From assembly GCA_039935415.1 (NCBI GenBank), contig JBDTKH010000032.1:44830-108829 (forward strand): a stretch of DNA of 64,000 bases. Direction: 5' to 3'. Made by a program: the position numbers and the translations under genes. The notes beneath the pieces are model-generated. The model made no database searches. It saw only the letters and a list, made by a program, of their open reading frames with translations, and was not told the origin of the DNA. Positions 1 through 64,000 of the stretch are shown one piece after another; within the stretch, counting starts at the first letter, position 1, and every line of letters starts with the position of its first letter. Source of the stretch: Candidatus Dormiibacterota bacterium (lineage in GTDB: Bacteria > Chloroflexota > Dormibacteria > Dormibacterales > Dormibacteraceae).

Positions 1-1664
<1,664 letters not shown>

Positions 1665-1708
1665 TAGCTAACTCGCCCGCTAACCGCGCAAGGCACATCC
1701 GGTGAAAG

Positions 1709-1749
1709 CCACCCTCCCCGCTTGACGGGGAGGGTGGCGCGAACGCGCC
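1709..1749 (-). promoter_or_regulatory. Intercistronic stem-loops between atpA stop and atpG start
   Basis: Perfect 12-bp inverted repeat ccaccctccccg/cggggagggtgg (1709-1720 / 1726-1737) followed by a GGCGCG..CGCGCC palindrome. No U-tract. Lies inside the atp operon. Confidence 0.4.
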
Positions 1750-1761
1750 GGGTGGGGAAGC

Positions 1762-3366
<1,605 letters not shown>

Positions 3367-3381
3367 TTTCTTCGCTAGCTC

Positions 3382-3912
3382 CTAGGTGGCCGCCAGGCGG
3401 CGGCGCAGCTGCTCCAATCGGGCGGCGACACTTGCATCAACCAGGCGGTCTCCGTACTGAAGCTTCAGCCCGCCGAGGATGCGCGGATCGACTACTACAT
3501 CAAGCCGCACTTCCTTGCCCAGGCGGCTCGAGATGTCTTCGGCGACCTGGTGCCGGTCGCTCGTCGAGAGCTCGACCGCGGTCGTCACGGTGGCCCTGAC
3601 GCGACCTACGGCCTCATCGGCCAGGCGCTCGAACTCGTCCTGGATCTCCGCCACGTCTCGGACTCGATTCGATTCGATCAGGAGCATGGCGAAGTTGGTG
3701 GCCTCATCGTCGAAGAGGTGCGGCGCGCCCGACACCAGCGCCATGCGTTGGTCGATCGCGATCGTCGGGTTGGTCAACACCGCGGCCACCTCTGCGTCTG
3801 AGAGCAGCTCGCGAACCTTCTCGAGACGGCGTCCCCAGTCCGCGACCTGGCCCTGCTCCGTGGCCAGCTCGAACACGGCCCGCGCGTACCGCCTAGCGGC
3901 TGCCGTCGCCAC
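3382..3912 (-). CDS. atpH: F1 ATP synthase delta (OSCP) subunit
   Basis: 176 aa, RYARAVFELA N-terminus typical of delta. Position between atpF and atpA. Confidence 0.9.
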   Translation of the reverse strand: MATAAARRYARAVFELATEQGQVADWGRRLEKVRELLSDAEVAAVLTNPTIAIDQRMALVSGAPHLFDDEATNFAMLLIESNRVRDVAEIQDEFERLADEAVGRVRATVTTAVELSTSDRHQVAEDISSRLGKEVRLDVVVDPRILGGLKLQYGDRLVDASVAARLEQLRRRLAAT

Positions 3913-4414
3913 TGGCCACCTCCTCGATCGCGCGCTCGATCAGCCTGCGGTGCCTCGCATCGTCAAGCGACTCTCCTATGACTTTCTCGGTTGCCGCAAC
4001 GACCATGCCCGCGACCTCGCTGCGGACTGAGTGGATCGCCTGGTCGCGCTGCGCCTCGATCTCCTTGCGCGCCGCTTCCACGGTTCGTTTCGACTCTTCC
4101 TCGGCTTTCTGTCGCAGCTCCTGTCGCAGCAGCTCCCCCGACTTCGTCGCTGCCTCGATCACGCCCTGCGCGGTCTTACGCGCGTCGTTGAGCTTCGTCT
4201 CGGCTTCCTCGAGCCGCTCTTCGGCCTCCGCGCGCGCCTTCTCCGCCTCCCTCAACTCCTCGGCGATCGCGCGCTGGCGCGCCTCGGCGACCTTGACGAT
4301 CGGCGGGTACACGTAGCGCGCGAGGATGGCAAGCATCACCAGGAACGTGATCGTCTCGACGACCACGGTGCCGTCGATCTGGATGACGCCCGCCACGCCG
4401 GCCAGGTAGTGCAT
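3893..4414 (-). CDS. atpF: F0 ATP synthase subunit b
   Basis: 173 aa. One N-terminal TM helix, then a long charged coiled-coil (EAEERLEEAETKLNDARK..). Operon position fits. Confidence 0.9.
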   Translation of the reverse strand: MHYLAGVAGVIQIDGTVVVETITFLVMLAILARYVYPPIVKVAEARQRAIAEELREAEKARAEAEERLEEAETKLNDARKTAQGVIEAATKSGELLRQELRQKAEEESKRTVEAARKEIEAQRDQAIHSVRSEVAGMVVAATEKVIGESLDDARHRRLIERAIEEVASGDGSR

Positions 4415-4420
4415 CGCTGC

Positions 4421-4672
4421 CTACTTCGCCGGGACGTTGGCGAGGAACACAAATCCGAAGGCCAGGTTGATGAAGTACATCGCCTCGACGAGTCCCACGA
4501 TGGTGAAGAGCCAGGGGATCATCCTTCCCTGCGCCTCGGGTTGGCGCGCGACACCGCTGATGAAGGCGTTGCCGGCCAACCCGTCGCCGACCGCCGCGCC
4601 GATGGCGCCCAGCCCGATGGCAAGGCCGAATGCCACCAGCGCGCCAGCGAGAACAAGTCCGTGATCTGTCAT
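4421..4672 (-). CDS. atpE: F0 ATP synthase subunit c
   Basis: 83 aa two-helix proteolipid with RQPE loop and GLVEA carboxylate motif. Confidence 0.95.
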
Positions 4673-4681
4673 GTCTTCCTC

Positions 4682-5488
4682 CTAGTGATGTTCATGTTCG
4701 AGACCCTCGCGGGCCGCGCCGAAATAGATGACCGTGAGCAGCATGAAGATGAACGCCTGGATGAACCCGATGAAGATGACGTCGAACGACTTCCAGAGAA
4801 ACAGCAACAACGCGGCGATCACGGTACTTGGAACTGTTCCAAGAGCCGGCAGGTCGATGAACCCGATCTTCGGAAGTACCAGGGTGCCCAGGCTGGCGAT
4901 CAGGCCGATCATCACGGCGCCGGCGAAGATGTTCCCGAAGAGCCGGAGCGCCAGGGTCGCCGGCTTGACGACCTCCTCGAGGATGTTGAACGGTGTGAAG
5001 ACCGCGCGGCCCCAAACAGGCAGCTCGAACGGTTTGGTGAACCGGCGCAGATATCCGCGCCAGCCCAGCACCCGCACGCTGTACCACTGCACGACGCCGA
5101 TCACGACCAGGGCCATCGCAAGCGTCTGGTTGAGGTCGGCGTTGGCCCCATGAAGAACCGGGAAGATGGCAAGCGGGAAGACCTCGATCCAGTTCGCGAC
5201 AAGGATGTAGAGGAAGAGCGTCAGCGCGAGCGGGACCACGAACAATGCGTCGTCCGAGACGTTGGTCTTGATCAGCGAGCGCAACTGGTCATAGCCCCAT
5301 TCGAACACCGCCTGCACCTTGCTCGGCTCGCCCTCCTTGAGCTTGGAGCGAATCCAGAAGGCGCCGGCGAGGGTCACCACGATGGCAAGGGCGGTTGAGA
5401 TGAGGCTGTCGTAGTTGAAGATGCAGAGGGGACCGCAACCCAGGTCGATCGTGGGGTGCGTGCCGATGCTGGTGTCGGCGCGGATCAC
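4682..5488 (-). CDS. atpB: F0 ATP synthase subunit a
   Basis: LALRLFGNIFAG motif with the essential Arg. Start set to GTG 5488..5486, which forms a GTGA overlap with the atpI stop. The track ORF extends to 5563. Confidence 0.9.
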   Translation of the reverse strand: MIRADTSIGTHPTIDLGCGPLCIFNYDSLISTALAIVVTLAGAFWIRSKLKEGEPSKVQAVFEWGYDQLRSLIKTNVSDDALFVVPLALTLFLYILVANWIEVFPLAIFPVLHGANADLNQTLAMALVVIGVVQWYSVRVLGWRGYLRRFTKPFELPVWGRAVFTPFNILEEVVKPATLALRLFGNIFAGAVMIGLIASLGTLVLPKIGFIDLPALGTVPSTVIAALLLFLWKSFDVIFIGFIQAFIFMLLTVIYFGAAREGLEHEHH

Positions 5489-5823
5489 GCCCGCAAGCCC
5501 TGTCGCACGCCGGCTGCCACCATGACCAGCTGCGCGACCCCGATCCCCAGCGGGATCGTCCACGCTGCGCTGCGAAGCACGAGCGCCGCAACCACCACGA
5601 TCGAGCTGAACATGACGAGCCGCAGCAGGCTGCCGGCGACGAACGGCGCGCCGCGGCTGAGCAGCGCCTGGATCAGGTATCCGTTGAGGGAACCGAGGAG
5701 CAATCCCGCCGCGATACCGATTCCGAGAGACAGGTGACCGGATAGCGCAGCCCCTGCCGCGATGGCCGCAGCCAGCACAGCCGATGCTGTCACCGTCACT
5801 TTGAGCACGCCGCCGGACCTCAT
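5485..5823 (-). CDS. atpI: ATP synthase protein I-like small membrane protein
   Basis: 112 aa, four hydrophobic segments, immediately upstream of atpB. ATGA overlap with the upstream ORF. Confidence 0.7.
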   Translation of the reverse strand: MRSGGVLKVTVTASAVLAAAIAAGAALSGHLSLGIGIAAGLLLGSLNGYLIQALLSRGAPFVAGSLLRLVMFSSIVVVAALVLRSAAWTIPLGIGVAQLVMVAAGVRQGLRA

Positions 5824-6032
5824 TTCGAGAGCTCCCTCACCTTCAACCAGATGCCGGCGGCGCCGGCCACAAGACCCACGAACAGTCCGACGAGGACGAA
5901 CACAGGCGCCGTGTGCAGCGCCTTGTCTAGCGCTACGCCTCCGAGCAGCGGTATGAGCACCGCGGCCGCCAGGTAGATCCCGATTCCGGCCATGTCTGCC
6001 CCTGTGGGGCTTGCGCTCGGGGTGGGCGCCAT
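5820..6032 (-). CDS. AtpZ/AtpI-family small membrane protein (putative F0F1 accessory subunit)
   Basis: 70 aa, two TM helices, first gene of the atp cluster. Confidence 0.6.
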   Translation of the reverse strand: MAPTPSASPTGADMAGIGIYLAAAVLIPLLGGVALDKALHTAPVFVLVGLFVGLVAGAAGIWLKVRELSK

Positions 6033-6045
6033 GCCCCTTCGAATT

Positions 6046-7155
6046 CTATCGGGAACCCTGATCCGCCAGCAGGCGCCGCAGGAAGGGCGCGGGGATTCGC
6101 CAGCCCGTGTGCAGGAGGAGATCGGCGGCGACAGTCGAAACCAGGACCGCGCAGGTGGCGATCACGACCGCCAGGATGCGGCCGTGTCCGAGCAGCGTCA
6201 GGCCGACCGCGCCCATCACGGCGCTGGCGGTGTAGAAGACGAAGCAGGTCTGCCGGGGATCCAGGCCGAACGACTGCAGCCGATGGTGAAGGTGGCCGAG
6301 GTCGGCACGCGCCACCGACGTTCCCCGGCGCCGGCGCCTCAGGATCGCCCAGGCCGTGTCGGCGATCGGCACGGCCAGTGCAAGCACCGGCACGGCGAGC
6401 GCGAAGGCCACGGCCACCTTTGCCAGGCCAAGGATCGAGATCACGCCGAGCGCGGTGCCGAGGAAATGCGCGCCCGAGTCGCCCATGAAGATCCTGGCGG
6501 GGTGCCAGTTGAACAGGAGGAAACCTGCGCACGCGCCCGCCAGCGCGCCGCCCAGCTGGACCACCGGGATCTGCCCCAACCCGCCTGCTGCGAGCATCAG
6601 GGTCACGACGACGACGAAGATGACCCCCGCCGCCAGGCCGTCCACGCCGTCCAGGAAGTTGACCGTGTTCTGCATCCCGAGCAGCCAGAACAGGCTGATC
6701 GGGACTGCGAGCAGTCCAAGGTGCACGAGGTGGCCGCCGGGCAGCCCGACGAACGTGATGGTGAAGCCAAAGCCGACAACGGCAACGACCGCCACGACGA
6801 CCTGCAGCCCCAGCTTCACGATCGGGCGGACCGTCCACCGATCGTCCGCGATGAGCAGGATCGTGGCGAGCCCCGACACGATGAGCACTCCCGCGGTCTC
6901 CTTGTAGTCAGGCAGGAAGATCAAGACCGCCGCGGCGAAACCGATGTACATCGCCAGCCCGCCGAGCAATGGGGTCGGCTTGGTGTGGGCATGACGCCCG
7001 CCCGGCTCCGCCACCAGGCCCGTCAGCCGCGAGAGCCGGATCATCAATGGCACGGCCAGGGCGCAGATCGCCGCCGCGACGAGCAGCGGCCACAGGCCGG
7101 GCAGCACGTGCTCGCGGAGGTTGAGGAGGGCGTCCCCTCCGAAGAAATCAGTCAA
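6046..7155 (-). CDS. wecA: MraY/WecA-family (GT4) polyprenyl-phosphate N-acetylhexosamine-1-phosphate transferase
   Basis: Polytopic membrane protein with [10 protein letters not shown] motif. Sits in the rfe/wecA position upstream of atp, as in actinobacteria. Start set to TTG 7155, 5 nt before the glyA stop. The track ORF extends to 7191. Confidence 0.8.
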
Positions 7156-8401
7156 ACGAATAAGGGATGGGGAACTTCCTGCACAGCTCAAGCGCCCGCT
7201 CGTGGATCGAGTCGAGGACGGCCCGGTCGTCGATACGCTCGACCAGGTCGGCGATGCAGTCGGCGATCACCACCATCTCGGCTTCGCGCATGCCGCGCGT
7301 GGTGACCAGCGGAGTGCCGACGCGCACGCCGCTTGGGTTGAACTTAGAGGCCTCGTCGAACGGGATCGAGTTGCGGTTGAGCGTGATGCCGACGGTGTCG
7401 GCCACGTCCTGGACCTGCTTCCCGCTCCGCTTCTGCGCGCGGAGGTCGATCAGCATCAGGTGGTTGTCCGTGCCGCCGCTTACCAGCCGCAGCCCGCGCT
7501 CCATCAAGCGGTTCGCGAGCGCTTTCGCGTTGACCACGACCTGCTTCGCATACACCTTGAAGTCAGGCTTCAATGCCTCGCCGAAGCAAACCGCCTTGGC
7601 GGCGATCGCATGCATCAGCGGCCCGCCCTGGATGCCGGGGAAGACCGCCGAGTCGATGGCTTTCTGCCAGTCGTTGCGGCACAGGATGATCGCGCCCCAC
7701 GCGCCGCGCAGCGTCTTCTGCGTCGTGGTTGTGGTGATGTCCGCGAACGGGACCGGTGACGGGTACTGGCCACCGGCGACAAGGCCTGCGACGTGCGCCA
7801 TGTCAACGAAGAAAGTCGCGCCCACCGAGTCGGCGATCTCGCGCATGCGGGCCCAGTCCACGATCCGCGAGTAGGCGGAGAACCCGCCGATGATCATCTT
7901 GGGCCGCACCTCCTGCGCGAGCTTCTCCATCGCGTCGTAGTCAATGAGCTCGGTCTCGCGGTTCACGCCGTACGAGTGGATCTCGTAGAGCTTCCCACTG
8001 AAGTTCGCCGGGCTGCCGTGGGTGAGGTGACCCCCGGCCGACAGGTCCATGCCCATGACCCGATCGCCGGGCTGGCACACGGCCATGTACACGGCCGCAT
8101 TGGCCTGCGAGCCGGCGTGCGGCTGCACGTTGACGTAGTCCGCGCCGAACAGCTCCTTGGCGCGCTCGACGGCGAGGGTCTCGATCTTGTCGATCACTTC
8201 TCCAGTGCCGCCGTAGTAGCGCCGTCCGGGGTAGCCCTCGGCGTACTTGTTGGTCAGGAGCGTGCCGAGCGCCTCGAGGATGGCCGGGCTCGTCAGGTTC
8301 TCGGACGCGATCAGCTCCAGCGTCTCGGACTGCCGCCGGTACTCCTTGCGGATGAGATCGGCGATCTCCGGGTCCGTCTGGTCGAGCGCCCGGAAGGACA
8401 T
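7148..8401 (-). CDS. glyA: Serine hydroxymethyltransferase
   Basis: [13 protein letters not shown]-lysine motif and [13 protein letters not shown]. Start set to ATG 8401 ([13 protein letters not shown]). Confidence 0.95.
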
Positions 8402-8431
8402 CGTCGTGATTGGAGCTGCCACGGGCAGATG

Positions 8432-9013
8432 CTAGCCCGATCTCAGAGATGGCGGTCCCAGCAGCTCCGGCGTCGTGATCGCGCCCTCGCGCAGCACGTG
8501 GGGCTCGGGGCCGGTGAGGTCGAGCACTGTCGAGGCCAGGCCGCCCGGCGCTTTGCCCCCGTCCAGCACCGCGACAACCCCCGGTATATCGGCCTCCTCG
8601 GCAGTCATCGCCGGCTCGCGACCGTGCAGGTTGGCGCTGGTGGTCATCAGCGGACCCGCCGCTCGCAGCAGCTCAAGCGCGACCTCGTGCTTAGGGATGC
8701 GAACCCCAAGGGTCCCGCCTCCCCTTGCATGGAGAATCAAAGTCAACGGGCCAGGCCACCATCGCTTGATCAACGCCTCCGACCGCGGGTCGACGTGCAC
8801 CCAGCCCTCGAGCTGCGATTCCGCCGCCACCATCAGGATGAGCGGCAGCCCGACCGGCCTGCCCTTGATGTGGTAGACCCGCTTGGTCGCCAGCTCGTCG
8901 TCAGCGGCCGCGCCCAGGCCGTAAACCGTGTCGGTCGGAAAGGCGATCACCCCTCCGCTCCGGATCAGCTTGGCGGCGCGGGTGAGCCCGGCGCGCGTTG
9001 GTTTCAGGACCAT
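8432..9013 (-). CDS. tsaC: L-threonylcarbamoyladenylate synthase (TsaC/YrdC/Sua5 family)
   Basis: 193 aa, FPTDTVYGLG motif. Sits in the conserved position after prmC. Confidence 0.85.
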   Translation of the reverse strand: MVLKPTRAGLTRAAKLIRSGGVIAFPTDTVYGLGAAADDELATKRVYHIKGRPVGLPLILMVAAESQLEGWVHVDPRSEALIKRWWPGPLTLILHARGGGTLGVRIPKHEVALELLRAAGPLMTTSANLHGREPAMTAEEADIPGVVAVLDGGKAPGGLASTVLDLTGPEPHVLREGAITTPELLGPPSLRSG

Positions 9014-9834
9014 GCTTCGAGAACACGTTCACGTCCGGCCATGTCGCGGTGAACTCGGTGGCCGGCAAAGCCAACGTTCGCAGCCTCCACGGCAGTCGAG
9101 ACGATCAAAGGATCGAGCTCCGCCAGGACCCTGCCCCCCGGGTTCAAGCGGGCGGGGGCTTCGAGCAGCAGACGCGTCACGAGCGCCGCCCCAGACTCTT
9201 CGGCGTAGAGCGCACGCGCGGGCTGCGCCACGACCTCGGGCGCCAGCCGCGCAGTTGCGGCGACGTAAGGCAGGTTGGCGCAAACTAGGTCGAACGAGCC
9301 CTGGAACGGCTGCAGCAGGTCGCCGCACACGAGCTCGATTCGACCGGCCAGGCCGTGCCCGCTGACGTTGCGCCCTGCGACCTCGAGCACTTCAGGAGCG
9401 ACGTCGGACGCAACGACGTGGACGTTCGGCACGTAGTGCGCGATCGCGATGGCGATGCACCCACTTCCGGTTCCGACATCGGCCACGCGAACTGGTCGAT
9501 CCGCGGCGCGCGCGAAGGCGATCGCCTCCCGGACGAGAACCTCGGTGTCCGGGTTCGGGATGAGCACCGCCGGCGTGACCAGGAAGTCGAGCCCCATGAA
9601 CTCCTTGTGCCCGACCAGGTATGCGACCGGCTCGCCCTTCGCCCGCCGCGCCACCAGGCCGCGGTACGCGGTGAGCTCCGGCTCGGTGAGCGAGCGGTCG
9701 AACTTCAGGTAAAGGTCCAGGCGCCTCAACCCGAGCGAGTGGGCGAGCAGCAGCTCCGCGTCCAGGCGCGGCGAATCCGAACCGTGCTTTTCACAGTGCT
9801 CTGAGGCGAGCTTCAAGACTTCAACGATGGTCAC
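9004..9834 (-). CDS. prmC: Release-factor glutamine N5-methyltransferase
   Basis: SAM motif DVGTGSGCIA. Catalytic motif is NLPY, a variant of NPPY. GTGA overlap with the prfA stop. Confidence 0.9.
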   Translation of the reverse strand: MTIVEVLKLASEHCEKHGSDSPRLDAELLLAHSLGLRRLDLYLKFDRSLTEPELTAYRGLVARRAKGEPVAYLVGHKEFMGLDFLVTPAVLIPNPDTEVLVREAIAFARAADRPVRVADVGTGSGCIAIAIAHYVPNVHVVASDVAPEVLEVAGRNVSGHGLAGRIELVCGDLLQPFQGSFDLVCANLPYVAATARLAPEVVAQPARALYAEESGAALVTRLLLEAPARLNPGGRVLAELDPLIVSTAVEAANVGFAGHRVHRDMAGRERVLEAWS

Positions 9835-10928
9835 TCGGGACCGCCGTTGAGCTGCGCGGCGCGGTCGGCGTTGTTGAGGGCCGAGACGAGCTCGTCGAGG
9901 TCGCCGCCGATCACCTGGTCCAGCTTGTGAAGCGTGAGCTTGATCCTGTGGTCGGTGACGCGGTTCTCTTTGAAGTTGTAGGTGCGGATCTTTTCGGAGC
10001 GGTTGCCGCTGCCGATCATTCCGCGCCTCTGAGCTCCGATCTTCGCCTGCTGCTCGGCCAGCTTCATCTCATAAAGCCGGGCACGCAAGACGCGGAGCGC
10101 CTTCTCCTTATTCTGCAGCTGCGACTTCTCGTCCTGGATGCTGACCTGAATCCCGGTCGGCTTGTGTGTGATGCGAATTGCCGAATAGGTGGTGTTGACG
10201 CTCTGGCCGCCCGGCCCCTGCGATGTCGACGTCTTGATCTCGTAGTCCTCCGGCTTCAGCTCCACCTCGACGGGGTCGGCTTCGGGCATCACGGCAACGG
10301 TGGCTGCGGATGTGTGGATGCGGCCCTGCGCCTCGGTCTTCGGCACCCGCTGAACGCGATGCACACCGCCTTCGTACTTCAGCTGCGAGTACGCGCCGTG
10401 TCCGTGGACCTCGAACTCGACCTTGTCGAATCCGCCCTTCTCTGTGGGCGAGGCGTCGACCACTTCTACCTTCCAGCCCTTGCGCTCGGCCCACTTGGTG
10501 TACATGCGGAACAGGTCGGCGGCAAACAGCGCGGCCTCCTCCCCACCTTCGGCGCCCTGGATCTCGACCACCACGTCGCGATCGTCGTTCGGGTCCTTGG
10601 GTAGCAGCAGGACCTTCAGCTTCTCGTCGAGCTCAGCCACAAGCGCCGCGGCGCGATGCTCTTCGGCGCGCAGGTACTCCAGCATTTCATTGTCTGCGCC
10701 CTGCGCGCGCCCGGCTGGATCCTTCTCGTGCTTCTGCATCTCACGCGCCGACTCGAACTCGTCCTGAGCGCGGCGGTACGCCTGGTAGGTCTGCACGGTC
10801 TCGCGCAAAGCGTGTTGCTCGCGCGCGAGCCTGGTCAGCTGCTCGTGATCAGAAGCAACCTCCGGGCGCGCCATCTCCGACTCGATCTCTCTATAGCGAC
10901 GGGCTATCCCGTCGAGCCGGTCGATCAA
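9831..10928 (-). CDS. prfA: Peptide chain release factor 1
   Basis: GGQ motif (SQGPGGQSVN). RF1-type tripeptide region VQRVPKTEAQGRIHTS. Confidence 0.95.
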   Translation of the reverse strand: MIDRLDGIARRYREIESEMARPEVASDHEQLTRLAREQHALRETVQTYQAYRRAQDEFESAREMQKHEKDPAGRAQGADNEMLEYLRAEEHRAAALVAELDEKLKVLLLPKDPNDDRDVVVEIQGAEGGEEAALFAADLFRMYTKWAERKGWKVEVVDASPTEKGGFDKVEFEVHGHGAYSQLKYEGGVHRVQRVPKTEAQGRIHTSAATVAVMPEADPVEVELKPEDYEIKTSTSQGPGGQSVNTTYSAIRITHKPTGIQVSIQDEKSQLQNKEKALRVLRARLYEMKLAEQQAKIGAQRRGMIGSGNRSEKIRTYNFKENRVTDHRIKLTLHKLDQVIGGDLDELVSALNNADRAAQLNGGPE

Positions 10929-10952
10929 CTTCTCGTCCCCGCGTTGCCCTTC

Positions 10953-12152
10953 TTAGCCGGGCAACCGCACCGAAACAGCGTCGGCAGCATCGGTACGGAT
11001 TTCCGGGGGGCTTCCCACAAGGGGGGCCTGCCCCACTTGTGCCGCGGCCCGCCCCCCTGGTGCCCCTTCCTCTTCGCCTTCGCGAGCGCTGTTGAATGCG
11101 GTGATCGCGACCTCGAGCATGTCGTCGGACGGCTCGCGAGTGGTGAACTTCTGCGTCCCGAGGACTGGCAGCAGCAGGACTTTGATCACCGGGTTCGCAC
11201 GGTGCCGTGCCATGAAGCGGATGCTCTCGAAGCCCGCCCCCGCGATGATCGGGATCGCCAGCACGCGGCTTGCGATCAGCCAGAACCAGTTGGGATGGAA
11301 GATCGCGACGATGCTGAAGACGACGACGCTGACGACAAGCACCACGAGGAGGAACCCGGTGCCGCAGCGCGGGTGCAGCGTGCTCGCCCGCCGCACCGAC
11401 CGGACGTCAAGCTGCCATCCCGACTCGAAGGCGTTGATCGTCTTGTGCTCGGCGCCGTGGTACATGAATACGCGCCGGACGTCGGGCAGCATCGCGATCG
11501 CCGCCAGGTAGCCGAGGACCAGGACGACCCGGATCACGCCTTCGACCAGCACGAAGAGAAAGCTGCCGCTGCGATGAACAGTGACGCCGGCGAGCAGCAG
11601 CGGAAGGCCGATGAAGACGGCGAGCGCGAAGACCCCGGCTACTGCGACCGAGCCGGTGATCTCCCTCTTGCCGATCACGATGTCCTTGCCGCCCGCATTC
11701 ATGTTGGCCGACCAGATGAGCGACTTCATTCCGAGGTGCAGCTGCTCGCCGATCAGCGCCAGCCCCCGTATGAAAGGAAGCTTCCAGATCGGGTTGACGT
11801 AGATCGACGCCTTGAGCTCGCCCCGGTCGACGACGATCTCCTTCGTATCGGGCAGGCGCACGGCAACCGCGTAGTGACGCTTGCCGCGCATCATCACGCC
11901 CTCGATGACGGCCTGACCGCCATAAAAGAAGACATCACCTCCCCGCTTGCCGGGCGGAGGGGTGCGCTGAGAGCTGGTTATGCCAGGCTCGGCGCTCCTA
12001 GGGGGGCCCTCCCCCCTCAAGAGGTCGGCCTCACTTCCCCGCTCGCGGGGAAGGTGGCCCGCCTCGCTTGCGAGGCCGGCCGGATGGGGACGGGCCCGGT
12101 GGGGGGACTCGGTCTCCCCTTCCGCCCCGGAGGTATCCGGGAGCGGTGCCAT
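10953..12152 (-). CDS. DUF1385-family membrane protein with low-complexity N- and C-terminal tails
   Basis: GGQAVIEGVMMRG signature followed by TM segments. The ATG at 12152 directly abuts the rpmE stop (TAGATG). About 85 N-terminal residues are low-complexity. Confidence 0.75.
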   Translation of the reverse strand: MAPLPDTSGAEGETESPHRARPHPAGLASEAGHLPRERGSEADLLRGEGPPRSAEPGITSSQRTPPPGKRGGDVFFYGGQAVIEGVMMRGKRHYAVAVRLPDTKEIVVDRGELKASIYVNPIWKLPFIRGLALIGEQLHLGMKSLIWSANMNAGGKDIVIGKREITGSVAVAGVFALAVFIGLPLLLAGVTVHRSGSFLFVLVEGVIRVVLVLGYLAAIAMLPDVRRVFMYHGAEHKTINAFESGWQLDVRSVRRASTLHPRCGTGFLLVVLVVSVVVFSIVAIFHPNWFWLIASRVLAIPIIAGAGFESIRFMARHRANPVIKVLLLPVLGTQKFTTREPSDDMLEVAITAFNSAREGEEEGAPGGRAAAQVGQAPLVGSPPEIRTDAADAVSVRLPG

Positions 12153-12362
12153 CTAGCTCCGGGTCTTAGCAGCCCGCTTGCGGAACCGCTCGACCTGGCC
12201 GCCGGTGTCCACGATCCGCTGCGTGCCCGTGAAGAACGGGTGGCAGACGGAGCAGATCTCGGTCTTGAGCTCCTTGCGAGTCGACCCGGTCGTGAACGTG
12301 TTCCCGCACGCGCAGGTGACGATCGCGTCTTCGTAGTAGGTGGGATGGATCTGTGCTTTCAA
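12153..12362 (-). CDS. rpmE: 50S ribosomal protein L31 (Cys-containing type A)
   Basis: [10 protein letters not shown].. with CxC..CxxC Zn-ribbon cysteines, 69 aa. Confidence 0.95.
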
Positions 12363-12386
12363 GGTCTTGACTCCAAAAAACGTAGT

Positions 12387-13283
12387 TTACCGGGCGAAGG
12401 TGCTGAGCAAGCTGCTCGCCTGCAAGCTCGCGACTCCGAGATACACGACGAGGGCGAGCCAGGCGGCCCCCATCGCCCATCGGGCGCCCGCCGGCACCGA
12501 GGTGTAATAGGGGTTGCTCGCTTGCCGGAACCGCTGGATCAGCGTCGGGATTCCAAGCACCGCGATGATGATGATCAAAGGGCTGAACAAGAAGTGGAGG
12601 AACAAGCCCCCCACCGCGATGACCGCGTAGCCCGCGACCTGGAACCATTTCGACACGGGCGCGAGGATCCATGACCCGTCCAGCTGCCACACCGGGATCA
12701 GGTTGAACAGGTTGATGTAGAAGCCGATCAGTGCGGCGAGCAGCAGGACCGGCGAATGCGTGGCGCCGTACAGCGCGAACGCAGCCGTGGCGCCGATGGT
12801 GCCCGCGATCGGCCCGGCGATGCCGATCTGCGCCTGCTTGAGCGCGTCGGTCGGGTGAGATCGCTGGAAGATCGCGGCGCCCATGAACGGGATGAAGATC
12901 GGCGCGGTCGCCTTCATGCCCTGGCGTCTTATCTCCACGACGTGGCCCATCTCGTGGACGAAGATCATGGTCAGGAGAGCAACGGCGAACCACGGCCCGT
13001 AGAAGATGGCGTAGCCCCCGAAGCTGACCACGAGCGAGATCAGCGTGCCCGCCGCGGGGATCTTGAACAAAAGCAGGAGCGCGTACTTGCCGTAGGCGAG
13101 CGCCCCGGCGATGGCCGCCACGAGGCCGCCGAGCACGCCACGGTTCGCCTTGTGGGAAGGGGCCGGCGAGTAGTGATACGGCGACTGCGGAGGTATGTCC
13201 GAGGTCACCGGGTACGCCGGAGGAGGCGGCGGCGGTATGTAGTTGCCGTTCTCGGGCGGCTGCATGGGGTCCCTGTCGCTCAT
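12387..13283 (-). CDS. M50-family (site-2 protease-like) membrane metalloprotease with Pro-rich N-terminus
   Basis: HEMGHV zinc motif and NLIPVWQLDGS motif. Start set to ATG 13283 (MSDRDPMQPP). The track ORF extends to 13403. Confidence 0.8.
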   Translation of the reverse strand: MSDRDPMQPPENGNYIPPPPPPAYPVTSDIPPQSPYHYSPAPSHKANRGVLGGLVAAIAGALAYGKYALLLLFKIPAAGTLISLVVSFGGYAIFYGPWFAVALLTMIFVHEMGHVVEIRRQGMKATAPIFIPFMGAAIFQRSHPTDALKQAQIGIAGPIAGTIGATAAFALYGATHSPVLLLAALIGFYINLFNLIPVWQLDGSWILAPVSKWFQVAGYAVIAVGGLFLHFLFSPLIIIIAVLGIPTLIQRFRQASNPYYTSVPAGARWAMGAAWLALVVYLGVASLQASSLLSTFAR

Positions 13284-13318
13284 TTGCTCCTCTATTTGAT
13301 ACCCGCTGGCGGATACCG

Positions 13319-14581
13319 CTAATCCCGGTACGTGAACCAGGCGTATTCGAGCAGGGAGCCGCTCTGCAGGATCAGGGTGACGGTGCAGGTGGGCTGGTCG
13401 CACCTCCCCGGCACGAGCTGCCCTGGCGCATCGGCCGCAGGGTCGATCGTCGGCACGCCGTTGAGGACCTCCTGGATCTGGACCGGGTCGGTGAACCCCG
13501 GCGCCCGCACCAGGCCGAAACAGACCGGCTGGCCGGGTGTGAGCTGCACGTTCGCGGGGGGCGTCGTGATGGCGAACGTCTTCACGACCAGGTCCAGCCG
13601 GCCGTTGTCGCTCTCGGTGACCAGGATGTTCTGCGCCGCGTCGAAACCGAGCCCCTGGGGATTCCGCAGCCCGCTGGCGACGTTGGCACCGGACGTCAGG
13701 TCGTAGATCCGGCCTGATCCGGGAAGGATGGCAAGGACATGGCCGGAGTCGTCGCGCACCGCGTCGTCGACGCCGGAAAGATCCCCGGCCAGCCGCTGGC
13801 GCACGTTCCCTTTGAGCTCGAACACGGCGCTGGCGTTCTCGTCCGCGATCAGGTAGCCCGCGCCCTGGGGGTCTGGCCAGGAGCCGGCGGGCCGGCTGAA
13901 GCCGCCGATTCTCCCGGTGATTTGGCCGGAGGTGTCGACGAACAGCACGGTTCCGTGCGGGCTGTCGGGAACCACCAGGCCAGACCCCTTGAGGTCGGCG
14001 GAGATGCCGTCCAGATTCTCCCCGCTCGCCACCGGCGCCAGCTGAAGGACGGTCCTGACGCCTGTGTCGGTCAGCGCGACGATGCGGGCGTTGTACTGGT
14101 CGGCGATATAGGTGACGCCGCCGACCTGCGCGATGCCCTCGGCCTCCGGTACGACCTGCGCCAGCCGCTGCAGCCCGGCGGCGCCACCCACCCGGGCGAT
14201 GTGGCCGTCGGTGTGCTCGCCCACCAGCACCGTCCCGTCATCCGTGTAGAGGAGGTCGTCCGGACCGTTGAGGCCGGAGGCGAGCTGCAGGACGGGGTCG
14301 CCGGACGACACGCCCGAGGCGACAGTGCGCGCCACGGGCTGCACGCACGGCAGAGGGCTGGGCGACGGAGAGGGAGTGGGACTCGGAATTGGCGACGGCG
14401 TCGGACGGGACGCCGAGCTCGCCGAAGTCGTGCATCCGGCCAGCAGGCTCGAGGCGGCCAGCGCCGCCGCGAGAGTTCTAGCCCGGGTCCCCGACGACGT
14501 GGTGGCGCGTGGTGAGCCGTCGCACAGTCGCCTGCCGGCTCGACATGAGAAGCGACGAGGACTCGGCGTAGCCGCTGCCAA
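13319..14581 (-). CDS. Secreted lipoprotein with six-bladed beta-propeller (NHL/SGL-like) repeats
   Basis: Lipobox LLAGC, then a PS-rich linker, then repeated ..G.....D..G.lyv.D blades. Start is uncertain. The longest ORF overlaps glpX by ~100 nt. Confidence 0.6.
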   Translation of the reverse strand: MAAATPSPRRFSCRAGRRLCDGSPRATTSSGTRARTLAAALAASSLLAGCTTSASSASRPTPSPIPSPTPSPSPSPLPCVQPVARTVASGVSSGDPVLQLASGLNGPDDLLYTDDGTVLVGEHTDGHIARVGGAAGLQRLAQVVPEAEGIAQVGGVTYIADQYNARIVALTDTGVRTVLQLAPVASGENLDGISADLKGSGLVVPDSPHGTVLFVDTSGQITGRIGGFSRPAGSWPDPQGAGYLIADENASAVFELKGNVRQRLAGDLSGVDDAVRDDSGHVLAILPGSGRIYDLTSGANVASGLRNPQGLGFDAAQNILVTESDNGRLDLVVKTFAITTPPANVQLTPGQPVCFGLVRAPGFTDPVQIQEVLNGVPTIDPAADAPGQLVPGRCDQPTCTVTLILQSGSLLEYAWFTYRD

Positions 14582-15446
14582 ACATCACGCCGGGCAGGAG
14601 CTGTCCGCCGGTGACGCCGGTGATCGCCACAGCAATATCAGCCGCCGGAGCGAGTTCTGCAAGCCCGTAGATCCGCGATACCTGGTCGACGATCAGCGCA
14701 CGTTCCTCATCGTTGCGCGGCCACAGCCGCACTTGAAGCTCCCCCCCAAGGCATCGCACCGCGCATGCGGCCATCACAGTCGCCTGGAGGTCCGCGATGC
14801 CGATCGCCGCGTCTACCCCCGTTCCCTGCATCGCAGCCATCACCGAGCCCGCGAAGTCGCCCTCCTCGAGGGCGAGGATTCGAGCGCCGGCAGCGGCAAC
14901 CTCCGCGACGAGGTCCTGGTGACGAGGCCTGTCGAGGATCGCGACGGTGAGGTCCTGCACTCGTGCGTCCCGCGCGAACGCGATCCGGCGCAGGTTGTCG
15001 GCGATCGGGTCGTCCAGGTCGATCGCGCCTCGAGCCGTGGGGCCGGCCACGATCTTCTCCACGTACCAGATGTTCGGCAGCTGAGCGAACCCTCCCGGCT
15101 CGACCGCGACGAGCAACGAAACGGCATTGGCGGCGCCGCGAGCCACCTGGCTCGCGCCTTCCACCGGTGACAGCCCGAAATCCACCATGTGCCCGACGCC
15201 TTTGATCACCGTGCCCTGCGCCAGGTAGGTCTGGTTCCGTGGATTCCGGGCGACGCTGCCCGAGATGAACGAGCCCTCGAGGGCCTGGCGCATGGCTTCG
15301 CCGGCGGCCTCGACCACGCGGTCTGGATCGCCTTTGCCGAGCAGTCGCGCCGCGGCGAGCGCGGCCGCTTCGGTCGCATGGACGAGCTCCAGCGACAGCT
15401 CGACGCGCGCTTCGAATGACGGAATCCCGCTCCGTGGCTGCTCCAT
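14478..15446 (-). CDS. glpX: Class II fructose-1,6-bisphosphatase
   Basis: 322 aa. LSLELVHATEAAALAAARLLGKGD N-terminal region and overall GlpX-like layout. Confidence 0.8.
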   Translation of the reverse strand: MEQPRSGIPSFEARVELSLELVHATEAAALAAARLLGKGDPDRVVEAAGEAMRQALEGSFISGSVARNPRNQTYLAQGTVIKGVGHMVDFGLSPVEGASQVARGAANAVSLLVAVEPGGFAQLPNIWYVEKIVAGPTARGAIDLDDPIADNLRRIAFARDARVQDLTVAILDRPRHQDLVAEVAAAGARILALEEGDFAGSVMAAMQGTGVDAAIGIADLQATVMAACAVRCLGGELQVRLWPRNDEERALIVDQVSRIYGLAELAPAADIAVAITGVTGGQLLPGVMFGSGYAESSSLLMSSRQATVRRLTTRHHVVGDPG

Positions 15447-15451
15447 GGACG

Positions 15452-17861
<2,410 letters not shown>

Positions 17862-17888
17862 CTAAATGACTCTCCTTTATTTATGTGA

Positions 17889-19577
17889 CTACATGCGCTC
17901 GGGCGCGCTCACGCCGATCAGGTCGAGCGCCGTCTTCAAAGTGTGACGCGCCGCCCGGCACAGCTCCAGGCGGGCACGGGTCAGCTTCAGGTCGTCGACC
18001 ACCACGCGGTGCTCGCTCTTCTCGTTTCCCGCGTGGTAAAAGCGGTGCACAGCGGTCGCAAGGTCCTGGACGTAGTACGGGATGCGGTGCGGCTCGAGCA
18101 GGCGGGTCGCGTCCTCCACCGCCTCCGGCCAGAACGCGAGCTGGCGGGCCACGTCGAGCTCCCATGGCTCGACGAGCAGCGACAGGTCAGCGTGCTCCGG
18201 CAGGTCGGGGTGCTTCTCGCTCGCGGTCACCTCTACGTTGACGAGCCGCGCGTGTGCGTACTGCGCGTAGTACACGGGGTTCTCGCTGCTCTGCGTCACC
18301 GCGAGCTCGAGGTCGAACTCGATTGTCGTGTCGGGCGACCTCAAAAGGTAGAAGTAGCGCACGGCATCAGAACCCACGCGGTCGATGAGCTCGTCCAATG
18401 GCACGAAGCGCCCGGCGCGCTTTGACATTTTTTGAGAGGTGCTGCCGGCGGCGCGTTCTTGCAGGTTGACCATCTGGTGGATGATGATCACGAGCTCGGC
18501 CGGGTCGATGCCGAGCGCGGCCGCCGCCGACTTCATGCGCGGCACATACCCGTGATGGTCGGCGGCCCATACCTCCACGACCCGTTTGAAGCCGCGCTGC
18601 TCGAACCGGCTGAGCAGGTAGCCCAGGTCCGACGCGAAGTAGGTCGGCTGTCCGTTGGAGCGAATGACGACGCGGTCCTCCTCTTCCGTCACCGGCTTTG
18701 ACGGGTCAAGCTCCTGCAGCGCCGGACCGAACCACAAAGCGCCGTCGCGCTCCTTCAGGTAGCCCGCGTCGCGCAACCGCTCGATCGCAGTCTTGCCGAG
18801 GCCCGACTCCCAGATCGTCGACTCCCAGAACCACTCGTCGTAGCGGATGCCGAGTCGGGCCACAGTGGCTCTGATCTGCTCGACGATCTTCTCCATCGCG
18901 TAACGCCTCAGCCTTGGCTCAGCCTCTTCCTCCGGCAGCTGCTCTATGCCCGGCAGGTCGTGGCGCGCCATCTCGGCGATCTGCGTCACGTACTCGCCCT
19001 GGTAACCGCCCTCCGGTGGTTCCTTTCCGTGAAGCCGCGCGTAGATCGAGGCCCCGAATCGTCGTGTCTGCGTGTTGTCCGAGTTGACGTAGTACTCGCG
19101 CTGCACGTCATGGTGGGTGAACTCCAACAGCCGGCAGATCGAGTCGCCGATGATCGTGCCTCGCCCATGGCCGATGTGCAGCGGACCGGTCGGGTTGATG
19201 CTTCCAAACTCGACCTGGAGGCGCTCACCATGACCGAGGTCGGTTGACCCGTAGGCAACCCCGGTCGCCGCGACGTCCACGACCAGCTTCTGCAGCCACG
19301 CGTCGGTGAGCCGAAAGTTGACGTAGCCGCCGACAGCCTCGACAGTCGCGGCGCCGTCGGCCATCGCGATCGCCTCGGCGAGCCGGCTCGCGATCTGCGC
19401 CGGGGGCTGCTTCATCACGCGTGCGAGCTTCAGTCCCGCCGGGCTTGCGTAGTCGCCGCGGCCTTCGCCCTTGGCGCGGCCGAGCTCGAGATCCGGAATG
19501 TCGCCTTCGGGCACCTGGTCGCGGACTGCGTCGAACAGCGCCGCACCGATGATCTCGCGGATGCCCTTCACAGTCAT
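17889..19577 (-). CDS. argS: Arginine--tRNA ligase
   Basis: HIGH motif (PTGPLHIGHGRG) and KMSKR motif. Start set to ATG 19577. The track ORF starts at 19592. Confidence 0.95.
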   Translation of the reverse strand: MTVKGIREIIGAALFDAVRDQVPEGDIPDLELGRAKGEGRGDYASPAGLKLARVMKQPPAQIASRLAEAIAMADGAATVEAVGGYVNFRLTDAWLQKLVVDVAATGVAYGSTDLGHGERLQVEFGSINPTGPLHIGHGRGTIIGDSICRLLEFTHHDVQREYYVNSDNTQTRRFGASIYARLHGKEPPEGGYQGEYVTQIAEMARHDLPGIEQLPEEEAEPRLRRYAMEKIVEQIRATVARLGIRYDEWFWESTIWESGLGKTAIERLRDAGYLKERDGALWFGPALQELDPSKPVTEEEDRVVIRSNGQPTYFASDLGYLLSRFEQRGFKRVVEVWAADHHGYVPRMKSAAAALGIDPAELVIIIHQMVNLQERAAGSTSQKMSKRAGRFVPLDELIDRVGSDAVRYFYLLRSPDTTIEFDLELAVTQSSENPVYYAQYAHARLVNVEVTASEKHPDLPEHADLSLLVEPWELDVARQLAFWPEAVEDATRLLEPHRIPYYVQDLATAVHRFYHAGNEKSEHRVVVDDLKLTRARLELCRAARHTLKTALDLIGVSAPERM

Positions 19578-19582
19578 GGCCG

Positions 19583-20644
19583 TCACGCGCAAGCCGGGTG
19601 CTGGGCGGAGAGCGTCAGCTGCGCCTGCGTCGAGGTGCCGCCTCGCGAGTAGGTTACGGTCACCCGTTGGTCGGGGTGGAACCGCGACCGGAGCAAGAGC
19701 CCCACCGGATGCGCCGCGTCGAGCTTGACGTCGTCGATCTGCGTGATCACATCGCCCGGTTGGAGGCCCGCCGTCGCGGCCGGGCCGCCTTTGTCAATCG
19801 TCACGAGCCGGCTTCCCTCCGGCAGGCCGCTCAAGATCGCATTCTCGGCGCTGACCTCGGTGGTGGTCGCTCCCAGCGAAGCAACCACCAGCTGGCCGCC
19901 CTGGATGATCTGGTTCACATCGTCCTGGACGTCGGCGACGTTGAGCCCGAACCCGTTGGTCCCGGTCGACGCCTCTGACTGCATCGCGATTCCGATCACC
20001 TGGCCGCCCACGTTGAGCAGCGGGCCGCCAGCGGTCCCCGCGCTGATCACGGAGCTGGTCGCGATCGTGTCGCTCAGCTCGACCACACCCCTCGCCGTCG
20101 TCGCGTCCGCGATCGAAACCACGCGGTGCAGGGCGCTCACGTAACCGGGCGTCACCGAACCACCTTCAACCGGGCCGCCTACGGCCACGATCACCTGTCC
20201 CTGAACGAGCGCGTTGGGATCGGCAAACGCAAGGGTTGGGAGCCGGCTCACCTGGTCGATCTTGATCACCGCCACGCCTGTCTCGCAGTCGTAGTCGACG
20301 AGGCGCGCGGCGTGGCTCTTGTCGTCGCCCGGGACCAGGACCGTCATCGTTGTGGCGCCGGCGATGACCTCGACGCTGGTCACGATGTACCCGTCACTGG
20401 TGGCGAGGTAGCCGGACCCACGAGACAGCGCGGGCTCCTGCTGGGTGACCACGCTGACGACCGCCGGTCGCGCCTTGGTGGCGGCCTGGACGATCGCGGA
20501 ATCCTCGGTGATGGTCACGCCCGAGCGCAGGTTGACCTGCTGGGTGTTCGTTGGTGACTGGACCTGGAGCACCGCCAGCGTGACGCCCGCCGCCACGATC
20601 GCCGTGACGAGAAGGGCCGCGGCCACGAGCACGATGGGTCTCAC
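19583..20644 (-). CDS. HtrA/DegP-family trypsin-fold + PDZ membrane-anchored protein, catalytic triad apparently substituted
   Basis: N-terminal TM helix, chymotrypsin-fold region and C-terminal PDZ (GLQPGDVITQIDD). Triad motifs read TSVEVI, GVAVIKI and GTAGG instead of TNxHVV, DxAxxK and GNSGG. Confidence 0.75.
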   Translation of the reverse strand: MRPIVLVAAALLVTAIVAAGVTLAVLQVQSPTNTQQVNLRSGVTITEDSAIVQAATKARPAVVSVVTQQEPALSRGSGYLATSDGYIVTSVEVIAGATTMTVLVPGDDKSHAARLVDYDCETGVAVIKIDQVSRLPTLAFADPNALVQGQVIVAVGGPVEGGSVTPGYVSALHRVVSIADATTARGVVELSDTIATSSVISAGTAGGPLLNVGGQVIGIAMQSEASTGTNGFGLNVADVQDDVNQIIQGGQLVVASLGATTTEVSAENAILSGLPEGSRLVTIDKGGPAATAGLQPGDVITQIDDVKLDAAHPVGLLLRSRFHPDQRVTVTYSRGGTSTQAQLTLSAQHPACA

Positions 20645-20699
20645 CTGGGGGTGAGACCGGAGATGTCGCGTATCACCCCTAGATCTTAGGTAGGGTCCG

Positions 20700-21188
20700 T
20701 CAGCGGCTGTGCAAAGGCTCCTTCGGATACCAGGTAAGGACGAGCTGGCGGTTGGGTTCGAAACCGGACGACCGGTAGAGGCGCACGGCCGACTCGTTGT
20801 CTGGACGGGTCCACACGTAGCCGAGCGTCACCCGCCGCTCCTGGAACAGCTTGACCGCCTCCCTGACGAGCATCTCGCCGATCCCCCTGCCTCGGTGCTC
20901 CGCCGAGACGTAGACCTCGGCCACCTCGCCTTCGAGGCCGGTTCCCGGGTCATAGAGGACGATCCAGCAGAAGGCGATGACCTGCGCGATCTCGTCGCGA
21001 ACGGCGTAGATCACGTTCTCGCCGCGGAACGTGGACGGCACAGCCGCCAGCTGGCTTTCGATCTCCCCGCGGCTCAGTTGCGGGTGGTCCGCGTAGTGCA
21101 CCTGCTCGCCCAGGTGGAGCTCGACGAGGAGCGGCTTGATGAGGTCGTAATCCTGCGCCGCGAGACGTTCGACGTCGAGTGTCCTCAT
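20700..21188 (-). CDS. GNAT-family N-acetyltransferase
   Basis: 162 aa, acetyl-CoA motif HRGRGIGEMLV. Confidence 0.8.
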   Translation of the reverse strand: MRTLDVERLAAQDYDLIKPLLVELHLGEQVHYADHPQLSRGEIESQLAAVPSTFRGENVIYAVRDEIAQVIAFCWIVLYDPGTGLEGEVAEVYVSAEHRGRGIGEMLVREAVKLFQERRVTLGYVWTRPDNESAVRLYRSSGFEPNRQLVLTWYPKEPLHSR

Positions 21189-21255
21189 CGCCTTCGATGG
21201 TAGCCTAGGGGCCCGCCGCTCAGCGCGCGTAACGCGCTATTTCATTGACCAATTT

Positions 21256-21331
21256 GCCGACGTAGCTCAGCTGGCAGAGCAGCCGCCTCGTAAGTGGCAG
21301 GTCGTGGGTTCGAATCCCACCGTCGGCTCCA
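21256..21331 (+). tRNA. tRNA-Thr (anticodon CGU)
   Basis: Cloverleaf folded by hand: acceptor GCCGACG/CGTCGGC, D-arm GCTC..GAGC, anticodon stem GCCGC/GTGGC with loop CTCGTAA, T-arm GTGGG TTCGAAT CCCAC, encoded CCA. Confidence 0.9.
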
Positions 21332-21335
21332 ATCA

Positions 21336-21530
21336 AGTATGAGAAGGAACCGGCGGTTCCAACTGAAGTATGAGAAGGAACCGGCGGTTCCTTCTCATCG
21401 ACCGGGCGGCTCGCCGCCGGGTCTGCTCATCTTCCAGGATGGATTTTCGGAATAGTCTCTCCTGGCCACGCTGGGAGTTGAGTTGGACAAAGTTGCAGCC
21501 GGGTTGAACCCGGCTGCCCTGCCACGCTGG
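21336..21530 (+). repeat. Structured intergenic element, copy A
   Basis: Shares the 5' hairpin atgagaaggaacc-ggc-ggttccttctcat, a second GC hairpin, the middle block ctcatcttccaggatggattttcggaatagt, gacaaagt plus hairpin gcagccggg-ttgaa-cccggctgc, and the gccacgctgg tail with the four other copies. Carries a 25-nt tandem duplication at its 5' end. Confidence 0.85.
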
Positions 21531-21540
21531 AAGGAGTTTG

Positions 21541-21989
21541 ATGCCGTACGACGAACCCGCTGACCTCATCGGAAGTTGCGCGGCGACGCTGGACACGCTT
21601 GGCCTTCTACTTGGCGACATCAGCGACGAGGTTCCGCCGGCGGATGGGTCTTGGACGATCGCCGAGATCCTCAACCACCTGGGCGAGACCGAGCGCCGCT
21701 ACCTCGGGCGGGTGCGGCGCATGCGCCGCCAGCTATACCCGCGTATGAAGATCATGCCCGACGACGACTACACGAAGCTGCCGGCCCTCAAGGCGTGGAC
21801 GATGTTCTACGAGTTGCGCCGCGACACCTCCGGGTGCTCCGGACGCTGAAGCCCGCAGAGTGGCAGAGATCAGGCACGCTGACCCCCGTCGGCGAGATCA
21901 CGATCGACGGGCTGGTTCGTCACATGGCGGCGCACGACGCCATGCACACGGCGCAGGTCGCCCGGCGGTTGAGCGGCCGCCAGGGCTAG
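21541..21989 (+). pseudogene. DinB-family (DinB_2-like) protein, reading frame broken by an apparent 1-nt indel near 21811-21835
   Basis: N-terminal half is in the frame of ORF 21538..21849 (WTIAEILNHLGETE). C-terminal half is in the frame of ORF 21576..21989 (LRVLRTLKPAEWQRSG..HMAAHDAMHTAQ). Together they make one DinB-like protein. Confidence 0.65.
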
Positions 21990-23075
21990 CGAGGCGAGCA
22001 GCGCCGCCTCCGCCAGCAGGATCGGCACCGCCAGGACCAGCAGGGCGAGCTCCAGGAGCGCGTAACCGACGACCAGCAGGCCGACCTGCCACGGCGACGC
22101 CTGCGCGCGCAGGACGAGCCAGCCTGCTACCACGAGCATCGCGAAATCCTGGAAGCCGACGTACGGAGTGAAGAGAAGCGACGCGGTGATGCCTGCCGCG
22201 ATCGGCACGCCCGACGTGCCGTTGCGGTTGCGCCAGGCCGCGACCACCGCGGTCACCACCACCACCGCCTGGACCACGTACAGCTGCGGGCCGAGCCCGA
22301 GCGGCCCCGCGATCGCGTAACGGCGCGTCGGCTCCCACTGCGAGGCGAGGCCGAGCACGTCGCGGTAGCGCTGAATGCCGTCGGGGCCCAGCATGGCCAG
22401 GGCGATCACGGCCAGGACCCCCGAGGCGACGAACCAGGCTCCGAACAGCCGCATGCGACCCGACACGAGCAGGCACAGGGGCACGAGAAGTGCGATCTGC
22501 GGCTTGATCGCGACCAGGCTCAGGACGATCCCGGCCGCGACGTTCCGGTCTCTTTCCGCGAGCCACCAGCACGCCGCCACGGCGGCCGCGACCAGCGCCA
22601 CGGGCTGGCCGACCATGACACCGAACGCAACCGGGAACAGCCCCAGCCAGACGGCGAGGTGCGCCGCGCGGGTGAGCCGGCCGCCGGGCGCCACCAAATA
22701 CCAGGCCAGCAGCAGCGCCGCCAGAAGCAGGCCGGTCCATAGCACGATGGCGACGTCGAACGGCAGCAGGGTGAATGGGGTCGCGAGCCAGACCAGCGGC
22801 GGGGGGTTGAGGAACGGCGACCAGTAGAAGCCCGCGCCCAACCCCTCCACGACGCTCTTCTGCGCCACGAGGTCGTAGAGATGGCCGTACCCGTGGCGAA
22901 GGCCGGTCAGCGCCGCGCCGTAGATGAGCCGGAAGTCGTTCCGCACGCGGTACTCAGGGATGTAGGTCACCACCGCCGCGTACACGTCGAACGCGGTCAG
23001 CAGGAAGCCGCCCCACAGCCCGGCCGTGCCCCACAGTCGGGTGCGCTGCCGCAGGTAGTTGATCACCGCCTGCAA
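21870..23075 (-). CDS. GT87/DUF2029-family polytopic membrane glycosyltransferase
   Basis: 401 aa, more than 9 TM segments, typical DUF2029 layout. TTG start overlaps the terminator T-tract (alternative GTG at 23066). 3' end overlaps the convergent DinB gene by 120 nt. Confidence 0.65.
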   Translation of the reverse strand: MQAVINYLRQRTRLWGTAGLWGGFLLTAFDVYAAVVTYIPEYRVRNDFRLIYGAALTGLRHGYGHLYDLVAQKSVVEGLGAGFYWSPFLNPPPLVWLATPFTLLPFDVAIVLWTGLLLAALLLAWYLVAPGGRLTRAAHLAVWLGLFPVAFGVMVGQPVALVAAAVAACWWLAERDRNVAAGIVLSLVAIKPQIALLVPLCLLVSGRMRLFGAWFVASGVLAVIALAMLGPDGIQRYRDVLGLASQWEPTRRYAIAGPLGLGPQLYVVQAVVVVTAVVAAWRNRNGTSGVPIAAGITASLLFTPYVGFQDFAMLVVAGWLVLRAQASPWQVGLLVVGYALLELALLVLAVPILLAEAALLASLALAAAQPPGDLRRVHGVVRRHVTNQPVDRDLADGGQRA

Positions 23076-23108
23076 AAAATAAGGGCTCGGACCTGAGTCC
23101 GAGCCTTT
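23074..23108 (-). terminator. Rho-independent terminator downstream of dnaK and element copy B
   Basis: Minus strand reads GGCUCGGAC-UCAG-GUCCGAGCC followed by CUUAUUUUUU. Confidence 0.8.
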
Positions 23109-23110
23109 TA

Positions 23111-23333
23111 CACCAGCGTGGCCTGGGCGGCGGGGTTCAACCCGGCCGCGACTTTGTCACCTAGAACACCCCGACGTGACCTGAAGTGACCTCTAAATCA
23201 AGTCCCATCCATATGCCGGAAAGAGTGCGCCGGCCCTTGTCACCGCGCTGCGCTCTCGATTCGGCATGAGGGCCGGGTCCCCGTCGCGAAGCGACCGGGC
23301 GATGAGAGGGAACCATCTGGCTCCCCCTCATAC
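23111..23333 (-). repeat. Structured intergenic element, copy B
   Basis: Reverse complement aligns to copies A, C, D and E (tatgagggggag..ttccctctcatcg, ..gacaaagtcgcggccgggttgaaccccgccgc..gccacgctggtg). Contains an extra ~55-nt insert after hairpin 2. Starts 3 nt after the dnaK stop. Confidence 0.85.
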
Positions 23334-23336
23334 CGT

Positions 23337-25250
23337 TTAGTTGACTTCGCGGTAATCGGCGTCGACGACGTCCTCTTCCTTCTTCTGCTCGTCGGGAGCA
23401 CCGGAGCTGGAACCGTCCTGCGGCGCGCTCGCGGACGTGGCGCCCGCCTGCTGGTAGATGTGCTGGCCGATCTTCTGGAGGGACTCGTTGAACTCGTCCA
23501 TCTGCTGCTGCAACGCCTTGGTGTCCGAGCCCTTGGCCGCCGCCTTGAGCGATTCGAGCTTGGCCGTCACCTCGGTCTTCACGTCGTCAGGAATCTTGTC
23601 CGCGTTGTCCTTGATGACCTTTTCGGCCTGGTGGATCATGTGATCCGCCTGGTTGCGGAGCTCGACCTCCTCGCGCTTGGCGCGATCCTCTGACGAGTGC
23701 GCCTCGGCCTCCTTGACCATCCGGTCGACCTCGTCCTTGTTCAGGGTCGAGGATGCGGTGATCGTGACCGACTGTTCGCGGCCGGTGCCCTTGTCCTGCG
23801 CCTTGACGTTCAGGATGCCGTTCGCGTCGAGGTCAAAAGTGACCTCGACCTGCGGCGTCCCGCGCGGTGCGGGTGGAATCCCGTCCAGGTGGAAACGACC
23901 CAGCGTGCGGTTGTCGCGAGCCATCTCGCGCTCGCCCTGCAGCACGTGGACCTCGACCGACGTCTGGCTGTCAGCGGCGGTCGAAAAGACCTGCGATCGG
24001 GAGGTTGGGATCGTCGTGTTGCGATCGATCAGCTTGGTCATCACACCGCCGAGAGTCTCGACGCCCAGTGAGAGCGGCGTGACGTCGAGGAGCAGGATGT
24101 CCTTGACCTCGCCCTTGAGCACGCCTGCCTGTATGGCCGCGCCGACGGCGACGACCTCGTCCGGGTTGACGCCCTTGTGGGGCTCTTTGCCGCCCAGCAG
24201 GTTCTTGACCAGCTGCTGGATCACAGGCATGCGGGTCGAACCGCCGACCAGCACGACCTCGTCGATCTGCTGGGGAGTCAGGTTGGCATCCTTCAGTGCC
24301 GCGAGGAATGGCCCGCGGCAGCGCTCGGTCAGGTCAGCCGTCAGCGACTCGAACTTGGCCCGGGTGAGCGTCATCTCGAGGTGCTTCGGACCGGTCTGGT
24401 CCGCTGTGATGAAGGGCAGGTTGAGGCTGGTCTCCAGCCGGCTCGACAGCTCGATCTTCGCCCGCTCGGCGGCCTCGGTGAGGCGCTGTAGCGCCTGGCG
24501 GTCGGTCTTGAGGTCGATTCCGTTCGACTTCTTGAACTCCTCGGCCAGCCATTCCACTACGCGGCGGTCGTAGTCGTCCCCACCCAGGTGGGTGTCGCCG
24601 TTGGTGGACTTGACCTCGAACACCCCATCACCCACGTCGAGGACGGAGACGTCGAAGGTGCCACCACCCAGGTCGAAGACGAGAATCGTTTCGTTCGCCT
24701 TCTTGTCCAGCCCATAGGCGAGCGACGCGGCGGTGGGCTCGTTGATGATGCGGACCACGTTCAGGCCGGCGATCTGGCCGGAGTTCTTGGTCGCCTGCCG
24801 CTGCGCGTCGTTGAAATATGCGGGTACGGTGATGACCGCGTCGGTCACCTTCTCACCAAGGTAGGCCTCGGCGTCGGTCTTCAGCTTCTGCAGGATCATC
24901 GCCGAGATCTCTTCCGGCGTGAACTCCTTGTTTGCGTTGGGGATGAAGACCACGGCGCGGTCGTCCTTGCCAGGCTTGACCTCGTAAGGAACGATCTTCC
25001 GCTCGGACTCGACCTCCGAGAACTTGCGGCCCATGAAACGCTTGATCGAGTAGACGGTGTTCTCGGGGTTGACCGCGGCCTGCCGGCGCGCGAGGTTTCC
25101 GACCAGGCGCTCGCCGGACTTGGTGAAGGCGACGACAGACGGAGTGGTGCGTGAACCCTCGGAGTTAGGGATCACCACCGGCTCGCCACCTTCCATAACG
25201 GCGATGACTGAGTTCGTGGTCCCCAGGTCGATTCCTACGGTTTTCGGCAT
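23337..25250 (-). CDS. dnaK: Molecular chaperone DnaK (Hsp70)
   Basis: 637 aa, [17 protein letters not shown] and the remaining Hsp70 signatures. Confidence 0.98.
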
Positions 25251-25389
25251 ATGTCGCTCTTCCTCCAGGTGTGCGCAGTTCAGCGCGAATTTGAATTTCT
25301 GTGATTCATCTCTTTCCCCGAGGCATGAGCGTCAAAACAATCGAACGCCGCCTGGCTGAGGCTCCCGCAGAGCCTCTAGGCTAATCGCG

Positions 25390-25896
25390 TTGGCAATTTT
25401 CGAGCTTGACCCCGTGGACCGGATCGCAGTGGCCGCCGTCGGCGAGCCCGGCCAGCGCCGGTTCTTCCTTCTGGCGACCGGCTCGGGCCGGATGCTCACC
25501 CTCGCGTGCGAGAAGTCGCAGATCCAGGCCCTTCTCGCGCGCCTGGGCCAGATGCTGGAGACCCAGGGCATCGAGGTGAGCGAGCACGCCGCGGACGTGG
25601 CGACGCTCGAGCCGGGCGAGCCGGAATGGCAGGTCGGCGAGATGGGCCTCGGCTACCACGATGCGCGCCAGATGTTCGTGCTCGTGGCCAGCCAGGGCGC
25701 AGCCGGCGAGGAGGGAGCTCCAGACGACGCGCCCAGCGTCCGCTTCTGGCTCAGCCATCGCCAGGTCGTCGCTTTCTCCAGGCAGGCCCAGTCGGTGTTG
25801 ACCGCCGGCCGCCCCCTCTGCCCGCGCTGCGGGCTCCCCATGGATCCCGCCGGCCATCCCTGCCCGGTCTCCAATGGCGCTCGGCCAATCTTCTGA
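25390..25896 (+). CDS. DUF3090-family protein
   Basis: 168 aa. FELDPVDRIAVAAVGEPGQRRFFLLA and C-terminal CPRCGLPMDPAGHPCP. Overlaps the SCO1664-family gene, as in actinobacterial loci. Confidence 0.75.
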   Translation: MAIFELDPVDRIAVAAVGEPGQRRFFLLATGSGRMLTLACEKSQIQALLARLGQMLETQGIEVSEHAADVATLEPGEPEWQVGEMGLGYHDARQMFVLVASQGAAGEEGAPDDAPSVRFWLSHRQVVAFSRQAQSVLTAGRPLCPRCGLPMDPAGHPCPVSNGARPIF

Positions 25897-26605
25897 ATCG
25901 GCCGAAGAGCTGCTGGCCAGGCTGCCCGACATGGAGGTCGTCGGGCTGCTCCATGGGGCCTCCAACTACACCTTCCTGGCGAGGCTGAACCCGCATCCGC
26001 CGTCCGGTCTGATGGCGGTCTACAAACCGGCGCGCGGGGAGTCGCCACTGTGGGACTTCGAGGCGGGCACGCTGTACCGCCGCGAGGTGGCGGCGTACGA
26101 GCTGAGCAAGGTCCTTGGCTGGCCGCTCATCCCGCCGACCGTGGCCCGTCGCGATGGGCCGCACGGCGCCGGCGCGGTGCAGCTCTTCATCGACGCCGAC
26201 CGTCGCCATTTCCTCGGCGAGCAGTCGACGCGCGGCGAGACCTGGCTGCGCATTGCCCTGTTCGACGTGATCAGCAACAACGCGGACCGCAAATCGGGGC
26301 ACTGCCTGTTCGACGCGAAGGACCGCATCTGGGTCATCGACCACGGCCTGACCTTCCATGTCGACCAGAAGCTCCGCACGGTGATCTGGGAGTTTTCAGG
26401 TGAAGCCCTGCCCGGGGACCTCTGCGGCGACATCGAGCGCGCCCTGATCGCCGTCGAGAAGGGCGGGCTGGGCGAGACCCTTGCCGAGCTGCTCCGGCCG
26501 GCCGAGGTCCGCATGCTCAAGCGACGGCTCCGCGGCGTGCTGGACCCCGCCTGGCGCTTCCCAGAGCCTACCTCCGCCTGGTCGATCCCCTGGCCCCCGG
26601 TGTAA
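25874..26605 (+). CDS. SCO1664-family (PI3/4-kinase-like fold) protein
   Basis: 243 aa, ..NADRKSGHCL..VIDHGLTFH.. kinase-like catalytic loop pattern. Conserved partner of DUF3090. Confidence 0.7.
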   Translation: MALGQSSESAEELLARLPDMEVVGLLHGASNYTFLARLNPHPPSGLMAVYKPARGESPLWDFEAGTLYRREVAAYELSKVLGWPLIPPTVARRDGPHGAGAVQLFIDADRRHFLGEQSTRGETWLRIALFDVISNNADRKSGHCLFDAKDRIWVIDHGLTFHVDQKLRTVIWEFSGEALPGDLCGDIERALIAVEKGGLGETLAELLRPAEVRMLKRRLRGVLDPAWRFPEPTSAWSIPWPPV

Positions 26606-26637
26606 CCGAACCGGCCCTGCTATCGTTCCCGGGCTGC

Positions 26638-27594
26638 ATGCCTCGGTCCCTTCGGCTGGGTCCCGCCATCGTCATGTTGGGCGCTGCCTCGATCGCAACT
26701 CTCCTGTTCGCCGTGTCTCCGCAGGCACGGGCGACGGTCCAGGCCGACTGCTCGGCGAGCTCCCCCTGTCCGACTCCAAGCCCCACTCCGACCCCCGTCA
26801 ATGCCTTCCTGTCCCTCGACGTCACCGCCGGACCACCCACCACTCAGATCACCGTCAACGGCGGGTCCTTCCTGCCCAACGAGCAGATGACCCTTTACTG
26901 GGACCAGCCCAACAAGGTGGCGGGGTCAGGCGTCGCCGACAGCAGCGGGAACTTCACGACCCACGTCAAGCCCTTCTCCGGGGATCCGCCCGGCGTGCAC
27001 CACCTGTGCGCGAGCGTCCCGCCCAACCCGTGCGCCAGCTTCTCGCTAGAGGCTCCAACTTCCAGCCCCTCCCCGTCGCCGTCACCCTCACCCGACACGT
27101 CCCCGTCGCCTGACACCTCTCCGTCGCCAGGCCAGGGCGCCAGCGAGTCGCGCAGCCCGACGCCGGACGCGGCCACGATCAACGGCTTCGACGTGATCAC
27201 CAAGCCGCCGTTCGTGATCCTGCCGATCATCGGCGCGCTCGGCCTTGCGGTCGCGCTCGGTTACTGGATACTGACCATCGTCAGGCGGCCACGTCCGACC
27301 GTGTTGAAGTCCGTCGCGGTCTCGCACATGGCTACGCGCCCCGACTACACGGCCGGTTTCGGGACTCCTCCGCCGGCGCCGCCTCCGCCCGCGCCCGCCC
27401 CTTCCGCCTGGGCCGACGTCCTGCCGCCTGTCCCGCCGCCCGCAGCGACTCCCCCGGCGCCATCCGCTGGGGAGCCACCCGCCTCGGCCGCGCCCGAACA
27501 GCCCCCCGTACAGGAGCCCCCCGCGGATGCCGGCCAGTTCCCGCCGCCCTCGCCCGACGAACCTCCGGACCTGCCTGAACCAAGCGACTACTAG
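26638..27594 (+). CDS. Secreted/membrane-anchored protein: signal peptide, Ig-like domain, PS-rich linker, TM helix, Pro-rich tail
   Basis: Signal peptide ending AVSPQARA. PSPSPSPSPDTSPSPDTSPSP linker. TM segment FVILPIIGALGLAVALGYWILTIV. Confidence 0.6.
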   Translation: MPRSLRLGPAIVMLGAASIATLLFAVSPQARATVQADCSASSPCPTPSPTPTPVNAFLSLDVTAGPPTTQITVNGGSFLPNEQMTLYWDQPNKVAGSGVADSSGNFTTHVKPFSGDPPGVHHLCASVPPNPCASFSLEAPTSSPSPSPSPSPDTSPSPDTSPSPGQGASESRSPTPDAATINGFDVITKPPFVILPIIGALGLAVALGYWILTIVRRPRPTVLKSVAVSHMATRPDYTAGFGTPPPAPPPPAPAPSAWADVLPPVPPPAATPPAPSAGEPPASAAPEQPPVQEPPADAGQFPPPSPDEPPDLPEPSDY

Positions 27595-27629
27595 CGGGTC
27601 GACCGGCGCACTAATACACTGACGCGCGA

Positions 27630-28391
27630 ATGCCCCTCTTAGAGGTGAGCGAGCTGAGCGTCAGGTTCGGAGGGGTCGTGGCCCTCGACCGCGTGTCGTT
27701 CAACGTGGAGGCGGGGCAGGTCGTCGCCCTCATAGGGCCCAACGGCGCCGGCAAGACCACGCTGTTCAACGTGATCACGCGTGTCTACCGGCCGAGCTCC
27801 GGGAGCGTGCTGATCGACGGCGAGCAGGTGTCGCGAATTCCCGCGCACCAGGTCATCCGCCGCGGGCTGGCGAGGACGTTTCAGAACGTCGTCCTTTTCC
27901 GCTCGATGACCGTACTCGACAACGTGTTGGTCGGCGATCACATCAAGACGCCGAGCGGCTGGCTGGCGGCCACGATCCCGACGCCAGGGGCCGCGAAAGC
28001 CGAGTCCGCAGCTCGCAGGCGCGCGATCGAGATGATCGATTTCGTCGGGCTCGGCGCCGTCGCGATGATGCCTGTGGCGGCGCTGCCGTTCGGCACCCAG
28101 AAGCGCGTCGAGCTCGCTCGAGCCCTCGTGTCGAGGCCAAGGCTCCTGCTGCTCGACGAGCCGGCCGGAGGCATCAGCCACGAGGAGGTCGACGGCATGG
28201 CGCGCCTGCTTCAGCGGGTCCACGAGGAGCTGGACGTAACGATGCTGCTCGTCGAGCATCACATGGCCTTCGTCATGGGCATCTCCGAGCGGGTGGTGGT
28301 GCTCGACTTCGGCAAGAAGATCGCCGAAGGCACCCCATCCGACGTGCAGGGCAACCCGGCCGTGATCGAAGCCTACCTCGGGGCCGCATAG
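27630..28391 (+). CDS. livG: Branched-chain amino acid-type ABC transporter ATP-binding protein (LivG-like)
   Basis: Walker A GPNGAGKTT, LivG-type insertion, Walker B LLLDEP. Confidence 0.85.
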   Translation: MPLLEVSELSVRFGGVVALDRVSFNVEAGQVVALIGPNGAGKTTLFNVITRVYRPSSGSVLIDGEQVSRIPAHQVIRRGLARTFQNVVLFRSMTVLDNVLVGDHIKTPSGWLAATIPTPGAAKAESAARRRAIEMIDFVGLGAVAMMPVAALPFGTQKRVELARALVSRPRLLLLDEPAGGISHEEVDGMARLLQRVHEELDVTMLLVEHHMAFVMGISERVVVLDFGKKIAEGTPSDVQGNPAVIEAYLGAA

Positions 28392-29108
28392 GTGGGTTCC
28401 GCGCTTCTCGAGCTCCAGGACGTAAGCGCCGGCTACGGGCCCACCTCGGTTCTCCACGCTGTCTCGCTCTCCGTCGAGGAGGGCGAGATCGTCTCGCTGC
28501 TCGGCGCCAACGGGGCGGGCAAGACGACAACGCTGCGCGCCATCACACGCGGCGTGCAGTGGACGGGAGACATCCAGTTCGCGGGGCGCTCGCTCAGGCG
28601 CATGTCCACGGAGGAAGTCGTGAGGTGTGGCATCGCGCACGTGCCTGAGGGTCGCGGCATCCTGACCGAGCTCACGGTGGAAGAAAACCTGCGCCTCGGC
28701 TCGCACCTGCGCCGTAACGGGCCGGAGGTGCGGAAGGACTACGACCGGGTCTTCGAGTACTTCCCGGTCCTGCGCGAGCGGCGCAAGCTGTCGGCGAGCA
28801 CCCTCTCGGGCGGCGAGCAGCAGATGCTCGCGCTCGCGCGGGCCCTCCTGATGAAGCCGAGGCTGATGCTGCTCGACGAGCCCTCGCTGGGGCTCGCGCC
28901 GATCATCGTGCGCTCGATCTTCGACATCATCCGCACCATCAACCAGACCGACCGGGTTGCGGTCCTGCTCGTCGAGCAGAACGCTAACCTCGCGCTCGAG
29001 ATGTCGAGCCACGCCTATGTGCTCGAGGTCGGCCGCGTGGCGGTCAAAGGCCAGAGCTCCGAGCTGAAGGGCAACGAATCAGTGCGCAAGTCCTACCTGG
29101 GTTACTGA
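28392..29108 (+). CDS. livF: Branched-chain amino acid-type ABC transporter ATP-binding protein (LivF-like)
   Basis: Walker A GANGAGKTT, signature LSGGEQQ, Walker B MLLDEP. Confidence 0.85.
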   Translation: MGSALLELQDVSAGYGPTSVLHAVSLSVEEGEIVSLLGANGAGKTTTLRAITRGVQWTGDIQFAGRSLRRMSTEEVVRCGIAHVPEGRGILTELTVEENLRLGSHLRRNGPEVRKDYDRVFEYFPVLRERRKLSASTLSGGEQQMLALARALLMKPRLMLLDEPSLGLAPIIVRSIFDIIRTINQTDRVAVLLVEQNANLALEMSSHAYVLEVGRVAVKGQSSELKGNESVRKSYLGY

Positions 29109-29990
29109 ATGCAAGAGCTCATTCAGCAGGTCCTCAGCGGCATCGCCACCGGAGGGATCTTCGGCAGCCTCGCGCTCGCACTGGTCCTCATCTACAACGC
29201 GATGGGACTCGTGAACTTCGCGCAGGGCGAGATGGCGATGTTCGCGACCTTTGTCGCCTTCACATTGATCGTTCACGGCGTCAACTACTGGATCGCGTTC
29301 CCGGTCACTCTCGTGCTCGCGTTTGCGGGAGGGATCGCCATCCAGCGCATCGTGATCCGCCCCGTGGAACGCGCGCCGGTGCTGACGCTCGTCATCGTCA
29401 CCCTCGGCCTGGCGACACTCTTCAACGGCCTCGCGGGCTTCCTCTTCGGCTATGTCCCGCGGGCATTTCCGAGTCCGTTCTCCGTGCAGACGGTCAACAT
29501 CCTGGGCGCCTTCGCGAGCTACCAGGACCTCGGCGTGATCGCGGTTTCTGGAGTGGTGCTCATCGCCATCTACCTGCTCCTGGAGCACACAACGGTCGGC
29601 CTGACGATGCGCTCGGCGGCCCACCACCCGGAGGCGAGCCGGCTGCTCGGCGTGCGTGTCAGCTGGATGCTCGCACTGGGCTGGGGGCTGGCATCGGCGG
29701 TCGGAGCCGTGTCTGGGATCATGGTCGCCCCAATCCTCCTGCTCGAGCCGGACATGATGCAGACGATCATCATCTACGCCTTCGCGGCCGCGGTCCTCGG
29801 CGGCATCGAGAGCCCGCTTGGCGCGGTCGTCGGCGGCCTGATCGTCGGCGTGACCGTCAACCTCGCCGGCGCCTACATCCCGTTCGTGGGCGGCGACCTC
29901 CAGCTCGCTGTGGCGCTCGCCATCATCGTCGCGGTGCTCGTCCTCAAGCCGAACGGCCTCTTCGGCCGGCCCACCGCCCGCCGCGTCTGA
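29109..29990 (+). CDS. livH: Branched-chain amino acid-type ABC transporter permease (LivH-like)
   Basis: 293 aa polytopic, N-terminus LIQQVLSGIATGGIFGSLALALVLIY typical of LivH. Confidence 0.8.
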   Translation: MQELIQQVLSGIATGGIFGSLALALVLIYNAMGLVNFAQGEMAMFATFVAFTLIVHGVNYWIAFPVTLVLAFAGGIAIQRIVIRPVERAPVLTLVIVTLGLATLFNGLAGFLFGYVPRAFPSPFSVQTVNILGAFASYQDLGVIAVSGVVLIAIYLLLEHTTVGLTMRSAAHHPEASRLLGVRVSWMLALGWGLASAVGAVSGIMVAPILLLEPDMMQTIIIYAFAAAVLGGIESPLGAVVGGLIVGVTVNLAGAYIPFVGGDLQLAVALAIIVAVLVLKPNGLFGRPTARRV

Positions 29991-31081
29991 TGGTCCAGCG
30001 CATCCGCAGCGCTCCGCCTCGCTACTGGCTCGTGGCTGTCGCCGTCCTGTTCTTCGCCGGGTTTCCAACGGTGGCCACGAGCTTCCAGGCCAGCCAATGG
30101 GCCCAGGTGCTCATCCTCGCGATCGCGATCATGGGCCTCAACATCCTGGTCGGGTACAGCGGCCAGATCTCCCTGGGCCATGGAGCCTTCATGGCGCTGG
30201 GCGCTTACGTGTCTGCGGTCTTGACCCACAAGTACAAGGTGGACGTCCTGGCGACAATCCCGATCGCGGGGTTGGTGACGGGCCTCATCGGCTTCCTCTT
30301 CGGCATCCCCGCGTTGCGGCTTTCCGCGCTCTATCTCGCGCTGGCCACTTTCGCCCTGGCCGTCGTCACTCCCAGCCTCATCAAGCGGCCGGTTGAGCTG
30401 ACCGGAGGCGTACAGGGCATCCTGATCACACAGCCCGACCCACCCCAGCTCGCCAAGGATGCCTTCGCCACGGTGACCGGGACTCCGATGACGAGCGACC
30501 AGTGGATCTACTACGTCACGTTCGCTTTCGCGGTCGTGCTTTTCTGGCTGGCATGGAACCTGGTGCGCCACAGGCCAGGACGCGCGATGCGGGCCATCCG
30601 TGACGGGGAGGTTGCGGCGGCCGCTTCGGGCGTGAACGTCGCCGGCTACAAAACGCTGGCGTTCGGCATCTCCGCGCTCTACGCCGGCGTCGCCGGCGCC
30701 CTGTTCGCACTCGCAACCGGTTTCGTCAGCCCCGACACATTCCCCGTGGCGCTCTCGATCCAGCTCCTGGTCGGCGCCGTGATCGGCGGCCTGGCCTCGA
30801 TTCCGGGTCCGCTCCTCGGCGCGATCTTCGCCTACTTCCTCCCCATCGAGTCCAACCAGTGGGTTCCGGCCCAGACCTGGATCCCAAGCCAGATCGCCGC
30901 GACCGTCGTCAAGGCGGGACCTGCCGTGTCCTACGGCGCCGTTCTGATCCTGATCATGATCTTCGCTCCAAACGGCATCGTCGGCCTGGCCAACGCAGGC
31001 TACACGCGCCTGCGGCGGCGCCTGCGGGGGGCCGCCGATCGGGAGAGTGGACATGTGCCACCCGATCCCCAGACTGTTTAA
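29990..31081 (+). CDS. livM: Branched-chain amino acid-type ABC transporter permease (LivM-like)
   Basis: 363 aa polytopic, GQISLGHGAFMALGAY motif. Confidence 0.8.
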   Translation: MVQRIRSAPPRYWLVAVAVLFFAGFPTVATSFQASQWAQVLILAIAIMGLNILVGYSGQISLGHGAFMALGAYVSAVLTHKYKVDVLATIPIAGLVTGLIGFLFGIPALRLSALYLALATFALAVVTPSLIKRPVELTGGVQGILITQPDPPQLAKDAFATVTGTPMTSDQWIYYVTFAFAVVLFWLAWNLVRHRPGRAMRAIRDGEVAAAASGVNVAGYKTLAFGISALYAGVAGALFALATGFVSPDTFPVALSIQLLVGAVIGGLASIPGPLLGAIFAYFLPIESNQWVPAQTWIPSQIAATVVKAGPAVSYGAVLILIMIFAPNGIVGLANAGYTRLRRRLRGAADRESGHVPPDPQTV

Positions 31082-31085
31082 ATAG

Positions 31086-32351
31086 ATGGACCAAAAAAGG
31101 GGAGGATGTTCTATGACACGAATCGGTTCGCGATTGGCCGCCTTGGGGGCCGCGTTGATGACACTTGTCGCCTGCGGCGGGTCGGCGACCCCCACGGCTC
31201 AGACCGACGTCGGCGTAACCAGCAACTCGATCCTCCTCGGCAACACCATCGCCCAGTCGGGGACCGCCGCGGCGTACGGCACCATCGCCAACGCCGAGAA
31301 CGCCTACTTCACCTACATCAACAACCAGGGCGGCGTCAACGGGCGGAAGATCACCTTCAAGATCCTGGATGACGCCTACAACCCTGCTCAAACAGTCCCG
31401 CTGACCAAGCAGCTGGTCGAGCAGGATAAGGTGTTCGCGATGTTCAGCGGCCTGGGCACGCAGGCTCAGACCTCGGTGCGCGATTACCTGAACACGCAGA
31501 AGGTGCCCCAGCTCTTCGTCGCCACAGGCGCCACCACCTTCATGGCCGACGAGGCCCTGCATAAATACACCATCGGGTGGCAGCCGCCGTACCAGGGCGA
31601 GGCGCGGATCTACGCCAAGGACGTGATCGCGAACCACCCCAACGCGAAGATCGGCATTCTGTACCAGAACGACGACTACGGACAGGACTATCTGAAGGGC
31701 CTCACCGACGGCCTAGGTTCCAACACCTCGATGATCGTGGACAAGGAAAGCTACGACGTGACGGCAGCGAACGTCACGACGCAGCTCGTGAAGCTGAAGG
31801 CCAGCGGGGCTGACACCATCTTTCTCTTCAGCACCCCGGGTTTCACCATCCCAGCCCTGATCACCATCACGGCGCTGCACTGGACCCCGGCCAACATCTA
31901 CCTGAACTCGGTATCCAACCCGCAGGTGTACATGGGTATCGCCAAGAGCAAGGGCGCCGCCCTGGCGAACGTGACCAGCGTCGGTTACATCAAGGACCCG
32001 ACCGACCCGCAGTGGGCCAACGACGCGGGCATGAAGCTCTACAAGACGGTCATCGCCAACTGCTCGACGTGCAACGTGCTCGACGGCTTCAACATCTACG
32101 GCGTCGCGGTCGCTTACACGATGGTCGACGTCCTCAAGCAGGCCGGGTCGAACATGACCCGCGCCAACGTCGCCAACATCGCCACCAGCGGCCTCAACGA
32201 GACCAACAACCCATTCCTCCTGCCGGGTGTCGTGGTCAAGACGACCCCTAGCGACCACTTCCCGATCACGCAGGAGCAGGTGATCACCTGGAACGGATCC
32301 GGGTGGACCTTGAAGGGCAGCCTCATCGACGAGCGCGGCACGATCAAGTAA
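31086..32351 (+). CDS. ABC transporter periplasmic substrate-binding lipoprotein (type I PBP, Leu/Ile/Val-binding family)
   Basis: Lipobox LVACGG, then GVTSNSILLGNTIAQSGTAAAYG, typical of the family. Probable start is ATG 31113. Confidence 0.8.
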   Translation: MDQKRGGCSMTRIGSRLAALGAALMTLVACGGSATPTAQTDVGVTSNSILLGNTIAQSGTAAAYGTIANAENAYFTYINNQGGVNGRKITFKILDDAYNPAQTVPLTKQLVEQDKVFAMFSGLGTQAQTSVRDYLNTQKVPQLFVATGATTFMADEALHKYTIGWQPPYQGEARIYAKDVIANHPNAKIGILYQNDDYGQDYLKGLTDGLGSNTSMIVDKESYDVTAANVTTQLVKLKASGADTIFLFSTPGFTIPALITITALHWTPANIYLNSVSNPQVYMGIAKSKGAALANVTSVGYIKDPTDPQWANDAGMKLYKTVIANCSTCNVLDGFNIYGVAVAYTMVDVLKQAGSNMTRANVANIATSGLNETNNPFLLPGVVVKTTPSDHFPITQEQVITWNGSGWTLKGSLIDERGTIK

Positions 32352-32357
32352 TCAACC

Positions 32358-32387
32358 AGAGGGGGCCGGCCATAACCGGCCCCCTCT
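32358..32387 (+). terminator. 12-bp GC hairpin after the ABC operon (no U-tract)
   Basis: agagggggccgg-ccataa-ccggccccctct, 7 nt after the stop codon and directly upstream of element copy C. Confidence 0.4.
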
Positions 32388-32392
32388 AAGAA

Positions 32393-32560
32393 ATATGAGA
32401 GGAAACGGCGTTTCCTCTCATCGCGCGTGCGGCTTCTCCGCACGCGCTGCTCTCTTTCATGTGGATTGGATATTCAGGAATAGTTTCTCCTCGCGAAGTC
32501 TGGGCTGAGCAAGGACAAAGTTGCGGCCGAGGTGAAGTCGGCCGCCCTGCCACGCTGGTG
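32393..32560 (+). repeat. Structured intergenic element, copy C
   Basis: atgagaggaaac-ggc-gtttcctctcat; gcgcgtgcgg-cttct-ccgcacgcgc; ..ggatattcaggaatagtttctcct..; gacaaagttgcggccga-ggtgaag-tcggccgc; ctgccacgctggtg. Confidence 0.85.
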
Positions 32561-32583
32561 AAACCGTCAAGCTACCCCTGGCA

Positions 32584-33363
32584 GTGCTGACTCGCCTCAA
32601 GCCATATGGGCTTCATCTCTATCTGCTCACCTACACGCCCATCCTCCTTTTCGCGGACAGCAGGATCACGGCGCTGTGGCAGCAGTGGATGCTTGGCCTG
32701 ATCACGTTCGCGGTGCTCTACCTCGCGGCGCTCAAGGCGCCGAAGGAGCAGCGCCTCCAGGTGTGGACCTGCGTTCTGGTCGCCACGGGATTCGAGATCT
32801 TCGGCTCGCTGATCTGGGGCGTCTATCGCTACCGGTTGCACAACGTCCCCCTGTTCGTGCCGCCTGGGCACGGCATGGTCTACCTGTTCGGCCTTTTGGC
32901 CGCGCGCACACCCGTCGTCATGCGCTACGGCAGACGCGTCGCGTACTTCGTCCTGGCCGGCGCCACCACATGGGCCGCTGCGGGACTGACGGTGCTCCCC
33001 GTCATCACCGGCCGCATCGACCTGCAGGGCGCTCTCTGCCTGCCGGTCTTCGCCTACTTCGTGCTTCGCTCGCCGAGGTGGGCGCTGTTCTCGGCGATCT
33101 TCATCGCCACCGGCGAGCTCGAGATCTTCGGCACCTCGTTCGGCAACTGGGCGTGGCTGCCGATCGCGCCGTGGACGCACATCCCGTCAGGCAACCCCCC
33201 GTCGGTGATCGCCGGCGGCTACTGCGTGATCGATGCCTCGGTCCTGTTGGTGCTGCGCGGCCTGGCCTGGTTCCGGGCTCAGCCGTTCATCTCGACGGTG
33301 GCGGTCCCCAGGGTCGTGCGGTTGCCTTCCGAGTCCTCACCCCAGACCTCGATCTCGACCTGA
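32584..33363 (+). CDS. Polytopic membrane protein of unknown function
   Basis: 259 aa, about 7 hydrophobic segments, GTG start 24 nt after element copy C. 3' end overlaps the convergent MaoC gene by 85 nt. Confidence 0.5.
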   Translation: MLTRLKPYGLHLYLLTYTPILLFADSRITALWQQWMLGLITFAVLYLAALKAPKEQRLQVWTCVLVATGFEIFGSLIWGVYRYRLHNVPLFVPPGHGMVYLFGLLAARTPVVMRYGRRVAYFVLAGATTWAAAGLTVLPVITGRIDLQGALCLPVFAYFVLRSPRWALFSAIFIATGELEIFGTSFGNWAWLPIAPWTHIPSGNPPSVIAGGYCVIDASVLLVLRGLAWFRAQPFISTVAVPRVVRLPSESSPQTSIST

Positions 33364-33671
33364 TCGCCGGCGACCTTCTTGACCTGGCCGCGACATCGAT
33401 AAGGGCGGCCCGGCTGATCCACCCCTCGGTAGCTCACCTCGAAAGCCTTGAGCGTGCCGCGATCGCCTAGCCAGTCGGTCACGAGCTGCCCGAGAAAAGC
33501 CGCTTTGAGCAGACCGTGCAGGATCACGCCCGGCAGCCCCACGCTCTTCGCGTAAGCCTGGTCGTAGTGGATCTCGTAAAAGTCACCCTGCGCGCCCGCG
33601 TACTGGACCAGCTGTCGGGTGGTCGGGTGCTTGACCAGCTCGGGGACCTCCTGGCCGACCGTGGGCTTCAC
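33279..33671 (-). CDS. MaoC-like (hotdog fold) dehydratase subunit
   Basis: 130 aa. GDFYEIHYDQAYAK hydratase motif region. GTGA overlap with the upstream hotdog gene. Confidence 0.8.
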   Translation of the reverse strand: MKPTVGQEVPELVKHPTTRQLVQYAGAQGDFYEIHYDQAYAKSVGLPGVILHGLLKAAFLGQLVTDWLGDRGTLKAFEVSYRGVDQPGRPYRCRGQVKKVAGDQVEIEVWGEDSEGNRTTLGTATVEMNG

Positions 33672-34087
33672 CGCCTGATCGCCGTCCCGCGCAGCCTGGC
33701 CACGGTGCGGCCGTGCTGGTTCAAGTATTCAGTCTCGAAGATGATGAACAGCAGGTTGCCGCTCGAGCCCGTCTTCTCGTAGACGTCGGCGACCCTGCCG
33801 GTCGCGGTGACTCGATCGCCCACCCTGACGGGCTCGAAGTACTCGAATCGGTTTCCCCCGTTGAGCCAGCCCTTGCCGTACTCCTCTGCTTCTTCGAGGT
33901 GGTAGGCGGCCGGCGAGAGGGCGACCAGGAAGGTGGGCGGCGCCTCCTCGAGCCATCGCGGGTTCGTGTCGCCGATCGCCTCGGCGAATCGCTTGAGGTG
34001 CCCAGCTTCGACGGTGGACTGGGTCGCCGGCGCGGCGACGCCGATCCGCTCGCGCAGCCGTTCGACGACCGAAGCTGCGGTAGTCAC
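33668..34087 (-). CDS. MaoC N-terminal-like hotdog subunit (partner of 33279..33671)
   Basis: Hotdog-like region FAEAIGDTNPRW. Start set to GTG 34087, forming a GTGA overlap with the acyl-CoA dehydrogenase stop. The track ORF extends to 34177. Confidence 0.7.
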   Translation of the reverse strand: MTTAASVVERLRERIGVAAPATQSTVEAGHLKRFAEAIGDTNPRWLEEAPPTFLVALSPAAYHLEEAEEYGKGWLNGGNRFEYFEPVRVGDRVTATGRVADVYEKTGSSGNLLFIIFETEYLNQHGRTVARLRGTAIRR

Positions 34088-35256
34088 CGGCCGCGCGGGA
34101 GGCCGAGCACTCGCTCGGCGATGATGTTGCGCTGGATCTCGGACGAGCCGGCGTAGATCGTCTCCGCCTGCGCCCACATCCAGCCGTACTGCCAGCGGCC
34201 GTCCTCCAGCACGTACGGCGAGTCGGGCGCCAGTGCCCCATACAGGCCCTGCACACCGAGCGCCGTCTCCTGGATGCGCTTGTCCATCTCGCTCCAGTAG
34301 AGCTTGGTGAGGCTCGCCTCGGGTCCCGGTGCCTGGCCGTGCTGCGCGCTCGTCAGGTTGCGCAGTCCGATCAGCCGGAAAATATGCGCTTCGATCTGCG
34401 CCTGCGCGACCTGCTGACGCACCACCGCATCGGCGCCCCCGCCGCGCTCGCGAGCGAGCACGGCCAGCTCCTGGACCGCGCGTTCAAAGCGCGCCGCCTG
34501 CCCGAGGCCGCCACGCTCGAACCCGAAAACGGTCATCGCGATCTTCCAGCCGTCGCCCGGCCCGCCCACCAGGTCTCGGTCCTCGACTACGGCGTCGGAC
34601 AGGAAGATCTCGCAGAACTCGCCACCACCTGTCATCTGGCGAATCCGCTGCACCTCGACCCCGGGCTGGTGCATTTCGACCAGGAAAAAGCCGATGCCGT
34701 GATGCGCGTCGGCCTGTGAGTCGGTGCGGGCCAGCAGAAAGCTCCGGTCGGCGTAGTGCGCGCCGCTGGACCACGTCTTCTGGCCGTTCAGCACCCATTT
34801 GCCGTCGCGTCTTTCCGCCCGAGCGCGCAACCCCGCAAGGTCGCTGCCGGCGTCGGGTTCGCTGAAACCCTGGCAGAAGATCAGCTCACCGCTCAAGATC
34901 TTTTCGAGGTACGTCTGCTTCTGCCAGTCCGAGCCGTGCACCAGCAGCGTGGGCGCGAGCAAGCTCACGCCAAGGCGCCCGAGGATGCCCGGGGCGCCGG
35001 ATTTCGCCATTTCCTCCTGGTAGATCGCCTGCATCACGGGCGTGGCCCCACGGCCGCCCGCCTCGAGCGGCCACGCGAGCTTGAGCCAGCCGCCGTCGTG
35101 GAGCCGCCGCTGCCACTGCCGCTGGATCTCGGTGTCATCGTCCTCGCGGTAGCCGCCCACTCCGCGGTGCCGCCACTCGGCCGGGAGGTTGAGATCGATC
35201 CAGCTTCGGACCTCGCTGCGAAAGGCTTCCTCCTCCGCCGTGAAGGCCAGATCCAC
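34084..35256 (-). CDS. Acyl-CoA dehydrogenase
   Basis: FCQGFSEPDAGSDLA and C-terminal IYAGSSEIQRNIIAERVLGLPR motifs. Start set to GTG 35256. The track ORF extends to 35346. Confidence 0.9.
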   Translation of the reverse strand: MDLAFTAEEEAFRSEVRSWIDLNLPAEWRHRGVGGYREDDDTEIQRQWQRRLHDGGWLKLAWPLEAGGRGATPVMQAIYQEEMAKSGAPGILGRLGVSLLAPTLLVHGSDWQKQTYLEKILSGELIFCQGFSEPDAGSDLAGLRARAERRDGKWVLNGQKTWSSGAHYADRSFLLARTDSQADAHHGIGFFLVEMHQPGVEVQRIRQMTGGGEFCEIFLSDAVVEDRDLVGGPGDGWKIAMTVFGFERGGLGQAARFERAVQELAVLARERGGGADAVVRQQVAQAQIEAHIFRLIGLRNLTSAQHGQAPGPEASLTKLYWSEMDKRIQETALGVQGLYGALAPDSPYVLEDGRWQYGWMWAQAETIYAGSSEIQRNIIAERVLGLPRGR

Positions 35257-35293
35257 GATTTGGAGGCTATCAAAACGGGGAAACTTAGGACGG

Positions 35294-35683
35294 ATGGCCT
35301 CCGAAGTCCTCTGTGGCAGGTGCGGCACCCTCCTGACCAACCCCAACGCGCCCTGTCCCCGATGCGGGTCCTCCGCCTCAGGTCGCTACCAGGGCCCGGC
35401 GGTGGGGGCGCGGAAGAACCCGCTCGCCGCAGCCGCGCTCGCGATCATCCCAGGATGCGGCCACTTCTACCTCGGCCACAACGTGAAGGGCCTCGCCCTG
35501 CTCGTGGGCATCGGAGGCTTTCAGCTGTTCGACACAGGCCTCGACCTCACCGGGATCGGCGCCCTCCTCGGAGTGCCTCTCGAGCTTGGGCCCGGCGCGC
35601 TCTGGGTCTACAGCATCGTCGACGCGTATCGGACCGCCAAGCACATGGAGGCCGCCGCCGCGGTTCCGCCGTACCCAGCCTAG
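35294..35683 (+). CDS. Zinc-ribbon plus two-TM membrane protein
   Basis: MASEVLCGRCGTLLTNPNAPCPRCG, then hydrophobic segments. ATG at 35294, divergent from the acyl-CoA dehydrogenase gene. Confidence 0.6.
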   Translation: MASEVLCGRCGTLLTNPNAPCPRCGSSASGRYQGPAVGARKNPLAAAALAIIPGCGHFYLGHNVKGLALLVGIGGFQLFDTGLDLTGIGALLGVPLELGPGALWVYSIVDAYRTAKHMEAAAAVPPYPA

Positions 35684-35849
35684 ATATGAGCGGAAACTGC
35701 GTTTTCGCTCATCGCCCGGTCGGCTTCGCCGACGAGGCTGATCACCTTCCTGTTGGTTGGATTAATTGGACTGGTTGCTCCTGGCGACGCTTGGGTGGTT
35801 TGAGAACAGTTGCGGCCGAGGTGAACTCGGCCGCCCCGCCACGCTGGTG
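35684..35849 (+). repeat. Structured intergenic element, copy D
   Basis: Begins at the nucleotide after the TAG stop. atgagcggaaac-tgc-gttttcgctcat (one G.U); ggtcggc-ttc-gccgac; ..gcggccgag-gtgaa-ctcggccgc; cgccacgctggtg. Ends 5 nt before the stop of the convergent gene. Confidence 0.85.
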
Positions 35850-35854
35850 AAGCG

Positions 35855-36244
35855 CTAGGAAGCCTTCCGCCGTCTCCGCGTGACCGTTTTCCTGCGAGGC
35901 GTCGCCGCGGCCGCCGTCTTTCGCTTCCGGCGCTTCGCCGGCGCCGGTGTGAGCGCGCGCTGGACTCGCCGCTGGATGGTCCGGAGGCTGCGTTCCACGG
36001 CGCCGCTGGTCGCCCTCGACCCTTGCTCGGTCAACTTAACGACCTGACGCCTCAGCTTGCGGTTCTCCTTGATGAGCTCCGCGACCATCTCGTTCAACTT
36101 CTGCGTCAGGTCGGCTCCGCCTATGCGCTTGCGTCGCGTACGTCCGGTCGGTGTGCTTCCCGCGCGTGGCCTGCCGCGCCGGCGTCTCGCCGGTGCCTCC
36201 TGACGTTGCGCAGAATCGTCTGCTGACATATCGACTCCTGCCAC
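35855..36244 (-). CDS. Arg/Lys-rich coiled-coil protein of unknown function
   Basis: 129 aa. Basic termini (RRRRGRPRAG.., ..AKRRKRKTAAAATPRRKTVTRRRRKAS) flank a heptad-like core LNEMVAELIKENRKLRRQVVKL. Confidence 0.5.
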   Translation of the reverse strand: MAGVDMSADDSAQRQEAPARRRRGRPRAGSTPTGRTRRKRIGGADLTQKLNEMVAELIKENRKLRRQVVKLTEQGSRATSGAVERSLRTIQRRVQRALTPAPAKRRKRKTAAAATPRRKTVTRRRRKAS

Positions 36245-36270
36245 TAAGAATCTGGCCGTGAAAGCCTAGT

Positions 36271-36699
36271 CTATGCGGCCACGAGCACCTGTTGTTTCGA
36301 CACGCTCTTAAGACCTTCGCGTGCAAGTTCGTGCGCAGGATTCGCTTTACGACTCACATAACGAACGACGCGCCATCCGCGCCTGGAGCGCTCGCGAACT
36401 TCATGAACCGCGATGCGAAAACTGTCGCTGGACGGCATTCGACTGCGGACGACCGGCGCGCAATCAGTGCGCACGATCACGCGGTGATAAGGCCAGCGCG
36501 CAGCCGCCAGGTCGAGCGCGCCCGCGCACACGTGCGCCTCGAGCTGGGCTGAACCGCCGAGATGCGAAAAGCCGAAAGATTCCGTATACACCGCGCGGCC
36601 CCTAACGAAAACGGCCAGGCCACATCCGGCCCGGCCGTTCTTGTCGAGAGCGGCGTCAACGTAGATCACCAGGCACTCCCGCAAACTGCATCCCTCCAA
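36271..36699 (-). CDS. RNase H-like (RVT_3/RNase HI fold) protein
   Basis: 142 aa. Catalytic-like pattern VDAA..., QLEAH..., RTDC..., NPAHELA. Lower G+C than the surroundings. Confidence 0.6.
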   Translation of the reverse strand: MEGCSLRECLVIYVDAALDKNGRAGCGLAVFVRGRAVYTESFGFSHLGGSAQLEAHVCAGALDLAAARWPYHRVIVRTDCAPVVRSRMPSSDSFRIAVHEVRERSRRGWRVVRYVSRKANPAHELAREGLKSVSKQQVLVAA

Positions 36700-36828
36700 G
36701 GACCAGGAATCAGATTGCGCAAGAGCCTAGCATGATGTTGCGCCCTTGTCCGCTGCCGGGCACAACATGTTGTGTCAGTCGGTAACCCCACGAACTCAGA
36801 GGCTTCGCCGTGAGTTCGCGGGGACCCC

Positions 36829-37614
36829 TTAAGCCGGTGGGAGTTCAGCCCCCATCGCGTGGTAGCCACCGTCGACGTGCACCAGCTCGCCGGTCGTCAT
36901 GTCCAGGTAGTCGGATAGCAGCGCGCATGCGGCACGTCCGACCGGCGATTTGTCCTGCAGGCTCCACCCCAGCGGGGCGCGATGTTCCCACACCTCTTCG
37001 AAGTCCTTGAATCCGGGAATCCCGCTCGCGGCAAGCGTCGCGAGCGGCCCCGCGCAGATCGCGTTGACGCGAATCTTGTATCGCCCCAGGTCGCGCGCGA
37101 GATAACGAGTGACGGATTCCAGGGCGGCTTTCGAGACGCCCATCCAGTCATATTTCGGCCACGCCTGCGTGGAGTTGTCGAAGTCGAGTGTGATCATCGA
37201 TCCGCCGTGTTCTTTCATCAGCGGAAGAAATCCGGCGGCCAGTTCCTTGAACGAGAATGCGCTCACGTGGAGCGCGGTGGCGACACTTTCCCATGGCGTG
37301 GTAAGGAACTTGCCACCGAGCGCGTCAGGCGGCGCGTACGCGACCGAATGCACGAGCCCGTCGATGCGATCCCAGCGCTCGCCGACGGCCTTTGCCGCCG
37401 CGGCGATGTCGTCAGGCTTCTGGACGTCCATCTCGAGGATTTCTGGAGCGGGACTGAGCTTCTTCGCCGTCATCTGCGTGATGGTCATCATCCGGCCGAA
37501 GCTCGTGAGGATCAGCTCCGCGCCTTCCTTCTGCGCCTCGACCGCGATTGCGTAGCCGATGCTGCGCCGGTCCGACATCCCGGCGATGAGGATCTTCTTG
37601 CCTTTGAGGATCAC
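36829..37614 (-). CDS. fabI: Enoyl-[acyl-carrier-protein] reductase (NADH), FabI/InhA type
   Basis: KKILIAGMSDRRSIGYAIA N-terminus and Y-x6-K (YDWMGVSK). Confidence 0.9.
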   Translation of the reverse strand: MILKGKKILIAGMSDRRSIGYAIAVEAQKEGAELILTSFGRMMTITQMTAKKLSPAPEILEMDVQKPDDIAAAAKAVGERWDRIDGLVHSVAYAPPDALGGKFLTTPWESVATALHVSAFSFKELAAGFLPLMKEHGGSMITLDFDNSTQAWPKYDWMGVSKAALESVTRYLARDLGRYKIRVNAICAGPLATLAASGIPGFKDFEEVWEHRAPLGWSLQDKSPVGRAACALLSDYLDMTTGELVHVDGGYHAMGAELPPA

Positions 37615-37629
37615 GCGAGGATCGTAAAC

Positions 37630-38454
37630 CTAACCAGAATCTGGACCGGTGGCGACCGGCGCGTCGCGCCGCGACCAGTCGCTCCACGACCCGGCGTAGA
37701 GCCGTCCGTTGTGCAGCCCGGCGACCTCCATGGCCAGCAGGTGATGGCAACCATTGACGCCTGACCCGCAGTAAGCCACAGCGCCCACGTCAGCGCTCAC
37801 TCCGAGGCTCGAATAACGATCCCGAAGCTCTGCAGCGGACTTGAACCGCCCGTCCGGCGCGAGGTTCTCGGTCCAGGGCGCGCTGAGCGCGCCCGGGATG
37901 TGGCCCGCCTTTGGATCGACCGGCTCCTTCTCGCCGCGATATCGCTCGCCCGCTCGCGCATCGAGAACCGGCACGCCGTCGAGCTCCCAGATCGCGGAGA
38001 AATCGACCACGCGGGACGCGTCCGGCTCGAGTGCGGGGAAATCGCCCGGCCTGACGATCGGGTAGCTGGAGTCGAGCGGCTCGCCCCAGGCCTGGAGCCC
38101 GCCGTCGAGCACCGCCTGGCCCTCGTGTCCAAACCAGCCGAGAAGGAACCACAGGCGGCCGGCGACCGAACCGCCAACGTCGTCGTAGGCGATCACCCTG
38201 GTCACATCGCTGACCCCGGCCTCTCGCATCTCCTCCTCGAACTGCGCCGCCGTGGGTAGTGGATGCCGCCCCGGACCGTCTGCGCCGGTGACGGACTCGA
38301 GGTCGACGAAGACCGCGCCCGGGATGTGGCCGCGCTCGTACTCCTCACGGCCGCGCTTGCCGGCGAGATACCAGCGGAAGTCGATCACCCTCAGGTCGGG
38401 GTCGTGCAGGTGTTCGCGAAGCCACTCGGCGCTGACCAGCGGGCCGAAGCTCAT
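37630..38454 (-). CDS. sseA: Tandem-rhodanese thiosulfate/3-mercaptopyruvate sulfurtransferase
   Basis: Two rhodanese domains, active-site loop CGSGVNGC. Confidence 0.85.
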   Translation of the reverse strand: MSFGPLVSAEWLREHLHDPDLRVIDFRWYLAGKRGREEYERGHIPGAVFVDLESVTGADGPGRHPLPTAAQFEEEMREAGVSDVTRVIAYDDVGGSVAGRLWFLLGWFGHEGQAVLDGGLQAWGEPLDSSYPIVRPGDFPALEPDASRVVDFSAIWELDGVPVLDARAGERYRGEKEPVDPKAGHIPGALSAPWTENLAPDGRFKSAAELRDRYSSLGVSADVGAVAYCGSGVNGCHHLLAMEVAGLHNGRLYAGSWSDWSRRDAPVATGPDSG

Positions 38455-39107
38455 CCGCCCACCACCCGCGTGTCATGGCAGAAGTGCACGACGTGGGGGT
38501 GCATCCCGTGCAGCTTCTCGAGCGAGCGTATCCATGAGTCTTTGTCCGCGTATTGGCCGCGCCACGCCGAGAGGTCGGCATGGTCGCCCTCTCGATAGAT
38601 CTGAGACGTGTATGCGGCGTCACCGATCATCACCGCTCCGCCGTCAGGGGTGTCGACCATGACGCTCTGGTGGCCTGACGTGTGCCCGGGCGTCGCCACG
38701 ACCCGCACGCCGTCGGCGATCTGGGCGTCGCCGTCGATCAGCTCGAACCGCGCACCCGCGAAATCGAACCACTCGGAGACACCATCCTGGTCGCGGCGCG
38801 CACGCTCCAACTCCGAGCGCTGGATGTAGAACGGCGCGTGCTTGAACACCGCGTTCTGGCCGCAGTGATCGAAGTGGAGGTGGCTGTTGATCACGATCTT
38901 CACGTCGACGGGACTCAGGTCGTGCTCGGCGAGCGCGTCCGCGGCGTGGCGGTTCACCACCTTCCATTCCTTCACGAGCTCCGTCGGCCATCCGACGCCC
39001 GTATCGACGAGGATCGCGCCTGCGCTCGGATGCTTGATCACGAACCCGTGCACCGGGATGTTGTTCAAGGCCCCAATCTGTGCCAGGTGAAGCCTGACTA
39101 TCTCCAT
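38451..39107 (-). CDS. MBL-fold hydrolase (N-acyl homoserine lactonase-like)
   Basis: HLHFDHCG motif, TPGHTSGH. ATG at 39107. Only the last 218 codons of the 550-aa track ORF are credible. ATGA overlap with the sseA start. Confidence 0.8.
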   Translation of the reverse strand: MEIVRLHLAQIGALNNIPVHGFVIKHPSAGAILVDTGVGWPTELVKEWKVVNRHAADALAEHDLSPVDVKIVINSHLHFDHCGQNAVFKHAPFYIQRSELERARRDQDGVSEWFDFAGARFELIDGDAQIADGVRVVATPGHTSGHQSVMVDTPDGGAVMIGDAAYTSQIYREGDHADLSAWRGQYADKDSWIRSLEKLHGMHPHVVHFCHDTRVVGG

Positions 39108-39115
39108 CCCGGGCC

Positions 39116-40006
39116 TCAGGGCAAGAATGGCGAGGCGGCGAACAACGCGAAGAGCACTCCCAAGTACACGAGGGAGTAGGCGAAGAGGCGGCGCGTCCAT
39201 CGACGGCCGGCCAGGGAGAGTACCGCGATAGTCACCAACCCGACCCCGAGCACGATCGCGCCCGCGAGATAGATCGCGCCTGCAGCACCGGTGAAGAAGG
39301 GAATCACGCTCACGGCGGCCGTCAACAGCGCGTACACGATGCTCTGGCGCTTGGCCGACCCCTCGCCGGCCACCACAGGAAGCATCGGGATGTTGGCGCG
39401 CGCGTAGTCGGTCTTGATCACCTGCGCGAGAGCCCAGAAATGCGGCGGCGTCCAGAAGAAGATCACCCCGAACAGCGCCAGCGCTGTGAGGTCCAGGCGG
39501 CCGGTTGCAGCAGCCCATCCGACCAGGGGCGGCACGGCGCCGGCGGCTCCGCCGATCACGATGTTCTGTGGCGTAGAGCGCTTCAACCAGACGGTGTAGA
39601 CGAACACATAGATCAACGTGCCCGTCAGAGCGAGCGAGGCCGCAAGCAGGTTCGCGCCGGACCACAGCACTGCGAAGGCGAGGATGTTGAGGCCGATCCC
39701 GATCGCCAGCGCGTGCCAGGGCAGGATCCTCCCATCGGGCAGTGGCCGCCGGCGCGTCCGGCTCATCTCGGCGTCGATGTCCCGGTCGAACCAGCAGTTG
39801 ATCGCGTGCGCGCCGCCCGCAGCGAACGTGCCGCCAACCAGGACCGCAGCCACCGCGACCAACCGTGGGTGGCCGTGCGAAGCCGGCAGCATGACTCCGA
39901 TCGCGGTGACGTCGAGCAGGGCGACGATGCGCAGCTTCAGCAGGCTGATGTAGTCGCGCGCGACCCCGGCCAGGTCGCGCGTCGCCGGCGCGGTCAGCAC
40001 GCTCAC
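39116..40006 (-). CDS. ctaB: Protoheme IX farnesyltransferase (heme O synthase)
   Basis: GGAHAINCWFDRDIDAEMSRTRRRPLP UbiA-type motif. Start set to GTG 40006, forming a GTGA overlap with the ctaA stop. Confidence 0.9.
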   Translation of the reverse strand: MSVLTAPATRDLAGVARDYISLLKLRIVALLDVTAIGVMLPASHGHPRLVAVAAVLVGGTFAAGGAHAINCWFDRDIDAEMSRTRRRPLPDGRILPWHALAIGIGLNILAFAVLWSGANLLAASLALTGTLIYVFVYTVWLKRSTPQNIVIGGAAGAVPPLVGWAAATGRLDLTALALFGVIFFWTPPHFWALAQVIKTDYARANIPMLPVVAGEGSAKRQSIVYALLTAAVSVIPFFTGAAGAIYLAGAIVLGVGLVTIAVLSLAGRRWTRRLFAYSLVYLGVLFALFAASPFLP

Positions 40007-40914
40007 GCGGGTCTCTTCCGCACTGCCAGCCTCGACAGATCCGCCTCGCGATCGGTGCGGGGCGCGGTGAGCACTGCCATCGCCAGCACTCCTGCCCAGA
40101 CAAGCGTGGCCAGGGCGATGTGCAAACCGTTGAAGAACGCGGCGTCGGTCACGGCCGCGCCGGCTCCGACGGCGACCTGGAGGCCGAACACGATCAGCGT
40201 CGCGATGGCCGCGACCTTGAGACCGGGCTGGCGGATCGCGGCGGCGAGGACGTAGACCAACAACACCCCGATCACCAGCACCGAACCGCGGTGGAGCATC
40301 GTGAAGGCGTTCACTCCTATGAAGTCTGGCGTGAACCCGGCCCCGCACAGCGGCCAGGACCTACACAGAGCGTCGGCCCCGCTCGCCACGACAGTCGAAC
40401 CCGTGAGCAGGAGGAAGTACGTCGCGGCAGCAGCCAGCGCGGCCAGGCGCCGGAAAATCGGATCTCGCACGCCGGTGCCGGCCGGCATCGACATCACCGC
40501 GGCCGCGACCAGAAATCCCAGGATCATCATCGCGAGGCCGAGGTGGATGAGGACGAGCCAGGACGACAGGTCGTTCGCCACGACCACGCCGCCGAGCACC
40601 CCCTCCCCCACCACGCCGATCAATGAAGCGGTCGCGAGCCAGGCCACGGCAGGCCGCCGGTTGCGCCACACCACCCAGGCGAGCACGACCGTCGCGATGA
40701 TCAGTACACCGGTCACGCTTCCCACCGCGCGGTGCGAGTACTCGATGATCGCGTGGATGTTGGCCGGGGGGTACGGACGTCCGTGGCACAGCGGCCAGTC
40801 AGGACAACCCAGGCCCGAACCGGAGACGCGCACGAGGCCTCCGAGGGCGATTTGCAGGTAGGCGAACAGCGCGGTCACGACGGCGAGCCGACGGAACACG
40901 GTGACTGAAACCAC
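40003..40914 (-). CDS. ctaA: Heme A synthase (COX15/CtaA)
   Basis: LGGLVRVSGSGLGCPDWPLCHG motif and His-containing TM helices. Start set to GTG 40914, 14 nt after the upstream stop. Confidence 0.85.
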   Translation of the reverse strand: MVSVTVFRRLAVVTALFAYLQIALGGLVRVSGSGLGCPDWPLCHGRPYPPANIHAIIEYSHRAVGSVTGVLIIATVVLAWVVWRNRRPAVAWLATASLIGVVGEGVLGGVVVANDLSSWLVLIHLGLAMMILGFLVAAAVMSMPAGTGVRDPIFRRLAALAAAATYFLLLTGSTVVASGADALCRSWPLCGAGFTPDFIGVNAFTMLHRGSVLVIGVLLVYVLAAAIRQPGLKVAAIATLIVFGLQVAVGAGAAVTDAAFFNGLHIALATLVWAGVLAMAVLTAPRTDREADLSRLAVRKRPA

Positions 40915-40927
40915 AGGCGGCCCCAGT

Positions 40928-42394
40928 CTACTGAGTGACCAGAAGCGACAGCCGAGCGGCCAGCACCGCATCGTCCAACTGGCCGACCTGCGTGCCGGCG
41001 ATGGTTCCGTCGGCGCGGACAAAAATGGTCATGGGAAGGGCGATGGCGCCGTAGGCGCGCCCCACGCTGAGGTCGAAGTCGAGGAGGGACGGCTCATGAA
41101 TCCCAACGGAGGCGAGGAAGTCACGCGCTTGCTGCCGGCTGTCACCCTCGTCGACGAGCACGAGCTGCACCCCGGATCCAGGTCCCGCCCGCTTCTGCAA
41201 GAGCGGCATCTCTGCCCGGCACGGCGGGCAGTAGCTGGCCCAAAAGTTGATCACGACCGGACTTCCTGCAAGGTCGGCGAGGCTCACCTTCTTCCCGTCG
41301 ATCCCGCTCAGCGCGAAATCAGGCGCCTTGCCCCCACTGCCTACTACCGCCGGCTGCGGCCCGGCGATCGTGAGCAGAGCCTTCAGGACGTCGGGTGCGC
41401 CCCAGCCGTCGCCGCCCGACGCGAGATCGCGCAGGCCCTGCGCGCTCAGGGTCCCGATCAGCGCCGGCGGTATTGCGCTGCCCACGTCGGGCACTCCCCG
41501 GTAGACGAGGCGGACGTACCCATGGCGGTCGACCAGCGCCAGTGTGGAAACGTGGACGTCTCCAGTCGCGAGCTCCACGCCGAACGGCTTCCAGAAGGTG
41601 GTGAGCGCGGCCGCGCTGCCGGTGGCGAACGTCCACCTCGCGCCGATGCTGTTCGCGTAGCCCGCGAGAACGGCCGGCGAGTCGGTTCCGGGGTCGGTCG
41701 TCACCTCGGCCAGCGTGACCCCGGGCGGCAGGTGCTGCTGGATCTGAAAGAACAGCGCTGTGTAGAGCGGGCACGTCTCGTGGCAGGAGGTATGGAACGC
41801 CGCGATGACCAGGTCCTTACCTGCCGTGGTCGTCAGGTTGAAATCATGCCCGGCCTGGTCCTGCAGGTCGAACGGTGGCATCGCAACGAACTTGCCCGCC
41901 AGCTCACCCCGCCCCAGGTTTAGATCGTCGTTCCCGGCGTACGCCGCGCCAGGGATCAGACGGCCCGCATCGATCCCGAGCAGGAGCGGCTCCACCTGGC
42001 CCACGGTGACCGTGATCGAGACGTCCTGGACGTCAGTCCCGAGGCGAATGGCGTCGTACACGCCGGTCGTCACCGAGAGGTCCAGCACCTCCCGCTCGTC
42101 CGGCGCTGCCGGCACTGACCCGGACACCTTCCCCAGCGCGACCCACCCGCCGCTGCCGTGGATCGTCAGCGCCGACTGCGCGACGGTTCCCGCAGTCTTC
42201 CCGGACACGGCGACGACGAGCGTCCCCGTCGAGGGCTGCTGGAACCGCGGCGCGATCAGGACCGACCCCATCGCCAGCACCGCGACGCCGGCCGCGCCGG
42301 CCCAAAGGACCCGTGGAGTCAGCAGCTCTGTGCTGCTCCGGCTGGTGGCGCGCCGCCGTACCTGGCCGCGACCCTGTCGATATACGTGGCGCAC
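40928..42394 (-). CDS. Membrane-anchored fusion protein: N-terminal domain + Sco1/SenC copper chaperone + TlpA/ResA-like thioredoxin
   Basis: Sco1 motif AAFHTSCHETCP with downstream HVSTLALVDRHG. Thioredoxin motif NFWASYCPPCRAEMP. An alternative CTG start at 42322 forms a CTGA overlap with the PLD stop. Confidence 0.8.
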   Translation of the reverse strand: MRHVYRQGRGQVRRRATSRSSTELLTPRVLWAGAAGVAVLAMGSVLIAPRFQQPSTGTLVVAVSGKTAGTVAQSALTIHGSGGWVALGKVSGSVPAAPDEREVLDLSVTTGVYDAIRLGTDVQDVSITVTVGQVEPLLLGIDAGRLIPGAAYAGNDDLNLGRGELAGKFVAMPPFDLQDQAGHDFNLTTTAGKDLVIAAFHTSCHETCPLYTALFFQIQQHLPPGVTLAEVTTDPGTDSPAVLAGYANSIGARWTFATGSAAALTTFWKPFGVELATGDVHVSTLALVDRHGYVRLVYRGVPDVGSAIPPALIGTLSAQGLRDLASGGDGWGAPDVLKALLTIAGPQPAVVGSGGKAPDFALSGIDGKKVSLADLAGSPVVINFWASYCPPCRAEMPLLQKRAGPGSGVQLVLVDEGDSRQQARDFLASVGIHEPSLLDFDLSVGRAYGAIALPMTIFVRADGTIAGTQVGQLDDAVLAARLSLLVTQ

Positions 42395-43416
42395 AACTCA
42401 GCGATGGCGGGGCTGCCGAACTGCATGACGTTCTCCGCGTTCATCTCACCACTGTGCGACAGGTTGAAGCTTCCCGCATACACGTAGTCGTCGGCGACCA
42501 GGATCTTCGCGTGCATGAAATCGTGCACAGAGCCCTTGGCGTAGGGCGTTGAGCGCTTGGCCCCGAACTTGACCGCGGCGATGATGCCGTGAAACGCCGT
42601 GATCTTCCACGCCGAGCCGGCCTGCGTCGACCACTGGTGCTGGACCTCGTCCATCTGCGTCGCATCGTACACACCGGCAATGTCGATGCCCGGGTGGGCG
42701 ACGACCTCGGCGAGCGTGCCCAGGATCGGTCCTGAGGTGATGACGGGTGAGCAGATGCGGATGCGCTTTCGCGCCGACGAAATCGACCTCGCCATTGCGT
42801 GCACCAGCTTCAAAGAGCGCCCCGGGCAGAAGTACGGTCGCACCTGGGTTCCGTCGGACAGGGACGACCACGGTGATGAGATGCGGCCCGAAGTCGCCAC
42901 GACCGGGCGCTGCCAGAGCTCCTCGAAGTTCAGCGTGTAGTCGTGCGCGATCTCGGCCGACGCGATGGTGAACATGACGTTCTCCTCGCGAGTCCAGGAG
43001 TCGTTGGTCCAGTTTGTCGAGCCGGTGAGCAGGCTCGCTGCCGGGGTGCCAACATCGCGCACGACGTACTTGTGGTGCATCAGGTCGGGAACCCCGGAGA
43101 TGGGCTTGATCTGGACGCCGATCGACTTCAGCTTGTCGACGAATGTCCAGTCGATCTCGGGAGGCGGCGGGACCGGAATTGCCTGGGCATGGTCCTGGTT
43201 GAACATCAGGCGCACGGCGACGCCGCGTTTTACCGCCGCTTCGAACGCGGCGAAGACGGTCTGGCCCGGACCCGCATCGAGCCGGAGGTCGTAGATCGCG
43301 ATGTCGAGCGTCTTCGTCGCGCCGTCGAGGAAGGAAGCGAGCCGGACCGCGACCGCGTCGGCCGCCTGGCCGCCGTCGGTGAGGAAGAAGAAGTCGAGCG
43401 GTGGCGCCGTGGCTAT
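42319..43416 (-). CDS. Phospholipase D-family protein with two HKD motifs
   Basis: HHKYVVRD and HAKILVADD motifs. No ATG/GTG/TTG between the LOG stop and the conserved N-terminus. Tentative ATA start 43416 (ATAG overlap). The rest of the 769-aa track ORF is a frame shadow. Confidence 0.7.
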   Translation of the reverse strand: MATAPPLDFFFLTDGGQAADAVAVRLASFLDGATKTLDIAIYDLRLDAGPGQTVFAAFEAAVKRGVAVRLMFNQDHAQAIPVPPPPEIDWTFVDKLKSIGVQIKPISGVPDLMHHKYVVRDVGTPAASLLTGSTNWTNDSWTREENVMFTIASAEIAHDYTLNFEELWQRPVVATSGRISSPWSSLSDGTQVRPYFCPGRSLKLVHAMARSISSARKRIRICSPVITSGPILGTLAEVVAHPGIDIAGVYDATQMDEVQHQWSTQAGSAWKITAFHGIIAAVKFGAKRSTPYAKGSVHDFMHAKILVADDYVYAGSFNLSHSGEMNAENVMQFGSPAIAELCATYIDRVAARYGGAPPAGAAQSC

Positions 43417-44183
43417 CGCGCACCTGCCTTTGGCTTGCCGGGCTCCACGCGCGGCTCCAGCACCTTCGCCGGCAGTGGTTTGGTCGCCATCGCCGCCGCC
43501 TCTTCGGGGTCGTCCGTGAAGCTGAGCAAGTTCAGATCGCCGGGCGAGATGGCTCCCGCCTCGAGCACGACGTCCTTCATCCAGTCGATCAGGCCTTTCC
43601 AGTAGCTGGTGCCGAACAGTACGATCGGGAAGTGCTCGATCTTGCCGGTCTGCGCCAGGGTCAAGGACTCGAACAGCTCGTCCAGCGTGCCCAGGCCGCC
43701 TGGAAAGATGACGAACCCGCGTGCGTACTTGACGAACATGTTCTTGCGCACGAAGAAGTAGCGGAACTCGACGCCAAGATCGACGTACTTGTTCAGCGAC
43801 TGCTCTTGCGGCAGCTCGATGTTGCAGCCGACCGACAGCCCGCCCGCGTCGTGGCAGCCTTTGTTGACGGCCTCCATGATTCCGGGACCGCCGCCGGTGA
43901 TGACCGCGAAGCCGCGCCGGGCGAGCGACGCGCCCAGCGCCACCCCGGCCTTGTAGTAAGGGTCGCGCCGCGACGCCCGCGCGGAACCGAACACAGTCAC
44001 GGCGGGCCCAACCTCGCCGAGCGCGTCGAAGCCCTCCACGAACTCGGACAGGATGCGCAGCACGCGCCACGGGTCCGCATGGTGGCTGAGCTCCTCGATC
44101 GCGTTGCGCTCCAGCAGCGCCTTGTCCGCCGGGGCCTGCTCGGAGGGAACGACAAGTCGGCCGGCTCGGCGGCGGTCGGTCAT
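43413..44183 (-). CDS. LOG-family (TIGR00730) nucleotide 5'-monophosphate nucleosidase
   Basis: 256 aa, PGGLGTLDELFE and GGGPGIMEA motifs. Confidence 0.85.
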   Translation of the reverse strand: MTDRRRAGRLVVPSEQAPADKALLERNAIEELSHHADPWRVLRILSEFVEGFDALGEVGPAVTVFGSARASRRDPYYKAGVALGASLARRGFAVITGGGPGIMEAVNKGCHDAGGLSVGCNIELPQEQSLNKYVDLGVEFRYFFVRKNMFVKYARGFVIFPGGLGTLDELFESLTLAQTGKIEHFPIVLFGTSYWKGLIDWMKDVVLEAGAISPGDLNLLSFTDDPEEAAAMATKPLPAKVLEPRVEPGKPKAGAR

Positions 44184-44188
44184 CGAGC

Positions 44189-44770
44189 TCAGGCCTCGGT
44201 GGTGGCTTCGGGCGACGGTTCGGGGGTCGTCGACTCGGTGCCCCCGTTCGTGGTCGCGGCCGCGGGCGCGGCCGGCTCGACGGCGAGCGTCGGTCGCTTC
44301 GACCTGGAGGCCTTGCGCACGTCGCCGCCAGTCGCCGACATCGCGGCATCGAGCTCCGGCGCGGGCAGCGCCGGCGCGGGCGACTCGACATCTGGTTCTG
44401 TGGTGGTCGGTTTGCGAGGGAGCTTCGAGGACGACTGGTCGGGCATCTCCAGGACGTGGTCCAGGTGGGCCCGCAGCGAGGCGACCTCCGCCTCGAGCTC
44501 ATGGACCAAGCGGCGGTGGCGCATGTGCTCGGTGAAGTGATGAAAGTTGTCGGTCCAGTGATAGACGGTGCCCACCACCAGCACGAGGACGATGGGGACC
44601 ACCGCCACCGTCCACAGGGGCACGCCATCGACGTGGAAGACGGACCAGCGGACGTCGACAGTGCTCAGGTTGCTGTAGCCGAAGATGGTCACCGCGGCGC
44701 CGATGGCAAGGCCTACGAGGAGCGAGCTCGCCAGCAGGAAGCGCTGCCAGAGGTGGTTCAAATCGGGCAC
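44189..44770 (-). CDS. LapA/DUF1049-like membrane protein with coiled-coil and disordered tail
   Basis: Two TM helices flanking VDVRWSVFHVDGVPLW, then LVHELEAEVASLRAHL. Confidence 0.55.
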   Translation of the reverse strand: MPDLNHLWQRFLLASSLLVGLAIGAAVTIFGYSNLSTVDVRWSVFHVDGVPLWTVAVVPIVLVLVVGTVYHWTDNFHHFTEHMRHRRLVHELEAEVASLRAHLDHVLEMPDQSSSKLPRKPTTTEPDVESPAPALPAPELDAAMSATGGDVRKASRSKRPTLAVEPAAPAAATTNGGTESTTPEPSPEATTEA

Positions 44771-45624
44771 CGGCCGAAGGTTACCCGGTTTGCGGGAGGT
44801 TTCGGCGCCTTAGATCGGCTTCCAGGCGATCTCCGGGCATTCGTTTCAGGCCGCAGCCAGGCGTGCAGTTGCTGCGCCTCCTGCTCGACCGCGCGCCGGT
44901 TCCTGACCGAGAGCGGCGCAAATGGCGTGAGGGTGATCGTGGCGCGACCCCTGAGCGGCGCCTCCCAGGCTCCGGCCACCATCCCGTCGACCGTGAAGGT
45001 GGGCAGCACGTCGCCGTTTTTCCGGATCACCGTCTTGCGAAGGGCCTCGGGAAGGACCCGCTCGCGCCGGTCGTAGGCCAGCAGGAGGTTGTCCCATTTC
45101 GGCAGGAACCGCACCGGCGCGGCCGTGGCCGCGACACTGAACGCGACCCAGTCCGGCAAGTCGTCCGGAATGCGGTGCCGGAACGCCTTTTCGAGCTCGG
45201 GTTTCTTGAGCGGATGAACGTCCAGCGCCGCGAGCATCTCCTCGCGCAGCGACTCCACGTCGATACCGCGCTCGGCCAGCTGACGCGGGCCCTTCGACCA
45301 GACGTGGCGCGGAAACCTAGAGGCGATGCGGTAGAGGTCAAACTGTCGAGCGCTGACCAGGTGGAGCGTGCCGCGCATGAGCGTGGCTTTGAAGACGAGC
45401 TGCGCCGCAAGGGCCGCCTCGAGCTCCGATCGCTTGAAGTCGCGCAGGCGGGTCCACAGGCCGATGTAGGGCGATGGCGAGTACTGCGCCTGCATGCCGG
45501 CGAGCCGCTCGATGGCCGACACCGCGTCAAGGTCGGCCCGCTCGAGCAGCAGTTGGCGCGCGAGTGTCCACCGATTGAGCTGACGGAGCGAAACGGTCGA
45601 GCCGCCCGGCCGGCTAGCTGTGAT
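44758..45624 (-). CDS. Winged-helix AlkZ-like (HTH_42/DUF1006) protein
   Basis: LRQLNRWTLARQLLLER..MQAQYSPSPYIGLWTRL..ATLMRGTLHLV. No canonical start near the conserved N-terminus. Tentative ATC at 45624. The track ORF extends to 45783, overlapping the DDN gene. Confidence 0.65.
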   Translation of the reverse strand: MTASRPGGSTVSLRQLNRWTLARQLLLERADLDAVSAIERLAGMQAQYSPSPYIGLWTRLRDFKRSELEAALAAQLVFKATLMRGTLHLVSARQFDLYRIASRFPRHVWSKGPRQLAERGIDVESLREEMLAALDVHPLKKPELEKAFRHRIPDDLPDWVAFSVAATAAPVRFLPKWDNLLLAYDRRERVLPEALRKTVIRKNGDVLPTFTVDGMVAGAWEAPLRGRATITLTPFAPLSVRNRRAVEQEAQQLHAWLRPETNARRSPGSRSKAPKPPANRVTFGRCPI

Positions 45625-46042
45625 CGAGCCTCTCCAGCACGATGACCGGGATCTTGCGCGAGGTCTTCTGACGGTACTCGTGGAACTGCGGGTTGGTGTC
45701 CGCGTGCTGGTTGTACAGGCGCTCGTACTCCGCGCCGTCCGGGACATGGGCCCGCGCCTTGAACCTTTCGCCGCCCAGCTCAACGGTGACTTCCGGGTGC
45801 GCCACGACGTTGTGGTACCAGGACGGGTGAGTCGGAGCGCCGCCCTTGGAGGCGACGATCACGTAGTGCTTGCCGTCCCGCGTGTAGACCAGCGGGTTCT
45901 CGCGCACCTCGCCCGACTTGGCGCCTTTGGTGGTGAGGATCAGCACGTCGCGGCCCTTGAAAGGTCCGGACGACGCCTGGCCGCGGTTCGCGCGGAGGTC
46001 CTCGATCAGTCCTCGGTTGAAGTCTCCAAATGAAGTGCTCAT
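45614..46042 (-). CDS. Deazaflavin (F420)-dependent nitroreductase-family oxidoreductase (DDN/PF04075-like)
   Basis: ATG 46042. FNRGLIEDLRAN..LILTTKGAKSGEVRENPLVY..ASKGGAPTHPSWYHN pattern. Confidence 0.8.
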   Translation of the reverse strand: MSTSFGDFNRGLIEDLRANRGQASSGPFKGRDVLILTTKGAKSGEVRENPLVYTRDGKHYVIVASKGGAPTHPSWYHNVVAHPEVTVELGGERFKARAHVPDGAEYERLYNQHADTNPQFHEYRQKTSRKIPVIVLERLDHS

Positions 46043-46168
46043 GTGAGATTGATACCACTCGGGGCGGCTTGACCATTCCAGTCGTCCGGACAGCCATCCG
46101 AACGCAGGGGTTGGCAAGACCCGTTCTGCGGGCGACAAAGGAGTGGTCGTACCGGTACAACCACGCTG

Positions 46169-48331
46169 ATGGCCCTTGCTCGAGTTACGTCGAATGGAGC
46201 ATCCAGCCTGCGTCGCGGACCCGCCCCCAGGTCCTGGTTGATCGGCGCGGGCGCGCAGCGGCCGAGCATGATGCTCGCCGTGTTCGCGGTGCTGACCCTT
46301 GCGCCGTTGCTAGCGCTTGCCTATTTCAGCATCCAGATCGCCAGCCGGTCGGCCACCTCCGCCGCCCGGTCGCGGCTGGTTGCCACGACCAGCGTCGGAG
46401 CGGCGTACGTGCAGCAGCAGATCGCCGGTCTGGCCAACGTGGTGCGCCTGGAGGCTCGTCAACCGGCACTGATAGACGCCGCTGCAGACGGCAACTACTC
46501 GAACTACCGGTTGGCCGAGATGTTCCCGCCCCTGACCGACTTGCAGCAAGCCTCGCCCGGCATTCAGTTCGCCGCAATCAGCGATCCGACAAGCCGCCAG
46601 CGGATCGTCGTCCCGGAAAGCCCCACGATCCTCGGCGTCGACTTCACCTACCGCGATTGGTACGTCGGGGTCATTCGCACCCACGCCACCTACGTCTCGG
46701 AGGCTTACCGGACGGACCTTCCCGGAAACCCACTCGTGGTCGCCGTGGCCTCGCCGATTCTTGGCGCAAGCGGCCAGACGCTGGCGATCCTGCTGGTCGG
46801 ATACCGGCTCGACGGCATACAGGCACTTGTGTCCCGGCTTGCCACCTCGCAAGGCATCGCCCTGACCGTGACCGACCAGGCCGGTACCGTGGTCGCGCGG
46901 CCCGGCGACGCCCCGGTCGCGTTGGTCTCGACCAATGACCCCGGGGTGGCGGCGGCGCTGGGTGGGCAGAGCTCGATCCTTCAAGTAAGCGGCGGCAACG
47001 TGGCGTACCTGCGGGCTTACGCACCCGTTGCCGACATCGGCTGGACGATCTCGGCGAGCATTCCACTGAGCGCGGCGCTGGCCGGCGTCTACCAGCTTCA
47101 AGGCTTCGTGTGGGTGGTCACCGCCCTGCTCGCCCTGATCTCGATCGCCGGCCTGGTCTGGTTGGGCAGGTTACTTCGCCAGCGCCGCCTGGACGCGGCG
47201 GCCCTCGCCACGTCCGAGTCTGTCGCAATGAAGGCGCGCGTCACCGCCGGCGGCGTCGTTGCGCTGAACCGCGCAAAAGACGAGTTGATGTCGACGGTCA
47301 GCCACGAGCTGAGGACCCCGCTCGCCAGCCTGGTCGGCTTCACCGAGCTGCTGGTCACCCGCCGCTACCCGCAGGCCGAGCAGAAGCAGTACCTGACCAC
47401 CATGCTCGAGGAGGGCCGGCGCCTGACGTCCTTGATCAACGACTTCCTCGACCTGAAGAGGATGGAAAGCGGAAAGAGTCCGCTGGTGCTGGCGCCGTTA
47501 GACCTCAAGGCGCTGATCGTTCGCGCCGTCGCGGCGTCGGGTCCGAGCGAAACCACGCCGATCGTGGTCGACATCTCACAGGAGCTGCCGTTGGTCCGGG
47601 CCGACGCCGACACCATCACGCAGGTCCTCAGCAACGTCCTGTCGAACGCCCGAAAGTACTCACCCGCCGGGGGAGCCATCGGGGTCAAGGCGCGTGTGGT
47701 CGACAACTCTGTCGAGGTGACAATCCAGGACTCCGGCCTGGGCATACCGCCAGAGGTGCGTCACCGCCTGTTCGAGACGTTCTTCCGCGTCGACAACTCG
47801 GACCGCAGGCAGATCAGCGGCACCGGACTGGGGCTGGCCATCTGCAAGCGGATCATCCAGAGCCACGGAGGCACCGTCTCGATCGACTCGGCCGGCCTTG
47901 GCATGGGCTCATGCGTCACCTTCACGCTGCCGATCGCCCGCGAGGGGGCGAAGTCGGGCGACGTGCTGCTCGTGGAGGATGACGCGGGATTCGCCCAGCT
48001 CCTCGAGGCCGAGCTGGCGACGCAGGGTCTCAGCGCAGTGTGGGCCGCCGACGCAGAGACGGCGGAAAGGATCATGGAGCAGATGGACGCGCGGGCCGTC
48101 GTCCTGGACCTCATCCTGCCAGGCAAGCAGGGTCCGGAGTTTCTCACATGGCTGAGGCGTGGTCGGGGAACGGGACTGCCGGTCGTCGTCGTGACGGTGA
48201 AGAGCCTCTCGACCAAGGAGATCCAGGCCTTTCAGCAAGTGGGCGTGGAGGCCGTCCTCGGCAAGCAACACGGAGGAGCAAAGAAGGCAGCGGACCTCAT
48301 CGCGCAAGCCCTGGCGGCAGCGGTCAAATGA
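46169..48331 (+). CDS. Hybrid sensor histidine kinase (extracytoplasmic Cache-like domain, HisKA, HATPase_c, receiver)
   Basis: H-box SHELRTPL, G-box GTGLGLAICKRI, C-terminal receiver VLLVEDD...DLILPG. Probable start is ATG 46268. Confidence 0.85.
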   Translation: MALARVTSNGASSLRRGPAPRSWLIGAGAQRPSMMLAVFAVLTLAPLLALAYFSIQIASRSATSAARSRLVATTSVGAAYVQQQIAGLANVVRLEARQPALIDAAADGNYSNYRLAEMFPPLTDLQQASPGIQFAAISDPTSRQRIVVPESPTILGVDFTYRDWYVGVIRTHATYVSEAYRTDLPGNPLVVAVASPILGASGQTLAILLVGYRLDGIQALVSRLATSQGIALTVTDQAGTVVARPGDAPVALVSTNDPGVAAALGGQSSILQVSGGNVAYLRAYAPVADIGWTISASIPLSAALAGVYQLQGFVWVVTALLALISIAGLVWLGRLLRQRRLDAAALATSESVAMKARVTAGGVVALNRAKDELMSTVSHELRTPLASLVGFTELLVTRRYPQAEQKQYLTTMLEEGRRLTSLINDFLDLKRMESGKSPLVLAPLDLKALIVRAVAASGPSETTPIVVDISQELPLVRADADTITQVLSNVLSNARKYSPAGGAIGVKARVVDNSVEVTIQDSGLGIPPEVRHRLFETFFRVDNSDRRQISGTGLGLAICKRIIQSHGGTVSIDSAGLGMGSCVTFTLPIAREGAKSGDVLLVEDDAGFAQLLEAELATQGLSAVWAADAETAERIMEQMDARAVVLDLILPGKQGPEFLTWLRRGRGTGLPVVVVTVKSLSTKEIQAFQQVGVEAVLGKQHGGAKKAADLIAQALAAAVK

Positions 48332-48436
48332 CCTGGGGATAGGCCGGCTAACCCTTACCTGAGCGTGCGAGATGCGCTCATCAACGCTGGGTCAGCGCAT
48401 CGCGTGGAAGGATTGCCACTTACCCAGATCAAAACT

Positions 48437-48813
48437 TGGTGGAGGCGGCGGGAGTTGAACCCGCGTCCGAAGCAGCGTCCCCCGGGATCTCTACGAGCGT
48501 GTCCAGGATTTTGGTCCTCGCCTGGCGGCTCCTCCTGACGGGATCCGCTTCAGCCAGCCGCGGTGAATGTCCTGGCTCAGGGCCGTGGCGCCCCCGGGCC
48601 AGCGATCCGGTCTATGTGATACCGCTCCCCAGTCCGCCGGATTGACCGGGGGCAGCACCCGGGATCTAAGTCCCGGGACTCACGTCTCTACTGCTTACGC
48701 AGCGAGGGCGAAAGTGTTGGTCTTGTTGGCGTTTGTAAACGCTGCGCTGTAACGCACACGCCTTCGGCTCGCAATCCCGAAGCTCAACTGCCCCGTCGAG
48801 ACCGGACGCCCCC
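48437..48813 (-). ncRNA. ssrA: tmRNA (SsrA), tag peptide ANKTNTFALAA
   Basis: Minus strand 5' GGGGGCGUCCGGUCUCGACGGGG... and 3' ...GGACGCGGGUUCAACUCCCGCCGCCUCCACCA. Internal ORF GCC AAC AAG ACC AAC ACU UUC GCC CUC GCU GCG UAA. smpB lies nearby. Confidence 0.92.
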
Positions 48814-48884
48814 ACGAAGCTGAACCTGGTTGCCTGCTGATTCTACCCACCCGGGCCCCGCCCCACACCCCGCCGTCTGGTCTA

Positions 48885-49850
48885 ATGGATGCGGATTTCG
48901 CGATGGCGGTGACACAGAAGCACGAGCGCCTGGACCCGGACATGGAGAAGATCGCCCGGGCGGACCTGAAGCAGCTCGGCGACATCCGCATCGACGACGT
49001 CCTGTCCTTCATCGATCGCGGCATCGAGAAGATGCCGAGCTACATGGACCTCTACCGGCGCTGGGAGTCGCAGCAGTGGTCGGTCGGCGACCTCGACTTC
49101 ACTCTCGACCGCGAGGATTGGCTCCAGGCGACGGACATCGAGAAGAAGGCGACTTTGTGGTCGCACCGCCTGTTCTTCAACGGCGAGGAGCGGGTGACCG
49201 CGACGCTTGCGCCATTCGTCTGGGCGTCACCGACCCCCGAGATCGAGATCTTCCTGTCGACCCAGATGGTCGACGAGGCGCGGCACACGGTCTTCTTCCA
49301 GCGCTGGTGGCATGACGTCGTAGGCACGGATGCGACCGACCTCAGCACGCTCCTTGCGGAAATCCGGCCCAAGGCCAACGAGGGCTACAACAAGCTCTTT
49401 TATGACCTCTTGCCCGCAACAGCTCAGCGCCTTGCCAGCAACCCGAAAGACTTCGACGCATTCGTCGAGGGCGTGACGATGTACCACATCGTGATCGAGG
49501 CCACGATCGCGCTCACCGGCCAGCGCTTCGAGCTCGAATCGATGCGCGAGCAAGGCCTGACCGAGCGCGGCTTCTATCGCGGCTTCACCGCCGTCGCTCG
49601 CGACGAGTCACGGCACGTCAGCTTCGGGATCAAGGTCCTCCAGGAAGCAATACGCAAGGATCCGGAACGGTACGCCCCCCTGGTCCAGAAGACGCTTATC
49701 GAGTGCCTCCCGCTGATCACGGGGGTCCTGGATCCGCCCGACCCTCGCTACATCACCGAATTCGGCCACACCGAGAGCGAGATCCTGCAGTTCGCGTTCG
49801 ACTCGCTGAACAAGCGCTTGCGGGCGATCGGCATCAACCTGGCCGCCTGA
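48885..49850 (+). CDS. Ribonucleotide reductase small-subunit-like ferritin-fold di-metal protein (R2-like, orphan)
   Basis: Di-metal ligand motifs EERV, DEARH, IEAT, DESRH in R2 spacing. No adjacent large subunit. Confidence 0.65.
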   Translation: MDADFAMAVTQKHERLDPDMEKIARADLKQLGDIRIDDVLSFIDRGIEKMPSYMDLYRRWESQQWSVGDLDFTLDREDWLQATDIEKKATLWSHRLFFNGEERVTATLAPFVWASPTPEIEIFLSTQMVDEARHTVFFQRWWHDVVGTDATDLSTLLAEIRPKANEGYNKLFYDLLPATAQRLASNPKDFDAFVEGVTMYHIVIEATIALTGQRFELESMREQGLTERGFYRGFTAVARDESRHVSFGIKVLQEAIRKDPERYAPLVQKTLIECLPLITGVLDPPDPRYITEFGHTESEILQFAFDSLNKRLRAIGINLAA

Positions 49851-49854
49851 GCCG

Positions 49855-50328
49855 TCACCCCCGGCGCACGGCGCGCGCGATCTCTCGTTTCGCATCCCGC
49901 TCGGCGATCACCGCGCGCTTGTCGTACTGCTTCTTGCCGCGGCCCAGGCCGACCTCGACCTTGGCGTGGTTGCGCTTGAAGTAGACGCGCAGCGGGATGA
50001 GGGTGTAACCCTTCTGCCGCACTTTTCCGATCAGGCTCGCGATCTGCCTGCGATGCAGGAGCAGCTTGCGAGGGCGCGTCGGCTCCACGTTCATGAGATT
50101 CGCTTGAGCGTAAGGAGAGATGTGCACGTTCTCCAGCCACGCCTCATGCCCGTCAATGCGCACGAACCCTTCGCGCAGGTTGCACCGACCCGCCCGCAAC
50201 GACTTCACCTCAGGCCCGGTCAGCACGATCCCGGTCTCGTACTTCTCGTCGATGAAGTAGTCGTGATACGCGCGCCGGTTGACCGCGACGTCGCGCTCGC
50301 GATCCTCGTCGTCCTTAGGCATCCCCAC
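49855..50328 (-). CDS. smpB: SsrA-binding protein
   Basis: 157 aa, NRRAYHDYFI..., LLLHRRQI.., typical SmpB. Confidence 0.95.
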   Translation of the reverse strand: MGMPKDDEDRERDVAVNRRAYHDYFIDEKYETGIVLTGPEVKSLRAGRCNLREGFVRIDGHEAWLENVHISPYAQANLMNVEPTRPRKLLLHRRQIASLIGKVRQKGYTLIPLRVYFKRNHAKVEVGLGRGKKQYDKRAVIAERDAKREIARAVRRG

Positions 50329-51130
50329 GCACCTCGCGAGCCCGGCGTCCCGGCGACTGCACGCGCTCCGACACGTACCGGCCGCCCTCCACCCGACCGC
50401 TCAACACTTTCACGCGCTGCCCGGCCTCATCCGGAAGCGTCACGCCGGGCCACGGCTGAAAGGCGCGGACGCGGCGGTCGATGTCCTCGGGAGCCAGGCT
50501 CCACTCCAGCTCCCCGTCCTTCCGGGTCAGCCTGGGCGCCAGCGTCGCGCGTTCGTGATCCTGCTCGCGCGGCGTGATCGTCTCGATGCCGGCGATCGTC
50601 TTCACCAGCAGCTCCGCCCCCATCTCGGCCAGCCGCGCCGTCAGCTCCACGGCGTCCTCGCGCGGGCCGATCGTGGTTCCCCGTGTCGAGAGGATGGGTC
50701 CGTGGTCGAGCTTCTCGTCCATGCGCATGATCGTGACGCCAGTCTCGCGATCGCCGGCGAGGATCGCGTGCGCGACCGGCGCGGCACCTCGATGGCGGGG
50801 GAGCAGCGACGCGTGCACGTTGACCGCCCCGAGCCGGGGAATCGCCAGCACAGAGGCGCCGATGATCTGCCCGTACGCCACGACCACCAGGAGATCGGGC
50901 TCCAGGCGACGCAGCTTCTCGACCACCTCGGCCTCCCGTATGCGCTCCGGTTGGAACAAATCGAGGCCCAGCTCCAGCGCTGCCACCTTCACCGGCGGCG
51001 GCGTCACCCGCATGCGGTGGCCGGGGCGGTCGGGCTGCGTGATCACGAGCCGGATCTCGTGGCCGGCCCCATGCAGAGCTCGCAGCGAGGGCACCGCAAA
51101 GGCTGCAGTGCCGGCGAAGATGATCTTCAG
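50315..51130 (-). CDS. fmt: Methionyl-tRNA formyltransferase
   Basis: NVHASLLPRHRGAAP motif. The conserved N-terminus KIIFAGTAAFAVPSL lies upstream of the first canonical start (GTG 51094). The only in-frame candidates after the def stop are CTG 51130 or ATC. Confidence 0.85.
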   Translation of the reverse strand: MKIIFAGTAAFAVPSLRALHGAGHEIRLVITQPDRPGHRMRVTPPPVKVAALELGLDLFQPERIREAEVVEKLRRLEPDLLVVVAYGQIIGASVLAIPRLGAVNVHASLLPRHRGAAPVAHAILAGDRETGVTIMRMDEKLDHGPILSTRGTTIGPREDAVELTARLAEMGAELLVKTIAGIETITPREQDHERATLAPRLTRKDGELEWSLAPEDIDRRVRAFQPWPGVTLPDEAGQRVKVLSGRVEGGRYVSERVQSPGRRAREVRGDA

Positions 51131-51139
51131 GAAAGCCGC

Positions 51140-51655
51140 TTAACCCGAAGCCGCCGCGACGGCTTCTTCCTTCTCTTCGCCCACCATCTCGTCGACGCGG
51201 CGCAGCGTGTCGAGGCTGGTCAACCGGTCGATGAAGAGGACGCCGTCGAGGTGGTCCAGCTCGTGCTGGAAGGCCCGAGCGGTGAAGCCGGTGGACTTGA
51301 TGCGCACCTCTTTCCCGCGCCGGTTGCGGCCCTTGACCACGACCGTCTCGTGGCGCGCCACCTCGCCCACCCAACCCGGGTAGCTCAGGCAGCCCTCGTA
51401 GCCGACCTGCACCCCGTCGCTCTTGACGATCTCGGGATTGACCAGGCTCCAGATCTGGTTCTCGTCGCCCTTCACGACGCACACCCGGAGCGGGACCCCG
51501 ATCTGGTTGGCCGCCAGCCCGGCTCCGGGAGCCGCCAGCATGGTCTCCGTCAGGTCGTCGATGAGCCTCTGGACGGACGTGTCGACACGCGCGACCTTCT
51601 TCGCCTTTTCGCGCAGTGTCGGATGTTCGAAACCCAGGATCGGTCGGACGGCCAC
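51140..51655 (-). CDS. def: Peptide deformylase
   Basis: GLAANQIG, EGCLS and QHELDH motifs. Start set to GTG 51655. The track ORF extends to 52000. Confidence 0.92.
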   Translation of the reverse strand: MAVRPILGFEHPTLREKAKKVARVDTSVQRLIDDLTETMLAAPGAGLAANQIGVPLRVCVVKGDENQIWSLVNPEIVKSDGVQVGYEGCLSYPGWVGEVARHETVVVKGRNRRGKEVRIKSTGFTARAFQHELDHLDGVLFIDRLTSLDTLRRVDEMVGEEKEEAVAAASG

Positions 51656-52086
51656 GAATTCGATTCTACCCGCGATACGCTGTGCCCCAACCCTTGCTAC
51701 CCGACATGGCGCCGATCGATGCTCAGCGTTCCAGGACGATGGCGTTCCTCGCCTCGCTCTCCCGGGCCGGCGTCGACAGCGTCCATCGCGAGACGCGACC
51801 GTCGGACAGCTCCTCGGCCACATCGCCGCGTCCGAGCTCGGCAGCGCCTTCTTCATCCGGCGGGCCGCCGAGGGCGAGCTGATCGAGATGGACCTGGCGG
51901 CTCGCGACCAGTTCAACGACCTGGAGACCGAGAAGGCCCGATCGCTCGACCTCGACGCGCTGATGGCTGAGCTCGTGGACTCGGCCGAGACGCCGCGCAT
52001 CGGGTTCGCCGAGCTCGACGAAGCTGACCTGGCGAAACCGATCCTATGGCCGGCGGTGTCCCTACGTCTCTCACGCTCTCAACTCC

Positions 52087-54084
52087 TCATGTGACGGGGT
52101 CGACGTCATAACTCCAGCCCTTGCCGCGCGGCGCGAGGTGTCGCGCCCGCTCCAGGCCGTCACCTTTCAATGTGACCTGCCAGCGGTACTCGCCGCGCAG
52201 GCGGTGGATGAAGGCGGGCGACGGGCCCATGACCCGAATCCCCTCGATCCCCTCCTTCAACAGGCCGGTGGCGATCGCCTCCGCCGACTCCCGCGCCGAC
52301 GCTGCCGACTTTGCATCGTCGGAGTCCGTCCGGGTGAGCACCGCGAGCTCCGCGAACGGCGGAAAGGTGAACGCTTTGCGCGTGGGCAGCTCGGCGGCGT
52401 AGAAGCCCTCATAGTCGCCGGCGGCTGCGCACCTGAGGCTGTAGTGCTCGGGGTTGCTCGTCTGGACCACGACCCGCGACGGCCGCCCGTCGCGACCGGC
52501 GCGCCCAGCGACCTGCACGACCAGCGAGAACGTGTTCTCAGCCGAACGGTAGTCCGGGAAGTGCAGTGGCAGGTCGGCGTCGATCACACCCACGCACGTC
52601 ACCGCCGGCAGGTCGAGGCCCCGCGTCACCAGCTGGGTCCCGACCAGGATGTCGGCCCGCCGCTCGCTGAACGTCTCCCAGATGTCGAAGTAGGAGTCGG
52701 GGCCGCGGGCGGCGTCGCTGTCCAGCCGCAGCACGCGCGCCTGCGGCCACAGCTTATTGACCAGGGATTCCAGCCGCTGCGTGCCCATGCCCATGCCGCG
52801 GATGTTCCTGCTGCCGCAGTGGTCGCACACGGCGGGCATCGGCCGCCAGTAGCCGCAGTAGTGGCACGCGAGTCCCTCGAGCTCGGCGTGCTGCACCAGC
52901 GCGACCGAGCAGCCGAGGCACTGCACCGATTTGCCGCAATCGCGGCAGAGCACGAAGGTGGCCATGCCGCGCCGGTTGAGATAGAGGATCACCTGCTCCT
53001 CGTTTTCGAGAGTCCGTCCGATCACCTTCACGAGCCGGTTCGAGAGGGGCTGGCGGTTGCCGGCGGCCGCCTCGTCGCGCATGTCGACCAACTCCACATC
53101 CGCATCGCGGCCGCGCACCCGCCTGGTGAGCTTGGTCAACGCCAGCTCGCCACGCGACGCGTCGTGGTAGGTGACGACGCTCGGTGTGGCCGAGCCCGCG
53201 ATCAGCTTCGCGCCGCTCACCGCGGCCAGCCGCCGCGCGACCCAGCCCGTCTCGTAGCGCGGTGTCCTGTCTTGCTTGTACGCCGCCGAACCCTCTTCGT
53301 CCAGGCAGATCAGGCCCAGGCGCGGGATCGGGGCGAACACCGCCGAGCGGCTGCCCAGCACGACGTCCGCCTGCCCGCGCCGCGCCTTCCACCACTGCTG
53401 CGCTCGTTCCAGCTCGGTGAGCTGGCTGTGCAGGATCGCGATCGGCGCGTTCAGGCGCGCCCGAACGCGCTGGACGAGCTGCGGCGTCAGTGAGATCTCC
53501 GGCACCAGGAGCAGCACCCGCAGACCCTTCGATATGGCCTCCTCCGCCGCGGCCAGGTAGACCTCTGTCTTGCCGCTCGCGATGACGCCGTGCAGCAGCG
53601 TCAGCTGGTTCGAGCTCACCACCTCCAGCGCGGCGGCCTGCTCTGCTGTGAGCTCGATGGGCCCCAGTCGTGGCGCCGGCGCGGTCGCGAGCTCCACCAG
53701 TCGGCTGTGCCGGCGCTGGCGCGTCGAAGCCTCGGACCCGGTCGACCCGGTGGAGCGCACGCGCGGCGGCAGCATGGCCCGCAGGCACTCGATCAGGGGC
53801 ACCCAGTAGTGGTCGGCGACGAGCCGGGCCAGCGCGACCTGGTGAGGGAGCAGCAGCGGCTCCGCTCCCGCGGTGACGATCGCCCTGGTCTCCACGCCCG
53901 GGTCCTCGGTCCCCAGCGAGACCACGAAGCCATAGGTGCTGCGACGCCCGAACGGCACCGTCACGCGGTGTCCGGGAACCACGTCAACCCCATCGGGGAC
54001 GGCATACGTGTACGTCTCGCGGCCGAGGCCGCGCGCTGCCTCGACCGCTACTTCTGCGTATAGCAATGCGGGCTTAAGCCCCAC
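52087..54084 (-). CDS. priA: Primosomal replication-restart helicase PriA
   Basis: Walker A ASGKTEVY, DEEG box, Cys-rich zinc region CRDCG..CLGCS..CHYCG..CDHCG. The GTG at 54084 lies inside a repeat. Alternative TTG start at 54066. Confidence 0.9.
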   Translation of the reverse strand: MGLKPALLYAEVAVEAARGLGRETYTYAVPDGVDVVPGHRVTVPFGRRSTYGFVVSLGTEDPGVETRAIVTAGAEPLLLPHQVALARLVADHYWVPLIECLRAMLPPRVRSTGSTGSEASTRQRRHSRLVELATAPAPRLGPIELTAEQAAALEVVSSNQLTLLHGVIASGKTEVYLAAAEEAISKGLRVLLLVPEISLTPQLVQRVRARLNAPIAILHSQLTELERAQQWWKARRGQADVVLGSRSAVFAPIPRLGLICLDEEGSAAYKQDRTPRYETGWVARRLAAVSGAKLIAGSATPSVVTYHDASRGELALTKLTRRVRGRDADVELVDMRDEAAAGNRQPLSNRLVKVIGRTLENEEQVILYLNRRGMATFVLCRDCGKSVQCLGCSVALVQHAELEGLACHYCGYWRPMPAVCDHCGSRNIRGMGMGTQRLESLVNKLWPQARVLRLDSDAARGPDSYFDIWETFSERRADILVGTQLVTRGLDLPAVTCVGVIDADLPLHFPDYRSAENTFSLVVQVAGRAGRDGRPSRVVVQTSNPEHYSLRCAAAGDYEGFYAAELPTRKAFTFPPFAELAVLTRTDSDDAKSAASARESAEAIATGLLKEGIEGIRVMGPSPAFIHRLRGEYRWQVTLKGDGLERARHLAPRGKGWSYDVDPVT

Positions 54085-54116
54085 TCCCCGACCCTCGCCC
54101 CGAAGGGGCGAGGGAG
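54071..54116 (-). repeat. 46-nt REP-like element with UUCG-tetraloop hairpin, copy 2
   Basis: ggcttaagccccactccccgaccctcgccccgaaggggcgagggag, near-identical to 17171-17216. It supplies the last ~14 codons and the TAA stop of coaBC, and the GTG of the priA track ORF. Confidence 0.8.
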
Positions 54117-55354
54117 CGCAGGCGGGGAGCGACCAGGTCCAGGATCCTGTCGGCCATCTCGCGCTTCGTCATCTTCTGGAGGTCGTGGCGCGAGCCGTCC
54201 GCGAAGAAAACGATGCCGGCGTTGTAGTCGCTGCCGAACCCGATGTCCCGTCGCGAGATGTCATTCGCCACGATGCCCTGGAGGCCCTTCCGTTTCATCT
54301 TCTCCATCGCCTTGGCGTCGAGGTCAGAGTCCTCTGCAGCGAACCCCACGCGGAAGACGCCGGCCGCATCCTTCTCCTTGCCCAGCGTGGCGATGAGGTC
54401 GGGAATCGCCTCCAGCTCCAGCGTCAACGTGGGCGTTTCCTCGCGCCGGATCTTTCCCGTCGCGGTCCGTGCGGCGCGGAAATCGGCCACCGCTGCGGCC
54501 ATCAGCAGCAGGTCGGCACCCTTGATCACCGAGCGGAGCTCGGCCAGCATCTCGTCCGCCGTCGCCACCTGCCTGACCTCGACTCCGTGATGCTCCGGTG
54601 GGTTCGCGGTCGTCACCAGGGTCACGTGGGCGCCCCGTTCGGCTGCGGCGGCGGCGAGCGCGTTCCCCATCTTGCCGCTCGAGTAGTTGCTGATGAAACG
54701 CACAGCGTCGACCGGCTCCCGCGTGCCCCCGGCGCTCACGATGACCCGCCGGCTCGCCAGGTCGTACCGACCTCGAAGCGCGTCCGCCATCCCCTTTAGA
54801 AGCTTCGCGGCGCCGGCGAGGCGGCCCGTTCCGATGTGGCCGCTCGCGAGGTGGCCCGTCTCAGGCTCGACCACGCTGACGCCTCGATGCCGCAGAGCCG
54901 CGATGTTCGCCACCACCGCCGGTTTCGACCACATCGCGTCGTTCATCGCCGGGGCGACCACCACCGGGCAGCGCGCCGCCAGCAGGGTGGCGGTCACGAT
55001 GTCGTCGGAGCGACCGCTCGCGACGCGACCGATGACGTTCGCAGTGGCCGGGGCAAGCAGGATGACCTGCGCCCAGTCGCCCAACGCCACGTGCGGCTCG
55101 GGGGAACCGCCCGATCCCCACAGGCCGGTCAGCACCGGGTTGCCCGTCACGCCCTGGAACGAGGGAGGCCCGACGAAGCGCGTCGCCGACGGGGTCATCG
55201 CGACTCGCACTTCGCATCCTGCCTGCGTCAGGCTGGAGGCGAGGTCGACGACTTTGTAAGCGGCGATCCCACCCGAGACCAACAACGCGACGCGTAGGCC
55301 GCGCAGCTCCTCCGGGACGGAAGCGGAGTCTAGAGGCACGTTCGGGGGCCGCAT
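54074..55354 (-). CDS. coaBC: Bifunctional phosphopantothenoylcysteine decarboxylase / phosphopantothenate--cysteine ligase
   Basis: 426 aa, SGGIAAYK flavoprotein motif and CoaB domain. C-terminal tail SLAPSGRGSGSGA is encoded by the repeat element. Confidence 0.92.
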   Translation of the reverse strand: MRPPNVPLDSASVPEELRGLRVALLVSGGIAAYKVVDLASSLTQAGCEVRVAMTPSATRFVGPPSFQGVTGNPVLTGLWGSGGSPEPHVALGDWAQVILLAPATANVIGRVASGRSDDIVTATLLAARCPVVVAPAMNDAMWSKPAVVANIAALRHRGVSVVEPETGHLASGHIGTGRLAGAAKLLKGMADALRGRYDLASRRVIVSAGGTREPVDAVRFISNYSSGKMGNALAAAAAERGAHVTLVTTANPPEHHGVEVRQVATADEMLAELRSVIKGADLLLMAAAVADFRAARTATGKIRREETPTLTLELEAIPDLIATLGKEKDAAGVFRVGFAAEDSDLDAKAMEKMKRKGLQGIVANDISRRDIGFGSDYNAGIVFFADGSRHDLQKMTKREMADRILDLVAPRLRSLAPSGRGSGSGA

Positions 55355-55543
55355 CGATAGATTTGGTGGCGAGGGGTCCCTCCCGTGACTGCGTCACGGG
55401 GACCCCAGTGGAAGCGCTGAGCACCGCAGCGCGCGCATCCGTTGATGCGTAAGCGAGGAGCGGAGGCGCTGACGCCCGGATCGGGCCGCATGGGCGCCAA
55501 AGATACGATGCGGATCCCCGAACGCGCCTCTTGGGGCATTGGG

Positions 55544-56143
55544 CTAAGTCTGGCGTTCCGGCGCCCTGTGAGCGGCGCGCTTGCGGGCCCCGTCGGTGAT
55601 CGCGAGGATCTCCACCACGGCCCGCTCGAGCTCGTCGTTGACCACAACGTGGTCGTAATGCGACGCGTACGCCATCTCCCGTTCCGCAATCTCACGGCGT
55701 GAGGCCATGTCCTTGGCTGAGTCGCTGTTGCGCCGCTCCTGCCGGCGCTCGAGCTCCCTGGTCGACGGCGCGACGACGAAGATGAAGAGGCCGTCTGGGC
55801 AACGCAGGCGAACCTGCTCCGCGCCCTTCACCTCGATCTTGAGCACGATGTCGTGGCCTGCCGCGCGAGCCTGCTCGACGCGCTCCCTCAGCGTCCCGTA
55901 CAGGTTTCCGTTGTAGTCCGCCCACTCGAGAAAGGCGCCCTCTTGGATCAACCGCTGGAATCGCCCACGATCCACGAATGTGTAGTCGATGCCGTCGACC
56001 TCGCCCGGCCGCGGTGCGCGCGTCGTGCAGGAGACCGAGTAGCGCAGGTTTCGATCGAGCTCGAGAAGGCGCTTGATCAAAGTGTCCTTGCCCACGCCGG
56101 AAGGACCCGAGATGACGATCAACAGTCCACGCTTCCCGCTCAC
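55544..56143 (-). CDS. gmk: Guanylate kinase
   Basis: GPSGVGKDT P-loop, 199 aa. GTGA overlap with the rluD stop. Confidence 0.92.
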   Translation of the reverse strand: MSGKRGLLIVISGPSGVGKDTLIKRLLELDRNLRYSVSCTTRAPRPGEVDGIDYTFVDRGRFQRLIQEGAFLEWADYNGNLYGTLRERVEQARAAGHDIVLKIEVKGAEQVRLRCPDGLFIFVVAPSTRELERRQERRNSDSAKDMASRREIAEREMAYASHYDHVVVNDELERAVVEILAITDGARKRAAHRAPERQT

Positions 56144-57042
56144 GTCAACGAGTCCCAGAACTGCTGGAAGTCTTCCGGCGGGGCGACCTCGAAGCTCATC
56201 TCAGCTTTAGTTCGCGGGTGCCGCAGGCGCAGCCGCCACGCATGAAGCATCGGTCGTGCGGCCTCGGGCTCGGATCCGCCGTACTCGGCGTCGCCTGCCA
56301 CCGGGTGACCCAGCGCGGCGAGGTGGACGCGGATCTGGTGCGTTCGGCCGGTGTCGAGGTCACAGCGCACGAGTGTATGCCCGCTCCGTCTCTCGACCAC
56401 GTGATAGCGGGTGCGGGCAAAACGACCTCCGCTGACCACGGCCATCCGCTTGCGATCCTTCGGATGCCGGCCGATCGGTCCCTCGAGCTCTCCCGCCTCG
56501 TCCTTCATACGCCCTCGCACGATGGCGAGGTACGTGCGGCTCAACGTCCGGTCGCTTAGCTGCGACGAAAGCGCTCGATGGCTGGCGTCGTTACGCGCCA
56601 CGACGATCAGCCCCGATGTGCCCTTGTCCAGCCGGTGGACGATGCCAGGCCGCACCGTACCACCGACCGCCGACCAGGTTCCGCCGCGTCCCAGCAGCGC
56701 GTGGACGAGCGTCCCGGACTGGTGGCCGGGCGCGGGATGCACGACCATGCCCGCCCGCTTGTTGATGACAGCGAGGTCCTCGTCCTCGTACACGACCTCG
56801 AGCGGGATGTCTTCGCCGGCGGCGGCGATGGTGTAAGCCTTTGGGATCTCAACGTCGATCACATCACCGGCCGCGACGCGATCCGACGGTTGCGCGGTCG
56901 CGCCGTTCACCAGGACGAGGTGGCCCTTGATCAACCGGGCGGCCGCCGCACGGCTCAGGTCCTCGGCCTGGTGGGCCAGGAACGTGTCCAGTCGCGGCGC
57001 CGCCTCGGCCGCTACGAGACGGGATCTTTTCGTAGCAAGTAT
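56140..57042 (-). CDS. rluD: RluA-family 23S rRNA pseudouridine synthase (RluD-like)
   Basis: S4 domain (RLDTFLA..) and catalytic HRLDKGTSGL. No ATG/GTG/TTG between GTG 57207 (195-nt overlap with lspA) and the S4 domain. Tentative ATA start at 57042. Confidence 0.8.
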   Translation of the reverse strand: MLATKRSRLVAAEAAPRLDTFLAHQAEDLSRAAAARLIKGHLVLVNGATAQPSDRVAAGDVIDVEIPKAYTIAAAGEDIPLEVVYEDEDLAVINKRAGMVVHPAPGHQSGTLVHALLGRGGTWSAVGGTVRPGIVHRLDKGTSGLIVVARNDASHRALSSQLSDRTLSRTYLAIVRGRMKDEAGELEGPIGRHPKDRKRMAVVSGGRFARTRYHVVERRSGHTLVRCDLDTGRTHQIRVHLAALGHPVAGDAEYGGSEPEAARPMLHAWRLRLRHPRTKAEMSFEVAPPEDFQQFWDSLT

Positions 57043-57467
57043 CCGGCGATCAGCAGCACCACACCGGTGCTGATCGCTGAGTCCGCAACGTTGAACACCG
57101 GCCAGAAGTGGACGTTGATGAAGTCGGTCACCGTCCCGTAGACGATGCGGTCGAAGCCGTTTCCCAGCGTGCCACCCAGGACGAGGCCGAGCACGGCGTC
57201 GTTCCACAGGTTGCTCGGGTCGCGCACGACATAGACGACCAGGCCTATCGACACGACCACTGAGGCGACGAGGAAGACGAGAGCGCCGGCGGGCGCGAAG
57301 CCGAAGGCGGCCCCCGAGTTCCGCACGTTGGTGATCGCGACCAGGTGGCCGATCGCCGCTACCTCGGTCCCGTACGGAACCTGCGCCGCGACCAGGCCCT
57401 TCGTGATGCGGTCGACGATGAAGACCGCGATCGCGATGAGCGCGAAGAGGACGCGCCCGGTGGTCAG
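57012..57467 (-). CDS. lspA: Lipoprotein signal peptidase II
   Basis: NSGAAFG, GNGFDRIV and FNVADS motifs. The conserved TM1 and DRITK motif lie upstream of the first canonical start (GTG 57326). CTG 57467 forms a CTGA overlap with the ileS stop. Confidence 0.85.
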   Translation of the reverse strand: MTTGRVLFALIAIAVFIVDRITKGLVAAQVPYGTEVAAIGHLVAITNVRNSGAAFGFAPAGALVFLVASVVVSIGLVVYVVRDPSNLWNDAVLGLVLGGTLGNGFDRIVYGTVTDFINVHFWPVFNVADSAISTGVVLLIAGYLLRKDPVS

Positions 57468-60334
57468 GCTCGCTTGATGCCGATCCAGATCTGCTCTCCT
57501 TCGAGCATCATCTGCTCGCCGTTGAAATCGTCAGCGCGGCCCGGCTCGAGCGTCGTCGACAGCGTCTCGGCCTTGATGTAGTCGGCGTGGCGCTCCATGG
57601 CCCGCACCAGCATCCCATCCGCGACGTAGCGCGTGTGGATGCGGTCTTCGACGTTAAGACCGACCTTCTTCCGGCGGTCCTGTATCGCGCGGACGACCTC
57701 CCGCGCCAGGCCTTCGAGTCGCAGCGCCTCGGTGATCTCGGTGTCGAGCTTGGGCTCCGGCGCTCCGAAGATCAGGCTCTTGACGTTCAGCTCGTCGCGG
57801 ACGATCGCGGCGATGTCCTCCGGAAGCGGGTCACCCGGCAGCGCGAAGGAGGCCAGGGGCTGGCGCACCTTCAGGCGCGCCGCGTCGCGCGCCGCAAGCC
57901 CGGCCTCCACCGCCTGTCTCGCGCGCGCCATGTCGAGCTCGACTTGCGCGTCCTGGTAAGGCTGTGCCTCCGGGAAGTCGCTCAGGTGCACCGACTGATC
58001 GCCCGAGAGGTTGCGGTAGATGGCGTCGGACGTGAACGGGGCAAACGGCGCCATCAGCTGGCACACGGTGCGCAGCGTCTCGTACAGGGTCTGATAGGCC
58101 GCCAGCTTGTCGCGGTCCGACTGCGACTTCCAGAACCTCCGGCGCGAGCGGCGGATGTACCAGTTCGATAGGTCGTCGACGAATCGCTGGATCTTGCGGG
58201 CCGGCTCGTTCGCGTCGTAGCTGTCGAGCCCGTCGGTGACCGCGGCGACCAGTCCGCTCAGTCTGGAGAGCAGCCACCGATCCAGCACATGCAGGTCGGC
58301 GAGGGGAAGCGTCGCCTTCGCTGGGTCGAACCCGTCGAGGCGCGCGTACGTGACGAAGAAGGAGTAGCAGTTCCACAACGGGATGAAGAACTGCTGCACG
58401 GTCTCCCGTAGCGCAGCGTCGCCGGTGCGATAGTTCTCGCCTACCGGGGCGGCGGTGTAGAAGTACCAACGCACAGCGTCGGACCCAAACATGTCGAAGA
58501 GATAATTCGGGTCCAGGACGTTGCCGCGTGACTTCGATTGCTTCTTGCCTTTCGGGTCGACGACCAGGCCGAGACAGATGACGTTGCGGTACGCGTTCTG
58601 CTGGAACAGCAGCGTCGAGATCGCCAGCAGGGAGTAGAACCAGCCGCGGGTCTGGTCCATCGCCTCCGAGATGAAGTCAGCCGGGAAGGTGTCCTTGAAC
58701 TCCTTGTCTCCATGCCGCGGGTGGCCGCGCTGCGCGAACGGCATCGAGCCGGAGTCGAACCACGTGTCGAGCACCTCCGGCACGCGGCGCATCACGCCGT
58801 CGCACTTCTGGCACTTCAAGGTCACGGAGTCGATGTAGGGCCGGTGCAGGTCCGCGTCTTCTTTCAGGCCGAGCTCCTCGACCGAGCTCACGCACCGCTG
58901 CTCCTCGCACCCTTCACAGATCCAGAAGGGGAGTGGAGTGCCCCAGAAACGTGAACGCGAGATGGCCCAGTCCACGTTGTTCTCGAGCCAGTCCCCCATC
59001 CTGCCGGTCTTGATGTACGCCGGCACCCAGTTGGTCGCGGCATTGTTCGCGATGAGCTCGGCCTTGCGCTCGGTGGTCTTCACGTACCAGGAGTCGAGCG
59101 CGTAGTAGATGAGCGGGGTCTTGCAGCGCCAGCACTCGGGATACGTGTGCAGGATCGTCTCCGCCCTGTAGAGGAGGCCCCGGGCCTTGAGGTCGTCGAT
59201 GATCACAGGGTCCGCTTCCTTGACGTGCAGGCCGGCGAACTTCTCCACGTAGGGCAGGAACTTGCCGTCGAGTCCCACGGTGTGGCGGAAGGGAATGCCC
59301 TTCTCCTGGCACAGCCGCAGGTCGTCGACGCCATAGAGGGCGGACGTGTGAACGACGCCGGTGCCCTCCTCGGTGGAGACGAAGTCGGCATCCACGACGT
59401 ACTGCGCTCGGCCCTCTTCCGGCACCGAGTACGGGTACAGCGGCTCGTACTCCAGGCCCACAAGGTCGCTGCCCTTGAAACGGTCGACGACCTCCGGTGA
59501 GTTGTCCAACACCCCAAGCCTGGCCTCCGCCAGGATCAGGAAGTTGTCCTCGCCGTCCCTGACCTTGATGTAGTCGACATCATTGTCGACCGCCAGGGCC
59601 ACGTTGCCCGGCAGGGTCCAGGGCGTGGTCGTCCAGGCGAGGATGGCCGACTTTTCAAATCGCGTCCTGCGCGCGCCCGGCTGGTCCTTCTTGAGCCGGA
59701 ACCGGACGTAGACGCTGGGGTCGGGCACGTTGTCGCGGTATCCCTGGGCAAGCTCGTGGCTCGACAGGGGCGTCTGGCACCGCGAGCAGTAGGGCGCGAC
59801 GCGGAAGCCCTTGTAGACGAGGCCCTGCTTCCACATCTCGCTAAGCGCCCACCAGACCGACTGGATGTAGTCGGTGGTCAGTGTCCAGTAAGCGTTGTCG
59901 TAGTCGAGCCAGAAACCCATGCGCTCGCTGAACGCGACCCAGTCCGTGACGTACTCGTACACGCTGGCTCGGCAAAGCTCGTTGAACTTCTCGACGCCGA
60001 TTTCGTTCTCGATCTGGAACTTGCCCGAGATGTTGAGCTTCTTCTCGACCTCGATCTCCACGGGCAGGCCGTGCGTGTCCCAGCCCGCCTTGCGCTCCAC
60101 GTAGTAGCCCTTCATCGTCTTGTAGCGGCCGAAGAGGTCCTTGAAGGCCCGCGCGAGGATGTGGTGGGTCGCAGGTTTGCCGTTGGCCGTGGGCGGACCC
60201 TCGTAGAAGACAAACCGCGGGTTGCCTTCGCGCAGCTCCAGCGATTTCTGGAAGGTGCGTTCCTCCTTCCAGCGCGCCATGAGCTGAGTCTCAAGCTCGG
60301 GAAAGCTGACCTTCGGTACGGCGGGTTCGAACAA
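57464..60334 (-). CDS. ileS: Isoleucine--tRNA ligase
   Basis: 956 aa class I synthetase, KQSKSRGN (KMSKS-type) motif, editing domain. TTG start preceded by GGAG. Confidence 0.95.
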   Translation of the reverse strand: MFEPAVPKVSFPELETQLMARWKEERTFQKSLELREGNPRFVFYEGPPTANGKPATHHILARAFKDLFGRYKTMKGYYVERKAGWDTHGLPVEIEVEKKLNISGKFQIENEIGVEKFNELCRASVYEYVTDWVAFSERMGFWLDYDNAYWTLTTDYIQSVWWALSEMWKQGLVYKGFRVAPYCSRCQTPLSSHELAQGYRDNVPDPSVYVRFRLKKDQPGARRTRFEKSAILAWTTTPWTLPGNVALAVDNDVDYIKVRDGEDNFLILAEARLGVLDNSPEVVDRFKGSDLVGLEYEPLYPYSVPEEGRAQYVVDADFVSTEEGTGVVHTSALYGVDDLRLCQEKGIPFRHTVGLDGKFLPYVEKFAGLHVKEADPVIIDDLKARGLLYRAETILHTYPECWRCKTPLIYYALDSWYVKTTERKAELIANNAATNWVPAYIKTGRMGDWLENNVDWAISRSRFWGTPLPFWICEGCEEQRCVSSVEELGLKEDADLHRPYIDSVTLKCQKCDGVMRRVPEVLDTWFDSGSMPFAQRGHPRHGDKEFKDTFPADFISEAMDQTRGWFYSLLAISTLLFQQNAYRNVICLGLVVDPKGKKQSKSRGNVLDPNYLFDMFGSDAVRWYFYTAAPVGENYRTGDAALRETVQQFFIPLWNCYSFFVTYARLDGFDPAKATLPLADLHVLDRWLLSRLSGLVAAVTDGLDSYDANEPARKIQRFVDDLSNWYIRRSRRRFWKSQSDRDKLAAYQTLYETLRTVCQLMAPFAPFTSDAIYRNLSGDQSVHLSDFPEAQPYQDAQVELDMARARQAVEAGLAARDAARLKVRQPLASFALPGDPLPEDIAAIVRDELNVKSLIFGAPEPKLDTEITEALRLEGLAREVVRAIQDRRKKVGLNVEDRIHTRYVADGMLVRAMERHADYIKAETLSTTLEPGRADDFNGEQMMLEGEQIWIGIKRA

Positions 60335-60545
60335 TCTCTACTCCACAGAGAAACGTATTGACGGTCTCTGGGACGGGCCCTTCAGGAGGCCCGCGGTACC
60401 ACCCAGATTCCCGAGGCCATCACCTCGGACTCTCGTTGGGTTGCGGCTCAGGAGTGATCTCGAAGCCGTCATCGGTCGCCAGCTTTCACCGTCCTGGCTC
60501 TCTGCGGACCGCTCAAACGGCTCTAACTTTCTCCGTCAACGCCGA
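60335..60545 (-). promoter_or_regulatory. T-box leader (Ile specifier) upstream of ileS
   Basis: Minus strand carries the T-box core AAUCUGGGUGGUACCGCGGG (reverse complement of 60391-60404 and flank), an AGAGAG box, and candidate specifier AUC followed by A (60458..60455). A downstream hairpin contains CCUCC complementary to the GGAG Shine-Dalgarno. No U-tract. Confidence 0.8.
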
Positions 60546-60580
60546 GCGAGCCTTGATTGTACCGTCCGGCGTCGCGTCGA

Positions 60581-61621
60581 TCAGTTGGCGGTTCCTGGCG
60601 CCATCGCCGTGTAGACGCCTTCACGCGCAGCCCACCATTTCGGGTCGTATCTCACCACGTGGCTGGTCCCCCAGGGAGCGGCCTGTTGTGCCCAGGCCGT
60701 GGTGGCCGCCTCCGCAGCCGCGGTGTCGCGCACGAAGAAGTACAGCTCGCGACGTCCGCCCCATGTGACGCGACCGAGCGCCACGGCATTCTCGCCGAGC
60801 GCCGACGTCAGCGCGTCCTCCATCTGGTTCAGTGATTCCGCCTCGACGTTTCCCGGCATTCCATTGCCGTCAGGCTCGCCAAGTCCGATGACGGCAATCA
60901 GGTGGTAGACGTGGTCGAGGTGGTTGATCTGCTTCAAGGCCATGTTGACATTGACCAGCACCGGACCGCCGTCGCGCGAACGCCCCTGTCCCAGTGTGTA
61001 TTGCTCGCCAGTTGCACGCATGCGCGCGGCTTCCACCGCGGCGACGAACTCGTTCAGCGAAACCGCATTCGGGGGCCTCGAGAGCACGGCCTGGAGGCTG
61101 CTGATCCACCTCTCGACCTCGTCCTCGCCCAGGCTCTGGTCAAGTGTCAGGAACAACGCCTGGCTCACCGCCTGCGGTGGCAGCTTGTGGAAGCGCGGGT
61201 GATACAGCCAGACGTTGAATCGCTCACGCGATTCGTCGTATTGATGTGCGACGGCGAACTCCTCAGGCGACAGGGAACTCCCTCCAATGTCCAGGCTCAG
61301 GACGGGCGATGCCTGGCGACTGGCGAAGTATTCCCACGTCTGGTCCCGTGGAGGCGCCGACGCCAGCCAGATCGCCGTGAGACGGCGCAGCCCGAGGTCT
61401 CCTTCTGGCGACACTGTGAGGGAGTGCTGCGCCGACCGGCCTGGTCCGAGCTCCCAGGCGAAGCCTGGATGCAGCCGCTTGACTGCGGCCGAGATGTCGT
61501 CAACCTCGTTCCGGACGGATTGGTTCGCGATCGCGGCCGCGATTCGGTGCTTCGCCGTGCCCCACCAGGTCCAGAACTCGGTGACCGCGTCGGGGCGAAG
61601 ATTGTCGGGTTGGTCGCTCAC
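60581..61621 (-). CDS. Hypothetical protein (C-terminal half DUF695/RraB-like by eye)
   Basis: 346 aa, no TM helix and no coiled coil. GTGA overlap with the yggT stop. Confidence 0.5.
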   Translation of the reverse strand: MSDQPDNLRPDAVTEFWTWWGTAKHRIAAAIANQSVRNEVDDISAAVKRLHPGFAWELGPGRSAQHSLTVSPEGDLGLRRLTAIWLASAPPRDQTWEYFASRQASPVLSLDIGGSSLSPEEFAVAHQYDESRERFNVWLYHPRFHKLPPQAVSQALFLTLDQSLGEDEVERWISSLQAVLSRPPNAVSLNEFVAAVEAARMRATGEQYTLGQGRSRDGGPVLVNVNMALKQINHLDHVYHLIAVIGLGEPDGNGMPGNVEAESLNQMEDALTSALGENAVALGRVTWGGRRELYFFVRDTAAAEAATTAWAQQAAPWGTSHVVRYDPKWWAAREGVYTAMAPGTAN

Positions 61622-61872
61622 GCGCCGGTGAAATTCCGCAGGGCGACGATCACGAAGTAGGCGGCGAGCGTCACCGCCAGGGGGGAAAGGTCCATGCCCG
61701 AGATCGGTGGGATCCAGCGCCGGACGGGGGCGAGGACGGGCTCCGTGACGCGGTAGGCGAGGCGGTACACCGAGTTGTTCGGGTACGGGCTCACCCAGGA
61801 GAAGGCGACCCGCACCAGCACGACGATGATGAAGGCGTAGAGGACGTAGATGAGGAAGGTCGCAATCAGCAT
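61618..61872 (-). CDS. yggT: YggT-family membrane protein
   Basis: 84 aa, two TM helices, VRVAFSWVSPYP...VTEPVLAPVRR motif. Confidence 0.85.
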   Translation of the reverse strand: MLIATFLIYVLYAFIIVVLVRVAFSWVSPYPNNSVYRLAYRVTEPVLAPVRRWIPPISGMDLSPLAVTLAAYFVIVALRNFTGA

Positions 61873-62549
61873 TCGTTACTACTACTCAGAGCGCGCGTGG
61901 CGCGAGGACCGAACAGCGCCTGACCCAATCGTAGCATCGTGCTTCCGGCGGCCAGCGCCGCCTCGAAGTCGACGCTCATCCCCATCGAAAGCACCGGCAG
62001 CTTCCTGCCCAGGCGCTGCTCGGCGTCGTCGCGCAGTATGCGCAGGTCGTCGAACGCGGGCCTGGGGTCGCGGTGCGAGGGGCCCATCGCCATCAGCCCC
62101 TGGAGGTCGAGCAGGCCTGCCACCTGCTCGATGAGCTCCGGCGCGGCGGACGGGTAGACGCCCGACTTCTGCGTCTCGCGGGCCACGTTCACCTCGACCA
62201 GGACCTGCTGGGTCGGGGCGAGCCGGGCGATCGCTTCGGCGACGTGCAGTGAGTCGACGGTCTGGATGAGCGCGAACTTTCCCGCGGCCAGGCGCACCTT
62301 GTTGCTTTGAAGGTGGCCGATCAGGTGCCAGAGCGCTGGCGGAACGTCGTCCATCTTGGCGAGCGCCTCGTGCACCCGGTTCTCTCCGAGCATGTTGAGG
62401 CCGGCGGCCAGCGCTTCCTTACAGGCATCCACCCCGAAGCCCTTGGTGACGGCGACGATGGCGACCTCGTCGGGATTCCTCCCCGTGGCGGCGATCCGGG
62501 CGCTCACGCGGGCGAGCCTCTCGACTACTGACGCGGCCTCGGTCGTCAT
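61866..62549 (-). CDS. yggS: YggS-family pyridoxal-phosphate homeostasis protein
   Basis: ATG 62549 (ATGA overlap with the pgeF stop). AVTKGF PLP-lysine motif, MGMSVDFEAA. The upstream part of the 342-aa track ORF is rejected. Confidence 0.88.
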   Translation of the reverse strand: MTTEAASVVERLARVSARIAATGRNPDEVAIVAVTKGFGVDACKEALAAGLNMLGENRVHEALAKMDDVPPALWHLIGHLQSNKVRLAAGKFALIQTVDSLHVAEAIARLAPTQQVLVEVNVARETQKSGVYPSAAPELIEQVAGLLDLQGLMAMGPSHRDPRPAFDDLRILRDDAEQRLGRKLPVLSMGMSVDFEAALAAGSTMLRLGQALFGPRATRALSSSNEC

Positions 62550-63256
62550 CGGAGCGCGACGATCGCGCCAAACCGGGTGCCGTCGGGGTCGCCCCGGTGT
62601 GAGGGAAGCACGGACGACTCCTTGGTGCAAAGGCCGAGCACGTGAACCTCGGACACCCCCGCCTCTTCGAGCTGAGCTCGGTTGGCCGCCGCCAGGTCGA
62701 GGAGGAATCGATCGTCGGGCCCGCTGGTCACGAATCGCGCGTCGAATTGAGACGCCACGTCCTCGCCGACCTCGTAGCACTTGCCGCAGATACCGGGGCC
62801 GATGCCCACGCGCATGTCCTTTGGCTCGGAGCCATACTCGCGTGCCATCGTCTCGACCACCGCGCCCGCGATGCCCGCTTGCGTGCCCCGCCACCCCGCG
62901 TGCGCGAGCCCAAGGGCGCGGTGCACGGGGTCCCAGAGCACGATCGGGTAGCAGTCCGCGAACGTGGCGAACAGCGCGACGCCCTTGCGGTCGGTCACCA
63001 GGCCGTCGGTGCGCTGCACCACGTCCCCCGGCTCATCAACCCGGGCCACCGTCGTGCCGTGGACCGCGCCGGCGGTCGTGAGCTCCATGTCGATCCCGAG
63101 TAGGCGCGCGAAGGCGCGACGTGACGCCAAAACAGGGACGGGGTCTGGCGCGTGCGTGAGCCCGACGGATCCGATGGCCATGGTGGAGAAGCCGTGCACA
63201 AAGCCGGCATCGTCGGCGAGCGCGGGGATCCTGAGCACGACCGGCGCGACACTCAC
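62546..63256 (-). CDS. pgeF: Peptidoglycan editing factor PgeF / YfiH (laccase-domain, Cu-oxidase_4) protein
   Basis: ADCYPIVLWDP, HAGWRG and CGKCYEVG motifs. Confidence 0.88.
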   Translation of the reverse strand: MSVAPVVLRIPALADDAGFVHGFSTMAIGSVGLTHAPDPVPVLASRRAFARLLGIDMELTTAGAVHGTTVARVDEPGDVVQRTDGLVTDRKGVALFATFADCYPIVLWDPVHRALGLAHAGWRGTQAGIAGAVVETMAREYGSEPKDMRVGIGPGICGKCYEVGEDVASQFDARFVTSGPDDRFLLDLAAANRAQLEEAGVSEVHVLGLCTKESSVLPSHRGDPDGTRFGAIVALR

Positions 63257-63290
63257 GTGTTTGAGCTTAGACGTCCGATGTGGAGATCAT

Positions 63291-63502
63291 TACCAGCGTC
63301 GCAGCGGCGGCCAGGTTCAACCCGGCCGCGACTTTGTCAAACCAGTCTGCCCCCGTCGCAAGGAGTAACTACTCCGAAAATCCCATGCCGGAAGATGAGC
63401 AGACTCGGCGGCGCAGCCGCTGGGTCGATGCAATCAGTGAGTTGCGGTAGCGCGTCCAACTCGCGCCTGGCGCGCAGAAGGAACCGCTGGTTCCTTCTCA
63501 TA
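63291..63502 (-). repeat. Structured intergenic element, copy E
   Basis: Reverse complement reads tatgagaaggaacc-agc-ggttccttct..; ..ctgctcatcttccggcatgggattttcggagtagttactcct..; gacaaagtcgcggccggg-ttgaa-cctggccgc (one G.U); ..gcgacgctggta. Starts 5 nt after the nrdR stop. Confidence 0.85.
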
Positions 63503-63507
63503 CGTTC

Positions 63508-63969
63508 CTACGAACGTCTGGAACTCAGTACCTGTTCGATCTCTTTTTTGACTTGCTGCAGGTCCATGAACTCCCGGTAGACGGAGGCGAAGCGGATGTA
63601 CGCGACTTCGTCCAGGTCGCGCAACCTGACCATGACCATCTCGCCGATCTCGCCGCTTGGGATCTCGACACGTCCCGAGCGACGCAACTCGGCCTCGATG
63701 TCGTCGACGATCGCGCGCAGACGCTCCGGCGAGATGTCGCGCTTCTCGGTGGCCTTCTTCAGGCCGGTGAACAGCTTCTGCGGGTCGAAGTCCTCGCGGC
63801 GGCCGTCCTTCTTGGTGACGAAGAACGGGACGGTCTCGATGCGCTCGTACGTGGTGAATCGCTGCCCGCACTGCAGGCACTCGCGCCTCCGGCGGATCGC
63901 CTCCCCGACTTCAGAGTCGCGTGAGTCGACCACCTTCAGGTCGTGATGTCCGCAGTACGGGCAGCGCAT
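63508..63969 (-). CDS. nrdR: Transcriptional repressor NrdR
   Basis: MRCPYCGHHDLKVVDSRD zinc ribbon plus ATP-cone, 153 aa. Confidence 0.95.
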   Translation of the reverse strand: MRCPYCGHHDLKVVDSRDSEVGEAIRRRRECLQCGQRFTTYERIETVPFFVTKKDGRREDFDPQKLFTGLKKATEKRDISPERLRAIVDDIEAELRRSGRVEIPSGEIGEMVMVRLRDLDEVAYIRFASVYREFMDLQQVKKEIEQVLSSRRS

Positions 63970-64000
63970 GTATCTCCTTGGTCTCTACATCCGGTTGCGT

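Follow-up and report, generated by a model that had tools for sequence, protein, structure and literature searches.

A structured mobile repeat at gene ends in uncultured soil bacteria, with a candidate triple helix on its first hairpin

Results

Five copies of one element in the spacers of a 64-kb window

The window examined in this study is a 64,000-nt stretch of a Candidatus Dormiibacterota contig (JBDTKH010000032.1, assembly GCA_039935415.1). Five of its intergenic spacers, which follow a tRNA-Thr gene (copy A), dnaK (copy B), a gene for a Peripla_BP_6 binding protein (copy C), a Zn-ribbon/TM ORF (copy D) and nrdR (copy E), are occupied by similar sequences of 165-225 nt. A sequence-only reading of the same DNA had described them as five copies of an unrecognised structured intergenic family, and our searches confirm that observation. 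An nhmmer profile of the five copies returned exactly five full-length matches in the window, with E from 1e-38 to 1e-49, together with one partial duplicate of 25-30 nt of the 5′ arm (Table 1). In addition, the consensus of the third hairpin (H3), searched with up to 3 mismatches, occurs only in these five places, whereas 0 occurrences are expected by chance. The layout that had been described is present in all five copies and consists of a 5′ hairpin (H1), a GC hairpin (H2), a semi-conserved middle, GACAAAGU plus a 9-bp hairpin (H3), and a GCSACGCUGG tail. Two optional modules, which that reading did not recognise, were identified in copies B and E. In Table 1 and below, numbers with the prefix L denote related loci recovered from other genomes and metagenomes.

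Table 1. Positions of the five copies, their parts and one unoccupied site, numbered from the first letter of the window.
Feature	Positions	Strand	Profile match	Description
Copy A, partial duplicate	21336-21365	+	21335-21364	Partial tandem duplicate of the 5′ end (AGTATGAGAAGGAACCGGCGGTTCC plus AACTG), directly after tRNA-Thr (21256-21331); absent from the syntenic locus L072
Copy A, full element	21369-21530	+	21365-21533	From TATGAG to GCCACGCTGG; ends at the AAGGAG Shine-Dalgarno (21531-21536) of a DinB_2 gene whose ATG is at 21541
Copy A, H1	21370-21398	+		13-bp hairpin ATGAGAAGGAACC / GGC / GGTTCCTTCTCAT; the 5′ arm is the purine strand
Copy A, H2	21401-21422	+		GC-rich hairpin whose sequence varies freely between copies
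Copy A, candidate third strand	21426-21435	+		CTCATCTTCC, a pyrimidine tract that mirrors the H1 purine arm GAGAAGGAAC (candidate major-groove triplex)
Copy A, middle region	21436-21493	+		GGATGGATTTTCGGAATAGT, CTCCTGGC-CAC-GCTGGGAG (possible hairpin with no covariation support) and GACAAAGT
Copy A, H3	21495-21517	+		GCAGCCGGG / TTGAA / CCCGGCTGC; the most sequence-conserved module; family loop consensus KTRAA
Copy A, tail	21518-21530	+		CCTGCCACGCTGG
Copy B	23111-23332	-	23337-23107	Optional module 2 after H2; starts 4 nt after the dnaK stop (23339-23337); followed by a canonical hairpin-plus-T-run terminator at 23105-23074, so it lies inside the dnaK 3′ UTR
Copy C	32394-32561	+	32389-32564	H1 32395-32421, third strand 32450-58, H3 32523-45; between the binding-protein gene and the next co-directional ORF
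Copy D	35685-35850	+	35681-35853	Starts 1 nt after the TAG (35681-83) of a Zn-ribbon/TM ORF
Copy E	63290-63502	-	63505-63287	Optional module 1 inserted in the 3′ arm of H1; starts 5 nt after the nrdR stop (63510-08); the same site is occupied in L076 and L084
Unoccupied orthologous site	62465-62555	-		The Cu-oxidase_4 stop overlaps the next start (ATGA); in relatives L084 and L076 a full element sits exactly here

Distribution of the family

A search of genomes returned 19 hits, 12 of them in Dormibacterota-named MAGs, and 15 of the 19 loci hold full-length copies. At least 120 metagenome contigs were also recovered. The profile found 155 hits in these sequences, of which 132 are full length and 117 are unique, at about 56 independent loci. 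All of the related loci were ascertained with a 3′-end pattern. So far the family has been found almost only in Candidatus Dormibacterota and in matching soil-metagenome contigs, a restriction that the sequence-only reading missed. No matches to phages or plasmids were found.

Assignment to a known Rfam family had been specified in advance as an outcome that would overturn the claim of a new family, and it did not occur. At the gathering thresholds of Rfam 15, the whole window yields only tmRNA and tRNA. Permissive scans of copies A and B and of 10 further loci yield only chance-level hits, namely BASRCI414 at 28.7 and 21.1 bits against a gathering score of 270, on inconsistent strands.

Three covarying hairpins

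Covariation had likewise been proposed beforehand as a criterion for the structure, and H1, H2 and H3 all covary strongly. In the MAFFT/RNAalifold alignment, 97.3% of cells are paired, against 85.0% in shuffles and 37-49% in slid registers, and 230 cells have both sides changed, against 60.5 +/- 5.9 in shuffles, with 0 of 500 shuffles reaching the observed value. Because this alignment already gave clear counts, a covariance model was not built. In H1, AU/GC/CG swaps occur at four positions. In H2, 16-29 sequences have both sides changed at 5 of the 6 pairs, and the outermost pair (columns 37-72) has none. Therefore, the claim that pairing is preserved through compensatory changes is supported.

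However, the argument that had been drawn from wobble pairs does not generalise. At least five G.U pairs and no A.C pairs had been reported and taken as a sign of selection on the RNA, whereas in 74 copies the H1/H2/H3 stems hold 8 G.U and 12 A.C cells. Only a weak energetic preference for the sense strand remains (-1.7 kcal/mol), and the folded form could therefore be single-stranded DNA or H-DNA rather than RNA.

Several further pairings were considered and are not claimed here. A fourth hairpin in the middle region around GCSACGC is visible in many single-sequence folds, but the arms of each copy pair no better than arms swapped between copies (5.03 against 4.88 pairs, and -9.4 against -8.7 kcal/mol, p = 0.23), so that it could not be supported by covariation. 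No covariation was found between the two GCSACG motifs. A pseudoknot between the H1 loop and the bases after the pyrimidine tract is plausible in two subfamilies (CCGGA/TCCGG and CUCGG/CCGGG) but absent in a third. No Watson-Crick partner of the pyrimidine tract is consistent across subfamilies. The element also does not have the form of an intrinsic terminator, in which a GC-rich hairpin is followed directly by a U-run, because H3 is followed by CCNNNGCSACGCTGG, copy B has a separate canonical terminator downstream, and only H2 plus the pyrimidine tract of copy C passes a loose scan.

At first glance, the element might encode a small protein translationally coupled to the upstream gene, as proposed for mycobacterial MIRUs. 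The 5′ end reads ATGA, the H3 loop almost always contains TGA or TAA, and in copy A the two are in frame. We took the reading frame as the test of this possibility, and the test refutes it. Across 95 copies, the loop stop falls in frames 0, 1 and 2 in 32, 36 and 27 cases, only 11 ORFs end at the loop stop, and indels in loops and modules shift the frame freely. There is thus no conserved ORF, and the sequence-only reading had likewise seen no associated ORF. MIRUs are 46-101-bp tandem units with small ORFs that sit in operon spacers in the direction of the flanking genes, with ends that overlap the stop and start codons of the neighbouring genes. The present element resembles them in this placement, but its units are mostly single and have no conserved reading frame.

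Coupling between H1 and the downstream pyrimidine tract

The strongest mutual information that is not explained by Watson-Crick pairing is between H1 column 7 and column 78 of the pyrimidine tract that follows H2. This coupling had been missed by the sequence-only reading. The tract follows the purine arm of H1 by the parallel rule G->C, A->T (U in RNA), which holds at 71% of the variable positions 4-8 in register, against 27-45% when shifted. None of 5000 permutations reached the observed value (z about 10, or about 5 at haplotype level). The adjusted mutual information between arm and tract is 0.63, against 0.12-0.18 with H2, which lies between them. Moreover, the 5′ arm of H1 (GAGRRGRAA) stays purine at columns 8-11, which never flip to pyrimidine, whereas H2 pairs flip freely, and a mini-variant keeps H1 directly followed by the tract without H2.

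A homopurine strand within a Watson-Crick helix and a U/C-rich strand parallel to it that obeys U.A-U and C.G-C are features of a pyrimidine-motif major-groove triple helix, and both are found here, the second with statistical support only. The exceptions at position 4 are A opposite C-G or A-U, and both are documented non-canonical triples (PMC7583470). However, the rule is imperfect, U opposite G-C is frequent, and the independent H1 types number only about 10-17. Base triples were not modelled, and physical formation of the triplex was not measured. Among the major-groove triple helices reviewed (PMC7583470), which include ENE/MALAT1-type stability elements and the SAM-II and preQ1-II/III riboswitch pseudoknots, a U/C-rich strand likewise runs parallel to a purine strand, with U.A-U and C.G-C triples and occasional A.C-G or A.A-U, and in ENEs its role is to protect an RNA end. 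In the present element, by contrast, the purine strand is one arm of a simple terminal hairpin, and the third strand returns after a variable hairpin insert. There would be about 8 triples, roughly half of them C.G-C, whereas bacterial examples have 3-6. No ligand or poly(A) partner is present, and there is no sequence similarity.

Position and orientation relative to genes

Random orientation relative to flanking genes had been named as a result that would count against the proposed co-orientation. The larger set shows a bias instead, although it is not absolute and our gene calls are crude, being based on codon-position GC. We counted 50 copies between genes that both run in the sense of the element against 11 between genes that both run opposite to it, and 39 convergent against 10 divergent contexts. 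Per locus, the numbers are 22 against 7 and 12 against 5. A stop triplet lies in the 10 nt upstream in 37 of 51 loci, against 3-10 of 51 in control windows. The claim that the element is co-oriented with the upstream gene and starts just 3′ of it therefore generalises to about 56 loci. The ends of the element may also take part in the signals of the neighbouring genes. In L084 and L076, the upstream stop is the TGA of the element and the downstream start is the GTG of the tail, and at one locus with 15 orthologues the start codon follows CTGGTGA by 4-6 nt.

These observations could be explained if the element were primarily a host-functional cis-acting RNA module, such as a 3′-UTR stabiliser or exonuclease barrier, an intercistronic coupling element, or the source of a 3′-UTR-derived small RNA, that is kept by selection at each locus, with mobility incidental or ancient. 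In addition to the orientation bias and the stop-codon adjacency, this reading is favoured by retention at the same junction in 15 related genomes and at the nrdR and tRNA-Thr loci, by structure-preserving evolution, by the survival of the H3-plus-tail module in otherwise deleted copies, by the position of copy B between a stop codon and a canonical terminator, and by the loci in which the tail supplies the ribosome-binding site or the start codon. However, the flanking genes (dnaK, nrdR, a tRNA, a transporter, a GH57-like gene) have no common function, orthologous sites are empty in close relatives with no sign of replacement, copies decay by deletion, one copy sits inside an ORF, some copies sit in antisense or divergent contexts, and the 5′ half is swapped wholesale between near-identical loci. 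We therefore regard this explanation as possible but unlikely. Persistence of many copies at the same orthologous site across several genomes fits long persistence or host benefit as well as selfish spread.

Empty sites and flanking duplications

Related genomes show both empty and filled sites. The window itself is empty at one site where L084 and L076 are filled (Table 1), and L033, L102 and L088 are empty where L067, L029 and L129 are filled. The copy in L017 lies inside an ORF that we read from its N-terminus as GH57-like, with a perfect 53-nt flanking duplication, and L011 and L125 hold that stretch once. Fifteen copies at 11 loci have flanking repeats that score above the 99.5th percentile of controls, and in 13 of them (at least 9 loci) repeats of 16-80 nt lie within 0-8 nt of the 5′ end and 0-19 nt of the 3′ end. 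Over all loci the flanking repeats range from about 4 to 80 nt, and most copies show none detectable. The earlier statement that there is no consistent target-site duplication is thus true for duplications of fixed length, but the absence of target duplications is not supported. Decayed and 5′-truncated copies were also found.

Duplications of variable length are a feature of SINEs, and we considered whether the element is a SINE-like, RNA-mediated retroelement. In this view, read-through transcripts from the upstream gene would be trimmed to the element, the 5′ triplex hairpin and the 3′ hairpin would define and protect the ends, and a reverse transcriptase encoded elsewhere would copy the RNA into nicked DNA. 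This reading is favoured by the variable duplications with a few filler bases at both junctions, by the absence of terminal inverted repeats and by the conserved 3′ module. Dependence on host transcription would fit the orientation bias, and the recent insertion in L017 carries about 15 extra bases after the tail that could be 3′ transduction. About 9 copies are 5′-truncated against at most 2 that are 3′-truncated, but this asymmetry is biased by the 3′-end pattern used to find the loci, and we retain it only as a hint that leaves the matter undecided. However, there is no A-rich or other simple 3′ tail, no internal promoter is evident, no partner reverse transcriptase was found or looked for, and an RNA intermediate was not examined. 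Furthermore, target-primed insertion does not by itself explain why new copies are co-oriented with the target genes, and no bacterial precedent is known to us. Eukaryotic SINEs and other non-autonomous non-LTR retroelements share with the present element the lack of inverted ends, the variable duplications, a conserved 3′ module and 5′-truncated copies, and they depend on transcription. We consider this reading possible but unlikely.

A relic of a single-strand-DNA transposon of the IS200/IS605 or RAYT type (a PATE- or REPIN-like element), moved by a HUH tyrosine transposase that recognises the terminal hairpins, appears still less likely. Hairpins do lie near both ends without terminal inverted repeats, and head-to-tail arrays exist. 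On the opposite strand, H3 plus GCGACG resembles a CGTC-tagged REP, and REPs also lie mostly downstream of genes, between co-directional and convergent ORFs (PMC3733652). However, the IS200/IS605 and RAYT families make no target duplication, whereas duplications of 16-80 nt are seen here. PATEs have similar subterminal hairpins at both ends, insert 3′ of a fixed tetra- or pentanucleotide and are oriented by the replication strand, whereas H1 and H3 are unrelated in sequence, the 5′ flanks share only a stop codon and A/G-rich filler, and copies lie on both strands within 64 kb, following genes rather than a replication strand. About half of the tails read GCCACG instead of GCGACG, which gives CGTG instead of CGTC on the opposite strand. 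The element also does not fit an integron attC site, because the ends show no R′′/R′ cores (RYYYAAC ... GTTRRRY) and the flanking genes are housekeeping genes on both strands, not a cassette array next to an integrase.

Discussion

We consider the five spacers to be copies of a family of small (about 105-250 nt), non-coding, non-autonomous mobile elements, and we hold this explanation with reasonable though not full confidence. In this view, copies accumulate at gene ends, usually 0-10 nt after the stop codon of a co-oriented gene, and would be transcribed as part of the 3′ UTR of that gene or of the spacer between two cistrons. The sense strand folds into three covarying hairpins, of which H1 is a homopurine/homopyrimidine hairpin at the very 5′ end. 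The pyrimidine tract after H2 most likely lies in the major groove of H1, parallel to the purine arm, which would give about 8 stacked base triples (C.G-C and U.A-U, with A.C-G or A.A-U at position 4). H2 and the two optional modules are dispensable branches, and H3 plus the GCSACG tail is the sequence-conserved 3′ module. New insertions duplicate a variable length of target DNA, from about 4 to 80 nt, which points to fill-in of staggered breaks or to target-primed copying, not to a classical transposase with a fixed stagger. How the element moves is unknown, and an RNA intermediate is possible. The element carries TGA at its 5′ end and GGTGA/GTG at its 3′ end, and these can replace the stop of the upstream gene and the ribosome-binding site or start of the downstream gene, which helps explain why operon junctions tolerate it.

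Our data demonstrate the family, the hairpins, the orientation, the adjacency to stop codons, gain and loss, the flanking duplications and the statistical coupling between H1 and the tract. By contrast, the physical triple helix, transcription, any protective or coupling role in the mRNA, and the nature of the mobilising activity and of the intermediate are inferences. No transcription data were examined, and no mobilising gene was identified, although none could be sought at genome scale. The earlier interpretation is partly supported. Of the three roles that it offered, which also included a 3′-UTR-derived sRNA or stability element, the non-autonomous mobile element is now directly supported by the empty and filled sites and by the flanking duplications, and a REP/BIME-like role in the transcript remains compatible with the data.

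Dormibacterota are an uncultured but abundant soil phylum. Five copies in 64 kb implies a few hundred per genome, so this repeat, which has not been described, could shape operon junctions, mRNA ends and assembly quality across the phylum. Two of its features are unusual for bacterial repeats, namely target duplications of widely varying length, which no classical bacterial transposase produces, and a three-way covariation that fits a long major-groove triple helix on a terminal hairpin. If the triplex is real, it provides a natural and easily synthesised model for C.G-C-rich RNA or DNA triplexes and a candidate exonuclease-resistant cap in bacteria. If the element moves through RNA, it would be a kind of mobile element that we do not know to have been described in bacteria. 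The boldest form of this idea, which we consider improbable although it is not excluded, is a bacterial counterpart of a SINE, that is, a promoter-less, non-coding retroelement that rides on read-through transcripts of host genes. Its RNA would be capped at the 5′ end by a pyrimidine-motif triple helix of about 8 triples, longer than any of the bacterial riboswitch triple helices tabulated in the review (PMC7583470), its conserved 3′ hairpin would be recognised by a reverse transcriptase encoded elsewhere, and target-primed copying would explain the duplications of 4-80 nt. At the least, the family is a ready marker for Dormibacterota contigs and for mis-binned contigs.

Bacterial MITEs and other structured intergenic repeats (Correia/NEMIS, ERIC, RUP, BOX, Bacillus cereus bcr1; reviewed in PMC3184786 and PMC2229807) are also small, non-coding, non-autonomous, multi-copy and intergenic, with presence/absence polymorphism. 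They fold into stable RNA when transcribed, are divided into modular subfamilies, as in BOX, and are expected to affect the expression of flanking genes. However, MITEs have terminal inverted repeats, whereas the 5′ end TATGAGRRGRAACC and the 3′ end GCSACGCTGG of the present element share no inverted complementarity, in agreement with the earlier statement that such repeats are lacking. MITEs also generate duplications of a fixed, family-specific length (TA, TTTAT and so on), which is not observed here, and the strong transcription-sense orientation bias and the sharp 5′ adjacency to stop codons set the present element apart from these repeats.

REP/BIME elements, including the GTAG- and CGTC-tagged superfamilies (PMC3733652), are high-copy, GC-rich hairpins of mosaic composition that lie mostly after coding regions, between co-directional and convergent genes, are co-transcribed and are thought to stabilise upstream mRNA. 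A REP is a 20-40-bp palindrome ending in GTAG or CGTC, whereas the present unit is 165-250 nt with three different hairpins and variable target duplications, and CGTC lies 5-6 nt from the H3 stem on the opposite strand. The CGTC families have a stem of 8-9 bp with A-T pairs at the first and second positions, a loop of 4-5 nt, a CCA-like tail and mostly head-to-head dimers. The H3 stem is 9 bp with a 5-nt loop, but G-C is the commonest pair at all nine positions (A-U in only 1-9 of 74 copies), and units are single or head-to-tail. No link to a RAYT gene is known, although the proteins of the loci were not screened for one. The H3-plus-tail module alone, however, looks REP-like and survives as solo copies.

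The repeat family in the window

Inspection of the five stretches shows that each of them has the same layout. The sequence (T)ATGAG opens a 10-13-bp hairpin (H1), which is followed by CATCG and a GC-rich hairpin (H2), and then by CTG and a pyrimidine tract, CTC....TTCC. A semi-conserved middle and GACAAAGT precede a 9-bp hairpin (H3) with the loop KTRAA, and the element ends in the tail CC-NNN-GCSACGCTGG. A profile built from the five copies finds exactly these five in the 64-kb window, with E from 1e-38 to 1e-49, together with the partial duplicate of the 5′ arm in front of copy A. Moreover, the H3 consensus with up to three mismatches occurs nowhere else in the window, where 0 matches are expected by chance. 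Therefore, the observation made in the sequence-only reading is real. The upstream genes are also as that reading stated, namely tRNA-Thr, dnaK, a periplasmic binding protein, a Zn-ribbon/TM ORF and nrdR. Its interpretation, however, is only partly supported, as described below.

Copy B is directly followed by a canonical intrinsic terminator (GGCTCGGAC-TCAG-GTCCGAGCC and a T-run), and it therefore lies inside the dnaK 3′ UTR; this genome thus uses ordinary terminators, and the element is not one. In copy C, H2 plus the pyrimidine tract passes a loose scan for intrinsic terminators (a GC hairpin followed by CTCTCTTT), and the tract could have a second role in T-rich subfamilies. Copy C is also the only copy in the window that is separated from its gene by another structure, a perfect 12-bp hairpin (AGAGGGGGCCGG-CCATAA-CCGGCCCCCTCT) located between the stop codon of the binding-protein gene and the element.

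Coordinates of features in the window and in the retrieved contigs (L numbers)
Sequence	Position	Strand	Feature
Window	21371-21475	-	Sub-threshold hit to BASRCI414
Window	23074-23105	-	Intrinsic terminator after copy B
Window	32355-32388	+	12-bp hairpin before copy C
Window	32423-32458	+	H2 plus pyrimidine tract of copy C
Window	48437-48813	-	tmRNA gene
Window	62465-62555		Empty site, Cu-oxidase_4 stop overlapping the next start
L010	4340-4625		Junction with three copies of the start of the downstream gene (also L133)
L100	~3640-3900		Mini-variant after a small peptide gene
L101	1179-1247	+	Sub-threshold hit to BASRCI414
L125	~7130-7390		Mini-variant after a small peptide gene
L130	~4430-4690		Mini-variant after a small peptide gene

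Distribution of the family

An exact pattern for H3 plus the tail was found at 19 places among 185,579 species-representative genomes. Twelve of these places are in MAGs named Dormibacterota, and 15 of the 19 loci hold full-length copies. The remaining genome hits are soil MAGs labelled Chloroflexi/Chloroflexota, Nitrosotalea, Sulfotelmatobacter and Verrucomicrobiia, plus chance hits to the tail only. Full elements are carried by L011 (labelled Nitrosotalea), L016 (Sulfotelmatobacter) and L006 (Verrucomicrobiia, a 166-kb contig), although the MAGs of these genome-collection contigs are assigned to other phyla. However, L011 is 84-92% identical, over the aligned flanks, to the Dormibacterota contig L017, and at least that label is therefore a binning error; the other two labels were not resolved. 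A looser pattern hit more than 120 soil-metagenome contigs. All relatives were ascertained through a 3′-end pattern, and no complete genome was analysed. Over 958 kb of retrieved DNA, the profile gives 155 hits; with the five copies of the window, 132 are full length and 117 are unique, with lengths of 137-253 nt, and clustering by flanks gives about 56 independent loci. No match was found in viral contigs or in plasmids, and a full-text literature search found no paper that describes repeats in Dormibacterota. The window itself is syntenic, at 70-85% identity, with three metagenome contigs, and its assignment to Dormibacterota is an inference from the distribution of the element.

Anatomy of the element

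The core is about 165-175 nt, and there are two optional inserts. Module 1, which is present in copy E, is about 40 nt (GCGCGCAAGCGGCGA.GAGGATGGGACTTACTGATTG), splits the 3′ arm of H1 two to three pairs from its base, and looks like an internal duplicate of H2 plus the middle. Module 2, which is present in copy B, is a hairpin of about 50 nt located after H2. A mini-variant of about 105 nt lacks H2 and most of the middle but keeps H1, the pyrimidine tract, CCTCC...GGAGG, GACAAAGT, H3 and the tail, and this defines the minimal unit. In three contigs (L100, L125 and L130), the mini-variant follows a tiny gene encoding a lysine/alanine-rich peptide (MAKKKAAKKPAAKKAAKK...) and its terminator-like hairpin.

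The element has no conserved reading frame, because the 5′ ATG and the stop-like triplet in the H3 loop fall in the three relative frames 32, 36 and 27 times. The H3 loop is almost always GTGAA, GTAAA, TTGAA or TTAAA, and so it always contains TGA or TAA. We have no explanation for these G<->A changes, which keep a stop triplet although no reading frame is conserved.

Hairpins

Preservation of the stems was examined in 74 core copies, for which RNAalifold predicts H1, H2 and H3. In these helices, 97.3% of cells are standard pairs, against 85.0% in column shuffles and 37-49% when the 3′ partners are slid by 1-3 columns. Furthermore, 230 cells have changes on both sides, against 60.5 +/- 5.9 in shuffles, and 0 of 500 shuffles reach the observed value. 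Almost all variation is double (AU<->GC<->CG), and wobble intermediates are rare. The sequence-only reading had argued from G.U pairs, in the absence of A.C pairs, that selection acts on the RNA. However, we count 8 G.U and 12 A.C cells across the three helices, and this argument therefore does not hold up. The sense strand does fold slightly better than the antisense strand as RNA, by -1.7 kcal/mol for whole elements and -1.9 for the middle, and in 62-70% of copies, although this is weak evidence because the copies are related. At first glance, a hairpin around the internal GCSACGC motif also appears in many single folds, but the arms of each copy pair no better than arms swapped between copies. 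Therefore, we treat this motif as conserved sequence and not as a proven helix.

A three-way covariation consistent with a triple helix

The 5′ arm of H1 is a purine run, GAG-RRGR-AA, and the tract after H2 varies together with it. The relation is not Watson-Crick complementarity but a mirror, in which, read in the same direction, G goes with C and A goes with T.

Pairings of the H1 5′ arm with the pyrimidine tract
H1 5′ arm	Tract after H2
GAGAGGAAA	CTCTCCTTCC
GAGCGGAAA	CTCACCTTCC
GAGCGAAAA	CTCACTTTCC
GAGGGAAAA	CTCCCATTCC
GAGAAGGAA	CTCATCTTCC
GAGAAGGGA	CTCATCCTCC

After the true base pairs, the highest mutual information in the alignment is between H1 column 7 and tract column 78. At the variable positions 4-8, the rule holds in 335 of 475 cells (71%) in register, against 27-45% in registers shifted by 1-3. 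None of 5000 permutations of tracts among copies reaches the observed value (z about 10), and the same holds when each distinct arm/tract pair is counted once (137 of 205 cells, z about 5). Because the copies are phylogenetically related, these permutation p-values overstate independence, and about 10-17 H1 types carry the signal. However, the coupling is not linkage, because the adjusted mutual information between arm and tract is 0.63 but only 0.12-0.18 between either of them and H2, which lies physically between them. Moreover, the 5′ strand of H1 stays purine at columns 8-11, where only AU<->GC changes and no flips occur, whereas H2 pairs flip freely. The main exception to the rule is position 4, where the tract has A opposite a C-G or an A-U pair.

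According to a review of RNA triple helices (PMC7583470), a U/C-rich third strand binds parallel to the purine strand through Hoogsteen pairs, and A.C-G and A.A-U are documented non-canonical triples. The bacterial examples in its table are riboswitches, with two canonical U.A-U triples plus one to four non-canonical ones. The topology of the element also fits, in that the tract starts at the base of H1, where the 3′ arm leaves the helix, and runs towards the loop. H2 and the modules are variable inserts in the connecting loop, and the mini-variant joins arm and tract directly. Therefore, we read H1 plus the tract as a hairpin clamped by about 8 major-groove triples. This reading is an inference, base triples were not modelled, and the same rule would hold for single-stranded DNA or for H-DNA. 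In addition, the frequent U opposite G-C shows that the fit is imperfect. 

Genomic context

Random orientation of genome-wide copies relative to the flanking genes had been named in advance as an outcome that would count against the family, and it was not observed among the copies retrieved here. According to gene calls that were made heuristically from codon-position GC and are therefore crude, 50 copies lie between two genes that both point the same way as the element, and 11 lie between two genes that both point the other way. A further 39 copies lie between convergent genes, against 10 between divergent genes. Per independent locus, the counts are 22 against 7 and 12 against 5. Several of the opposite cases nevertheless have a stop codon just upstream in the sense of the element, and the bias is thus probably understated.

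A stop triplet lies in the 10 nt before the element in 37 of 51 loci, whereas in windows 15-60 nt further upstream the count is 3-10 of 51. In some loci, the upstream gene stops at the TGA of the element itself. The 3′ end lies within 0-17 nt of the next gene in many loci. In the best-sampled locus, the start codon follows CTGGTGA by 4-6 nt, so the tail must serve as the ribosome-binding site.

Evidence for mobility

Empty and filled sites were found among related contigs. At the empty site in the window, the Cu-oxidase_4 stop overlaps the start of the next gene (ATGA), and in the syntenic contigs L084 and L076 a full element sits exactly there, with the TGA of the element as the upstream stop and the GTG of the tail as the downstream start. 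Similarly, L033 is empty where L067 and L029 are filled, and L102 and L088 are empty where L129 is filled; in each case, the site is directly after the stop codon.

In L017, a second copy lies inside the 5′ end of an ORF whose N-terminus (MKPIHVAFVWHMHQPYY) looks like a GH57 glycoside hydrolase, an identity that is our reading and was not searched. This copy is flanked by a perfect 53-nt direct repeat that includes the start codon, so the gene is rebuilt downstream, and the close relatives L011 and L125 hold that stretch only once. The 5′ end of an ORF with a GH57-like N-terminus (MKPIHVAFVWHMHQP.., likewise our reading) is an insertion hot spot in L011, L017, L027, L048, L056, L082, L087, L125, L139 and L025. 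This one gene start has copies upstream in sense, upstream in antisense (L139, L025 and L087) and inside the ORF (L017 and L056), each with its own flanking duplication.

Local alignment of 5′ against 3′ flanks puts 15 copies, at 11 loci, above the 99.5th percentile of mismatched-locus controls. In 13 of them (at least 9 loci), the repeats are 16-80 nt long and lie within 0-8 nt of the 5′ end and 0-19 nt of the 3′ end. By exact match, 11 copies have repeats of at least 13 nt, while the longest in 382 control pairs is 12 nt. In L010 and L133, the junction between the upstream and downstream genes is intact and overlapping (ATGA), and it is followed by three successive copies of the first 29-45 nt of the downstream gene, with the element lying between the second and third copies.

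Head-to-tail arrays occur in L006/L062/L077, in L043 (four copies) and in L101. Decayed copies occur too, with internal deletions in L109, L041 and L131, and with 5′-truncated copies that keep H3 plus the tail. At one junction sampled in 15 related genomes, the 3′ half of the element and the flanks are about 90% conserved, but the whole 5′ half (H1 type, modules, H2 and tract) is exchanged between close relatives. This implies recombination between family members rather than slow change in place.

Probable mode of action

The analysis demonstrates a high-copy, non-coding element, restricted almost entirely to one phylum, that is gained and lost at gene junctions, sits mostly in the sense of the upstream gene, carries three structure-constrained hairpins and a coupled pyrimidine tract, and duplicates a variable length of target on insertion. 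What follows is inferred from these observations. The element would have no promoter of its own and would be transcribed by read-through, although expression was not examined. In the transcript, the triplex-clamped H1 would sit right behind the stop codon and the very stable H3 near the 3′ end. We believe that their most likely role is as barriers to exonucleases, much as is proposed for REP hairpins (PMC3733652) and for eukaryotic and viral triple-helix stability elements (PMC7583470). The TGA at the 5′ end and the GGTGA/GTG at the 3′ end would let the element replace a stop/start junction without breaking an operon. Neither the responsible enzyme nor the nature of the intermediate, RNA or DNA, was identified here. 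However, the variable duplications argue against a transposase with a fixed stagger, and they favour either fill-in and joining at staggered breaks or target-primed copying from an RNA or single-stranded copy.

Comparison with described elements

In role and location, the element is closest to REP/BIME elements and to structured MITE-like repeats such as BOX, ERIC and bcr1, and in its junction-bridging ends it resembles MIRUs. However, it is not a member of any of these, because it has no inverted ends, makes no fixed-length duplication, has no 20-40-bp tagged palindrome unit and has no conserved mini-ORF; it also lacks attC cores. Variable duplications, a conserved 3′ module and truncated 5′ ends recall SINEs. 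Nevertheless, the excess of 5′ truncation is biased by the manner in which the loci were found and leaves that comparison undecided, and no reverse transcriptase is known here. Therefore, we place the element among the bacterial interspersed intergenic mobile repeats, as one that was not previously described, with two features that could move it further from known kinds if confirmed.

Assignment to a known RNA family, which had been stipulated as grounds for rejecting the family as unrecognised, was not obtained, because no Rfam family matches at gathering or permissive thresholds. Sub-threshold hits to the Brucella sRNA family BASRCI414 were found in the window and in L101, with 28.7 and 21.1 bits against a gathering score of 270, but their strand and position are inconsistent, and we judge them to be chance hits on GC hairpins. 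The window also contains a complete tmRNA gene (134.5 bits) with the predicted tag peptide ANKTNTFALAA, which is unrelated to the repeat family.
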